DNA of 64,000 bases from Chiloscyllium plagiosum (taxonomy: Eukaryota): the NCBI RefSeq assembly GCF_004010195.1, contig NC_057713.1:29147319-29211318 (forward strand), in the 5' to 3' direction. The notes beneath the pieces are model-generated. The model searched no databases and was not told the DNA's origin. It saw nothing but the letters and a program-made list of their open reading frames with translations. Both the position numbers and the translations under genes were made by a program. This document shows positions 1 through 64,000 of the stretch, piece after piece. Each line of letters starts with the position of its first letter. Positions within the stretch are counted from its first letter, which is position 1.

Positions 1-599
1 GTTTGCCCACCCACATCCCTCTCTGGCTCAGATGCCAGCTGAGGCACACATAAGTCAGGAATAGTGGCTGCACCACATTATGTCTTGGTAGAAAACATAC
101 CTGCAAACTTCCTCTGGTGTCTCTCATGGCCCTAAAAATGAACACTGATAAATTCACTGCAGTGCCTGAAGAGTTGGTTGGAGATTTCGGTAAGCCAAGC
201 CTGATTATTTTTCACTAGTTTTGGGAGCGAGTCAAAAATGTGCACAAATTCTCTGGCCTGTCATTTACTACCCAACATTTTCTTTTAACGTGGCTCGCAC
301 ACAATCCAATGTATATTGGCCACACAGTCACAGTGATCGAGATACAACAGAAAACTGTGAAAAACAGACAGCAAAGCTGGGATAGCAATCATTCCAGCTC
401 ATTAACTGGGAATGTCAAGCCTTAGAAGTTACAGAGCCTAGCTTCGGGAAGACGTTACGGATGGTTTGATGGTGGGGGGGAGGGGAGGAGAGGTATACCA
501 GACTGAGCCATCCTTAAAGGAGTAATAAATCTGCCTATTTTCAGTGAAGCTGGGGTATTATACCCAAAAAGAAACAGAGATCACACCATGTTAAGCAAC

Positions 600-790
600 C
601 TTTGACTATGTCTTATTTCTAACTTATTTTTCAAACACTAAAGTAATGCAACTACTTTTCTTTTTATTCCTCTTTTGTAGCTAAGATTTTGTACCTAAGA
701 TGGTGCCATAAGAGGCAACAGTTTAAAACCTTTCACTGTACTCCTAAGAAGTACACATAACAATGAAAGATATTCTATTCTGTTTTATTC
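600..790 (+). mobile_element. Possible 3' end fragment of a non-LTR retrotransposon
   Basis: T-rich UTR-like tract ending in CAATGAAAG then short TATTC-type repeats (TATTCTATTCTGTTTTATTC); family not determined. Confidence 0.3.
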
Positions 791-1719
791 TTCCTATGTG
801 AATGGGAGAACTTTGAAATATTCTGTTAAGTAGAAACATTTATATCCATTTTTTGCATGACCAATATTGCTTGCACAAGTGGAGCATGAATACTACCACT
901 CGCAGCTCTTCTTACACAGCAGCTTGTAAGGCAATGAAAACACAACCAAAGTGTGTTGTTGAAACAGGCGCCATGTTGATATCCCCGGTCAGACTTCAAC
1001 TGCAGTGCCTTCATCCAGGTCAAATAACTGATGCTCCAAGTCTGTGCTCACCCCACATATCCCAGTCCTGATGAACTGTCATTGAACTGAAACATGGAGT
1101 GGGATTTTAATGGGCATCTGTGTGTGAGGCTGAAAAACAGGTCACATGTCATCAACAAGTCATGCCTCTAGCCTGCTCACCCTCAGGGCATGGTTTTACA
1201 AGAAGTGTTTGTTGCCCAACTGTGGCCTTTAGATAGGCAGTTAATGTTCAGGTAAGGGTTCCTTCCTCAGACAAACAGGGCAGTAGGAGAGAACTGGTCC
1301 CAACTGACCCAGCAGCAGATTTGGTCCTGCAGTTGCCCTTGAGAAATTATTGGTGAGTTGCCTTCTTGAACTGCTGCAGTTCATTTCCTGTAGGGAGACC
1401 CATAATGCCACTGGGGACAGAATTCAAACAGAGTACTTCATACTTGTGTGGCACAACTGTTACTACATGCCATTGAATAGTCCTCACTACTTGTTCATTT
1501 CACTATGTGACCCACACAATCCACAATGATATCAGCAAGACAGTCATCTCTTCACACTACCTTGCATTTCACTCTCCTCCCATGTTTTTCTACTTCGAAG
1601 CAAGTGACCTATTACCACCATTGCCATCATTCCTTCAACGTTTTTCTCAGCTATCATCAACTACATTAAAAAAGAAATTCACGGGAGCCAGGCGTTTAGC
1701 AAGGCTGTAATTTATCTTT

Positions 1720-2130
1720 TTCTGTATTCTTTTATAGTTTGTGTGTTTCAGAAGAACAGTGAGCATTTGTTGCCATCCCTAAATGCCCCTGAACTGATTG
1801 GCTTTCTGGGTCATTTCAGAGAATAGTTAAAAGTCAACTCCATTGCTGTGGGTCTGGAATTATGTGTAGGGCAGATTAATTTAAAGATGGCAGATTACCT
1901 TCCATGAGGGAGATTAGCTTACGGTGTTTAGGACTTTACCATTAGTTTCTGAGTTTTTGTGACAATGGTTTCATGATCATCATTGGTAAGAATGGCTTTT
2001 AATTCCAGATTTACTAATTGAGTTTAAATTCTTTCAGCTGCTATGGTGGGATTTAAACCCTTCTTTCCAGAACATTAATCTGAGCTGCTGAATTAATGTC
2101 CAGTGATATCATCGCTATGTCAGCACCTCT
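1720..2130 (-). mobile_element. tRNA-headed SINE, decayed; shares its 3' tail with the LDIKAAF-type LINE family
   Basis: Minus strand has A-box-like TGACATAGCGATG (~2110-2122) and B-box-like GGTTTAAATCC (~2049-2059). Body resembles copies at 18997-19447 and 58830-59125. Confidence 0.65.
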
Positions 2131-2656
2131 CCTGATTGTCCAGTGATATCATCATTAGGTCAGCACCTCTCCTGATTGTCCAGTGATATCATCACTATGT
2201 CAGCACCTCTCCTGATTGTCCAGTGATATCATCACTAGGTCAGCACTTCTCCTGATAGTCCAGTGATGTCATCACTATGTCAGCACCTCTCCTGATTATC
2301 CAGTGATATCATCACTATGTCAGCTCCTCTCCTGATTGTCCAGTGATATCATTGCTATGTCAACACCTCTCCTGATAGTCCAGTGATGTCATCACTATGT
2401 CAACACCTCTCCTGATTGTCCAGTGATATCATCACTATGTCAGCACCTCTCCTGATTGTCCAGTGATATCATTGCTATGTCAGCTCCTCTCCTGATTGCC
2501 CAGTGATATCATCACTTTGTCAGCTCCTCTCCTGATTGTCCAGTGATATCATCACTTTGTCAGCTCCTCTCCTGATTGCCCAGTGATATCATCGCTATGT
2601 CAACACCTCTCCTGATTGTCCAGTGATATCATCGCTATGCCAGAACCCCTCCTGAT
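2097..2656. repeat. Minisatellite, 14 x 40 bp (TGTCCAGTGATATCATCACTATGTCAGCACCTCTCCTGAT)
   Basis: Head-to-tail units directly visible with exact 40-bp period and few substitutions. Confidence 0.97.
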
Positions 2657-3268
2657 GTCCAGCAGTAGCTGTTGGTGAAGTTTGGAACAGGTGTTTTTCT
2701 TGAACTGCTCAGTTGATTTGATGAAGCAATCCCAAAACATGTGCTCAGGTGTTTATTTCTCAATGAAATCCTTCCCTACTGTCTTCTTTATGACCTGGAG
2801 TTTTGGCCCTTTTACCTTTTACTGAACCGTTGCAGTTCAGTACAACTTATTTTCTTCGCTGTCCAACTGCTGGTGTGGCCTCTTTACCAATATTTCCTTG
2901 ATACTGCACAAGAAAAGTCCCTGCCTTGCAAGTGTGTGGAGTAGGAAAAAGGTTAGGGGAAAACATAGCCCTTCATTTCCTTAACGATCAGCCTCCTCCT
3001 TCTTTCCTTACTTGTGTCAAACCTTAATTTCAATCAGACACAGCTTTGAAACCCACAAGATTCCAATCACTGACAGATTTCTCAAAGAGGAGAAGATATG
3101 AGTTTCCAACTTTAAATTTTGTGAGAAAGGTAGTGTGAAGTAACTCAACAGTGCTGATATCCTGTCACCAAGTCACCCTTTATTCCCACGTGCACAGTAC
3201 ATGGACACCGATCACCTAGCTCAGAGCCAATTCCTAGGGTGAGGAGAATCCCTAAGACTCTTGTTTAT

Positions 3269-3554
3269 TTAAAAAAAAATTTTTTTTATTAACCCCCACA
3301 CTACCGCCTAACTGCGGTAGTGCTTATTTTTTCGCCAGCACCCATGTTGTGTGTGTGCAGGTGTGAAACACAGCGAGAGACACAAGGTGTACGAACCTTT
3401 ATTCATTGTCCACCACCAGGAAGAAAGGAAAACACCCAAGTGGCCAGTGACAAGCAGTGCCCTTCACAAAGGGCAATGCTGTGTGATCAAACAGTGAAGG
3501 GGAGGGCAGGGACTAAATCAAAATAGAGTTGGAAGGGGAGATAATGCACTCCAC
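3269..3554 (-). mobile_element. 5'-truncated non-LTR retrotransposon 3' end, probably Tx1/L1 clade
   Basis: TSD AAGACTCTTGYTTAT (3254-3268, 3555-3569). Minus strand reads VECIISPSNSILI-stop, then a UTR with two hairpins, AATAAA and an A-tail. Clade call is recalled similarity to Tx1 ORF2 ends. Confidence 0.65.
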
Positions 3555-3577
3555 AAGACTCTTGCTTATATATTCTA

Positions 3578-4288
3578 GGAGAAAGTGAGGACTGCAGATG
3601 CTGGAGATCAGAGCTGAAAATGTGTTGCTGGAAAAGCGCAGCAGGTCAGGCAGCATCAAAGGAGCAGGAGAATCGACGTTTCGGGCATGAGCCCTTCTTC
3701 AGGAATGAGGAAAATGTGCCAAGCAGGCTAAGATAAAAGGTANNNNNNNNNNNNNNNNNNNNNNNNNNNNNNNNNNNNNNNNNNNNNNNNNNNNNNNNNN
3801 NNNNNNNNNNNNNNNNNNNNNNNNNNNNNNNNNNNNNNNNNNNNNNNNNNNNNNNNNNNNNNNNNNNNNNNNNNNNNNNNNNNNNNNNNNNNNNNNNNNN
3901 NNNNNNNNNNNNNNNNNNNNNNNNNNNNNNNNNNNNNNNNNNNNNNNNNNNNNNNNNNNNNNNNNNNNNNNNNNNNNNNCCACCTTGTCTCAGTCCCAAC
4001 CCTCGCACTCAGCACCACCTTCCTAACCTGCAATCTTCTTCCTGACCTCTCCGCCCCCACCCCCACTCCGGCCTATCACCCTCACCTTATCACCCTTACC
4101 TTAACCTTCTTCCACCTATCGCATTTCCAACGCCTCTCCCCCAAGTCCCTCCTCCCTATCTTTTATCTTAGCCTGCTTGGCACACTTTCCTCATTCCTGA
4201 AGAAGGGCTTATGCCCGAAACGTTGATTCGCCTGCTCCTTGGATGCTGCCTGACCTGCTGCGCTTTTCCAGCAACACATTTTCAGCTC
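3578..4288. mobile_element. Penelope-like element with inverted arms spanning an assembly gap
   Basis: 3608-3742 is the reverse complement of ~4155-4288. Core CTGAAGAAGGGCTTATGCCCGAAAC at ~4197-4221. Flanked by duplicated CTCTTGYTTATAT. Confidence 0.85.
3743..3979. other. Assembly gap (237 N)
   Basis: Run of N. Confidence 1.
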
Positions 4289-5014
4289 TTGTTTATATCT
4301 GTCAGCCAGGGCTCCCTGATTGGCCCAGGTTAACAGCAGCAATCAGGGAACTCGTATTCAATGAGATCCACATGGCCAATCTTGTTCCAATCACTACATA
4401 GTGATTGTGAATAAATACTTTACACAAAATAGTTAATTTTCTGTCACAAATGCATCATGCTGAAAACCAAATCTCTTCTATTTCACATTTCGGGGAAAGG
4501 AAAACTGCCCTTTAACTCTCATTAACAACCTCAAACACAGTCTTCTCTTTTGATCTTGAATAATATTGACAGCTGTATTGAGGCCTTGCTATCTGATTAG
4601 ATGTTTTATTTTTCTTGGCTCAATAGTTACCTCTGTACCTTATATCTCTGGGCTGAAAGCTCACATACATCTGGTAAACAATCAATCCAGAATGAGTATC
4701 TCAAGATTTCTAACTACTTCTCCAGCAAGCCCATATCAGGTATTTTATCCCAATGTGCAGCTATTTCCTTTAAGGGTAAGTGGACCATTGCTAATCTCCT
4801 AATCCTGTACTGAGTAGATATGCACTGAATGTTCTGTAGCAATTTAATACAGCCTACCCTTACAGATGTTAGAGTTTACACAAATTATCTAACATAAACT
4901 GAAACATACTATGAAATTATGATTATTGTTCATAATAAACTATAGCTATCTGAAATAAAACGTTATTGTCCTTGCATAGCCTGTAGAATTTGCATATACT
5001 ATACAGTACATAAT

Positions 5015-5300
5015 ATAAGACCACAAGATACAAAAACAGATTAGATCATTCAGCTCATTGAGTCTGTTCAATGACATCATGGTTAATCTGATAATCCTCA
5101 ACCCCCACTTTCTTTCCTTTTCCCATAACCTTTTATTCTATGACTGAATAATAATCTCTCTGTCTCAGTCTTGATTATACTTAACATCGCAGCCGCTACA
5201 GCACACAATGGTAAAGAATTCCACCGATTCAATACCTTCTGAGAGACAGAATTTCTTATCTCTATTTTAAATAGGCGATCCCTTACTCTGAGATTATGCT
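5015..5300 (-). mobile_element. CR1-like LINE 3' end, decayed
   Basis: Reverse complement resembles the CR1 3' ends at 27300-27590 and 35200-35500. Confidence 0.65.
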
Positions 5301-6594
5301 GTCTTATTTGAATGAAAATATTGCATACATGATATGTGCTGAGTTATATACTCTCAAATGGAATAATTTAGAAGATACTGTAATGGACCTGAATTTCTCA
5401 GATTCAAGGAAGAAGAATACTGCCCCTGGCCAGAACAACTCTTGTGCTGCTTATGCAGCTTTGAAAACATCCTGCATTCTTGCTAATGGCGAGTGAAGGC
5501 CCAGAGGTAGTGTTTCTATGCTGCAGAAGAGTAGCAGGCTGCCCTGACAGTCAGCCCAAGCCATAAATCAGAAACATTCACAGGGTTAGACTTTAGATTG
5601 CAGTAGAATTAAACATAGATGGGAAGAAACGCAATACTTTGAAGCTGGGGGTGGAGGTAGCGATGACAGATATTGAAATCCAACAAGGAGCTGAATTGTG
5701 GTTTCACACAGATGCGTATTCCATGTTTTATGGTGCCATCAGTAAAATGTCAACCTAACCAGTTGGATTAAAAAAGACAGAACTTCTCTCAAGTAGGAGA
5801 TACAGTGATTGATCGTTCCACAATTATCTGGACACAAGCAGTAATTTGTTTTCATTTGGGATAATAAGAACAAGAGGAGGCCAATTTAGCTTCTTCAGTA
5901 TGTTCCACCATACAATGAGATTGTAGCTAAACGATGACCTAACTTCACCTCAAATCATTGGAAAAACTGACAGGATAATGAAGAGAATTGTGTGTGAGTG
6001 ATTAATTGTGGGGAATAAAAGGTAGAATTAGATATGGCACCCATAACTGGGGGAGTAGTAGAAGAACATGAATAATTTAGAAAACTGTTCTTTCTTATTC
6101 ACTCATGGGACATGAACATTAAGGCCGGGCCAGTATTTACTACCTGTCTCTAGTTGCCCTTGAGAAGGGGTGATAAGTTGCCTTCTTGAACCACTGCAGT
6201 CCACTTGATGTAGGTAAACCCATTTCTCTAACTCATAAGCCTAACAATCTTAGATTTAAAATGAACAATTATCATGAAAAGAGTTTAAAATTTCTGTCAC
6301 CCTGTGCATGTAGAGAGTTTCCTAACTTCACTCCTCAACTGCCTGCTTCCAATTTTCAGGTTACATCCCCCAACCTAGACTCTCTTACTAGCAGAAATTG
6401 ATTCTCTATATCTACTGTTCTCCTCACACTTTGAGGAGATTCCTCAAAGGAAATTGAAATTCCAATCAAAGTTTCTAAATCTGAGGGACTATAATCCTAT
6501 TGTGTGTATTCCTCCTGCAATTTAAATTCTGGAGTCTGGATAGCATTCTGGCTAATCTACATTGCACTTACTTCATGACTGATCTATCCTGCTT

Positions 6595-6705
6595 AACTCT
6601 GCAGTAGCAGTAGTCCTACCATTGGACCAGAGACCTGGCTTCATGAACCACCTTCCCTGGAGGTATCTGATAACATGCCTGAACAGGTTGATTAAAGATA
6701 TTCAT
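6595..6705 (+). mobile_element. Short (~110 bp) tRNA-like SINE; related copies at ~16826-16935 (+), ~42280-42365 (-), ~46479-46590 (+)
   Basis: Shared pattern GTGGTAGTGTCCCTAC...GGTTCAAGTC...TAATAACAT...GATTA among the four loci. Confidence 0.5.
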
Positions 6706-6831
6706 CCTGACTAAGGTGTGGAGACTAGGACTGGAGCTGAAAGTCTGTTGCTGGAAAAGCGCAGCAGATCAGGCAGCATCCAAGGAGCAGGAGAATTGAT
6801 GTTTCGGGCATGAGCCCTTCTTCAGGAATGA

Positions 6832-6897
6832 GGTGGTTCAGTGGTAGAATTCTTGCCTGCCACGCGGGAGGCCCGGGTTCGATTCCCAGCCAATGCA
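6832..6897 (+). tRNA. tRNA-Gly(GCC) copy 1, missing the first 5 nt (pseudogene)
   Basis: GGTGGTTCAGTGGTAGAATTCTTGCCTGCCACGCGGGAGGCCCGGGTTCGATTCCCAGCCAATGCA; two CpG-type changes from the conserved vertebrate tRNA-Gly-GCC. Confidence 0.9.
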
Positions 6898-6920
6898 TTG
6901 TAGCATCCTTTATTTCAGGT

Positions 6921-6991
6921 GCATTGGTGGTTCAGTGGTAGAATTCTTGCCTGCCACACGGGAGGCCCGGGTTCGATTCCCAGTCAATGCA
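6921..6991 (+). tRNA. tRNA-Gly(GCC) copy 2, full length 71 nt, probably pseudogene
   Basis: GCATTGG...TCAATGCA, anticodon GCC at 6953-6955, intact A and B boxes, four substitutions in stems, no encoded CCA. Confidence 0.92.
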
Positions 6992-7889
6992 TTGTAGCAT
7001 CCTTTATTTCAGCCTCAATCCTGAAGAAGGGCTCATGCTCGAAACATCGATTCACCTGCTCCTTAGATGCTGCCTGACATGCTGCGCTTTTCCAGCAACA
7101 CATTTTCAGCTCTGATCTCCAGCATCTGCAGTCCTCACTTTCTCCGAGAAGGCTAGGATTGGACCCAGTTCTCCAGGTGTAATCAAACCAGAGTTTTGTA
7201 TTAATGATTAGCCAGAGCAATTGGATGAACACCCCTGCTTCTCTCTAAAATAGTGTCATAAGATATTTTTTACTTGAAATCTGGAGGAAATAGTTTATTC
7301 CAATATTCAGACCCAGCGATGGAAGGACTTTCACTGTTGCTACCTTTTTAAGTTTTATTTTGCTCAAAAACGTAAGTTCTATATGCTGGAAAATGTTAAA
7401 ATATATTAAGACGATTAAAACTATTCAAATAAAATAGCCCTCTGTTGAAAGAAAGCTGAACAATACAACACTAAAACAGCAACAATTTGCAATTATACTG
7501 TGGTGTTAACACAGAAAAGGTTTCCCTTCACTCCTTTGAAGAGATGTAAGAAAAACTTGGACAGTGAACTAATGAAGAGATATTATCAGGAAACAATCAA
7601 CTTCTGGCAATGTTCTAAAGATAAATAGGAATACGGGGAGGCTAAGTCCTTAGGAAGGGTGACCATAGCATTTGATGGTTCACAACTAGCAAAAATAGGC
7701 TGAATGGATCTGAGTGATACACATGGGCTCAACTTAGAAGAACAGAAAGTTTACTAGGGAGCTTTGTAATGTTGGAGTCCTTGGCTCCATTGCATTATAA
7801 TTCATCTCAGGAGGGTTCCTCTGGATCAAAACTATGCATCTGCTCATTCAGTTTGCTTTTTTTTAATTGTAGAGTTCAGGTGCCTCAAC

Positions 7890-9140
7890 CGTGTTATCAA
7901 GCAGCATCTGCTCAGCAATAGCCTGCTCAGTGATGCCCAGTTTGGCTTTCGCCAAGGCCACTCAACTCCTGACCTCATTACAGCCTTGGTTCAAAAACGG
8001 ACAAAAGAGCTGAATTCTAAAGGCGAGGTGAGAGTCACAGTCCTTGACATCAAGGCTGCATTCAACCAAGTGTGGCATCAAGGACCCCTCACAAAACTGG
8101 AAACAATGGATTTTGGGGCAAACTCTCTGCTGGTTGGAGTCATACCTGGCACTCAGAAAGATGGTCATGGTTGTTGAAGATCAATTATCTCAGGTGCAGG
8201 AGATCTCTTAAGGAGTACCCTCATGGTAATATCGTAGGCCCAACCATCTCAGTTGCTTCATCAATGACTTTCCCTCCATTATAACGTCAGAAGTGAGGGA
8301 TGTTTGCTGATGATTGCACAATGTTTAGCACAATTCACGAATCCTCAGATACAGAAGCAGCCCATATTCAAATGCAATAAGATCTGGACAATATCCAGGC
8401 TTGAGCTGACAAGTGGTATTTAGTAATATTCGTGCCACACAAATGCCAGGCAATGACCATCTTTAATAGGAGATAATGTAACCATCTTCCCTTGATATTC
8501 AATAGTGTTATCATTACCGAAACCCCACTATCCACATCCTTGAGGTTATGATTGACCAAAAACTTAGCTAGGCTTGCCACATAAACTGTGGCTACAAAAG
8601 TGTGTCACAGGCTGGAAATACTGTGGAGAGTAACTCATCTTCCGACTCCCCAAAGCCTGTTCATAATCGACAAGGTACATGCCAGAAATATGATGTAATA
8701 CTCCCCACCTGCCTGGATGGGTACAGCTCCAACAACTCTCAAGAAGCTTGACACCATCCAGGACAAAGCAGCCCACTTGATTGGCACCGCACTCACAAGC
8801 GTTCACTCCCTCCACCATCACTGTTCAGTAGCAGCAGTGTGTACTATCTATTAGATGCACTGCAGAAAGATCCTTCAACAGCACTTTCCAAACTCACAAT
8901 CATTTTGATCCAGAAGGACAAGGGCAGTAGATACATGGGAACATCACCACCTGCAAGTTCCCCTTCAAGCGACTGACCATCCCGACTTGGAAATATATCA
9001 CCGCTCCTTCACTGTCGCTGGGTCAAAATCCTGGAATTCCATTCCATTGTGGGTCAACCTACAGCAGGTGGACTGCAGCAGTTCAAGCAGCTCAAATGCA
9101 TAGTCAGCAGCGTCCATATCCCACGAGTGAATAAAAAAGA
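7890..9140 (+). mobile_element. CR1-group LINE (LDIKAAF-type), RT domain to 3' tail, frameshifted
   Basis: GEVRVTVLDIKAAFNQVWHQG, GVPHG, MFADD and KKLDTIQDKA motifs; tail CCCACGAGTGAATAAAAAA. Confidence 0.9.
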
Positions 9141-10214
9141 AACGTCTTGAAAACTCTGTTTAACATCCACTGTTCAGGAGTTCATGTTGAGTCCAAAGTA
9201 ACATTTGATGCAGTGCAGACTTCTGTTTTTTTTTTAAATTATCTGTCTGAGAAAATTCAGAATTCAAAACACAAGGACCAGTACTAAAAACTATAAAGCA
9301 GTGCATGGAATGCTCATGGGAAAGGCAGCAAATTTAAAAATATAATGCAATGTTTACATTTTCTCTTCAGCATTCTTCATTTCTCGCGGTTATTAATGCG
9401 TCACTGCAGTGTGGTTCCATAGGAGCCAGCTTCTGTCTTAAATTTCCTACTTATTTTCTATCTGAGGCAGTGCATACAGCAGGGATATGCACGAGGAAGG
9501 TAAACCACATCCTTTGTCTATATATGAGCACCTTGCAGTAAGGATCATAATGTGGAGAAAAGAAGCAAGAGCTACAAAGTAGAAATTTTTTTTCTCTGCT
9601 ACCACAATCAGCATGTTTGTTATTTTCACTCACCAAATCTTTACTTGGCAACTATCTGGAGAAAAATATTTGGAATAAAGTCGGTTCCTTCAGTTAAGAA
9701 AATAAAGAGACAGGTCATTGCAAAAAAAACCTAAGCAAGGATGCAAACTTTATTAACAAAATGTCTTAAATGTGAAAACACATCCAACTGTCATACTTGA
9801 AAAATATCAGGCATGCACATATATCTGTCATGCTCTCAGCTACCGTGCAAGCTGCATGTGGTATTCTGGTTTGAGTAGTTTGCTGCCACCAGTCCCCCTT
9901 TCAATGGAAAGGGTCAACACTGATGATTCGAACAGAGGAGGCACTAATCTTACATGACAAGGTAGTTCATTGCCTAAAAGCAACAAGTAAAATTGAGGTC
10001 AACTTGCAAAGCATAATTGCGAAGGATTTTTGGGAGCTGTAAATCTGCTCCCTTCAGGTACAAATGCAGATCTAACCATCTCCACCCTGCGTGACTTCAT
10101 CAGACTGGATGGAACTCAATGTTAATATGAACATTAACTCTTTCAGAAACATTACTTCAGATGAAAGCTCTCTGTTCAAAACCTGAACAAAATTCTGCAG
10201 AGTATTATTTTGTA

Positions 10215-10380
10215 AAGTTTTTAAGAAGGACTTGGATATAGTTCTTAGGGTTGAACAGATTAAGGTTAGGGGGTGAATGTGGGAACAGAGTATTGCGTTG
10301 GATGATCAGCCATGATCATGTTGAATGATGCAGCAGCCCGAAAAGGCCGAATGGCATACTCCTGTGACTATGTTTAATGT
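10215..10380 (+). mobile_element. CR1-like LINE 3' tail
   Basis: GATCAGCCATGATC...GGCCGAATGG...ACTCCTG...TATGT pattern. Confidence 0.7.
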
Positions 10381-10404
10381 GTTTTGTTTTTAGCTTAAAA
10401 GTAC

Positions 10405-10705
10405 TTTGTGCTTCACAGCCCCAGGGGCAGGGTTCGATTCTGGCCTCGGGCGACTGTTTGTGTGGAGTCTGCACATTCTCCCTGTGTCTGTGTGTTTTTT
10501 CTCTGGGTGTTCCGGTTCCCTCCCACATTCCAAAAAGATATGCTGGCCTGGTAAATTGGCCATGATAAATTGCCCATAGTGTTAGGTGCATTAGTCAGGG
10601 GTAAATGTAGGGAAATGAGTCTGGGTGGGTCACTCTTCAGAGGGTCAGTGTGGACTTGTTGGGCCGAAGGGTCTGTTTCCACATTGATGGGAATCCAACC
10701 TATTT
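10405..10705 (+). mobile_element. HE1/V-SINE-like element, 5' truncated
   Basis: B-box GGTTCGATTC, core TGTGTGGAGTCTGCACATTCTCCC, CR1-like tail GGGCCGAAGGGTCTGTTTCC. Confidence 0.85.
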
Positions 10706-12389
10706 AAGTAACAGTTAAATTGGAAAAGAAACGTATTCACAGATTATCAGAAATACTGGTCTGCAACCAAAGTTAATTTCCACATTAGCTATTGCCACTG
10801 GGATTTCTTCCTAGATCAGTTTTTAAGCAAAAGGATTCATTAGCTGTGGCTATTGCTGCCTGGCCAATTGTTATTTCTCATCCCTAACTGTCTGGACAAT
10901 AGTTAAGAGCCAATTTTTGTTGGTCTGGAGTAACATATCAACCAGACCAGCTAAAGATGGCAGATGTCCTTCTCTGAAGGTCATTAATGAACGAGATAGG
11001 TTTTTAAGATAATCAACAATGGTTACAGCTTCACAACTTGTCTGTTTTGTGAACATTATCCACCCAGGAGGTCTGATTGCTACTTGAAAAGTTTGTAGCT
11101 CCCATATGTGAGTTATGTTGGAACTCAGCATTGAGTTCAAACGGCCCTGCTCTGCATCTTCCTCATGTGCGGGTCAAGCCTTGATCACATTCCTTACCAG
11201 CAAAAATGGTATTTGTCACAAACTCTGGTGAACTTTAGATTTGAGGTCCAATCACCATCTTGGATTCTCTGTGAAATCTCCATGTCTCTGATAATTCTAA
11301 TATTGAATTCACCACCCTCTGCCTCAGAGGGGAGTGTTACCACAGAGTCATGATTGTAACTGCCTTTGAAGAAAGTGGGTGAAAATCATTGCGACAAAGT
11401 GACTGAAAATATCACAATTAAACCTGAATTCTGACCTAGCCATTTGGCCTAATTAGACTTGGACCAACAATGAGGAAGGTAATGTAGGTACAATGTAAAT
11501 GTAAGATGAACAGTTTGCTCAGTAAAGCAGATATTTTAGTGTTCACTGTGATTGATGTAGTTTGGGGGTTTTGCCAAATTTCTGAGCATCAGGAAAGTAG
11601 GAAGTGTGAAATCTCTCAACACCCACCTTCCACTCAAACACATCAGGTCAAGGTTTGGGTTCTGCCAGCTAAGAAAACCCATGAGGGCTTTGCATCTCAT
11701 GATAAATTAGTTCCAGATGGAAAATATGAAACACTCCTTTTTGAATTCTGATAATCACTTGCTGCTCAGCTGTCCAGCTGTAGAAATTGCTCTTGGGTAA
11801 ACTCTTAGCTGAGATCGAGTTGTCCTGCAGTAAGGCAATTTTATGTTCGACAGATACTTGTTTGGAAAGGAATCAGTTGAGTCTGTTCATAAACTCATTG
11901 CATCACAAAGCCTTACAGTTTCTGAACAGAAGAAAGTTTCACCTCATGAGTTTGAATTGGTTTCAAATTGAGGTCCATAAGTGACAGGACAGTTTAAAAC
12001 GAAAGCATTCATATACAATTAAAAGTTGGATCCAGAATGTTGCCCAAGTGTAACTTTCATCAAATTTGATGGATGGTTTCTCTCCACGAATTTTGGGTGT
12101 GATTGTCCCAAACCTCCCTCATAAACTACCCAGCAGGTTCCTATGGCTCCTCTCTCAGTGACTCTCCCATGTGCTCTAGCTGGACATCCTTGCCATTACT
12201 TTGACATCATGACACAGGCACCATCTTTCAAAGTGATCAAGCACTGGCAGTCCACAGCTGCCCTGCCCCGATTGTGACATTTGCCACAGACACGACAGAA
12301 AAGAAGAAATTGGCACTTCCTTTACGGATAGAGAGCATGAAGTCCTGGTAGAAGGCATGCTGCAGGGGAGAGTCTGGTTTCACAGAGCA

Positions 12390-12980
12390 GGACTATATAG
12401 CTCCTCAAAAATTAAAGGCATTAAGTTTGGATGAATTGAAAGGGGTAGCCAGTCACTAAGAGTTAAGGTTCCAGCTGAAAGCCAGCTAAAAACAGAAATT
12501 CCAACTTGAGCAGTAAAATATCTAAAGTTGGAAAGGATAGTGATGCAGATAAACTAAATCTGGAGCATCACAGATTAAAATTCCAACAGAATAGGAAGGA
12601 AAGAGAAGTCCAGGAATTGCAAAAGAAGGCAAGGTATAGCAAAGGGAGAAGAAAGTAAAGAGAAAATGCAAATTGAAACAGCTCAAACTGAGAAGGGAGA
12701 ATTCCATTGAAACGACCTCTGCTGCGGGAGCCACAGACATCAGTGCTGAAATACTCATGCTTAGCAATTTAATCCCCACTTTTCATAAAGGAGATGCCTC
12801 TTTCATCTCTTTTGAGCAGTTAACATTGTAGCAAAGGTTGCCAGTCTAACAATGAGCATGGTTACTGAAGAGCACACTGACAGGGAAAGTTCACAATATT
12901 TGAGAAGAGTGTAACAGAATATCAGGCAGCAAAAAGAGCTATTTTAAGTGCATACCACTACGTGCTAGTGATTTATACAT
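12390..12980 (+). mobile_element. Gypsy-type gag relic, heavily decayed
   Basis: Broken peptides LIPTFHKGDA..FISFEQ, STLTGKVH and AKRAILSAYHYV after an E/K/R-rich stretch; recalled similarity to fish Gypsy/Gmr1 gag. Confidence 0.55.
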
Positions 12981-13284
12981 ATTTTGCATATCAATTACTC
13001 TTTTACCATTAGCACTCCCTTTGTCTTTTGCCACTCACTTGTCCTCCAATCTGGCAACAAATCTTCTGTCCTGAAGACGTGACAGTGAATACAAAATATT
13101 AACTTGCTTTCTCTCTCTACAGATGCTATAGACCTGCTGGGTTTCTCCAACATCTTACCTTTTCAATATAGATTTTCCGCATCTGCAGTATTTTGCTTTT
13201 GTGAAAGAAACCTGCCTTTCCACCTAAATCGTTTAAGAATGTTCCATTTTGCACATCACGTGAAGGAAACTGTGGGGGATAAAT

Positions 13285-13670
13285 ACAGCATCTTCCAACG
13301 CTGTGAGGTCAACCACCTAAAAGACAAAGGCAGCAGATACCTAGGAAAACCAGCAGCTGCTAGTTTCCTTTCATGCCACACATCACCCTGACTTACAGTC
13401 GTAGAGTCATAGAGGTTTACAGCATGGGAACAGGCCCTTTGGTCCATCTTGCCCATGCCACCCAGTTTCCACAATTAAACTGATCTCATTTGCCTGCATT
13501 GGTCCATATCCTTCCATTCCTATCCCATCACTGGAAAGATATCATGGTTCCTTAATGGTCAAAATCCTGGAGCTTTATTCCTAATAGCATTGTGCATGTC
13601 CTAACAGCTCAAGGACTGCAATAGTTCAAGAAGGCAGCTCACCACCATCTTCTCAAGGGCAATGAGTGCT
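13285..13670 (+). mobile_element. LDIKAAF-type LINE 3' tail interrupted by a minus-strand CR1 tail (~13400-13530)
   Basis: Matches 8880-9100; insert starts with GTCGTAGAGTCATAGAG repeats. Confidence 0.7.
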
Positions 13671-13899
13671 CTGCCCTTCCTGCCTTCTCTCAATAATCAG
13701 TTAAACAAAAGAAAGAGTTATCAATTCTGCCATAAGATGACACTAACTCATCAATAAGCATCTCACTAAAGTTCAGTTCTGCTACAAATACCAGTCTTCA
13801 GCCACTAATCTGGACTTGGACATTAACATTGAATCATAAGGTGACATAATAAGATAATGTGAATGCATTCATTTGATAAGCCAATGATTTTACTTTGAT

Positions 13900-15010
13900 T
13901 TTATTTGTGCAACATTGCCAAAGTCAATATTTATTGCCTGCCCTTAATTGCCCCTATCCTGATGAACTACATTCCTGATGAAGGGCTTTTGCCCGAAACA
14001 TTGATTTTCCTGCTCCTAGGATGCTGCCTGACCTGCTGTGCTTTTACAGCAACACTCTAGTCTAGACTCTGATCTCCAGCATCTGCAGTCCTCACTTTCG
14101 CCTACATTCTTGAACTGTCGAAGTCCCACATCTGGTGTTCGAAGGGAGGGAGTTCCAGGATTTTGATCAGTGAAGGAACAGTGATACAGTTCCTAGACAA
14201 GATGGTGTGTGGGTTAAAGGGGGATTTTCCCATGTGTTTGCTGCTCTTGCCCTTCCCAGGGGAAGAAGTCACAGATTTGGAAGGCGCAGTTGCAGCAGGC
14301 TTAGCAAGTTTCTGCAGTGAATCTTGCAGAGGGCACACACTGTTGCCATCATGTATTAGTGGTAGGGGAAGTGAGTGTTTATGTTGGGAGTGCCAGTCAT
14401 GAGGGCTGCTTTGACTTGGATGGTATCAAGCTTCTTAAATCTTGTTGGAGTTCTACCCATCCAGGCAAGTGGGGAATTTTCCATCACACTTCTGACTTGT
14501 GCCTTGTAAATAGAATCATTGAATTTTACAGTACAGGAGAGGGCCATTCGGCTTATCATGTCTGCACAGGTTCCCAAAAGAGATATCCACCACTCTCCTA
14601 GGCAGCACATTCCACATCCTGACAACTCAATAAAGACGTTCTTTCTCATCTCATTGCTAGCTCTCTTGCTGACAGTCCTGCAATTTTGACTCCGGGTTAT
14701 TGACATACCAACTAGTGGAAACAGAATATCCTTGTTCATTATCAAGTTTGCTCATAATTTTGTTCATAATCAATAAGGTCACTCCCTAATCTTCGCTGCT
14801 CCAAGAAGAATAAGCTCAATTTTTCTAGTATTTCCTTGTACCTAAAATCCCTCATTCTGGTAAATCTCCTTTTCACTGTCTCCAGAGCTTTAATAACCTT
14901 CCTTAAACAAGGTAGCCAGAACTGAAGACAATACTCCAATAGTGAACACACCTGGGGAATCAGGAATGGAGTTACCTGCCACAGGATTTCCAGGTTCTGA
15001 CTTGTTTTTG
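13900..15010 (-). mobile_element. LDIKAAF-type LINE 3' part with nested PLE arm (13971-14101, +) and nested CR1 (~14510-14945, -)
   Basis: YKAQVRSVMENSPLAWM and KKLDTIQVKAA on minus; LLEYCLQFWLP...LEQRRLGSDLI in the nested CR1; CTACATTC duplicated around the PLE arm. Confidence 0.85.
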
Positions 15011-15294
15011 TAATGTTGATCAAAGTGAGAAACACTAGAAATACATCTCACATCTCATTGGAGTTTCTGTCATTACACAGGATTCATTTGAAGATTGTTC
15101 AGAACAGTACATGTACCTTCGGTGTTTTATCCGCATTTTCCATATTGGATGAAGGTTGTTAACTTGTTTCACGTTGAAGAGATACAGCATCCAGCTGCTC
15201 GAATTGTGAACTGTGTTCGAAAGGAAGATGTTCTAAAATCATATTCAAAATTATAATGTACTTACAACTGCATATTCTTTTTAAACTTTGGCTT

Positions 15295-16752
15295 TGATCT
15301 TATGTCTTCACTGTCTACAGGAGTAGTGCCAGAAGATTGGAGGATAGAAAATATTGTCCCCTTGTTCAAGAAGGGGAGTAGAGTCAAACCTGGTAATTAT
15401 AGACCAGTGAGCTTTACTTTGGTTGTGGGTAGAGTGTTGGAAAGGATTATAAGAGATAGGATTTCTAATCATCTAGAAAGGAATAATTTGATTGGGAATA
15501 GTCAACACGGTTTTGTGGGGGGTGGGGGGGGGGGGGAGTAAGTCGTGCCTCACAAACCTTATTGAGTTCTTTGAGAAGGTGATTAAACAGGTGGATGAGG
15601 ATAGAGTGGTTGATGTGGATTTCGATGGAGCAATGATAGGGTTCCCATTCGTAGGCTATTCCACAAAATACGGAAGCATGGGATTGAGGGTGATTTAACG
15701 GTTTGGATCAGACATTGGCTAGCTGAAAGAAGACAGAGTGGTGGTTGATGGGAAATGTTCATCCTGGAGTTCAGTAACTAGTGGTATACCGCAAGGATCT
15801 ATTTTGGGGCCATTGCTATTTGTCATTTTTATAAATGACCTGCATGAGGGCATAGAAGGATGGGTTGGTGGATTTGTGGATGACAGAAGGATTGGTGGAG
15901 TTGTGGATCGTGCTGAAGGATGTTGCAAGTTACAGAGGGACATGGAAATGCTGCAGAGCTGGGCTGAGAGGTGGGAAATGGAGATTAATGCGGAAAAGTG
16001 TGAGGTAATTCACTTTGGAAGGAAAACATGAATACAGAGTACTGGGCTAAAGGTAAGATTCTTGGTAGTGTAGATGAGCAGAGAGATCTCTGTGTCGTTG
16101 TGCATAAATCCCTGAAAGTTGCCACCCAGGTTGATAGGGTTGTTAAGAAGACGTACAGTGTGTCAGGTTTTATTGGTAGAGGGATTAAGTTTCCGAGCCA
16201 TGAGGTCATATTGCAGTTGTACAGAACTCTGGTGTGGCCGCACTTGGAGTATTGCATAAAGTTCTGGTCACCGCATTCTCGGAAGGATGTGGAAGCCTTG
16301 GAAAGGGTTCAGAGGAGATTTACCAAAATGTTGCCTGATATGAAAAGAAGGTCTTATGAGGAAAGGCTGAGGAACTTGAGTCTGTTTTCTTTAGAGAGAA
16401 GAAGGTTGAGAAGCATACAAGATGATCAGAGAATTAGATAGGGTAGACAGTAAGAGCCTTTTTCCTTGGATGGCAATGGCTAGCAAGAGGGGATATAGCT
16501 TTAAATTGAGGGGTGATAGATATAGGACAGATGTCAGAGGTAGGTTCTTTACTCAGAGAGTATTAAGGGCTTGGAATGTCCTGCCTGCAACAGTAGTAGA
16601 CTGTTTAAGGGCATTTAAAGTGTCATTGGATAAACTTATGGATGATAATGGAATAGTGTAGGTTAGATGGGCTTCAGATTGGTTTCACAGGTCGGCGCAA
16701 CATCCAGGGTCTAAGGGCCTGTACTGCGCTTTAATGTTCTATGTTCTATATG
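15295..16752 (+). mobile_element. CR1/HER1-like LINE, 5' truncated, RT plus 3' UTR, frameshifted
   Basis: PEDWR..NIVPLFKKG..NYRPVSFT, SCLTNLIEFFE, SGIPQGSILGP, LYRTLVWPHLEYC, FFTQRV; tail TTCTATG repeats. Confidence 0.95.
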
Positions 16753-17171
16753 TTTGATATTTCATATTGTAATAGGCAGTATAGTGGAAGTTATTAGGAA
16801 CTCAGAAGTGTATTGTCACTGTAAAGGTTCTTGTAGCATTGTGGTAGTGTCCCTACATCTAAACCTGGAGGCCTGAGAACAAATCCAATCTGCTCCAGTG
16901 TGTCATAATGTGTATTATCAAATTGTTTAAAAATAGCTTACTGCTATTGGAGATAAGCCCCTCAATGAAGATTGATATTTGGATGCAATAGGGCTACCCT
17001 CCTACCACTGAGCAAACGAGTCTTGCAGTGTCCACTTAAATATGCCGAGCTTGGGAATGACAATTATCTCTTCCTTTTCCATTGTGGCCAGTAGGATGCT
17101 TTCGTGGGCTCGCCAGTGGGCACTCAGTAGTACGGGTTTTGCGCCAGAAAGGTGCACAGCAGAATTTACAG

Positions 17172-17301
17172 GTGAAAGTGAGGACAGCGGATGCTGGAGA
17201 TCAGAGTTGAAAAGTGTGGTGCTGGAAAAGCACAGCAGGTCAGGCAGCATCCAAGGAGCAGGAGAGTTGACGTTTCGGGCATAAGCCCTTCATCAGGAAT
17301 G
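17172..17301 (-). mobile_element. Solo PLE arm with hammerhead-like core
   Basis: Homologous to 3581-3708; ACAGGTG on both sides. Confidence 0.85.
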
Positions 17302-18075
17302 TCACAGGTGCTTCTATTTTAAAACCAGCCTGTGAGATGCTGTTTCAAGTTGTGGCCATTGGGTGGCATCATGGCACAAGTTTCCAAAGGCTCTCTCAAT
17401 TCCATTGCCAGCTTGTGAGCAAAATAAATTGCACTCAAAAAAATCACTGGTGGGTAAAGCCCTATAGAATATGTCAGTCACTATTAAAAGACTTTCCACT
17501 GAAATCTGGAGCTGAATTCCAAGCTGATCCATCAGCAGCAAATACCCAGTTTCTAAATGGTAAGCTAGCTGCACACCATTACAACTGTATCCTTCACTCT
17601 TGCATTCACTTACATAACTGGGAAATCTGCTTCCTGTTCACCACTAGTGAGCCTTGCTTAGTCTCCTCTGTATTCAGCTTCTTGCTGATGTCAATAAGTT
17701 TGTCAGAGCCCCCAGTGTGGTGGAGTAAAAGCCTGTGGGGCATGTGACTGTTGCAAAATGAATGAACCATGGTAACTTCCAATGATACCCACAGACAAAA
17801 ACATTTCTATTACTAGATATGAGCTGAAAATTCAGTGAGTGGAATCTCTTCCCATTCTTAAGTATACCTGGGTAACCCAAGGATGCCAGGTTTGCTACAT
17901 CATTTTAGCCAATCATATCGTGTAGCTGTGTGGATCCGGCCATTGCAACACTAGAAGCGCTTTGTGTCACTACATCAACAGTAAAACCTATCCCAAAAAT
18001 TCTTTATCTCTGCCCACACCAGGAAGAAAAATCAGTGGAATCCTTAGATGGCTGTGGGATGCATCTCTGCAAATA

Positions 18076-18347
18076 AGATTAGATTAGATTACTTACAGTG
18101 TGGAAACAGGCCCTTCGGCCCAACAAGTCCACACCGACCCTCCGAAGAGCAACCCACCCAGACCCATTCCCCAACATTTATCCCTTCACCTAACACTATG
18201 GGAAATTTAGTATGGCCAATTCACCTAACCTGCACATCTTTGGTCTGTGGGAGGAAACAGGAGCACCTGGAGGAAACCACGCAGAATTGAACCTGGGTCC
18301 CTGGTGCTGTGAGGCAGCAGTGCTAACCATTGTGCCACCGTGCCACC
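18076..18347 (-). mobile_element. HE1/V-SINE-like element with internal deletion
   Basis: Minus: GGCACGGTGGCACAATGGTTAGCACTGCTGCC head, GGTTCAATTC B-box, (CTAAT)n tail. Confidence 0.9.
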
Positions 18348-18796
18348 CAAAGATAGTGACCCTGCTGTATCTAACTTTGGTAGTTTGCAAAGCCAAGTAG
18401 TTCTCTTTTCTCTCCAGACCACACTGTCCTTTCACAAAGCTCTGTCCTTTTGTGATATTCATTGATTTGTAGGGCAACCTGTAACCTGATATATTGTTGC
18501 CATGGCAAAATGAAACCTATAGCCTTACCTTCAAATAAAATTGCTGATAAGCAATTTTAACCAAATCTCTTCTATCTTAAAACCAAATGGTCAGGTTAGA
18601 GCAAAACAGTACTTTTCTAGGACTCAACCCATTGTGAACTCAAAGACTGCTATAATTGTCTTTAACCATGAATGCCTTATCCATTGCCTCACTAATACAA
18701 TATGGCCAATCCTTTGAACTTTAATCCACAACAGACATGTTACCAACCAGACTTCAGAACTGGTCACATGATCCCTTCCATTTTACTTTAAAGACA

Positions 18797-18886
18797 CAGT
18801 TGAAAAGTGTGACGCTGGAAAAGCACAGCTGATCAGGCAGAAGCAGGAGAGTCGATGTTTCTGGCATAAGCCCTTCATCAGAAATG
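18797..18886 (-). mobile_element. Solo PLE arm, decayed
   Basis: GCTGGAAAAGCACAG...AAGCCCTTCATCAG homology. Confidence 0.75.
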
Positions 18887-18996
18887 TTTATTGAATTTTT
18901 ATTTTTATTGAATTTAAAGACAATGTTAAAATATAATAATCTGATATAATTTATAACAGTTTGTCAATAAATTAATGAAGATAGATTTTTGAAAAT

Positions 18997-19447
18997 TCAT
19001 TCATGGGATTGTGGGCACCACTAGCCACACAGCATTTATTACCATCCCTAATTTCCCAAGGCAAACTAAGAGTCAGCATCATTGCTGTAGGCCTGGAGTC
19101 ACAAGTAGACAAAGAAGGCAACTTCTTTTCCAAAAGACATTAGTAAACCAGGTGGGCTTTTTGGGGCAATTAGCAATGGTTTCATGGTCATCATTGGACG
19201 CTTAATGTGAGATTTTTATTAATTCAAATTCCACCATTTGTCATGGCAAGGTTCAAACCCAGCTTCCCAGAACATTACCTGGGCCTCTGGAAAAATAGAG
19301 TCAAGGTTAGAGTGGAGCTAGAAAAGCACAGCAGGCCAGGCAGCATCCGAGGAGCAGGAAAATCACAATTTCGGGCAAAAGCCCTTCATCAGGAATGAGG
19401 CCTCTGGAAGAAGAGCCCAGTAATAATACCATGAGACCATCAGCTCC
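18997..19447 (-). mobile_element. tRNA-headed SINE with nested PLE arm (~19297-19398)
   Basis: Same family as 1720-2130; GGCCTCTGGAA duplicated on both sides of the PLE arm. Confidence 0.75.
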
Positions 19448-20619
19448 CTTACAATTTATGTGAATATTCCACTTGTCATGTGATACTGTAAAAACCTGTC
19501 TAGCAATTCCCATCAACCAACAACGTGAGTATTTTTTGCTCCCTTGTCGTGATTCTCTAAATTTTAAGCTATTTGTGTCTCTACAATGGAACATAGAATA
19601 TTAGGGTCCATGATTACGATCTATCTATCATTTTGGGCATATTCCTGGCAGGAATCCACCAGACAGAAAACAAAGAAAGACAACTGGATTTCAGTCAATT
19701 TCTCACAGGGTGCACTTGGTCCAGTCTCTATTCTCTCTGCAGTGTGCCCAGTGCCCAATCTCTGTGCTGTCTGTTCCCCAAATCCAATCTGATCTTCCAG
19801 TCTGCCCTGGGTCTGGCCCTGGTCTGCCTCTGCCCTAGACTCAGCCCTGCCCCTACGATTTCTGTGTCTGAGCCCAGTTCTCTGTGCTCTGAGTCTAATC
19901 TGGCTTTGTGGCAGAAGGATAAAATATTGAAAAGAAATATAGCATACAGAGGGAAACAAAGTGACACCTGCCATAGATTCTCTGCTGCTGTGTATTAGTG
20001 AAGCATTTTCTGTCTTCTACTCTTCGGCCAAGAGTGGAAACTTCATTGGAAAAAGAAATGTAATAAATGCTCTCTTGCATTTCTTTTCCAAGATACAATG
20101 CACAAATATGCCAAAATTCTACATTTTTATAGTAGCTGGAACTCAAAGGTGGTCTTGAGAATAAAATGAAAAATAACAGGACAGGCAATTGGAAAAATAA
20201 TTCACACAAATCACCTATGTTTTCTCAGGAAAGTAAAAGTGAAGCAACTAATTAAAATGATAGATCAGTGAGTTGAAACACTTGCCAAAGAATCTCATGC
20301 GTTGCCTCCCCTCACTGCTTCCTTACACAGAAATCTTGACTCATCTGCTACTCACATTAACTAGAGTACTTGATGTTCAGAGCCTCTGCCTGGATCTCCC
20401 ATAAGAAATTCCTGTCAAAATTCCAATAGTATCTTTGAATAGTTACACTGGACTATTTCCATCAACTGCTCCTTTACACCATGATTACCATTATTCTGAT
20501 TTGCTTTTAATTAATTGGTAGCAAAGCCTGACCAAAGGTAACCTTTCAAATGACTAGGGCTGGTCAGGCAATTTGAGTGAGACACTTGGTCTTTCTCCAA
20601 AGATGCTGCCTGAACTGTA

Positions 20620-20715
20620 AGATGAAGGGCTTTTGCCCGAAACATCGATTTTCCTGCTCCTCGAACGCTGTCTGAGCTGCTGTGCTTTTCCAGCACTACT
20701 CCAACTTTGACTCTT
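20620..20715 (+). mobile_element. Solo PLE arm
   Basis: GATGAAGGGCTTTTGCCCGAAACATCG...CTTTTCCAGCAC. Confidence 0.8.
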
Positions 20716-22866
20716 ATGTCCTTAGAACTCTTGTGACTGCATAGTTAGGTTTCAGCTACAAATTCGTCACTTCCTTAAAAAAAGGACATGTTTCTTGGTG
20801 CATAACATTGTGTTTAATGCACCAATCCTCACCACCTTTGTATTTTATAGAATTAATTCTCAAGGTGTGGATATTGCTTGCAAGGCCTCCATTTATTACC
20901 CAACCAGTTACCCTTGAAATGTGACGGGCATTGTTCTTGAATCATTGTAGTCCACAAAGCTGCTAGGCAGGGAGTTACGGTATTTTCATCTGATGATGAT
21001 GAAGGGATAGTGACAAATAACGAAGTTGGGATGGTGTGGAGGGAAGCATATTCTAATTTTGGTTAATGCTGTTAAATCTAAGAAAAATCGCTGAAACAAA
21101 TAGTCCCTCTGGTGAAAACATGGAGAACACTGGTTAGCTCTGCCCAGAGAGTCCTTTAGTCCTTGATGGGTGAAGCTTATCTCAGGATGTCAGATAACCA
21201 TTTAAAGTCCTAACAACATGAGAAAACAGTGCTATTAGAGAAATTTGGATGATTTGCTGCAATGCATGTGTAGATAATGCACACTTAAATCATGATTTGC
21301 CTGTGATAGAGGGAGTGGTTGGTTAAGGTTATGGATTTATGGTTTAAGTTCCTAAATTATCCTTCCCCTCTGTAAAACATATGGACTGTGAAATGGCACA
21401 CCAAATTGTGAAAACTGCTGCTGGTGTGAGAAGTTTTCATCGAGGATTGCTAAAAAAATCTCAAAACAACATCTGTTAATGATAAAGTGGGAAGAATCTC
21501 TTCATATGTTCATGCTGCTCAAAATGTGAAATGATCTAATGACAAAAAAAGTATTCTAGACTGTCAAAAACCATCAGTATTATCGAGAATCAGCCATTAG
21601 CCTTTATAGTAGTTTTTCTATGCAAAATTGGTGATCATCAACAATTAGATAAGTACAGTTTTGTACCAACTGGTGGAAAGGATTTGTAACTGGTTCAATT
21701 CACTTTAATTTGGGGGATCCTCCTGATCAACTCTACTAGCTAAATCATTGAAGAATTCCAGTGTAATTGTCAAACAAGATATCCTTCCAAGCAGATTTCA
21801 TTGCTAATTGGGAGTAATCTGCTGAGGATTCAGGAACTTTCTGAAAGGAAAGTACAAAATATTTCCATCACTACAAATGTCATTATTAGGTGCAGTATTG
21901 AAAGATAGATCAATGTCAATCATCATTAGAGTCTATCTTCCAAAGGTAACCTTTATATTGACCAACATAGTGTAATAAGTTCACATGTATCACAGTACTT
22001 TTCCAATGGAGAACAATAAAAAAAACTTTTAATTTCTGTGATTATGTTTTGTTGTTTGATTTAAATTAATGATTAGTAATGTTTTTCTTTCTTTCCAGTA
22101 TCAAAGATAATGCATTCCAAGCTTCATTGGACTGTTAAAGGTTTTTTTCCATTTCAAGTCATGATCACTCAAAACATTACAAGACTGAAGACCTCTGAAA
22201 ATGGACAAATTGTAAAAATACAACATTATTTATGGGGAATTAAGACAGCACCTTGTTTTTTTTTAATTGAAAGAGGACAGTCACCCTAAAATTCCAACCA
22301 GAAACACTGTATTAGGCTTATGTTTCTATAGCTACCTGTGTGTTACTCAGAGCTGAGTTTTCACTCAGGAGACTGTAGTTTCCGAAGGAAATATATGATA
22401 TAATTTCACGCATAAGTGAATATGTGGAAGAGCTTATCGAGGGATATGAAGGAATGTTATAAACTTCAAACCAAAAGGTTGATGATAGATTTTTGGCAGA
22501 CAGAGCTACCTAGAGAGCATGAAAGTAAATTGCTTGTGAAGCTCAATACTTCTGGAAGAAGCCAAAGGGATAATGACTATCTTTACCATTCCTGTTCCTA
22601 AATTACATTGAGACATTATAAAGCAGAGATAGGCGAGTCCTTTGTGTGATAACCATAATATTCCCCTGAGATCATGCCTGAGAAAACTGCAAGGCCCTAT
22701 GTGAAAATGTATCTTTTACAGTCAGCATATTCTGCATAGGCAGGAAAGATTTAGAACAAAGATAGAGTTAGTTAGCTTGATTGGCTCCCCTGTATCATGA
22801 GCTGCTGTTGATGTTTGGCACCCACTCCATTAGGATGACCATCTCATCACTCCTCCTATTTGGACA

Positions 22867-22996
22867 TGATTTGGAGATGCTGGTGTTGGGCTGGGGTGTA
22901 CAAAGACAATCACCTGATGAAGGAGCGTCGCTCCGAAAGCTAGTGTGCTTTCAATTGAACCTGTTGGACTATAACCTGGTGTTGTGTGATTTTTAT
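22867..22996 (+). mobile_element. 130-bp mini PLE-derived insertion of a second family
   Basis: Perfect 11-bp TSD CTATTTGGACA (22856-22866, 22997-23007); contains a hammerhead core. Confidence 0.8.
22911..22945 (+). ncRNA. Minimal type I hammerhead ribozyme motif
   Basis: CAC-CUGAUGA-A-GGAGC-guc-GCUCC-GAAA-GCUA-GUG: helix I CAC/GUG, helix II 5 bp, palindromic AGCU helix III, CUA cleavage triplet. Confidence 0.75.
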
Positions 22997-23779
22997 CTAT
23001 TTGGACAGGTATTCTCGCCACTACTCCCTCCTTGACTGATCTTTTTATCATTCCTCCAATTAAAACTTTTATCATTAAGCAGACTTTCGGAAGTCATCTC
23101 ATCATCACTGATGTTCTGTTGGCCTGAATTGAGCATAGAGATATCTGTTTAAGTTTGAGTGATGGTAAGATCATTCCTGATGGGAAATCGTTATCAAAAA
23201 AAAGGGGAAAACAGTTTCTAGAATTCAAACTTTATATTTTTCAAACATTATGGAGAACTTTCTTGGAATTGAAACATGCTACTCTGACACGCAGTCTGGA
23301 CTCTCTCCTGTTCACATTCATTAAACAGTAGCAAAGAATTAAATTGCAGTCTAGAAATGCAGCAATTAAATGATTCATCTCTCAATTTAAAGAAATAACC
23401 ACAATGCATTTTAAATTGGTTACTGTATTGTTCAAAGTGAGCATTAAAAAAAAGTTATTTTTAGAAGTAGCTTAACTTCCTGATGTGACATCAGTTAATA
23501 AATATGTTTTTCTACACCGACTATAAATATACGGTCATTCAAATGTGTTTTCCTGAGTTAATTCATTCAACAATGTTTAAATAAAATACTATAGCTTCAA
23601 TCTCTGGTCTAAGAACTGCAATATTAAACTAGTGCTCACTTTATTGTAGTTGAGTGATTCTTGGTGGAAACGTGCAGGTATGTGGATGTCGGGTGATGAC
23701 ATTGCACTTTGAAAGCTATTGATGGATCATTCTTACTTTTTTTTTGCTTAATCTAACTTTTCTGTAGTCCGTTCTCACA

Positions 23780-26110
23780 GCAAATGCTCCCTCTCACCCC
23801 TCAATACAGAGAGATTTCTATAGGTTAACTACTCTTTGAATGAAGAATGTTTTCCTCGTTTCAGTTTAAAATGATCTACCCCATATCCTGAAACCATGCC
23901 CCCTTGATCTCGACTCCCCAACCATGGAAAATATCCTCCCTACATCTAGTGTGTCCACCCCTGTGAGAATCTTATATGTTCAATCAGACTCCCTCTCATC
24001 CTTCTAAGATCTAATGAATGCAAGTTGAAGAGTGTGGTGCTGGAAAAGCACAGCCAGTCAGGCAGCATCCAAGGAGAAGGAGAGTCAGCCATAAGCTGTT
24101 CATCAGGAATGAGGCTTGTGGGCCAAGGGGGCTGAAAGATAAATGAGCGGGTGGGTGGGGCTAGGGAGAAGGTAGCTGGGAATATGATATGTAGTGGAGA
24201 AAGTGAGAGGTCGGAGAGGAGGGTTGGGTCGTTAGGGTTTGGCGAAGGAGGAGGCCCAGGACTTGCATGTCCTTGGCAAAGTGGGAGGGGAAGTTAAAAT
24301 ATTCGGCCACAGAGTGGTGGGGTTGGTCAGTGTGGGTGTCCCAGAAATGTTCTCTGAATTGATCGCAAGTTGGCATCCTGTAGAGGAGACGACATTGGGT
24401 GCAATGGATGCAGTAGATGATATGTGTGGAAGTACAAGTAAATTTCTGTCAGATGTGGAAGGATCCTTTGGGGCCTTGAATGGAGGTGAGGGTAAAGGTG
24501 TGGGTGCAGGTTTTGAACTTCTTGCAGTGGCAGGGGAAGGTGGAGGGTGGTTTGGTGGGGGGCATGGACCAGACAAGGGAGTTGCAGATGAAATAGTCTC
24601 TCCAAAAGCAGATGGGGGTGGGGCGGGAAATATATCTCTGGTGGTGGGGTCTGTTTGTAGGTGACAGAAATGGCGGAGGATGACACAGTATATTTGGAGG
24701 TTGATGGGGTAGAAGGGAGTTTTTGTCCTTGTTGTGACTGGAGGGGTGGGGTTCAAGAGCAGAGGTGTGGGAAGTGGAGAAGATGCATTGGAAGGCATGG
24801 TCGACCATATGGGGAGGGGAAGGCCAAAGACATGCAGGTCCTAGGCCTCCTCCATTGCCAAACCCGAACTAATCTACGTCTGGAGGAAGAACGCCTCATC
24901 TTTGCCTTGGGACCCTCCAACCACAATGTGGATTTTCCTATTTCCCTCTCTACCTTATCCCTGTCCCAACCTTCCAACTTGGCACTGCCCTCTTGACCTG
25001 CCCATCTTCCTTCCACCTTCCGCTCCACTTTCTTCTCTGACCTATCACTTTCTCCCCCACCTTCACCTACTTATCACATTCCCAGCTACCTTACCCCTAA
25101 CCCCACCCACCTCCCATTTACCTCTCAGCTCCCTTGGCCCACAAGCCTCATTCCTGATGAAAGGCTTATGTCTGAAACTTCGATTCTCACTCCTCAGTTG
25201 CTGCCTGACTTGCTGAGCTTTTCCAGCACCACACTCTCAACTCTGATCTCCAGCATCTGCAGTCCTCACTTTCTTCTAGTGAATACAAGTCCAGTCAAAC
25301 CAATCTCTCCTAATTAGGCAGTCTTGTCATCTCCAGTATCTTTTAGTAAACCTCCTTTCTTATGTAGGGAGACCAAAATGGCACAATATACTCCAAGTGT
25401 GGTCTCACTAAGAACCTATGTAACTGCAGTAAGACATTGCTATTTCTTAACTCAAGTCTCCTTGCAATGAAGGCTAATAAACTATTTGCTTTTCTAATCA
25501 TTTGTTGCACCTGACTACTTTCACTGACTTAGTGTACCCATTGTATATTCACACTTCCCAATATATCACCATTCAACTAATGTTCTACCTTTCATTTTCA
25601 CTCTGAAATATATAATTTCACATTTAACCATGTTGCACTGCATCTGCCATGTGTTTGCCCACTCACTCAATTTATCTGAATCTTGCATCTTCCTTGTAAC
25701 TCACAATCCTGTCCAGTTTTATGTATGTCATCACCAAACTTGTAAATTTTGCATTCAATTCCCTCATCGAGCTCATTTATATATATCGTGAATAGTTGGT
25801 TTCAAGCACTGATCCTTCTGGTACTCCACTAGTCACTGTCTGCTACTCAGGAAAAGAACCATTTATTCACACACTCTGTTTCTAACCTGTCAATGAATTC
25901 TCAGTCCATACAAATATATATCCTGTTAACCAATGTGCTTTAACTTTGTCCACTCATCTCTTATGGCGAACGTTATCAAAAACCATCTGAAATCTGAATA
26001 CATCACATCCACTGGTTCTCCCATATCTATTCTCCAAGTCACATCCACAGAAAATTCCAGTAGATTTGTTAAGCATGATGTGCCTTACATGTATGTATTG
26101 AATTGCTATC
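23780..26110 (-). mobile_element. Old CR1-like LINE split by the 24026-25275 PLE
   Basis: Antisense CR1 motifs on both sides, e.g. TACTCCAAGTGTGGTCTCAC and GGTACTCCACTAGTCAC. Confidence 0.75.
24026..25275. mobile_element. Penelope-like element: long minus arm (~24026-24810) and short plus arm (~24815-25275)
   Basis: GIY-YIG C-terminal peptides on both arms (HSVAEYFN..DMQVLGLL; LRLEEERLIF). TSD CTAATGAATGCAAGT / CTAGTGAATACAAGT (24011-24025, 24 kb side; 25276-25290). Confidence 0.9.
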
Positions 26111-26929
26111 ATGCAATAAATTACATTTGTTAACACAAGAGCCTTTACTTAATAAAATTCATTGGTGGTTGATCTTCTATGACCGTAAACCAAACTCTTA
26201 GACCCAATCAAGGGAAAGAGAGTTGGTGACAGCATCAATTTACCCACAAATATCACGCATGACTGAAACTGAGAAAGTTAAATCAGAGTATTTTCTAAAT
26301 GGTGAGTGCTATGGATTGTGAAAGAGCAGAGAAAATTGGGGTCCACTAAATGAATCACTATAAGCTGGTGAAGAGATCCAACAATATATTGGCAACTCTT
26401 AATGGAATGTTGGCTGTGAAGCATTTCAAATGTCCTGAGCTAACTGTGTGGTCTTTCATTGTGTTTCATTTATAAATTGGCATTAACAGGAGACCCCACT
26501 ATTGTGAACAGCAGACACAGAAATTAGACTTAAAAACATGATTGTAGTACAAGCTATTGCTATTTGTGAAAATGTTGGTGATCAAGTATTAACAGGCAGC
26601 AAAATTGGCACAGTTGAGATTAAAAAGGAGGGACTGTATTTTTAAAGCAGCTGATACAATATAGTCAGCCAATTATGAGGCTTTACATAGGTCTCCTGTA
26701 CGAAACATTCTGTTGCTAAATGACTATCTTCTGCTATGTCTTGATGTTCATTCACTTCAGTTTACTTGCTGCACTTGTGACATCCTGGTCCAAATCCTCC
26801 AAAATTAACACGAATTGTGGGGAAAATTAGACAACAGGATGTGTACAACCACAGTCCTGACAATTCTCTCCATTTGGTAATGAAAGAGACCTTTGATTGT
26901 CAATTGGAGAAAGACTGCAGAAAGCTATA

Positions 26930-27595
26930 GAACAGAAGATTCCTTGTCTAAAAATTACAGAAAGTTAGCATCCAAGCTCAATGGGTAGCAGTAAAGACAA
27001 CTAGAATATTTGCTTTTATTTGAAAGGGAGGTTTTGCTAAACTTTACAAGATTCTAGTCAGACCACACCTGGAATATGGTGAACTGTTTTGGGTTCCGAA
27101 TTAAGAAAAGATATCTGGCATTGGAGGCATTCCAGAGAACGTACACTAGGATAATATGGAAGGTCTATCATATGAGAAGAGGTTGAATTGAATGGGCCTT
27201 TACATGTTCAAATGTAGAAGAATGAGAGGTGACCTTATTGAAACATACAAAATTATTGTGGGACTTGACAGGAGAAATACAGAAAGGTTGTTTCTCCTTG
27301 TGGGAGAGTCTACAACCAGGTGACAAAATCTCAGTAAGGGGTCGCACATTTAAGACAGAGATGAGGAGGAATTTCTTCTCTCAGAGGGTTCTGAATCTGT
27401 CAAATTTACTGCTGAAGCTGCGTTGTTAAGTATATTCAAGAATGAGAGAGAGAGATTTTTAATCTATAAGGGAATCAAAGATTATGGGAGAAAGCAGGAA
27501 AAAAGTTGATGATTATCAGATCAGCCATCATCTCATGAATAGCAGAGAAGGCTTGATGGGCTGAATGGCCTACTCCTGCCTCTGCGTCTTTTGTC
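26930..27595 (+). mobile_element. CR1-like LINE 3' part, decayed
   Basis: LVRPHLEY, RMRGDLIETYKI and MRRNFFSQRV peptides plus CR1 tail. Confidence 0.85.
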
Positions 27596-28380
27596 CAGTG
27601 TTGCTGAGGCCATTTAAAATTCACTCTGTCTAAGAACTGTCAGAAATCAATTACAACAAACTTGGTTCCTTTGTCAGCAATTGTTTCTGAGGCCTGCAGC
27701 ATGAAAACTCTGCCCCCACTGTTACTGCTCTGCTTAATGGAGGCCGGTGTAAATAGGTTCATGATGACTTTGGAAGAACATTTGGAATGAAGGGAGTGTC
27801 TTTGGTCAGGAAAAAGGTGCTGCTACAGCAGAAAGGTGCTCCCAACTAAAAGCCCAGCTTTGAGTGTAGATGGGAAGGGGATGTAATAGTCACTGTAACG
27901 ACCATTCACTGTAATGGTCAAAGCAATTAAACAGTCTGCTGTCATTGAATAACAAATAAAGAATGGTTACTTGGCACTGTGGTTGTATGAGCTTACACAA
28001 AAGGTCAAAAATCATGGGAAAGTATAACTGAGTGCCGACTTCAGAAAAGGAATCAAATATTCATCTATTCATTCTTAGCCCTTTAATTCTAGCCCTGGGG
28101 TCTGTTTAGTTCATTTGGCTGGATGTGTGCAGTTCCAACGATTCAGTTTCGATTGCTACTACAGTCCTGGCCCTCCCAGTCCCATCCATAGAAACAAAAA
28201 TCTTGCCATTTTGCCCTGGTTCAGTAAATGATCGTCAAGGGCCTTCAGGTGAGAACTCAAGATGACTTATTCTAGTGTTAGTAACACCCATCCATGGAAT
28301 GATACCACCACCGAGCATTTCCAGCACTTTCTGATTTAACTTTGGGCTTGCTTTGCGTTCAATCGAAAAGCAATGTGGAC

Positions 28381-28414
28381 TGCACTTGTTGGCGTCACCA
28401 GCAGAGGGTGATGT
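28381..28414 (+). promoter_or_regulatory. Candidate CTCF site with upstream motif
   Basis: Core CCAGCAGAGGGTGA preceded by TGCACTTGT at 5-nt spacing; motif match only. Confidence 0.4.
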
Positions 28415-29244
28415 TGACCAGCAGCTGAAAGGGATCCAAGCTGCAAGAATTTTAGTTGGATATGCGACCGTATTTTTTATTTGTTGACCAGTTTTATGTG
28501 AATATAAAGTGGCAATAGTACGTTCAGGGCAAAATATAATTTCACTATAGCGAACAAATAACCTTTGTAACTACTTTGCAACTACCAACCAACACCCATA
28601 AATCAAAATAAATTTATGATTTTTTGGAAGGTAATTCCAAAACAACTTTGCAAATGAAATAACAGAGATGTCGAAGTGACCACCCTCGGCATCAAAGCTG
28701 CAGATGACCAAATGTAGCATCAAAGAACTCTGGTAAAATCAAAGTCAATCGGAATTGGGGGAAGACTCACCAACAGTTGGAGTGATATCTAACCCAAAGG
28801 TAGGTGGGTGTGATTTTTGGAGGTGGTTATCTCAGTTCAGGTCAGGTCTGCAGGATTTCCCAGTGTATAAGGAACTGAGCATTTTGTCAGCTTGGTCTCT
28901 CTGCCTGCCTTTAGGGAAGGTGTAAACAATGTTGTTCTATCATGGCTGAGTAGTACACAACTGAGAGGTTATGAGGCTGGAATGGAATTTTCTTTCACAA
29001 AGATTTATGAAAATTTTGGCACATTTTTGGAACTTCTGAACTTGATTGTGAAAATGCTTGAGCAGCTTGAAAGATTGTTTCATGCAACATTGTTTTCCGG
29101 AGCCCAGTCAGCAAGCATGTCCGTGAACGCATGCCACAAAAAACATATCTGGGGTCAATTGAACCCTAACAAAGAGGACTGGCGTTATTCCAAACGGATT
29201 ATATCTTTGGCTGAAAGAATATAAGACAGGAACATAAAGTTTTT

Positions 29245-29530
29245 AAAAAATGTATTCATTTATGGGATCTGGCCAGTATTTATTGCCCTTGAGAATGTGG
29301 TGATGAGCTGCCTTTCTGAACTGCTGCAATCCCTGTGCTGTAGGTAGAGTTTCAGGATTTTGACCCAGCGACACTGAAGGAATGGTGATATATTTCGAAG
29401 TCAGGAAGGTGAATGGCTTGGAGGGGAACTTGCAGGTGATGGTGCTCCCATGTACCTGCTACCCTTGTCCTTCTAGATGGTAATGGTCTGGGTTTGGAAG
29501 GTGCTGTCTTAGGAACCTTAGTGAAATTTC
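29245..29530 (-). mobile_element. LDIKAAF-type LINE 3' tail
   Basis: Reverse complement of 8870-9140-like sequence. Confidence 0.8.
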
Positions 29531-30114
29531 CCTACTTGGTGAAATGTCTTTTACACAATGATGGGACCAAGGCGTTATTGAGTGTCTGTCCAGTTATTGT
29601 TGACCGCAGTACACTGGACTAGTCTAAATTTAATGAGATTTTAGATTCAAATTATGGCATGACTAAACATGAGATTGCACTGGGGCGTTGAACTCTGTGA
29701 TTGGAAATGATTGCCAAGTTGTTCCAAAGAAGGATCACTGCATTTAAAACATTAACTCTGAATTCTCATTCCACAGATGCTTCCAGATCTGCTGAGATTC
29801 CCCATCATTTTCTGTTTTTATGCCAAGTGAGTCTTTCAGAGATTACATTCTGAAATTAAAAGTACTCTTTCATCGCTATGAGCAAGAAGTGAGAAGTCAA
29901 GTTTAGAGATATCTTTGCAGGAGGTCTAAAGAAAAATAAAACCTAACCCCCCACCCCCCAGGTTTTTGAATAAATATAACAAGCTTATTATGTCGCCACA
30001 GCAGTCCTTCTCCTGAGTCAGAAATAGATGTTTACCAGATTATAGCAAAAACCAGGCTACAGCAGGCAAGATCACATCTCAATCAGAAAATTAAATTTTG
30101 CCGTTGCCATGGTA

Positions 30115-30980
30115 CTCAGGGGATGGTAAATCTTTGGAATTTTCTATCTCAGACATCTGTGGAAGCGCAGTCTTTGGGTATTTTTAAAGCAGAGCTTGAC
30201 AAAGTTTTGATTATCACTGACTTAAAGGGTTGTGATGATAGTGTGAGGATTGATGAGGGCAGAGTGGTGGACGAGATCAATATGGCCTTCAGTAACGCGT
30301 TTGACAAGGTTCCTCATGGTGGACTGGTCAGCAACGTCAGATCACATTGAATACAGGGCCTTAACTGGTCAGTGCATTGGTTATAGGCATTGGAAGATCA
30401 TTTTGTGGCTGTACAGGACATTGGTTAGGCCACTTTTGGATAATTGTATTCAATTCTGGTCTCCTTGCTATAGGAAAGATGTTGTTAAACTTGAAAGAAT
30501 TCAGAAAAGGTTTGCAAGTATGTTGCTGGCGTTTTAGCTATAGGGAGAGGCTGAATAGGCTGAGGCTATTTTCCCTGGAGTGTAGGAGGCTGAGGGGTGA
30601 GCTTATGAGGAGCATGGATACGGTTAATAGACAAGGTCTTTTCCCCAAGTTGGCGAAAGGCAGAGAGTGGGGATAAAGGGGTCTATTTCAGGCTTGCAGT
30701 TGGTGATTAGTACAGTTCTGCAGGTGTCAGTGTTGGGACCACAACTATTCACATTCTACATTAATGATATGGATGAAGGAACTGAGGACATTATTTCTGA
30801 GTTTGCAAATGCCGCAAAGACAGGTGGAGGGATTGGTAGCATTAAGGAAGTAGCAAGGCTTGGGCAGGCTAGGAGATGGGCATAGAAGTGGCAAAAGGAA
30901 TACAATGCAGGGAACTGTGAGGTTACGCATTTCAGTAGAACGAATCAAGGTGTAGACTATTCTCTAAATGGGAAGAGACT
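30115..30980 (+). mobile_element. Scrambled CR1-like fragments
   Basis: AFDKVPHG, LYRTLVRPLLDNC and VLGPQLFTFYIND occur out of normal order. Confidence 0.8.
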
Positions 30981-30989
30981 CCACATAAT

Positions 30990-33015
30990 ACAAGAGAAAG
31001 TTTAGTGAATTTTAAAACAAAGAGACAAAAGAACAAAGAGAGTCTAAGATTATTCAAAGGGATAGTTGTATACTATTTGAAGCTTATCCCTGACTTAGCT
31101 GACAAATTCACTCCAAATTATCAACTGCTCAAAGATGGAATAGATAGTTAGTGATCTGTGAAGTGTCAGGCACTTAAAGAAGTGAAGAAAATTCTGATGG
31201 TTATGCTGTTTTAATCACAGTGATCTGAAGGAACAACTGTACAGTGCCTCACACTGAGGTTAGCGGTGGTATTGTCTCACATCAAGGAAGCTGACGTCGA
31301 GAAGCCGTTAGTGTGTGCTTCAAGTACTTTTACAAAGCCAGAACAAAATTACTCATTAATTTAGTGTTTGAGTATCATGTTGATAAGTTCCACAAATGCT
31401 TGTACAAAAGGAAATTCACTTTGACCGACAGGCCCTTACTTGGTTGAAAGAGAAGAATCCTAGTGATAGAATATTTTCAGAAGTGAGTGTTGATTTTGAT
31501 ATCCTATCAGAATAACATTAAATATCATAAGCCAACAGATTGTGCAAATGGTGGTATACTTTGGGATTTCACATAAAAATGCTCATTTCTTGCCATGATT
31601 TATATGTAAATTATTTTATAAATACAATTGATATGCCATGGTCTGCCAGATAACTTAATGAAGAGACTCACAAAGACATGGTGCTCAGCGAAGAGTTCAA
31701 TTATGTCATAAAGTGTAATGATGAGAAATTGTAGGAGTATTTCACACTTAGAAATGAACTGAGTGCAGATTGAGGTAGTTTCCTATGTGGCTTCAGAGTC
31801 ATTATTCACCATAGTTTAGAGATTGTTAGAGAAAATTCAACAGAACTCTGCAGCATAGTGTATGTGAAAGCACCAGCAAGAAAATAATTTTGGTACCCAA
31901 TGATAGATAGGGGTTAGAAGAGTTGATGAAACATTGTGAAATATGTCCCTCAATGAAAAATGATCCAATTAAAGTTTCTTTCAAATGCAAGAAAACCATG
32001 GGAACAAATACATGTTCATTTCTTTGAAGTAGAGGGGAAAGAGTATTCTGATTTGGTCAATAATGAGAGGAAGTGGATAAGCATTGAGTTTATTCCCAAT
32101 ACTTTAGGTGCCAAAATTATTATGGTTTTGAGCAGTTTGTTTGCAACTTATAAGTTGTCTGAAGTGTTGGTGTCAGATAGCAGTCCACAGTTTATGTCAA
32201 ATGAGTTTAAAATATTTCTGAGTGACAGTCAAATTATGATATTACTATAATACCAGCCTTGAATGATACTTCAGAGTGAAGTGTGCAGATTGTGGAGAGA
32301 GCTTTGCAGAGATTATCAACTTAGTGACAAGTTAGGCAGTAATTTCCACCTTTCTCTTTGACACAGACTGGATAATTTCCTGTTCTCTTACAGAATGACC
32401 CCACAGTCTCCAACAGGTTGCTCACTTTAACAATTTGTGATCCTGGAACAAGATTTACTTTGCTTAAGCCTGATGTCAAAAGTAAGAAAAATGCAAAACA
32501 AAGTGAAGATGAATCTTGGTACATTTAGTGTGAATCTTAGAGAATTCAGTGATGCTCAGTATATTATGGTGAAAAACCACTGAGGTGATAAGGAGAAGTA
32601 CACGATTTGGAGGTTTTGTAAACAGTTGGAGTATTCACATATCGGAGAGAGACTCCGTACATAGCATGTAGATGATTTGACTGAAATTTGACAAATGGAG
32701 AGTATGAGGAACGTCCTACATTCTGAATATCTCCGACAGTCCAAAGTGAAAGTTAGAATAATCACAAAGTAAACTTAAATTGCTCAGATCATGGAATTCC
32801 CTGGTAGAGCAAAGTCAGAATTTTTGATTAAAGTTAATTAATCATTGACATTGTCCTAAACATTAAGGGGGCTGGTAGTCAAAATCAAAGTTCAGGGTTG
32901 ACACAGTCAGAGATGTTGAGAAACCAGAGTCAGACAATTGGAAATAGAAGGAGATGCCAAGAGAGAAAGAAAAAGAACCCATATAGGTTTAGCTAAAAGT
33001 ATGTAGGAAGGAGAA
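30990..33015 (+). mobile_element. Gypsy-type pol relic (RNase H and integrase), many stops
   Basis: GLAVVLSH..EKPLVCASSTFTKPEQNYS, FWYPMID, KPWEQIHVHF, LFATYKLSEVLVSDSSPQFMSNEF; purine tract near 33005-33016; no LTR recognised. Confidence 0.85.
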
Positions 33016-33689
33016 ACATCAAATTCTGGTCTTTTCCCTATTTCTTATCAAATGATGATACTTTATTTGAACACATAATTGTGTTAAGGTTCTTTATAAA
33101 TGTGTAAATTACTATGCCAATTTTGGTCATGTGTGTGTTTATTCAAATTGAAAACAAAATATTCTGTATGGAAGGAAATCTGCTGTCCTTTATTAGTCTG
33201 GCTTACATGTAACTCCAGAGCCTTGGCAATGCGGTTGACTCTTAACTGCTCTCTGACCTAGCAAGCTACTTAGTTGTACCAAACTGCTGGACATCGCTTC
33301 CCCAAATGGGCTGCAATGGTTCAAGAAAACAGTTCCTCATCACCATCTCACGGACAGTGAGGGATGGGTAACAAATACTACTCAGCCAGTGCAGCTCACA
33401 TCCCATGAATGGATAAACAGAATTCAAAACAGCATGTTAGATGTCAGGTATTGTTAATGTTGCTTTAATTGTATTGCATTCTGGGGAATTATTTACATAC
33501 AAATTTTACATTTTATTTTAATTTGGCAACAAGTGTAATTTATTGTTATTGCCTATAAGCAGCTGTATGATTTGAGTAGCATTCAGCTTTGGGCTGATAA
33601 GTGGCAAGAAGCATTTACTCCACATAATTGCCAGATAATGACTCCCCGACAAGTGACAATCTAAATGTAATTATCTATTATGAGGGGTG

Positions 33690-34285
33690 TTGAACAGAAA
33701 AATAAGAAGATTATGCTTCGGTTGTACAGAACTTTGATGAAATCATATCTCAAATACTGCATGCAGTTTAGGTCTTCTTATTAAAGGATGTGACTGCGTT
33801 GGAGGCAATTCAGAGAAGATTCACTAAGTTGATCATGAAACAAGTGGATTGTCTTATGTAGAAAAATTGGAAAGGCTGAGCTTGTTTTCACTGGAGTTTA
33901 GAAAAGTAATGGATAATTTGATTGAAGCGCATAAGACGGTCTTGACAAGGAGACATGGAGAGATTATTTCCTCTTGTGGGTGAGTCCAGAACTAGGGGAC
34001 ACTGTTTTAAAGTTAGCGCTTTCTTCTCAGACAGACAAGAAGAATATTTCTCTCTGAGAGTTGTGCAACTTGAAAAATCTGTCTCTGAAGGGGTTTGAAG
34101 CAGGGTCATTGAACACTTTTAAGACAGTGGTGAATAGATGCTTGTTAGGCAAAGGAATCAAAGTCATTGGGGGTGAATGGAAACATCGAATCTAGAAGGC
34201 AAATATAGCAGCCAAGGTCCTCCTGCATGGCAAAATATGTTAGAGGTGTTGAATGGCCTACCTTTGCTCCTGGTTCATATGTTCA
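33690..34285 (+). mobile_element. CR1-like LINE 3' part
   Basis: LYRTLMKSYLKYCMQF, IQRRFTKLI and CR1 tail. Confidence 0.8.
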
Positions 34286-34628
34286 TGGTTTAACATCTCT
34301 CCCTGACACTCAGTTCACACCAACATTCCCACCAATTTGCTTTCCTTTTGTGCAGAGGTCCATGCACAACAATGACTTTTGGAACTTGAAATCAGTGCTG
34401 CTGAAATGTTACCATTGACCAGGAAGAGGAGTGGAAGCAGCAATATAAGTACTTTAGTTACAAATGCAGGTCAGAGGTTGGGATTTCTCTGGTGACCAAC
34501 GAACTGACTCCCCAAAGTCCAGCCACCATCAACAAGGCATGAGTCAGGATTGTGATTGAATAGACTCCACTTCCTGCATGAGGGCTCCTCTAACAAAACT
34601 CTAGAAGTTCAGAAAAGCTTAACACATG

Positions 34629-35068
34629 CGGGGCGGCACAGTGGCTCAGTGGTTAGCACTGCTGCCTCATAGCGCCAGGGACCCGGGTTTGGTTCCAGCC
34701 TTGAGCAACTGTCTGTGTGGAGTTTGCACATTCTCCCTGTGTCTGCGTGGGTTTTCTCCGGGTGCTCCGGTTTCCTCCCACAGTCCAAAGATGTGCAGGT
34801 TAGGTGAATTGGCCATGCTAAATTTCTCCTAGTGTTAGGTGAAGAGCTGATGAAGGGCTTTTGCCCGAAACATAGATTTTCCTGCACCTCAGATGCTGCC
34901 TGACCTGCTGTGCTTTTCCAGCACCACTCTGATCTAAACACATAGTGTTAGGTGCAGTAGTCAGAGGGAAATGGGTCTGGGTGGGATACTCTTCGGAGGG
35001 CCGGTGTGGACTGGTTGAGCCAAAGGGCCTGTTCCCACACTGTAGGGAATCTAATCTAATCAAAAAAA
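34629..35068 (+). mobile_element. Full-length HE1/V-SINE-like element with nested PLE arm (34842-34942)
   Basis: Head GGCGGCACAGTGGCTCAGTGGTTAGCAC, V-like core, (CTAAT)n tail; TSD TAGTGTTAGGTG (34830-34841, 34943-34954) around the PLE arm. Confidence 0.92.
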
Positions 35069-35094
35069 CATTTAAGGACTCTGGGTTTATCCTC

Positions 35095-35505
35095 AATGGA
35101 GTTTAGAAGGATGAGGGAGGATCTAATTGAAACTTACAGAATACTGAATGGTCTGGATACAGTAAATGATGGAAAGATGTTTCCATTGGTAGGAGAGACT
35201 AGGACCCAAGGGCATAGCCTTAGGGTAGAAGGAAGACCTTTTACGACGGAGATAAGGAGAAACTTCTTAGCCAGACAGTGGTGAATCTATGGAATTCATT
35301 GCCACAGAAGGATGTAGAGGCCAGGTCATTGAGTATATTTATGACAGCGATCAATAGGTTTTTGAGTATCAAGGAGATGAGGGGTTATGGGGAGGAAGAG
35401 GGAGAATGGGGTTGAGAAACTTATCAGCCATGGTTGAATGGCATAACAGACTTGATGGGTTGAAAGGCCTAATTTCTGCTCCCATGTGTTATGGTCTTAT
35501 GGTCT
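35095..35505 (+). mobile_element. CR1-like LINE 3' end
   Basis: EFRRMREDLIETYRILNG...EIRRNF; tail TTATGGTC repeats. Confidence 0.88.
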
Positions 35506-36899
35506 CAGTTCAAAACCATTCAAAGCAAAGCAACCTGTTAAATTGGCAGTCCATCCATCACCCTCAAGATCCATTCCCTCCACTATTGATGCACAGTGGC
35601 AGCAGTATGAATTACACACACACAAAATGTACTGCAAAATTTACTAAGGTCTCTTTGCCAGCATCTTCCAATAATGTATGCTCTCTAACACCTAGAAAGA
35701 CAAGAGCAGCAGACAAGTGGGAGCATCATCACCTGCAATTTCACCTCCAAGCCACATTCTATCCTTAACTGGAATCATACTACTTTTCCTTCAGTAACTT
35801 GGGGCTATAATCACTGTTCCTTATTTTTGTTCATTCAAAATCCTGAAACTCCTTTCCTAACAGCACTCTGGATGTTCTTATACCCAAAGACCTGCAACAC
35901 TTTGAGAAGACAGCTCACTATCACCTTCCCAAGGACAATTAGATTTAAGCAATACTTCCTGATCTAGCCAATGCACCTGCATTACATAAGAGATTTGAAA
36001 AAAAAAAACACCCTACACATTTCTTTTTGAATGTTATGGATCTGGTACAGGCCAGAAACATGCCGGGAAAGATCCAGCACCAAAGGAGCAACAAGACAAC
36101 AATATTGCCACACCTCTAACCGTGAAAAGAAGCTGTGGGGTCTGAGGCACCTGCACCTTGAGATCTTTCAATAATGTGTTAAGATGCTTTAAAAAAATTG
36201 TATTCTGCCTTCCTTAAAGCACTTTCCTTCAGTTTGATTATATGAGTTAAAGCAAAACCTACTACATGTATGCAGCCCTTGTAGTTAAGCCCTCAAACCC
36301 CAGACAATTCCTGGGAAAATAGGAATTGAAGGTGCAAAAGTACCGAAGTCATACTTTTGACCATCCTCACAGCGACACATTAATGTTATCGTAACTGTTG
36401 ACTTATCATAGCAATTAAATTCCATACATTTGTATGGAAGATGCTGTGCATTCTGTGAGGCATTAGTCTTTTAATGATGCACTGAATGGGTGATGTGAAG
36501 GCATGATGTGAAGACAATCTCCAGTGGTGGAGACTTTCGCAAATCCTAGGCCCAAAGTTACCTGTGCCGTCCAAACATTCTACCCTTACTATGTCATGTC
36601 TCAATTAACTCATATTCTGGATCTCAGATTGTTTTATTTCCTAAAAGCTGAGTTGAAATTACTTTCTTTATTCTTAATCATTATTTTCCCTGGTCTGAAA
36701 TTGTTATGTTACCTATTTGATGGATAAATGCTAAGTTAGAATATTATGTTTGTTGGTATCATCAACATGAGATACAAGGATCAATTTTATAAACTCACAC
36801 GAATAACAGGGCCAATATTGAAAATCAGTACTCACACCAAGCCCTCACACATCAGGTCTTGTTATCACATGGTCTGCAATCACACACAACCCAGTCTTA

Positions 36900-37175
36900 G
36901 CCACTAATAGTTCCCATTACAGACATTCATTGTCCCAGTTATCCTCTCCTTTATCTGTCCAATTATTCTTACCTCTTTTTGGGCTCTATCCCCACCTATC
37001 CATCTTACTCTTTACCCTCTTTCCCCACCCAGTCTTCTGCATGAAAAAAAAACAAGCTTTTCCTAGCTACCATCAGTTCTGAGGAATGATAATTGGACCT
37101 GAAACACTAACTCTGATTTCTCCCCCCAGATGCTGCCAGACCTGCTGAGCTTCTCCAGCAATTTCTGTTTTTGTT
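36900..37175 (+). mobile_element. Older PLE-type terminal region
   Basis: C-rich tract then GTTCTGAGGAA...GAAAC and GATGCTGCCAGACCTGCTGAG. Confidence 0.6.
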
Positions 37176-37774
37176 GTTAATGAAAATCAATGTGTTCTGC
37201 CTTTACTGAAATTTATGATATGAGCCACAAATGCACATGGTAGGGAGGATTAATAGCCCTTGTCCATTACTCTAATTGGATGAAACATTAATTAATACTT
37301 TGTATATGAAACCCAAGGCTCCACACTAAGAATGCATGCAGCAATAAGCATGAGCACCCGTTCAGTGCATCATTAAAAGACTAATGCCTCACAGAATGCA
37401 CAGCATCTTCAGTATCATGGTCTGACCAATGGTATCTGGTTGAAATGTTTTGGTACAGTATTCAAATAAAGTGAGAATATCCAACAGGGCAATTACATTC
37501 CTCTTAATTCAAACAGCAAAATTAACCTCCTGCCTTTGTGTCTGTTTCAAACGGTGACACTTCTGATCCTTGCTGCTCCTGGCACAAGCTCCAGCATCTG
37601 TTTTCCAAAGACAATTCTCTATTTGGGTGTCAAAATGCAATGTAAGTGGTACAGTTTATCATTGGGACCCACTTGATTACTGTAACTAAACCAAATATCT
37701 GGAACGCTGGAATTATACTATCGATTGAAGGGAATTCCCTTATTCAATACATTTTTCTAAGCAAGCATTCATTA

Positions 37775-38190
37775 TGATCAAAGCAGCCTGTTTGATCAGC
37801 ACCACACCCATTATCTTAAGCATCCCCCAACCATTAACATTAAGTGTGTAGACTCTACAATCTGCACTGCATTAACTCACCAAGGCTCCTTCACCAGCAC
37901 CTTCCAAACCTGCAAACTCATGCACCAGAGAAGCAAGGGCAGAAAATTCATGGGAGTATCACCACAACCCACAAGTTCCTCTTCAAGTCACACACCATTC
38001 TCAAGTGGAGCCATACTATTATTCCTTCAGTGTTGCTGGGTCAAAATCCTGAAATTTACTTTTAATATGGATATACATACACCACTTTTCTAACTCAATA
38101 AGGCAGCTCAGCACCAACACCTAAAAGGCACTTAAGGATAAAGAACAAATGCTGATCCAGCCAATATATCCCCTGAAAAATATTTTTGAA
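37775..38190 (+). mobile_element. LDIKAAF-type LINE 3' tail (further copies ~40880-41215, ~42455-42940, ~43790-43935)
   Basis: CAGCACCTTCCAAAC...GGTCAAAATCCTG...GGCAGCTCA homology. Confidence 0.75.
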
Positions 38191-39419
38191 AAATGGATGT
38201 AACTGTCATTTTTCCTAATACTGTGTAGTGCTGGTGTTATCAAATGAATGATGTGATGTAACATTGTCCCAATGATTCCACTCTTTAAGATGGAAAACAG
38301 ACTGTTTTTTTTAGCATGCTAACAGTTTTTTGGATGTCTAATATTGCAAATTATGTAATATGATCATTTTTAGGAAAGCAGGAATGCACCTTAAGGTCAA
38401 TTCTCCTGTGTCCCAACAGGAGACCCTAAGGGAACAAGGTTCTGCTCATCCATTAGCAATGCTCATGTTCTTTAGTCATATCTCTACCATTTGCAGGATG
38501 CAGCTCCTGTAAAAATATTGTGATTGCAAAATAAAAACAAGCTGAATTAATGTGCAAAGCTGGCATGTTGCCAATGATTAATGACTCTTCTCTGTGAGGC
38601 TCCCAGTACAATGTTTTCCCTCTCCCATAAAATGGACTCCTGCTTTAATGAAGGCTCACAGTTAAGAAAATAAAACAACAGTGATTTCTGATCTCAATAA
38701 ACCAACTGCGTTCATTTAAAATTTTCTAATTTTACTTCAATCTTCATGCAAATAGTGCTCGCAAGTTCTCTCCTTTTGCATTCCAGTGTAGCAAAATATT
38801 GATTTTCTTTAGTTCACTTGTGACTGCCAATCCATAGGGATGTCTACCTTCCTCTCTCTCTGCTTGTCTCTATCTTTTCTTTGTCTCTCTCCTTCCTTTA
38901 AAATTAGTCTGAATGTATTACCTCATGTTCACGAACTGCATTCCACTGACATTCCATCAGTACAATGTTGATACCTAGATCAGATTTTAGCCTGGTCCAC
39001 TTTTCATAGGCTCTGATTTGGTCACTGAAGCCTGAAGCACTTTATCTTCTTAGTGACCTCTGGTAAAACTCACTAATCTTAGCAAAGGGTCACTTCTCAT
39101 GGGTTTTAGTGCAGCCATTTATCATTTACAATGCAGTTTCCCATCTCCCGAAACACAGATTATTGCGATATAACCCACTCTGTAAGATTCTAATTGGGGA
39201 TGAGATCAAAAGTGCTTATGCTGGAATGAGAAAGACAGAATGTACAGTGCTATCAGTACACATAAAACACAAAAGAAAACAAAATGAGCTGGTTTAAATC
39301 AAGTTATGCACCACCCTCACATATTTGCACAGGGAGTTGGTTAGAATAAAGTAACACCACTATCTTCTACCCTAGGTATTTCTTTTGAAATATTGTGACA
39401 ACTGGTAGGACAAGAACAT

Positions 39420-39690
39420 ATAACCCCAATAGTGTGGAAGCAGGCAATTCAGCCCTTTAAGTCCACGCTGACCCAACCCTACATTCCCCCATGATTCAAT
39501 CCACCTAGCCTGCATACCCTCAGACATGACAGGCAATTTAGCCATGGCCAATCCATCTAATCTGCACATCAGGGAGAGGAAGCCAGTGCAAACCCATGCC
39601 AATACCACACATATAATTGCCTGAGGCTAGTATTGAACCTGGGTTCCTGGTGCTGTGAGACAATAGTGCTAGCCACATGAGCCACCAGAG
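39420..39690 (-). mobile_element. HE1/V-SINE-like element, decayed
   Basis: Minus: TGGCTCATGTGGCTAGCAC...GGTTCAATAC...GATTGGCCATGGCTAAATTGCC. Confidence 0.75.
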
Positions 39691-42600
39691 GAGGGTTGCA
39701 AATAAAGTTGTTATAAGAATGTTTATGTGCTCAGGCAACAGATTAGTTAGAGAGGAAGAGTGTGTAGACAAAGCAAGAACAAATAGAAACCTTAGTTTTC
39801 TTTCTGGAGGTTTTGAATAAAACTTAAGGACAAAATTTGGAATTGTAAAAGATCTTAGGCTACAACTGGAATATTTTAGCATTCCATTTTTGAAATGATA
39901 TCAAAACTTTAATAAAAACTGCAAGATGGATTCACTAAACATATGGGTTACAGTCATAAAGAAAGATGGAGAATTAGTTCATTTTTACTAGATCAGTGAA
40001 GAAGATTAGGTGGCCTGATGGAGGTTTTCAAGATTAAGCTTTATAATAAAATGGACAATGGTAGGTTGTCTTTCATTGTCAGTGAGGAGAGGATGCAAAT
40101 ATCTTTCCTGGATTTTGCATTGTTACAGATGGTAACATTGCCAGTGTTACTATCAATACTCCACTGAAACTGAAATAAGCTTCAGGAGCCTGCACATGCC
40201 CAGAACAATCTGGTTATCCAGGAATCGCTGTCAGTGATTCTGCACTTCCCCACAGGATGCGCTCCCTACAGGCTTCCGACGAATGGGAAATTTCTGAGTC
40301 ACCAGCCATGTTCACTTTTATTTTTTAATTTCACTGTAAAAATCTTCCAAAAATGTACACCTTGTTGAATGACATTGAGCAAGCTTTTTAGCAATTTGTT
40401 AACTTAATAAACTAAACTAGCCCTGAAATGTTCTTTATATTTGAGGAATGGTAAGTTTATTCAGTATGATTTTAAAAAAACACATATTTTTAAAATGACA
40501 ATAAAGTTTGTTTTGTTTTAGAAGCTACAATATCAGTACATTCATAATCATTTATTTTGCTTCATGAAAATTTGAATTATAAGTCAAGGATAAAGTAATT
40601 TTGACTTCCTGGTGTGCTGTCTGTGAGAATAATTTAATGTGATTGGCTGATTGCAAAGTTTGTTGAAGCAACTGTTGCTGTACATCAGAAGTACCTTCTG
40701 ATTAGGTACCAATTTGCCAATGTGAAATGGGAGGCCCAAACCACCAAGATTGTGAGACTTTTGTGAGCAGCTTTCTTCAAGACGAGTGCTGAGAGTTGTT
40801 GCTTCACTACTCACTGCACAGAATACAACACAACTTTGGAAGAAAGGCCTAAACAGCAGCTGAACAGGAGACTACCCTTCATCTACAGGATGACTACAAA
40901 ATTCATAAAGGCCCATTAGACAGCACCTTCCAAACCCGAATGACCAGTATCATCTAGACAGACAAGGGCAGTAGATACAGGGAACACTGTCACCTGCAGG
41001 CTTCCCTCCAAGCCACTCACCATCCTGACTTGGAAATCTCTTGCCGTTTCTCGAGTGTCACTAGATCAAAATCCTGGAAGTATATCGCAATGGCATTATA
41101 GGTCTACCTAGAGCAAATAAACTGCAGTGGTGCAAGAAGGCTGCACAGCACCATCTTTTCAAAGGTAACTGGGGATGGGCAACCAGCGATGCCCACATCC
41201 TATGAATGAATAAATGAAAATAGGTATTTCAGGTCCTCAGCCTGTTGCATCATCCTGTCAGATCATGGCCAGTATGTACTTGTGTAGAGTAAGATGATAG
41301 TAATGTTGACGACAATGTATCAAAAACACCATGTTTGGAGTTTTGAAGAGAGAAGAAGCAGTCTATTCCACAGGAAGTTGTGCACAATATAGTATATATT
41401 ATAATATAAATGAAGGAGTTTTACAGAAGTGTACTAGAGTCAGACTGTAATCACTCTTAAACAGAGGAAACTATATATATTACAGGACACAAGTAACCAA
41501 GGTAGAATTCCAAAGGGGTATCAAATTACAAACTGCTTCAACTTCACTTATTTGCCTTTAATTTATTCTCTTTCCTTATTAAAAATAAATTAATCTCTAA
41601 GTCTCTGCCATAAAAGCTGCCAAATTTGCCCAGAAGAGAAATCAAGGGTAAATAATCATTTCCACTTCTGATCATGTTTCAACTTATGTGTTGACACTAC
41701 CCTCTGTAAATTCTAGGGAAGGCAAAGTCAGGTACATCTGAAATGCTCAATTCTTCCTTTTCCAGAAGAAAAGGCTACTGACAGTCACTACCCAGGTTAC
41801 CAGAGGACTCACAATGCCAGGAGGTATTGAGGATGGAGATTAATATTCCCTAAAATAGGGGGAATTACAATAGCTGTCATGGATGCAATGTACATAGTAG
41901 TTAAATATGAACTCTGGGTGGGGTGGGCTCAATGATGAAATGGCAGTTTTTGCTCTTGATTTAACCATGGCTATTCCAGTATGTTTCAGAAGTGTTATTG
42001 TCAGTGTTAAGACCAACCATCAACCCTGTCTTCAGGAGATGAGCAGGAAAAAATAGAAATTAAAGGATAATCAAATGCTTCCAATTTTGGTTTTCATCTT
42101 TAAAACCATTTCAATAAGTTGTCACTAATGAATGAGCATGGTTTTAATCTCAGCAATTCCACCAGCCGATCTCAGTCAACCAGCAGTGACTTTACGTTCA
42201 GTGAGTATGTTTTATGCAATCTCATACAGTTACACCACTCTGATCTCTATATTCATTTATAGATGCTTTCCTTGAAGAAGAAATGTTATTACATATCTTT
42301 AGAGCAGGTGGGATTATAACCTGGGTCTCCTGGCTCCAAGATAGGGACACCACTACTGTGTCACAACAGCCGTCAGTCTTCATCTATCTGCTTCTTGCCA
42401 CCACTATATATTTGCTGTGTTCTTGGAATAGCTTATCTCTGCCTCATATGAACAAATCAGGAGTGTGGTGCAATACTCTCCACTTGCCTGGACGACTACA
42501 CGTCCAACAATATCATCTGGGACAATGTAGCCTGCTCGATCAGCGACAATCCACCAACTTCAACATTCACTCTATCCACCATTGATGCACAAGGCAGCAG

Positions 42601-43163
42601 TTTGCTCTAAGTACAAGGTCCACTGCAGCAACGCACTAGTGTTCTTTTGTCGCACCTTCCAAATCTGCAGCTTCCACCATCTAAAAAGACAATGGCAACA
42701 GCAGCATGGGAACAACATTAGCTGCAAGTCCCCTGCAACGCACACCCTATTGTAACTTGGAACTATATCACTACTCCTTCGTTGTTGCTGGATCAAAATC
42801 CTGAAATATTGTGGGTGTACCTAGATCTGACACACTGCAGCATTTCAAGAAGGCAGCTCACCACCACCTTCAAAGGATATTTAGAACTGGCAACAAACTC
42901 TGGCCTTACGGGCGACACCTGCATCCGAAGGAAGAATAAAAATAATATTCACAATGGAACAGTTGAAGAGAGAGGGAACAGTGTGTACCACAGGAGTTGT
43001 GCTATTTCATAATATGGTATGTCTTATAACGTAAATGAAAGGGTTTTGTAGAAGTTCCTTTCTGTAAATACAAGCAGAATAAATATTGCAGTGTGTACAA
43101 TTCTAGACTTTATTCTAGTTCAGAATGTTGAAATAAACAATGCTGCACTAATACAATATAGGT

Positions 43164-43457
43164 GACAGTGGGTACTGCAGATACTGGAGATTAGAGTCAA
43201 GATTAGTCCCACCTGTCAATCTTCCTTCCCACCATCCGCTCCACTCTCCTCTCTGACCCAGCACCTTCACCCCCACCTCCATCCACCTATTGCACTCTCA
43301 GCTACCTTCTCCCCAGCCCACCCGTCCCATTTATCTCTCCACTCCCCGAGGCTTCCAGCCTCATTCCTGATGAAGGGCTTTTGCCCAAAACATCGATTTT
43401 CCTGCTCCTTGGATGCTGCCTGAGCTGCTGTGCTTTTCCAGCACCACTCTAATCTTA
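43164..43457 (+). mobile_element. Short PLE insertion: inverted tail (43164-43206) plus terminal arm
   Basis: 17-bp TSD ACTRATACAATATAGGT (43147-43163, 43458-43474); core CTGATGAAGGGCTTTTGCCC. Confidence 0.88.
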
Positions 43458-46400
43458 ACTGATACAATATAGGTTGTTGTTAATTACTGCTCAAGATAAC
43501 TGAGGCCTTTAGACTCAAAATCTTTACTGACATGATTTTGATTTCTGTAGCCCCACCACATAAATCACCCAACTAAACAACTGACAACATTTTATTGCAT
43601 CAGAATTAACTAATTTAACTGTGCTATTAGTTTGACAAGAAACAACATTTCTCAATTCTAAATCAGATGCTATCATCTTATAGAAATTTAAAGGTGTCCA
43701 GAGTTATGCTTTCCTTTTTTTCTCTAAATTCAATGCTATTTGTAACTGTATTCTGACTGAGAAATAGATCAGCATTCCTCCAATATTGCGAGGTCAAAAT
43801 CCTGGAATTTCCTCCCTAGTGGTATTGTCAGTCTACCCACAGCACATGAATGTTGTGGTTCAAGGAGCAGCTAAGGATGGGCAATAAATGCTGGCTCAGT
43901 CAGTGATGCCCACATCCCAAGAGTGAATAAAAAAAACTCATACGTAACTGGCTTAAGATCAACTTTGAGCCAAAGTGTCATCAATTCATGTTGAAGATCT
44001 ATGTTGAAATTGTCCTTAATTTTCCTTAGAATTCTTACAAATTAGTGTAAAAGCAATGGTAGGATTTGGATAGAATCAATTATACAAATGGTTCACATTA
44101 TAAACTTAGACATCAAACTGGATGCAGTTTGTGGGTTTGTACTGCAGCAGTTATTTCTTCTAATGCAGTGAAACATTTCCAGTGAAGTTTATTTTTCACT
44201 TTTTGAAAATCTTTCTCAACTTTAAGATCTTACAAACTATCCCTTTCATTATGCTGCCCTATCTAGCTCATTCTTTAGCTAGCTTTCAAGTTTTGTTTCT
44301 ATTAAAGAATCCCGTGAAACTCCACTAGCTGACCTGCTACATAAAAGGCACAATGTTCCAGTATGTTTTTGTACTAACTCAGGAACTTTCCATCTGGTAG
44401 TGCACTGGTAAATGGATTCATGTCAATTCCTTTGTGGGCTACTTCAATCAAGTTGTTAACTCATTTATAATGACTGCACTGAACTACTCTTACGGGGATG
44501 TACATGAAGTTTTTGCTCTGGCAGACAGAGATTCATGAGTCAACTCTTCATGTTTTTATTGTTTTAGCCTGAGATACTCCAGTTTCTTTTTGTGGGTTTC
44601 TGACCCTGCCACTGGAAGGAAGGAGCTGGATTTAGCCATGTAAATAAGAAGAGCTGATTCATTGGCAGGGATCTTTAAAAATCCAGCCTTAATAAATGTT
44701 AGCATAAAAATAGCAGACAAAAATATTTTGGTGCTGGGATGCAAAAACAAATTAAAGTACTTGATGTGATCTGACAGATAGCTATTTATTCTCTCCACAC
44801 CCATATTGCTAGCCTCCTTCTCAGAACTATCATGTAGAATACCTCCAATGTGGGGCAACATCACATTTGATAAAATTGGTGATCCATTTTTGGATGTTTT
44901 GCAACATTAAAGGTGCTACATAAATGCAATTGTTGTCTGGTCTTCTGTTAACACAGAAGTATTTTAAGAAGCAGCTCTTATTACATCCTGGATAATATAA
45001 ACACCTTGCTTATATGCACAGATTTTTTTAAATCATGCTTTGAAAATCATAATCCTCATAATTGGTCATGGCCATTTTAGTTTCTCTGACAGGAATGTGA
45101 GCTCACATAGCCAGCAGTTAGCAGCAAAACTAAGTGTTTCCTCAAACTTAATCTTTTGGTTTTGAATTTCCACTGAATAAACCATTAGCCCAGGAAAACA
45201 AAATTCATTCACATAAGATACATTTGCCATGTACTATTCACAGAAAGTTGCGTCAAAAGATGAACGGTTTTAACACTTCTAAAAAGAGCCCTTGCAAGAG
45301 AAAATAAGAGCTCATGTTCTGAATTCTGGATTTGGCATCTAGCAGGATGGTCCTGTCAATTGGGAATGACTGGCTTCTTCCCTATTGAATGGATCATAGA
45401 AGCCCATGAAATTTACCCCTTACATAGGGCTAGGTACTTATTAGATAGATTCATGGTGTTCATGGTCGTATAGGAGGTTATATTGCAGCTTGTCATTACT
45501 GTTCGGACATACTTTTATGGACTCCATATTTATGATGTGTTTGATCAAAGTTGGCTCAAGTGGGACTCAAGAAAGCCATTATTTTGCACAGTCCAGTCTC
45601 TGACTCCCTCTCCTCCAAAAAAACCAGCTTATTTCTTATTTTATTTCACTTATTGCACTGTTGCCAGTAGCAGCACCACAGTGAGCTGAAGTAAACTCTG
45701 CAAGACTCCGCTAAAGAGCTACAGTGTTTATGGAAAAGTGTTTTTAGCACCCAGCATCATTTTGCAAAACATCTTTGTTTCGGGGAGTGTTCCTGAAGCT
45801 AACAAGGTCCCATTTAGCGCTATTCAGTAGATAAAGCGCCAGCAGCTCCAAGCAACATCAATGACAGGAAAAAGACACGAGACCTGGTTTCCCCCAGCCT
45901 GATTTTTTTTCCTATATATCCTTTTTTGTATCTCTCTCAAAGACAATGTCCCTTTAAAATGTTCAGGCCCCACGCTATCGAGATTAAATTCATCTGCTCA
46001 GCATGTACAGTACAGATCACGTATTCTCCATGGGAGTTTCCCTGTACTGACTGTCGTTTCCTGCTTTGGAATCTTCCAGAGTTTTAAGTCTCGAATGAAG
46101 CAGGGCGATTGAGGTATTAAATCATTCCCACTCAAACACTGGGAACGCCGCTTCAAGCTTTAGCGAGTCAGTTGGTATACAGCTGTGACTGCCACGACTC
46201 GCTCCCTGAAATCTTTACAGGATGTTTCCAAGACACTTGTTCTGCCATTCCCTCCCTCCTTCCCACCCACCCCTCCTTCCCACTGCGTCCAAATTGACAA
46301 GGAATTCAAACACTCTTCAATGATTGCATCTGAAAACAAAGTGAGGAAATCTAATTGTCATTCACGAATATTCCTGATTGAAGCATTTCTTTTCCCACAA

Positions 46401-46949
46401 CAATTTCGCCACGTGTTTGGTGGGATTAGCGCCTCTCTCCAGACAGCTACAGTCCCCAACCGTGCACTTAAACCTGAGGGTTCTTGGTGGTACGGTGGTA
46501 GCATCCCTGTCTCTGAGCCAGGAATCTTGGGTTCAAGTCACACTTACTTCAGCGACATGTAATAACATTCTTGTAAAATATCTATATACTTGAATCAGAT
46601 TTTCTAAGTGAAACAAATTCCTCTCCTACTTACTGTTTAAAAGAAATCCTGATTTTTCTCACTCTTTAGCTCCAAATTCCCTGTTGTCTCCCTAGAAAAC
46701 AGTCCCCTTACTCTCATTCGTAATAATCATCATATCACTTTTATTTTATAACCCCCACCCTCTGTCCCGGACTCTATCCTCCCTTCCATCTGCCCCCTCT
46801 TGCCCCTTTCAAATACAATCCCCGGGCTGACACTACCTCGGCTTTCCCACTGATCATTTACTCACAAAGTGAAAGGTGGGGCAGTAACAAATACAGGAGA
46901 GACATCCATTCACCTGGAGTGTTGTGCCTGCCACTAGAATCCAAAGCAG

Positions 46950-48400
46950 CAGCCGCTTCATTCCTGTACATCGGTTGCAAATTCATTGAACCCTGGAAAG
47001 TGCAAACGCCTGCAGATTCACAAACTCAGGATAGCAACCGTTTGCATCGGCTGACCACGCCGTGTCATGAGTGCAGTCCTCCCCTGCAAATTTAGCCTGT
47101 ATTAATTCTCATGTGACGTCAGGTTCACTGACGAGTATATTTTTCCCCTCACACCAACCTCCCTCCCCCCTCCACCTCCCCAACATTTCTCCAATTGTAC
47201 CCTCCTCCTGTCACACTCAGTCAGTACACAGCACAACCAGGAGCCCTTAAAGGGACCATGCACTCAGTGATAATAAAGGCATCGCACGATGGGGGACTCG
47301 GTCTCCGTTTAGCGTCCCCCTCCACCTCGTTCCCATCCTCCCCTCAACTCGAGGAAAGACAGAAGCCCTCTTTTCAAAGGAATAAACGGCGCCCGACAAA
47401 ACGCTCGGACAGTCCGGAAAACGAGAGGTCTCCATCCAGCCCCCAAACACTCTCCCTCTCAGTGTGTTGGTTGAACTTGCAGTCAGCAAAACTTCAAAGA
47501 TACTTGTGAACCAGCGATGCGGGGGACTACGTGGTTTCTTTCAGACAAAAGTAAAAGCCGAAGAGATCAGTAACTGAATATTTAAAATAAATTGTTCACT
47601 CCAGAAGGTTGACAGTATGAAAATCTGCGAATGAATGGAATGGTATGTCATATTAAAATGCAATTAATACTGGGCTCGCTCACATCAGCCCAAATACTGG
47701 TACTTATGTGGTGGGTCATATTATCAGTGCCATCCCTCACATAATTGTCTGTCTCCTTACTGATACGAAACGCTGAGGGTTGACACCACATTCCCCACCA
47801 CCACCATAGCGACAGGCTCCCTGTTAAAGTCGATTCCTGCTGGGAATGTTCCCAGAGTGAGTGCCGGAGGAGCTTTCACTGACCGTGAGCAGCCTCTAGA
47901 GGGACGCCAGGTAAAAAGGAAGGGACAAAGTCTGGGTAAGGGCTGGGAGAGGCTTACATTAAACCGAAGGAAATAACGGGAAAACGTGCAGGCACAAACG
48001 AGACTGGAGGGTGGGAACGTGAAGGCAAGAGGAGACGGGATTAAAAAGAAACAACACAGCGGGAAATGTTAGAGAACGTGGGCAGACGGGGAGAAGGGAG
48101 AGAGTGTTGGCCTGACTCTATCCGAAAGGATTTTTGATCAGTTCTCTTCAGCCGGGATTGCCTGTCACTGAGCTGTTTGAACGCCGCACTGTGCAAAGAC
48201 ATCGAGTCAATCTGCAGGGTGTCTGGCAAAACGGTGTTTCCAGTGTCAGGGAAACTGCTGCCAATTAAAGGGGCATTTGTCAGTATGCATCCTCTCACTG
48301 TTCCAGTTAAAAAAATCATTAAAAAAAGTAATTAGTCCCCAATCAGACGAAACACCATCGTTTCAGGGAAAGCGCTTCTTCAGGACTAATTTAGGGAACA
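46950..48400. promoter_or_regulatory. CpG-rich, repeat-poor promoter/first-exon-like region
   Basis: CpG visibly retained relative to the rest of the window. CRE TGACGTCA 47114-47121, half-CRE 47129-47133, C-rich tract 47150-47182, donor-like GTGAGT 47857, GTAAAA 47911, GTAAG 47936. Confidence 0.6.
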
Positions 48401-48884
48401 TCTCCAAAAAAGAGCATTTACTGTCTTCAATTAAAACAAAGAAATAAAACCGATCAAAAGATCCCTTCCCCTGTCAATTGCTGACTGTAATTTCTGGGAA
48501 TGATCAAAGTAACGTGATAATGCCTTGAAAACGACATCCATTCTGTTCAAACAAAACACCAATTCACTGGCACTCCATTTAGAGAATTTCCCTTGCTTTG
48601 CAAGCCATGGTAATTGTGAATCCAATAACTTACAAATTTAGTAAATCCTTCAAGGGCATTAGTGAAGCAGATGGGTTTGCACAACAAAATGATACCAATT
48701 TTATTCTCGATTTTTTAACGAATTTAAATGTAACCTACTGCAATGATTGGAACCTTATAACACATTAACCCATAATCCTAGGGATTCTGGATTTATATAC
48801 CAGTGATATTACCATTGCACTACTGCCTCCTTCATAAAAAGATGGTGTGGGTTTACTCCCCCTGCTCCATACTTCATTTGGACA

Positions 48885-49325
48885 CTTTTGGTGCAGTGCA
48901 CTTGCTGCTGGAGTCAAAACATTTTGATTTCAATTCCCATTAGAGATTTAACACAAACCTGACTGCTGCCTCTCCACTGAGCTGTTGTGTCAAGGGAGTG
49001 CTGCATTATTGGACAAGGTGACTTTGGGTTGAACGGTTAAACTGTGATCCTGTGCCTCGCAAATGGATGCAAATAATCCTGTTTTGAAGAAGAGTTATTT
49101 TGCAGTTCTCCTGTGTCCTGGTCAGTGTTCATTCCTCACCAAAGCCAAGAAAACAAATTTTCTGGTGATTATCCCATTGCTGTTTACGTGAGCTTGCTGT
49201 GTACAAATTAGCAGCCATGTTTCTTCCCATACAACATTGATAACAGTTCAGAGGTATTTCATTAGCTACAAAGTTACTTGGGGTGTCCTAAGATCAATTA
49301 AAGCACAACAGGAATGCCAGTGCAT
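48885..49325 (+). mobile_element. DeuSINE-like element (SacSINE1/AmnSINE1 type), old
   Basis: GGGAGTGCTGCA...GTTAAAC...TTGAAGAAGAG...GTGTCCTGG...CATTGCTGTTT...GAGCTTGCTGTGTACAAATT follows the recalled Deu-domain consensus in order. Confidence 0.75.
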
Positions 49326-49341
49326 CTTGCATGATATATTG

Positions 49342-50733
49342 TGGAAACTTATACATGCATAATGAAAGGAGGAGCAAAAAAATTAAGTTCCCCTCTCCCC
49401 TTGCAGAATTTTGGTAAACACTGGTTATGGGGAAAAGTGAGGTTGACGATTAGCAGATCAGTCATGATCTCATTGAATGGCAAAGCAAATCAATGGGCTG
49501 GATGGCTGACTTCTGCTCCTGTGTCCTACGTCTTAGATCTCATCAAGCAAGTATTCTAAATTAAAAAATATAAGATGAGAAAATGCTGGAAATTTCTCAT
49601 GAGTTCAGGTCGTCACTGTGGAGAGAGAACCCTTAATTTTTCATATCAACATCTTTCTTCAGGACAATACTTATCTTTGGGGTTGACATTCAGTGAGAGG
49701 TACATCATTGAGTAGGGATAGCAAACCTCACTCAAATTCTTTATGGTTGTGGGAGAGTGAACGATCATCTTGCCACCTAGCATTAACCACCCTATTGACT
49801 GGTATATAAATGACCATGATCAGAATGTGTCAGTCTACATCAGCTATCAGTCAAAAGACATACTTCACACTCTTCTCTAAGGAAAGCATGAAATCACAAT
49901 CTCTGCTACTGTCTCTGAAGATGTGACAATTATTGTTTGCATATGCATCTATCCATTTGGGCAAAATGTGAAACTAGTCTGGGTAAAACGCATAATCAAC
50001 TGAGGGCAAGGCACTGATTTATCAAACATGTAATTGCATCATATTCTCCACTGTTTATGATTAGTTTCCAAATGAATTGCAAAATACCACTTTGCATTAA
50101 TTATATATTATTTATACGTTAGTCAGCAGGTCATGTGTGAGTTACAAGGAGTTGGCGCACACCATACTTTCTGTCACTGATAAAGAGCAACGAAACACCA
50201 TTGCACAGTTTAAGAGATGGCGTATCACATTAAACAAAAACACTGCAGATGTTTCATGAGTTTTATGGCTGATACTTGAAAGTGGAAGCTTGAATATAGT
50301 GAAGATACACTTTCCTATCTTCCAATTTTCAGTGCTGAGAAAGGGCATACACAATGGATGATTCTTAATGAAAAGATCTGCTTAGCATGAAGACATTGCT
50401 GCCTGGGTAATCATTTATTACCAATCCCAATTACCCAGGAGAAGTTGGTGGCAAGCTGCCCTCTTGAACAGCTGCAGTCTTTTGGAAATAGTCATGCCCA
50501 GAGTGTAGTTGAAAGGGGAGTTTCAGGATTTTGAACAACAATAGGGACAGAAAAGTAAGCCATCCAGCCCATTGATTTGCTTTGCCATTCAATGAAATCA
50601 TGACTGATCTGCTAATCGTCAACCTCAATTCCCTGCCTTTTTTCCCATAACCAGCGTTTACCAAAATTCTGCCAGGGGAGAAGGGAACTTCAATTTTTTG
50701 TTCCGCCATTCATTATTCATGTATATGTTTCCA
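49342..50733. repeat. ~190-bp inverted repeat pair (49342-49528 and 50542-50733)
   Basis: Both arms translate to RLTISRSVMISLNGKANQWAGWLT on opposite strands; similarity extends beyond the CR1-tail portion. Confidence 0.9.
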
Positions 50734-51770
50734 AGTCAGAATTGTGAATGAACTTATAGGTGTTAGTCTTCCCATGTATCTGCTGCCCTTGTTCTTCTAC
50801 ATGGTAGTGGCCTTGCATTTGGAATGTGCTAAGGAACCTTGGTGAATTTCTACAGTACCTCTTGATACCTGTGCATTAGTGAGAGAGGAGTGAATCTTTC
50901 TGGACGTGGTGTCAATCAAACAGGTTGCTTTGTCCTATATGGTGTCAAGCTTCTTGAGTGTTGTTGGAGCTGTGCTCATCCAGGCAAGTTGGGAGTATTC
51001 CAGCACACTCCAGACTTATGCCTTGTAGATGGTGGAAAGGCTTTGGGGAGTCATAAGATGAGTTAGTCGCTGAAAGATTCCAAGTCTATGACTTGCTTCT
51101 CTGACACAGTATTTATGTTGCTAGTCCAGTTCAGTTTCTAGTCAGTGGTCACCCCCATGATGTTGGTAGTGGGTGATTCAGTCAAGGACTAATTATTGGA
51201 TTCTTTCTTGTTGAGAATGGTCATTACCTGGCACTTGTGTGACATAAGTATTACTTGTTATCCCAAGACAGGAATTTGTTCAGACTTACTCCATAAAGCC
51301 ATTGACTGCTTCAGTATTTGAGCAGTTGCAGATATTGCAGAACAACATACAATCATTAGTTTCTATCTTCACTTTGACTTCTGATAGCTGGAAAGTCATT
51401 GATAAAGCAACTGAAGATGGTTAGGTCAAAGACATGACCCTGAGAAACTCCTGCAGAGATATCCTGGAGCTGAGATGACTGATCACCAACAACCACAGGT
51501 CATCTTTCTTTATGCTAGTTATGACTCCAACCAGCAGAGAATATTGTCCCTGATTCCCAATGACTCTAGTTTTACTGAAGCTCCTTGATGCCATACTCAG
51601 CCAAAAGTGCTGCTGCCAAATATTTTAACTCATGGCTAGAATTCAGCTCTTTGCTCCATGTTTGAACAAAAGCTGCAATAAGGCAGGTGTCAGTATTGTA
51701 GCTGTATTGGAATAGCAGCAACATGTTAGGAATGTCAGTCTTCAGTACTTCCTGTCGAATGTTGTTAGGG
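50410..51770 (-). mobile_element. LDIKAAF-type LINE, RT to 3' tail, decayed
   Basis: Antisense homology to 7950-9140 (LIAAFVQTWSKELNS, YKA, KKLDTI). Confidence 0.85.
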
Positions 51771-52059
51771 CCCATAGCCCAGAGAGTATTTTGTTAACCT
51801 CTCAAACCACAATGACTACTTTCCATACCATTGATTTCTATACATATATATTGCTATTTTCCCTCCCAATCTGATTCCTCCTTCATTGAACCCCCCCTAT
51901 CCTCTAGAGGTTATAGTATCACCTCAGTTAGCTGCCGTCATTTTCAATGCTGCTATTGTTTCGCTCACTATATCTTCATAGTATCTATTTTTCTATCTCA
52001 AATTCTCACTCCTGAACCTTCAACAATGTCATTATTATCTGTTGTAATTCAATTTTCCC

Positions 52060-53130
52060 TTTACCAAAAATGTAGAGTTTTGCACAAATGTGTCCATTAC
52101 AAAGAAGCAGGATGAATATAAGCTGCCCAATTACTGTCCATCGGTTTACTATCAATCATCAGAAGGTAAATGAAGGGGTCATCAACATTGCTAACAAGCA
52201 GTGTTTGCTCAGCAACAACTTTCTCACCAATGCTCAGTTTGCCTTCTGCCAGGGTCACTCAGTGCCTTACCTCATTGCAGCTTTGGTCCAAATATAGACA
52301 AAAAGTATGAGCTCTGGGGTGAGGTGACATCAAGGTCACTTTTGCCAGACTGTGGCATCAAGGAACTCATGGGAATCAGGGAGAAATCTCTCCACTGGTT
52401 AGAGTCATTCCTGGCACGAAGGAATATTGTTGTGGTTGTCAGAGATCAATCATCTGAGCTCTCGGGCATCTCTGCAGGAGTTCCTTAGGGTAGTGTCCTT
52501 GGCCCAACCATTTCCAGCTGTTTTGTCAATGACCTTCCCTCTCTCATGAGATTGGAAGTGGAAATGTTCACTGATGTTTGCACAGTGCTTAGCACTGTTT
52601 ATGACGCCTCAAATACTGATGAAGTAGTCCATGTCCAAGCAGCAAGACTTGGACAATATCCAGCCTTGGATTAACAAATGGCAAGAAATATTCACACCAC
52701 ACAAGTGCTAAGCAATGTCCATTTTCAGCAAGAGACAATCTAACAATATCTCTGCTATTCAATGACAATAGCATAAATGAATCCCCTGCCAACAATATCC
52801 CAGGAGTTACCATTAACCAGAAACTGAACTGGACAAGCCATGTAAATACTGTGACTACAAGAACAGGTCAGAGACTAGGAATCCTGTCATGAGTAACTCA
52901 ACTCCTAACTCCTGGAAGTCCATCTACCATTTACAAGGCACAGGTCTATAGTGTGATTAAATACATCCCATTTGCCTGAATAAATAAAATTCCAACCACA
53001 CAAGAAACTTGACACCATCCAGGACAAAGTAGCCCACTTGATTTGCACCACATCCCCAAATATTCTATCCCTTCACCATTGATGCTTAGTAGCAGCAATT
53101 GTGTGTACTATCTAGAAAATACACTGCAAA
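52060..53130 (+). mobile_element. LDIKAAF-type LINE, RT region, decayed
   Basis: AQFAFCQGHS, SAGVP*GSVLGP, MFTD, KLDTIQDK. Confidence 0.85.
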
Positions 53131-54856
53131 ACAAAAGTGGCCATTCATTCTATTGTTCTGGACTCACTTTGAAATTGAACTATTTCTCTGCATCCTATCT
53201 AACTAGTCATAAAAACTTCAGTTCACTCAATTCACCATCTCAGTTCATATAACATTCCTTGGAAATAGTTTCTGCATGTTTTCCAGTGCTTCAGTATTTT
53301 TGTAGACTGTGAATTTGAACTAGCAAAGAGCCTTATAAGAAATAAATTAACCTAGGACTTTGCAGTAAAGTAATTAAGAAATTATCTTGAGGAACAATAT
53401 GGTTGCATAAATTAATGAAACTAATTGATGACTTCAGTGATGATTTAAAAAGCTCAGAGAGATTGTAACGAGAGCACTGAGTTATTTCAAGGAGTTCTAT
53501 TTTTGAAGATGGAGACTTGGAAAGAATTACAATAAAAAAAACAAGAAACCATGTGCTGCCAGCCACTTGGGTAGTCTGCTTTGCTTTCTTTAATCTTGGA
53601 ATTCAGAGTTCCTCTTCAATGTTTGTGAATTCCTTACTCCTCGACATGGCTGCCAATTTTCCTAAGTCGTGTGTTTCCCAGTCCTAACTGCAGTAAGTTT
53701 TCAAAGAGTACAGAATCCCAATAAGCCAGTCAATTTACAGGTGGAGTGAAGTGAAACGTCAAATGAACAGTTATGTTTGTAAAGTTGCCTATATTTTTTC
53801 TCCTAATTCTTTTGTGCCTAAGGGCTGTGCTTTATACTGGTATCCTTTGATTGTGCTGACCTCCATATGGTTTTTGATAGTCATCTTTCAGCAGGTTTTT
53901 AAAAAATAAAAGCTGTCCTCACTCGATTCTTCACTGAATTGAACTCCTGTAGTAATCAGGGATAGGAACTTTCGTAACCGTTCCTTCCACTAGAAGGGAG
54001 CACTAAGGTGCCTACCTTGGGAATCTCTTAGATCATCTGGGCTCTCATTGCACAAGATCAGTTACCTTTCTTAATTAATTCACAGGAATTCGCACTACCT
54101 GATTGGTCAGTATTTGTCGCCTAAATCTGAGTGCCCTGGAGAAGATGCTGGTGAACTGCTTTCTTGAATTCTTGCAATCCTTTGGTTGTGAGGACAACCA
54201 AGATGCTGTTAGGAAGGGAATTTTTCAGTATGTTAGCTCAGCGACGCTGGAGGAACAGCATATATTTTCATGCCAGGATGGGATGTGAATTGGAGGGCAA
54301 CTCGCAGGTGGGGAAACTGTCTTGTCTTTCCGAAGGGTAAAGCTGCAGCATTGCAAGGTGCTGTTGAAGGTGCCATGTTGAGTTATTACAATGCAATTTG
54401 TCAATGACACTCTCTGCTTCCATTGTATGTTGGTGGTGCATGAAGTGAATGCTGAAGCTGTTGAATGTTGAAATCAATTCCATTCAGATTCTTTGGATCA
54501 GGAAACTTGTATCTCATACGTTCAGCATAATTGTGCATCAAACAGATCTCATGTGACTAAGAGAAAATCCACAAGAGAAAGTGATTACCTTTCTCAATGG
54601 AGAAACATGGCCAGTGTTTCCTTTGTCAACCCAGTTGAGGTGAGGAACACACCATTAGTGAAAACTTGAAAGTAAGCATCTCTATCAGTAATTAGGTTGA
54701 TGAATTAATGAGATTAGTCTGTTGGGTTTGACTTTGTCATGCCTGTGTATAAATCTCTATGTAACTTCACCACTTCATAAGTACAGACTACCAACAAGAA
54801 ATAATTCCATGGATAAGCATGTCAGTACATCATTGCATTGTATAAACTTGGTTAGA

Positions 54857-57800
54857 GACAAAAAAAAACTGCAGATGCTGGAATCGAAGTAGACAAGCAG
54901 GTGGCTGGTAGAACATAGCAAGCCGGGCAGCATCAGGAGGTGGAGAACTCAACGGTTTAGGTGTAACCCTTCTTCACGACTGGGGATGGGTATAAGGGGA
55001 ACTGCAGATAAAGGAGAGGGAGCGGGAAGTGTTGGGAGGGAGCAGGGTGGTGAGGTAGGCGTAGGTGAACACAGGTAGAGGGTATGGTCTGGTTGGTCAA
55101 TGGGAGGAATGAATCCAAATGGTAGCTGGAAGGAAGGATTGGTCAGAGGAATGGAAGGTGTGGGGGGTGATCTTGGAACTGAGTCGGGATGGGAAGGGAG
55201 GTTGTTTGAAATTGGAGAACTCAAGGTTGAGTCCTCCGGGCTGTTGGCTGCGCAGGTGGAAGATGAGGTGTTGTTCCTCCAATTTGTGGTCTGATTCATT
55301 GTGGCAATGGAGAAGGCCGAGGATGGTCATATCGGAAAGGGAGTGGGAAGGGGAAATAAACTGAGGAGTGACTGAGAGGTCAGGTCAGCCCCTGCGGGCC
55401 CGACTGAGATGCTTAGTAAAATGTGTCCTGAGTTTACATTTGGTCTCCCCGATGCAGAGAAGACCACATTGGGAGCACTAGATACAGTAAACTAGGTTGG
55501 AGGAGAGCAGGTGAACCTCTGTCTCACGTGGAAGGACTGTTTGGGGGCCTGGATGGAGGTGAGGGAGTGATGTGCTGGCAGGTTTTGCATCTTTTCCGGT
55601 TGTAGTAGAAGGTACCAGAGGGTTTGGGGGTTTGGTGGGGAGATTGGAGCAAATCAAGAATTGGACCTGGGGATTCGGGGTGGATTGTTGGGACCCCCAC
55701 CCAAAACCCACTCCTGAGCCTTGTCACATATTCACCAGCCCCCCTGACCTTGACCTCTTTCAGGCCGAACAGTCCATCCTCAGTAAAGGGCTCACATTCA
55801 TGACCCTCCCACCTCAATGAAGTCCTGCCATTGAGCTCATCTTCTGTCACCTCTGTGCCTTCTTCTTCAACAAAAAAACTCCCAACTCCCTCTGAGGAAT
55901 CCTTCTCCCACCTTCGACCTTCCTCCTCCACTTGGCCTTGTACCCACCCATACGTTCACCTACCTACCCCCCCCCCCATACTCACTCCTACCTCACGCCC
56001 TCCGAATGCGTAGCATGCCACTCTGCACCAACTCCTGGTTTGTCATGAAATACTTTGACAAAGGCTGAGCGGTGATAGTCTGGAGGATGGACTTTTATGT
56101 TGTCGAGGCTGAATGCCAAATCTCCAACACCACGTCCTACTTCCCCCTTGACCATGACCCCACCGTGACCCATCCAGGCAAAATCACTCACACCGTCCAT
56201 GCCCTCATTGCATCCGGTGATCTCCCCTCCACTACCTCCAACCTTTAGTCTCCCAGCTCCATACTGTCTGCTCCCTGAGATCCACAAGCCCAACTATCCC
56301 AGCTGACCCATTGTATCGGCATGCTCCTGCCCCACTGAACTCATCTCGTGCTATCTGAACTCTATCTCTCCTCCTTCAGACACTTTCCACCTACATCCGT
56401 GACACCAACCACACCCTCCACCTCTTCAGTAACTTCAAGTTCCCCAGCCCCCAGCGCTTTATCCTCACTATGGACATGCAAACCTTATACATGTCCATAC
56501 CCTACAAGATGGCCTTCATGCCCTCAGCTTCTTACTCTCCAACAGACCCATCCAGTCCCCTTCACCAATACCCTCCTCTGCCTCACCGAACTAGTTCTCA
56601 CCCTTAATAACTTTACCTTCAACTTTTCCTGGGACTGGGAGTCCAAGGGTGGCCATGGACACGCGGATGGGCCTCAACTCACCTGTCTCATTGTTGGCTA
56701 TGTTGAAAAGTCCCTCTTCAGTGCCTACACAGGTACTGTGCCCCAACTCTTCAGCTGTTACATCGATTACTGCATTGGCGTGGTGCCCTGCACCCAGGCT
56801 GAACTGTAGCAGTTCAACGACTTTGCCCACAACTTCCACCCCACCCTCAAATTCACTCAGTCCATCTCGGACACCTCCCTCCCCTTTCTTGGCCTCTCCA
56901 TTTCCATCTCCGGCAACAGTCTCCAGATGGATGTTTACTACAAACCCACAGAGTACACCTTCTTCCACCCAATATCCTGCAAGAACTCCATCCCATTCTC
57001 CCAATTCATCTGCCTCCGCTGCATCTGCATGGATGAGGAGGCATTCTGCTCCCAAACATCCCAGATATCCACCTATTTTGAACAACATGCTTTTCCCCAC
57101 TCTGGCTTCTAGACAGCCCTTCACTGCACTCTTTCTATTCCCCACCCCACTGCTCTAAACAGCAATAAAGACATGGTTCCCCCAAATGCAATAAAGACAT
57201 GGTTCCCCTTTTCCTCACCTACAACTCCACCAGTGTCCACATCCAATGTATTTTCCTTAGATACTTTCGCCGACTCCAACTAGACCCCACCACCAAGAAC
57301 ATCTTCCCCTCCCCATCTCTCTCTGCCTTCCACAAGCACCATTCCCTTCACCAATTCTTGGTTCACACCACTGTCTACACCAACTCCCCTGAACAGTGTT
57401 ATATCTTCTCCTGCAAATGTAAAAGATGCAAAAACTACTGGCACAACAACCCCTCACCTGCCTCTCCTCCAACCTAGTTTACTGTATCCAGTGGTCCTGA
57501 TGTGGTCTTCTCTACATTGATGAGACCAAATGTAAACATAGTGAACAGTTCACCGAGCATCTCAGCTGGGCCCACAGGGGCCGACCGGACCTCCCAGTCA
57601 CTCCCCAGTTTAATTCCCCATCCCACTCCCTTTCTGACATGACCTGAATCACATTGCAATTTGGAGGAACAACACCTCATCTTCCTCCGGGCAGTCTACA
57701 ACCCAGAGGACTCAACATTAAGTTCTCCAATTTCAAATAGCCTCCCTTCCCATCCCCGACTCCCTTTCCAGCCCCTCTTCCTCCCCTCCTTTTCATTCCA

Positions 57801-58030
57801 CTGATCAGCCCTTCCTTACCAACTGGATTCATTCCTCCAATCGACCAACCAAGTCATACCCTCAACCTGTGTTCAACTATCCCTACCTCACCACCCTGCA
57901 CTCCCCCATTCCCTTTATCTGTAGCTCCCTTCACACCTATCCCATTCCTGAGAAAAGGTTACACCTGACTTCTCCACCACCTGATGCTACCTGGCATGCT
58001 GTGTTCTTCTATCCTCCTGCTTCTCTACCT
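54857..58030 (+). mobile_element. Large Penelope-like element: inverted arm (~54857-55640, -) plus RT/GIY-YIG body (~55690-58030, +), pseudogenised
   Basis: RT motifs LPEIHKP, PIVSACSCPTE, LTMDMQTLY, ELVLTLNNFTFN, YID, VYYKPT. GIY-YIG-like LVYCI...CGLLYIDETK and LEEQHLIF on both arms. Confidence 0.92.
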
Positions 58031-58094
58031 GGTATATACTTGGAGCAGAGTGGGAGAAAGGCTATAGTACGTTAATATTAAAGCACAATCTTAA

Positions 58095-58325
58095 ACAAAA
58101 CAGAAATTGCTGGAGAAACAGAGCAGGTCTGGCAGATTCTGAGGAGAGAAAACAGAATCAACATTTTGGGTCCAGTGACCCTTTTTCAGAACTCAGAACC
58201 CGTCTGGAGAAGGGTCATGAGGTTCAAAACATTAACTTTGTTTCCTGTCCACAGAAGCTGCCAAACCTGTGGCGTTTTGACAGCAATCTTTGCTTTGTTT
58301 CAGATTCCTAGAATCGGCAATGCTT
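58095..58325. mobile_element. Short foldback of two older PLE-type arms
   Basis: ~58097-58193 and ~58203-58300 are diverged reverse complements (TGACCCTTTTTCAGA / TCTGGAGAAGGGTCA). Confidence 0.65.
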
Positions 58326-58829
58326 TAATGTTTGTTCCACGTGTAATCTCATTTTGAGTGGAAGTCCCTAAAGAATTCCTCTGATTGACTGATGATCTAG
58401 GATTTCATTATCTGTTCCTAATCTTTTGTAGTTCTTTATATTTGGGATTGTGGAAAAATCTGCAGATGCCATGAAGGAGGAGCAGTCAGCAACTGTGAAA
58501 AAAAACATTATGGTGACAGATGTGCCTTGAGGTGATGCCAAAAATAATTGACGTTTCTCAGAAGACACTGCAATTTTAGTTGGCTTCCACAATATGAATA
58601 CAATACATCAAAAGTACAGTTGGTTATCCACTGTGTAGAATGTAAGGTGGAAGGAAGCAATCCAGACATGATAGATTAATTAAATAAGTTAAATGATATG
58701 CCACTTAAACAAATACTAGTCTTAGAGATTTTTTCCAGCCTTAGTCCAATATTTCAGATCTAATGTTAATCATAACTTCTCCAGGGAACTTGTATAGCAA
58801 GTTCACACTTACTGGTGGGAAAGTGAGGT

Positions 58830-59125
58830 CCTAGTGCTATTGGCACTAATCTAGTAAAACCAATAAATTAACTAATGTTCTAGTGGTCTGCATTCAAATT
58901 CTGCCATGGTGGAATTTGAATCCCATAAAAGTCTGGAATTAAGGGTTGGGGGGGAAACCAATGTCTTTTTGGGAGGGAAACTACCATCCTTATATGGTCT
59001 GGCCTATGTATGAGTCCAGGTCCACAGCAATGTGCCACTTTTAGATGCCATCTGGGCAATTGAGGATGGGCAATAAATGCTTGCACAGCCTGCAATAACA
59101 GCATCCTATGAATTAATTTTAAAAA
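58830..59125 (+). mobile_element. tRNA-headed SINE, same family as 1720-2130
   Basis: TTCAAATTCTGCCATGG...GGTCTGGCCTA...GGATGGGCAATAAATGC. Confidence 0.7.
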
Positions 59126-60259
59126 GTAGCACAGATTCAATTAATGTCTTTAGCAAAGAATAAGGGATCCTTTGATATCAGTAATTAAGATTGGGTTAAA
59201 ACCTGAATCCCAAACTTGAAAGCAGAGTATCAAAGGAAGTGGTTCAGCCCATTGAGCATACACCAGCCTGTTAAAAGTGTATCATTCCCTCGTGCCAATT
59301 TCTTCCTTTGTCCTGTACTCTCTTACACGTTGTTGTTTTATCCAGTAGTTCATTGCATTACTGCATGCCAGTGACTTTAGAACAGTGTGGTCAGAGATAC
59401 AGCCCTTCAGAAGAAATACTGTAGGGCCATACTGTAGGGAATCTAATCTAATACTAAATCATGTAGCAAGGCAAACACATATACTTCAGAGCACTGCTAT
59501 TACCAGGTGAGGAACTGATTTTCCTGTTTCGCACTATACATCTGACCACCACATTTTGCTGATTCAGTATGTATTTGACCTTCTGCAATCTTGTAAGAAA
59601 TAAGGCAGACATGTATTCTTAAGTTAAACACATAAAAAATTAGTTTCATTCTATAGCCGTTCCAGATAAAAATATTATAAAATATGGAAAATATACAAAA
59701 AAGTGCCCCACTTCCCGGTAATGATTGCAAACATCCATACAGTCCCCAAACATGCAAAGAATAGAACTTTATAGAGTGTCGGGTGTTTACTTGGCAAAAT
59801 AACAAACAGATGAAAAGTAAAGTCAATGAAAAGTCACTGTGTCTGGATGTTTTGCCTTCATTGAGGCAGTTGCTTTGTAGCATTGACTGATGGAGCCCCA
59901 GGTCCTGGAACCACTGTTGTGAGGTTGAACTCTTCCTTTAAAATTCTCTGTTTGTAGAAGGGGTTTTTTTTCTGATGGGTTTTCCAACCATTTAACAAGA
60001 CTCACAGATTTATTTGGAGGGCTCAGTGAGAGAATGGTCACTGACTGCTGCCCTGTAGGGGGAGGCAGTGACATAGCAGTAATGTCATTGCATGAGTAGT
60101 TCATAAAGCACAGGCTAATCCTTTGGAAAATTGGGTTCAAATCCCAAGATGGTAGAACTTGCCTGGGATATAATTCTAACATTGACAATATCAGTATTTA
60201 TCAAACATTACTAGTAGACCAGGCAAATGGAAAAGCTTTAAAAACAAACAAAACATAAT

Positions 60260-60400
60260 GTCATAGAGTCTTACAGCATGGAAACAGACCCTTCGGTCTA
60301 ACCAGTTCATGCCGAACATAATCCCAAACTAAACTAATCCCACCTGTATGCTCAAGGCCCATATCTGTCCAAACCTTTCCTATTCATATATCCATTCAAT
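60260..60400 (-). mobile_element. CR1-like 3' tail
   Basis: Homologous to 62205-62345. Confidence 0.75.
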
Positions 60401-60409
60401 ATCTTTAAA

Positions 60410-61750
60410 AATTGGAAAGAACAAAAATAAAACTATATGGGTAAACTAGCAAATAATATAAAAATAGATAGAGCTTCTTCAAATACATAAAAAGGGAAAG
60501 AGACCAAAGTGAGCACAGGCCCCTTAGAGAAAAAAGCTGGAGAAATAATAATGGTGAACCAGGAAATGGCAGAGGAGTTGAATAAATACTTTGCATCAGT
60601 CTTCTCAGTGGAAGACTGTAACAGCATTCTAAAAATTATAAATCAGGGATAAAGGAGGGGAAAAAATAGATAAAACATCAATCACTGGAGAAAAAAAAAT
60701 GAATGAGAGAAACTAATGGAGTTAAAGACCACTAGGGCCTCTGGATGGATGGGATGCATCATATGACACTAAAGGAACTAACTACTGAGGTAATTGATGC
60801 GCTGTAGGCACTTTACAAGAATCCTTAAGATTCTGGAAATATGCCAGAGCATTGGCAAACTGCCAATGTAATACCTTATTCCAAATGGGAGAGAGACAAT
60901 AAACAAGTAAAAATAGGCTAGTTAGCTAACATCTGTTGTTGGGGCAATGTTACAGACTATTTTAATGAATAGCAGAGCATTTAGAAATGCATAACATGGA
61001 CAAGCAGAGTCAGTATGGCTTTGTGCAGGGAACCCATGTCTAACAAATTTATTAGAATTCCTTGAGGAGGCAACAAGCAGGATGGATAATGGGGAAAGAA
61101 GAAATGTAACAGATTAGGACTTCTAAAGGGCATTTGATAAGAAGCTGTGATGTTCGAGCATAATGGCATGGATAGAAGATTGGCTAACATATAGAAGACA
61201 GAGAGTTGGGATAAAGGGCATTTTCAAGTTGGCAAAATGTAACTAGTGGAGTGATATGGGGATTAGAGCTGGAAATCAATTGTTTGCAACACTTCGATGA
61301 AGGAAGTTATTGGCAAGTTTGGTGGTGATACAAAAATAGTGTAGTGAAGTTGATACAACAGATAAAGTGAGTGGACAAAAATTTGGCAGATAGAATATAA
61401 TGTGGGACAATGTGTGGTTATGCACTTTGGCAGAAAGGATAAAGAAACTGAATATTATTTACAAGGCAAAAGGTTGCTGAAAGGGAGTTGGGATTCCTAT
61501 GCATGAAACTCAAAAACCTTGCTTACAAATTCAGCAGGCAATAAGGAAGGCAAACTGAATGTTGGCCTTTATTTCAATGGAAATTGAGTATAAAAATAAG
61601 GGAGTCCTGATAAAAATATATAAAAATCTACAATGTTGTGACTGCTTTGGTCCCTTTATATAAGGAAAAATATACTGGTATTGGTAGCAGTCCAGCTACC
61701 AATTGGGTTGCATGGATGGACTTTGTCATGAGGAAAGGTTGAGTAGATTG
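60410..61750 (+). mobile_element. Old CR1-like LINE ORF2 relic
   Basis: SFFKYIK, MAEELNKYFASVF, PEHWQTANV, CLTNLLEF, CVVMHFG. Confidence 0.85.
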
Positions 61751-62202
61751 ATTAAAAACAAAGAATTGGATGTTGGCTATATGAAACACAAACAGAAAGC
61801 GCTGGAGAAACTCAGCAGGCCTGGTGACATCTATAGAGAGAGAAACAGAATTAACATTTTGAGTTCATTAAAGTTCCATACACACTGATTTCTCCCAATA
61901 TTTGCTTATGATAGGTGGGCTTTTGCACTTGCCAGAAGTAAATGTGATTGAGAAGAAACCTCTCATTGGATGAGTAGGAAACTGTGGAAGGATATGTAAT
62001 TGTCAGTGTTTAGGGGAGTTTTGTACTGAAAGGAGAGCTCAGAGTCTGGAGAAGCTGCAGGCCCGGAGTGAGGAGGATGTTACTGTTGGTGAAACAGAGG
62101 CCCAGGCCTCATATCTTGTTCCCAGTTGAGAAGAATCTCAGGCTTCGAAGGGGAGAGGAGCAGTGGTTGAAAGAGGAAGGTTTTGCTTAAGCAAAGTCCC
62201 AG

Positions 62203-63175
62203 AGTCAAAGAGTCATAGAGATATACAGCATGGAAACAGACTCTGCTGTCCAACTTGTCCATGTGACCAGATATCACAAATTAACCTATTCCTATTTGCC
62301 AACATTTGGTCCATGTTCTTCGAAACCCTTCCTATTCATATACCCATCCAGCTGCCTTTTAAATGTTGTAATTGTACCAGCCTCCCTCACTTCTTCTGGC
62401 AGCTCATTCCATACACACACCACCCTCTGGCATGAAAACGTTGCCCCTTAGGTTCCTTTTAAATCTTTCCCCTCTCACCCTAAACCTATGCCCTCCAGGT
62501 CTGGACTCCCCCATCCTGAGGAAAAGGCCTTGTCTATTTACCCTATCCATGCCCTTCATGATTTTATAAACCTCTATAAAGTCATCCCTCAGCCTCTGAT
62601 GCTCCAGGTAAAATCATTCAATCCTCTCCCTATAGCTCAAACCGTTCAACCCTGGCAACATTCTTGTGAAGCTTCTCTGCACCCTTTCAAGTTTCACAAC
62701 ATCTTTCCTGTAGCAGGGAGACCAGATTTGCACACAATAGTTCAAAAGTGGCCTAACAGTCACAACATGACCTCCCAACTCCTGTACTCAATGCACTGAC
62801 CAATAAAGGCAAGAATACCAAATGTATTCTTCTATCCTGACTATCTGTAACTCCACTTTCAAGGAACTATGAACCTGGACTCCAAAGTCTCTTTGTTCAG
62901 CACACTCCCAGGACCTTACCATTAAGTGTATAAGTCCTGCCCTAATTTGCTGTTCCAAAATGCAGCACCTCCCATTTATCTTATACCAACTCCTCTTGCA
63001 ACTCCTCGGCCCAGTGGCCCATCTGAACAAATCTCATTGTACTCTGAGATAACCTTCTTCGCTGTCCACAACACCTCATATTTTGGGGTCATCTACAAAC
63101 TTACTAATCATACATCCTACAGTCACATCTAAATCATTGAAATAAATGACAAAAAGCAGTGGACTCAGCACTGAT
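62203..63175 (-). mobile_element. CR1/HER1-like LINE 3' part
   Basis: Tail GAGTCAAAGAGTCATAGAG; antisense EQRDFGVQVHSSLKV. Confidence 0.9.
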
Positions 63176-63375
63176 CGTCCTAAACTCATGGTGCCATGTC
63201 CTGCTCCCAAATGCAGCATCTGATATCAATCTGGCAGGAGCCCCTCAGTGTCAAGGGAAGGTGAAAGTTGAGCCTGGCTCAGGTAAACGTCCTGTGTTCA
63301 TCTGACATCCTGCGATTATTTAATGGAGGTTTAATGTTTGAAAATCCCAATTTTTGTCATTCCATGTCCCTTAAT

Positions 63376-63378
<3 letters not shown>

Positions 63379-63442
<64 letters not shown>
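63379..63442. repeat. (TG)n microsatellite, ~32 units
   Basis: Directly visible. Confidence 0.99.
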
Positions 63443-63443
<1 letters not shown>

Positions 63444-64000
63444 CCAGACCCCTGTATCTTTGGGTTCATCTATGCCTTTACTTTCATACTTATTAAGTTA
63501 TTAAACATTATTTGCTGGATCGTTGTATACTAATCACTGGAAGCTACTGATATACCACTGAACAGGCAAGGATATTAGCAGTATAAACGAGTGGGCTTGG
63601 GTTTGAGACAGTGATCAGGGCCAGAGATAAGGTTGGGAGCAGGTTGTGCTTCTTCATGAACAGGTACCACTGTCCTTTAAGGCAGCATTCAAGGGTGCAG
63701 CTGATGTCCAACATGTGTGTGTAACATTTGTGACATGCAAGTACGAGATAATAACCATTCCAATCAAAGAATGTCTAACAACTTACCCTTGTCATTTAAT
63801 TTCATGATCATAAATGAATCCCAAAAGAATCAACATCCTAGAGATTTATCATTGATCAGAAATTTTACTGAGCCAGCCCCTGAAATATTATGGCTAAAGA
63901 GCAGAGCACAAGTTACGTATTCTGTATCAAGGTACACTTTCTGAGTTTCCAGTTGCTTTTCCATCATCTGAAAGCAGAGAAACTGAACCCCCACCCCCAC

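Follow-up and report, generated by a model that had tools for sequence, protein, structure and literature searches.

Short interspersed elements (SINEs) that derive from tRNA and end in a LINE tail carry, ahead of a retroelement end, the A and B boxes of the tRNA. Insertions of Penelope-like elements (PLEs) have been described as carrying an inverted, 5'-truncated copy and a tail of 30–40 bp on one end (PMC8557442; PMC3846280). In vitro, both target strands are cut and extended, and the tail is bounded by two start sites of reverse transcription (PMC11167929); how PLEs form their inverted ends and acquire host sequence is described as still open (PMC8557442; PMC11167929). In Adineta vaga, cargo framed by PLE pseudo-LTRs (pLTRs), including non-coding pieces between solo pLTRs, is mobilised in trans (PMC3846280); the main text of that paper contains no occurrence of 'tRNA'. 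Pre-tRNA is a known template of reverse transcription, L1-made pre-tRNA retropseudogenes are known, and an origin of SINEs by template switching has been discussed (PMC4476161 and work cited there). Cargo between PLE repeats and small-RNA/LINE chimeras have both been published; for a pre-tRNA, or for any tRNA or SINE cargo, between PLE arms, we found no report in the portions of article text covered by our literature search.

The unit analysed here is located at G000:C4:29154040-29154481 in an assembly of 3.56 Gb and 101,977 contigs. Positions below are those of the window, the whole 64,000-nt stretch of DNA under analysis, in which no N bases occur between 5000 and 9000; q numbers are positions along the PLE arm. 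The features are as follows.

6725–6735, plus strand: left target-site duplication (TSD), 11 nt, its last 2 nt overlapping the arm end; 1 mismatch to 7153–7163
6734–6833, minus strand: inverted, tail-less PLE pseudo-LTR arm, q100 to q1; 91% complementary to 7013–7112
6832–6897, plus strand: tRNA-Gly(GCC) copy 1, tRNA positions 6–71; Rfam RF00005, 35.5 bits
6898–6916, plus strand: 3' trailer of the source tRNA gene, with an interrupted T run at its end; found after tRNA-Gly at 4 other sites
6917–6920, plus strand: pre-tRNA 5' leader AGGT; likeness of retrocopy L033 to L052 and L039 starts 4 nt before the tRNA
6921–6991, plus strand: tRNA-Gly(GCC) copy 2, full length; ARAGORN, and Rfam at 47.3 bits
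6992–7012, plus strand: second trailer and AG, identical to 6898–6918
7013–7150, plus strand: sense PLE pseudo-LTR arm, q1–q138, with its tail at 7113–7150; about 95% identity to many genomic copies
7021–7048, plus strand: minimal hammerhead motif, read from the sequence, with its core at 7021–7044
7153–7163, plus strand: right TSD, pairing with 6725–6735

The original prediction, made from the sequence alone, had given this same succession of TSD, inverted arm, partial tRNA, full tRNA, sense arm with a hammerhead-like core and TSD, and all of it was borne out, as were a left tRNA-Gly(GCC) without its first 5 nt, a spacer without a run of four T and tRNAs running in the direction of the right, tailed arm. 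The TSD can be read as 11 nt with 1 mismatch or as 13 nt with 2 mismatches, and TSDs read by eye at other copies of the same PLE measure about 11–16 nt. Both arms end at q1, being 91% complementary over 100 nt, and the tail of the right arm is 38 nt long. The tandem has a period of 94 nt, with 87 nt common to both units and 2 differences between them. A and B boxes start at 6834 and 6876 in copy 1 and at 6928 and 6970 in copy 2; ARAGORN calls only the full copy, as tRNA-Gly(GCC), and Rfam RF00005 calls both. The GG at 6832–6833 is common to the left arm and the tRNA, so that the microhomology suggested for the left junction stands. The CAG suggested for the other junction does not: in the body-bearing copies most like this arm, the arm is preceded by CACTTT, CACTCT or CATTTT, and CAG was found only in other variants.

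The unit is unique in the assembly. The 189-nt cargo returned 106 candidates, and among the 40 scored the only full-length match was the cargo itself. Tandem tRNA-Gly copies with a spacer of 5–35 nt gave one hit, this unit; two patterns combining a B box with the hammerhead core gave 20 and 9 hits, with this junction once in each, and a pattern combining the arm with an A box gave 94 hits, again with this junction once. These patterns were exact, so that strongly diverged members could escape them, and some arm pairs enclose N gaps.

We then compared the arms with the rest of the genome. The whole unit as query gave 4519 candidates, and the scored matches other than the unit itself cover the arms only. 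The body upstream of the arm in copy L022 encodes a GIY-YIG domain (PF01541, E 1.3e-4, at the curated cut-off), and the element is therefore an endonuclease-bearing (EN+) PLE. Among the 30 loci of this search, at least 13 are head-to-head pairs of a short and a long arm, this unit included, and their middles consist of PLE body, a palindrome of the body, an N gap (L006 and L007) or 0–18 nt. Head-to-head arms with a tail are the ordinary form of this abundant PLE. Judged by its two arms, the 38-nt tail on one of them, the TSD and the GIY-YIG relative, the unit is assigned to the class of EN+ PLE insertions.

Both arms reach q1 with 0–30 nt between them at 268 loci. Examination by eye of the first 50 listed revealed 6 pairs that abut exactly, 11 that stop at q1 on both sides and 6 that hold a recopied piece of arm or tail of 7–20 nt. 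A survey of arm ends covered 631,707 bases (60 arbitrary 10-kb stretches and the window) and was blind to ends inside the hammerhead core. It found 52 cores: 32 stop at q1–q8, 1 at q-3, 17 run at least 40 nt into the body and 2 reach N gaps. When the unit's own 2 arms and 3 probable bodies of other subfamilies were discounted, 27 of 50 stopped at q1–q8. From this pile-up of short-copy ends, we infer that the 5' end of the PLE RNA lies at q1–q8. That the G at 7012 is a reverse-transcribed cap G is not claimed; a G precedes 15 of 35 short 5' ends, many of these being TSDs, fold-backs or bodies of other subfamilies. At two loci (L134 and L136), a solo arm with TSD has identical flanks on both sides, and an identical 41-nt match occurs on 9 chromosomes (these two loci and 7 more hits of the arm and A box pattern); the identical flanks indicate that a larger repeat carrying a PLE stub was amplified recently.

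To characterise the cargo, we searched the assembly for an 18-nt motif spanning the tRNA end and the trailer. It gave 6 hits, 2 in this unit and one each on C2, C15, C16 and C32, and no PLE arm adjoins the latter four. The C2 copy (L036, G000:C2 near 61.10 Mb) starts at the tRNA, extends about 95 nt past it, has a 20-nt TSD, lacks a PLE arm and is 87% like the native tRNA-Gly cluster over 154 nt; on these features it is a read-through pre-tRNA-Gly retrocopy. In retrocopy L033, likeness to the cluster contigs L052 and L039 begins 4 nt before the tRNA. Since both retrocopies match the native cluster beyond the tRNA, 6898–6916 is the 3' trailer and AGGT the 5' leader. The predicted 23-nt spacer, repeated over 21 nt, was thus right in its lengths and wrong in its identity: it consists of the trailer and the 4-nt leader of a tRNA gene, and the cargo is a pre-tRNA. 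AGGT or GGT stands directly 5' of several dispersed tRNA-Gly copies, and the A of AGGT may belong to the trailer or to the leader. As far as their sequences can tell, the cargo ends match the RNA ends of other dispersed copies, with the leader starting at -4 and the trailer ending near the T run, and this suggests a nuclear precursor RNA as template, acquired at the point where the two cDNAs end.

In the copies on C15, C16 and C32, tRNA and trailer are joined to a SINE that has a tRNA head and a (TAATC)n end. tRNA-Gly with its trailer stands directly 5' of a SINE at L032, L035, L041, L050, L053 and L033, and is joined to what appears by eye to be a CR1-type LINE piece at L047 and L056. Judged from these joints, pre-tRNA chimeras are recurrent in this genome.

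A native tRNA-Gly(GCC) cluster is located at G000:C37:27.607-27.631 Mb (L238–L241). It comprises 4 intact genes and 1 decayed copy, the genes lying 1.9–9.0 kb apart, and related flanks are also present on small unplaced contigs. The exact trailer of this unit was found in 0 of the 5 cluster copies, so its source gene is a relative of the cluster that was not found in the assembly. No tRNA donor was detected within the window or 10 kb upstream. The tRNAs were delivered to this site and are not native to it, as had been proposed; this conclusion rests on the TSD, on how the arms are arranged and on native genes that lie kilobases apart, and not on the CR1 element that had been invoked for it.

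The unit was said to interrupt an old CR1, which we did not confirm, as the repeat on the left ends near 6705. Window positions 6600–6705 hold an old dispersed repeat of about 105 nt, with copies 72–81% alike and an A-rich end just left of the insertion. None of 14 genomic copies of the left-flank repeat continues convincingly into the right flank, and 7151–7900 had no match in 1.11 Mb of sequence from other loci. An empty site was not found by way of the copies of the left-flank repeat, because the repeat stops about 20 nt short of the TSD. By eye, 7886–8500 resembles a decayed reverse transcriptase region of a CR1-type LINE; it is separated from the unit by about 700 nt and does not run on into it. 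Part of window 6000–8000 occurs in 18 public sequencing runs, 8 of them with at least half the words; these were left out of the evidence.

The unit has decayed since its insertion. The hammerhead motif at 7021–7048, for whose helix and pair numbering we partly presume the usual convention, contains the core and a 4-bp helix II; a G to A change at 7046 removes the predicted 15.2–16.2 pair, and the same change is present in the left-arm hammerhead. This is column q34, at which both arms deviate from the majority, as do 15% of 126 copies. Features and numbering of the minimal motif otherwise follow PMC4209133. In unit 1, the 5' acceptor strand is missing and a C-A pair breaks the T stem; in unit 2, C-A pairs break the anticodon stem and the T stem, one in each. 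Copy 2 differs by 4 changes from the cluster gene L043, which has no broken pair. A functional tRNA gene was considered and rejected, as both cloverleafs are broken. The two A and two B boxes are intact, and a promoter is predicted from them. T4 runs lie upstream of the arm ends (about q100 and q133–138), one at 7088 (q76) and one at 7103 (q91), so that a Pol III transcript would probably fall short of the inferred copy-start sites (PMC11167929). The arms carry 5 private non-CpG changes and differ from each other at 9 of 100 positions. Two CpG changes are common to both tRNA units, which under a simple model favours, by a likelihood ratio of about 9, copying or homogenisation at a time when some decay had already occurred. 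A variant of the source gene behind these two changes was disfavoured, since L032, L036, L050 and L053 keep the CpGs or are changed on the other strand. The locus is a dead single-copy fossil, whose tRNAs and hammerheads have decayed since insertion.

We favour, with somewhat better than even confidence, a PLE insertion in which a pre-tRNA-Gly was probably captured by a template jump and probably doubled by recopying of one molecule through microhomologies. The capture as a one-off event, the second of two options in the original prediction, is supported and very probable; given such a capture, it is probable that the doubling used a single molecule. By analogy with the in vitro reactions (PMC11167929), the endonuclease would nick both strands 11–13 nt apart and each end would prime a cDNA, one at the start of the tail and the other about 38 nt further in. 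Both cDNAs would stop at q1, inside the q1–q8 zone where short copies pile up and where the RNA end presumably lies. One cDNA would jump onto the trailer end of a pre-tRNA-Gly and copy to the 4-nt leader. The other strand would pair by GG at tRNA positions 6–7, copy through the trailer and AG, slip back by AG onto the leader end of the captured pre-tRNA and copy again. Pairing by GG and slipping back by AG would account for the left tRNA starting 5 nt late, for trailers that end alike and for the AG occurring twice. A later DNA rearrangement could also have produced these two slips. Both tRNAs and both hammerheads decayed afterwards.

Plain duplication of a truncated unit is excluded, because the left unit lacks 7 nt that are present in the right unit. 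Recopying accounts for the presence, in both units, of one rare trailer variant with an identical end and AG. Recopied pieces at the central joint of other copies are 7–25 nt long, as against 86 nt here. Doubling at insertion leaves the shared CpG changes in need of a later duplication, homogenisation or a coincidence of about 1 in 20; the duplication may have occurred at insertion or later. The locus is a probable template-switch chimera.

An unlikely course keeps the one-off capture and assigns the tandem to the enzyme, which would either have made two end-to-end jumps, onto two pre-tRNAs, or have copied one 94-nt pre-tRNA, circularised or not, a second time. The internal joint runs exactly from trailer end to leader start; double jumps have been described for LINEs (PMC2104539; PMC4476161), and the six loci with tRNA-Gly and trailer 5' of SINEs indicate that serial joints between Pol III RNAs do occur. 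Two molecules, however, would have to come from the same gene variant and share the same 3' end, although the trailer is present in only 4 other places, and a circle gives no reason for entry within 2 nt of the joint. Neither version accounts for the shared CpG changes without later homogenisation.

Other loci with cargo between PLE arms bear on whether the pre-tRNA arrived with the arms or after them. Among the 20 loci with B box and hammerhead core, 3 besides this unit enclose foreign cargo between two arms within a TSD, and among the first 30 of the 94 loci with arm and A box, 4 besides this unit do so. These are listed below.

L068, 1426–1683 (G000:C1 near 100.83 Mb): 3' half of a tRNA and a trailer-like piece, another PLE subfamily, TSD of 18 nt
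L085: SINE head, both arms at q1, TSD of 14 nt
L080: about 225 nt of mixed cargo, TSD of 15 nt
L131, L135 and L140: full SINE between arms
L145: 3'-truncated SINE head between arms

The cargo of L068, which from its T-arm we take to be tRNA-Asn, comprises the T-arm, the 3' acceptor strand and the trailer-like piece, with a 7-mer present three times at the left joint; Rfam gave no tRNA match at six cargo loci, L068 included. Two further loci (L128 and L139) have one clear arm and a full SINE inside a 14-nt TSD, and the first 25 of a further 37 loci contained 5 in which two arms and a TSD bound foreign cargo (L218, L225, L226, L235 and L236), in one of which (L236) an inverted SINE head is recopied at the left joint. 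SINE heads without a 3' tail lie between or before PLE arms, inside one TSD of 7–16 nt, at L085, L145, L121 and L069; ordinary SINE insertion gives none of these. Full-length SINEs with one or two PLE arms and a TSD of 10–19 nt are present at L131, L140, L218, L225, L226, L235, L236, L128, L139 and L233, and these may be captures or later nesting; L135 looks like a nested later insertion. As proof of capture, the full-length SINEs were set aside, since later insertion is expected to place about 25 of them, over the whole genome, no more than 5 nt from a pair centre; the figure uses about 146,000 SINE tails (extrapolated from 26) and about 62,000 short pairs (extrapolated from 11). The evidence for capture rests on 2 tRNA-type and 2 tail-less SINE-head cases. 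A U6 3' end motif gave 0 hits next to a hammerhead core in the assembly, and 6 hits of an A-box pattern of a size unable to match this locus contained no two-arm tRNA cargo. A solo arm with TSD lies beside a tRNA-like 5' fragment at L095.

It is distinctly improbable that a bare arm pair came first and that a pre-tRNA retrocopy made by other machinery, or a break patch at the hairpin centre, later landed in its exact centre. Arm pairs are abundant (about 62,000 by the above extrapolation from 11), 6 of the first 50 loci listed above abut at q1, a 1-nt duplication could have left the G that precedes the right arm, and pre-tRNA-Gly retroposes without arms, as at L036. The cargo also has fewer non-CpG changes than the arms (1 in 150 against 5 in 170), but the difference is not significant (P = 0.22). 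Against a later landing, chance would bring only 0.017 of every 100 dispersed tRNA-Gly copies to within 5 nt of a pair centre, and here the fit is exact on both sides. No normal-length TSD flanks the cargo, L068 provides a second tRNA-like case, and ordinary later SINE insertion does not account for the 3'-truncated SINE heads at L085 and L145.

Very improbable, too, are a local misassembly and a DNA filler whose donor was a native tandem array of 94-bp tRNA units that the assembly lacks. No exact source gene was found in the assembly, and cluster-like pieces lie on small contigs; but the native C37 genes are 1.9–9.0 kb apart and no other short tandem was found, the cargo ends coincide with RNA ends, and differences at 2 sites between the units and at 9 of 100 positions between the arms are unlike a duplicated read. 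Scarcely credible is the other option of the original prediction, a non-autonomous PLE family, SINE-like or driven by Pol III, that would start from a tandem tRNA promoter and end in a Penelope tail: intact A and B boxes in both units in the direction of the tailed arm, read-through at L036 and L033, which marks the source gene's trailer T run as leaky, and a fragmented assembly with N gaps between arms at L006 and L007 speak for it, but T4 runs precede the arm ends, the 5 private non-CpG arm changes make the copy old enough for daughters to assemble apart, and both junctions and the 94-nt tandem occur once in 3.56 Gb, the very outcome that the prediction had named as refuting a family, so that this reading fails at the level of the assembly.

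A wider generalisation, which we put forward tentatively and consider doubtful, is that end-to-end jumps, off the front of the element's short RNA and onto nuclear Pol III transcripts (pre-tRNAs and SINE RNAs), are routine for the Penelope reverse transcriptase, and that this enzyme can round the same small RNA twice. If true, PLEs would be an unrecognised trans-mobiliser of vertebrate Pol III RNAs and a workshop for tRNA-headed, Penelope-tailed proto-SINEs, and the locus would record a repeat-addition-like step by a relative of telomerase. Its value is mechanistic, as recognisable RNA ends, leader and trailer, mark what joined what. It also carries a warning for annotation: ARAGORN and Rfam label such copies tRNA genes.

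Compared with known systems, the unit is most like EN+ PLE insertions (PMC8557442, PMC3846280, PMC11167929) in its head-to-head arms, tail on one arm, TSD, minimal hammerhead motif (here short of one predicted pair) and GIY-YIG domain in related copies; it differs from them in having no PLE body between the arms, the middle being a doubled pre-tRNA. With the pLTR-framed host sequences of Adineta vaga (PMC3846280) it shares foreign sequence between pLTRs inside one TSD. The cargo described there consists of intron-containing genes or unnamed DNA, whereas here a Pol III precursor, doubled and ending as an RNA would, takes its place. Animal non-LTR retrozymes (bioRxiv 10.64898/2026.07.22.740005) are likewise non-autonomous, PLE-related, hammerhead-bearing and tandem, but the two hammerheads here are on opposite strands and face away from each other. 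A retrozyme was rejected as an identity for this unit, as its 94-nt tandem unit is tRNA, trailer and leader, without a hammerhead. Like tRNA-derived SINEs, the unit places A and B boxes ahead of a retroelement end; unlike them, it is single-copy, has T4 runs before the arm ends and carries an inverted arm upstream. Finally, small-RNA/LINE chimeras (U6/L1 and others, PMC4476161; tripartite, PMC2104539) also place a small RNA 5' of a retroelement 3' end, in the same orientation and inside one TSD; in this unit, the driver is a PLE and not L1, L2 or RTE, an inverted arm closes the 5' side, and the same RNA is present twice.

Follow-up and report, generated by a model that had tools for sequence, protein, structure and literature searches.

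A tandem tRNA-Gly repeat with precursor-like ends between inverted Penelope-like arms in the genome of Chiloscyllium plagiosum

The window that we analyzed is a stretch of 64,000 nucleotides of Chiloscyllium plagiosum (contig NC_057713.1, positions 29,147,319 to 29,211,318 of the forward strand), and positions without another label refer to it. TRF detected a tandem repeat at 6832-7012 with a period of 94, 1.9 copies and 97% matches, which fills the gap between two inverted repeat arms at 6734-6833 (-) and 7013-7145 (+). The 94-bp unit is composed of a 3-nt leader, a 71-nt tRNA-Gly(GCC) and a 20-nt trailer. Two tRNA matches were found by Rfam, a complete one at 6921-6991 (47.3 bits) and one at 6832-6891 covering positions 6-65 of the model (35.5 bits), and ARAGORN called a tRNA-Gly(gcc) at the repeat. 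Copy 1 of the tRNA (6832-6897, +) begins at tRNA base 6, runs to base 71 and shares a 2-nt GG overlap with the left arm. It is followed by a 20-nt 3' trailer (6898-6917, +) with a weak terminator-like run (T3-A-T3), which matches that of the dispersed copy L001 at all 20 nt. The 5' leader of copy 2, GGT (6918-6920, +), corresponds to the end of the native leader ...CGTAGGT in L022, L036 and L141, and the A preceding 6918 can be assigned to the trailer or to the leader (1-nt overlap). Copy 2 is complete with 71 nt (6921-6991, +), and sequence comparison showed that its trailer (6992-7011, +) has the same letters as that of copy 1. CCA is absent 3' of both copies. The array ends with a single G (7012, +), one base past the trailer and next to the right arm, where the arm subfamily has T and the family trailer goes on with A; this base could be a non-templated base, the first base of a leader or the trace of a duplication junction. 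These results bear out the exact 94-bp period, the 1.9 turns and the missing CCA given in a preliminary description made from the letters alone. The predicted fold of the unit was not distinctive (z -0.89).

Compared with the native gene L021 of the same genome, both tRNA copies carry C28T and G62A, confirming that two changes are common to them as had been described, and copy 2 carries G38A and C64T in addition. Both shared changes are CpG transitions, as are 3 of the 4 changed sites overall. Between the two copies, 2 of 87 positions are different; copy 2 is a pseudogene.

The arms that enclose the repeat are 91% complementary to each other (9 of 100 positions differ). The short left arm (6734-6833, -) is a Penelope-like 3' end without tail, 5'-truncated at CCTCA just ahead of the hammerhead-like core. 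The long right arm (7013-7145, +), assigned through homologous arms in sibling loci, is a Penelope-like 3' end with a 33-nt tail and a CTGAAGA...GAAAC motif, which we read by eye and take to be hammerhead core-like; Rfam gave no hammerhead match at E<=5 in window positions 1-20000. The right arm has 133 nt and the left arm 100 nt, so that the tail is one-sided, and in many sibling cassettes one arm likewise ends at position 133 while its partner is shorter. The arms fold as a long DNA stem with the tRNA insert as loop. Direct repeats of 18 bp lie at 6718-6735 (+), the last 2 bases being inside the left arm, and at 7146-7163 (+), with 14 of 18 positions identical; contigs of organism B have C at 7159, the same base as the left copy, which raises the identity to 15 of 18. 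As judged from these letters, the repeats are a probable, decayed target-site duplication, and duplications of 12-20 bp are frequent at sibling cassettes.

At 12 of 12 loci (L101-L112), all retrieved with a protein query from one arm-bearing locus, a reading frame bearing a GIY-YIG motif and a C-X4-CxxC motif precedes the arm on the same strand. Pfam matched GIY-YIG (PF01541) at E 9.4e-4 and 0.014, both below the curated cut-off, and gave no match for two shorter fragments. A full-length element with a telomerase-like RT domain was not among the sequences recovered; the long frames retrieved were N gaps. Searches with exact patterns only showed that inverted pairs of this arm are abundant, with 557 pairs at spacers of 0-30 nt and 170 at spacers of 65-95 nt; among the 50 junctions listed for the 0-30-nt pairs, joins at or adjoining CCTCA recur. 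The window itself holds a second inverted pair of the same Penelope-like family at 3573-4289, with longer arms and a central N gap, and a 40-bp tandem repeat at 2097-2662 (14.2 copies, 91% matches).

We also compared the sequences at which arms meet in sibling cassettes. Directly re-copied sequence was present at 7 of 34 Penelope junction loci, 4 of which have one common 28-bp unit that may be inherited from the source copy. These four (L068, L069, L072 and L077, junctions near 1500) are young cassettes with different sites and join points and several perfect 28-bp copies, and their unit includes the start of the hammerhead-like core. Foreign inserts of 72-83 nt copied from the element's own flanking DNA were found at 2 of the 34 loci, a count that leaves out two further spacer-flank matches consisting of element sequence. 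In L074 and L093, the arm-arm spacers near 1510-1640 are 72-83-nt copies (98.6-100%) of same-strand DNA 340-380 bp away. Two pattern searches (7 and 19 matches) gave no further case of a full tRNA enclosed by Penelope arms, and pattern searches for foreign inserts behind the CCTCA-cut arm gave mostly element sequence. At L123:1480-1545 (-), the 5' half of a tRNA-Lys stands beside a single Penelope-like arm, between 10-bp direct repeats.

Contigs of organism B from two studies align from 7123 across the right flank and differ from the window at 23-24 of 477 bases. They stop within the arm, and so do the contigs of organism A. The organism B contigs have only 23 arm bases on the element side, the bridging rule being 31 letters, and among the matches listed no piece of contig spans the trailer-arm junction. 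From these alignments, the right arm is likely present in organism B. Because its contigs reach the arm at about 5% flank divergence, the insertion is probably older than a split of that depth. The many N gaps in the assembly would leave room for an artefact in which two haplotypes of one unit were written in tandem, but the middle junction has the leader and the 5' tRNA bases that are missing from the left junction, so that no simple overlap produces the repeat, and the cassette is free of gaps; we regard an artefact as extremely improbable. With high confidence, we take the locus to be a real, old, non-functional Penelope-like cassette into which a pre-tRNA-Gly was captured. We predict no function for it today: it is a dead single fossil copy, and its value is that of a mechanistic footprint.

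The ends of the 94-bp unit were compared with those of other tRNA-Gly copies. A pattern search for the trailer gave 8 matches, namely the 2 window copies, 5 other tRNA-Gly copies and 1 chance match. Four of the 5 other copies join a SINE-like repeat, presumably HE1-like, 0-5 nt past the trailer CCTTT, and in the fifth, L001, 89 further nt align to the downstream flank of the native gene family. L001:1400-1590 (-) is a tRNA-Gly retrocopy with about 90 nt of terminator read-through and a 17-20-bp direct repeat. Pre-tRNA-Gly with its trailer is joined to the 5' end of the SINE-like repeat in L004, L005, L007, L008, L018, L024, L042, L142, L148 and L149, and these junctions record precursor 3' ends. 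Of 12 SINE- or LINE-fused copies tested, only L001 showed a clear target duplication, and none was found for the LINE-joined copies L139 and L143 described below. At the 5' side, native genes with the leader ...CGTAGGT have a trailer of the same type, and the dispersed copies L005, L018, L024, L017 and L020 have GGT at the same place ahead of the tRNA, L005 combining TAGGT with the same trailer. The leader of the dimer unit is as long as that of other dispersed copies, and native flanks are absent beyond the transcript ends of the unit, which likely spans the predicted start site to just past the weak terminator. Since the unit ends match the precursor ends of the dispersed copies and no local DNA donor or native 94-bp array was found, comparison of the sequences supports a pre-tRNA, not a mature tRNA, as the template. 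A precursor without CCA had been proposed before, and the family leader and trailer together with L005 agree with it.

A search for the parent locus with this trailer, and for AGGT upstream of it, had been proposed. The family leader ...CGTAGGT does hold AGGT, but two patterns, a DNA search and 120 kb around the C37 cluster yielded no intact parent with precisely this trailer; in the DNA search for tRNA-Gly, 40 of 104 candidates were scored and 41 matches examined, 39 of them outside the window. The C37 cluster (G000:C37:27607282-27630930) comprises five tRNA-Gly(GCC) genes, one decayed, with common upstream and downstream flanks, and near-identical or decayed relatives of these genes lie on several unplaced contigs. 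The five native-type genes are spaced 1.9-8.9 kb apart. Exact patterns for tandem tRNA-Gly, which may miss decayed arrays, found this locus alone in 3.56 Gb (1 match; the other pattern gave 2, the second being a SINE-like tandem), which speaks against a chance arrangement. The array check proposed earlier therefore revealed no native 94-bp array, as far as exact patterns and the 120 kb around the C37 cluster reach. We found no donor for the tRNA unit in the window and the 10 kb upstream of it, and no donor flank was carried along.

These searches bear on the possibility that the insertion copied chromosomal DNA, either a compact array of native tRNA genes or a retrocopy that was older and already decayed. 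Penelope junctions do take up DNA, as L074 and L093 show, the shared CpG changes could be put down to decay of the DNA donor, and the gap-rich assembly may lack this donor; against this, the exact patterns returned no 94-bp array and the C37 genes lie kilobases apart, the nearby sequence holds no donor, and both unit ends are transcript ends without donor flank. Capture of DNA is in our judgement very improbable. The likelihoods that we attach to this and the other origins of the second copy are judgements, not computed values.

We somewhat favor the reading in which the second tRNA copy arose by a second end-to-end jump on linear pre-tRNA. Both target strands would be cut, and each would prime a copy of the element 3' end, giving two arms. 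On the right-hand copy, the enzyme would reach the end of its template immediately 5' of the ribozyme-like core and continue on a pre-tRNA-Gly from that molecule's 3' end; in this reading, the extra G at 7012 is a non-templated base added at this first jump. At the 3-nt leader, the enzyme would jump once more, with a 1-nt overlap, to the 3' end of a pre-tRNA, which could be the molecule just copied or another one, and the second copy would halt at tRNA base 6 and be joined to the left arm over the 2-nt overlap. The shared CpG changes would have come later, by parallel decay or conversion between the tandem units, or would have been present already in a decayed template gene. The entry of copying 1 base from the end of the trailer is what a linear 3' end would predict. 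A pairing of the trailer with the element 5' end was considered as a docking aid and rejected, because 266 of 1000 shuffles pair equally well.

Serial chains of small-RNA sequences elsewhere in the genome, together with the re-copied sequence at 7 of 34 Penelope junctions, favor linear jumping. Among the matches listed, 2 of the 39 other tRNA-Gly matches belong to two-tRNA chains. One, L139:474-620 (-) (G000:C10:51487073-51487220), is composed of a tRNA-Glu(CTC)-like sequence, 12 nt, tRNA-Gly, its trailer and a LINE RT fragment (Pfam RVT_1, E 3.2e-8). Its Glu copy has a D-arm deletion, is without Rfam match and was seen by ARAGORN at relaxed score only, and L041, the parent-like gene of its Gly copy, is without Glu upstream. 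The other, L143:462-628 (+) (G000:C101136:42961-43127), is composed of tRNA-Gly, 22 nt and tRNA-Thr(CGT), then trailer-like and LINE-like sequence; a native Gly-Thr two-gene template is a possible source. Both chains fit end-to-end jumping between linear RNAs. A third chain, at L064:5250-5900 (G000:C4:88105250-88105900), reads Gly fragment, U1 snRNA, Gly, deleted U1, Gly and SINE-like sequence; an intact tRNA-Gly gene follows about 1.1 kb downstream, and the chain arose either by serial jumps or by the duplication, long ago, of a unit made up of U1 and tRNA. All three attach to LINE or SINE pieces and not to Penelope arms, which weakens them as support, as does the failure of the pattern searches to find a second full tRNA between such arms. 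No parent gene with exactly this trailer was found either, and the available text of PMC11167929 does not show template jumping by the enzyme of a Penelope-like element (PLE).

The shared changes speak against a simple double jump. Of the 5 sibling copies that have this trailer, none carries T28 and 1 carries A62, so that both changes were absent from the usual template; in a set of 17 other decayed copies, T28 is present in 4 and A62 in 7. The chance of parallel decay to both shared CpG changes is about 0.10. The units also differ less than the arms do, at 2 of 87 against 9 of 100 positions (Fisher p 0.065; non-CpG only, p 0.075). From the shared CpG changes and the lower difference between the units, the sequence comparison suggests (p about 0.07) that the units have a later common ancestor than the arms. 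The likeness of the units could come from conversion between the two halves of an original dimer, from a template allele that had decayed before it was copied twice, or from later duplication of a single captured unit, and the shared CpG changes point to DNA-level events or to a decayed template allele.

Under the duplication reading, the insertion took up a single pre-tRNA, and a later event at the DNA level produced the second copy. Originally, the left arm ...GAGG would be joined over AGG to the leader, followed by one tRNA, the trailer and the right arm; after two CpG decays, slippage at the loop of the arm hairpin would double the insert via AG at both ends, and a GGTG repeat 8 nt apart would drop the first bases of copy 1. 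This accounts for the two shared CpG transitions, which would otherwise call for the parallel decay just described, and for the low difference between the units; G7012 matches the middle junction, the required AG and GGTG overlaps are present in the sequence, and the arms can form the long DNA stem that would present the insert as a loop. The 94-bp event, however, must stop precisely where the insert does, using a 2-nt overlap, and be combined with an 8-nt loss, and plain duplication of either copy fails because copy 1 is without bases found in copy 2. The statistics behind it are suggestive, with p about 0.07, and conversion in an original dimer explains them equally. We consider later duplication or conversion in DNA a serious rival, with duplication less likely than a second jump on linear pre-tRNA, which stays our preferred origin.

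The preliminary description had put forward a circular template. In that reading, an end-joined pre-tRNA, with its trailer ligated to its leader, was copied 1.9 times by rolling-circle reverse transcription. The middle junction does join exactly the trailer end to the leader start, G7012 can be read as the first base beyond such a junction, and one molecule would give the same variants in both copies. Entry of the enzyme within one base of the junction speaks against a circle, since random entry within two bases of the junction of a 94-nt circle has an estimated probability of about 5/94 (about 5%), an estimate applied to a single case. The chains of L139, L143 and L064 are impossible from one circle, and exact patterns in 3.56 Gb found no second homodimer. 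A primary transcript carries a 5' triphosphate and a 3' OH, which are poor ends for RtcB-type ligation. Circular tRNA intermediates do exist for permuted algal genes (PMC3978253), but as described there they lose leader and trailer before ligation, whereas the junction here would join the two. The PLE-related hammerhead retrozymes, for which rolling-circle movement has been proposed (10.64898/2026.07.22.740005), lend the circle some plausibility, and concatemers can also come from linear RNA, as reported for DRT2 (PMC12039810). Because of the entry near the junction, the heterologous chains and the CpG type of the shared changes, a circular template is not our leading reading and we hold it to be improbable. 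It is accordingly doubtful that the insert is the fossil of a covalently closed vertebrate pre-tRNA copied 1.9 times by a Penelope-like reverse transcriptase. If it were, defective pre-tRNAs (here with a broken T-stem pair) would be circularized in the germ line and serve as rolling-circle templates, an RNA species without description for ordinary animal tRNA genes in the literature searched.

The in vivo mechanism of Penelope-like enzymes is only partly known. The locus suggests that they can use a host small-RNA precursor as template where two arms meet, and that they may copy such a precursor repeatedly, as their telomerase relatives repeat a template. Together with the Glu-Gly, Gly-Thr and Gly-U1 chains, it shows that the ends of tRNA precursors and series of template jumps are preserved in this genome. 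The literature that we searched, outside subscription journals and supplements, reports no concatemer of tRNA or pre-tRNA in a Penelope insertion and no trailer-leader circle.

Several known systems resemble parts of this insertion. In vitro, the non-LTR R2 reverse transcriptase can cross 10 or more linear templates (10.1101/2021.04.30.442027), and DRT2 makes concatemeric cDNA from linear RNA (PMC12039810); as in these systems, end-to-end copying would give head-to-tail repeats without a circular template. DRT2 copying is programmed and functional, whereas the shark dimer appears to be an accidental two-copy fossil, with jumping proposed for its enzyme by analogy. Tripartite chimeric retrocopies of Magnaporthe and mammals, from which double jumps in vivo have been deduced (PMC2104539), and tRNA/LINE-1 chimeras, in which the human tRNA parts are mostly antisense halves (PMC13174262), likewise fuse different RNAs in one insertion with direct repeats. 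Those chimeras are LINE-made, while the shark tRNA retains its whole length, its leader and its trailer, occurs twice and lies between Penelope-like arms. Known tRNA circles are introns or, in the permuted case, intermediates without leader and trailer (PMC3978253). A closed pre-tRNA would resemble the algal circles and the non-LTR retrozymes (10.64898/2026.07.22.740005) in that tandem cDNA would arise by rolling-circle copying, but each retrozyme unit bears a ribozyme and the 94-bp unit is a tRNA with flanks and no ribozyme.

The closest likeness in structure is to endonuclease-positive PLE insertions. PLE insertions are described with an inverted 5'-truncated copy and a 30-40-bp tail on one side (Craig et al. 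2021, PMC8557442), and a purified lizard PLE enzyme cuts and extends both target strands in vitro (Frangieh et al. 2024, PMC11167929). The lizard enzyme starts within its RNA, which accounts for the tail (PMC11167929). The shark locus shares with them (PMC8557442, PMC11167929) the head-to-head arms, the 33-nt tail on one arm and the probable target duplication, as well as the hammerhead-like motif and, in sibling copies, the frame with GIY-YIG-like and C-X4-CxxC motifs upstream of the arm; it differs in that it is without a coding part and its junction holds a host small-RNA precursor, twice. In Adineta vaga, terminal repeats of Penelope have been described with captured host sequences between them (Arkhipova et al. 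2013, PMC3846280), so that, as in the shark, unrelated sequence lies between terminal repeats with a target duplication around them. The captured sequences reported there are intron-containing genes and unnamed non-coding pieces (PMC3846280), whereas the shark cassette holds a repeated Pol III precursor bounded at its transcript ends.
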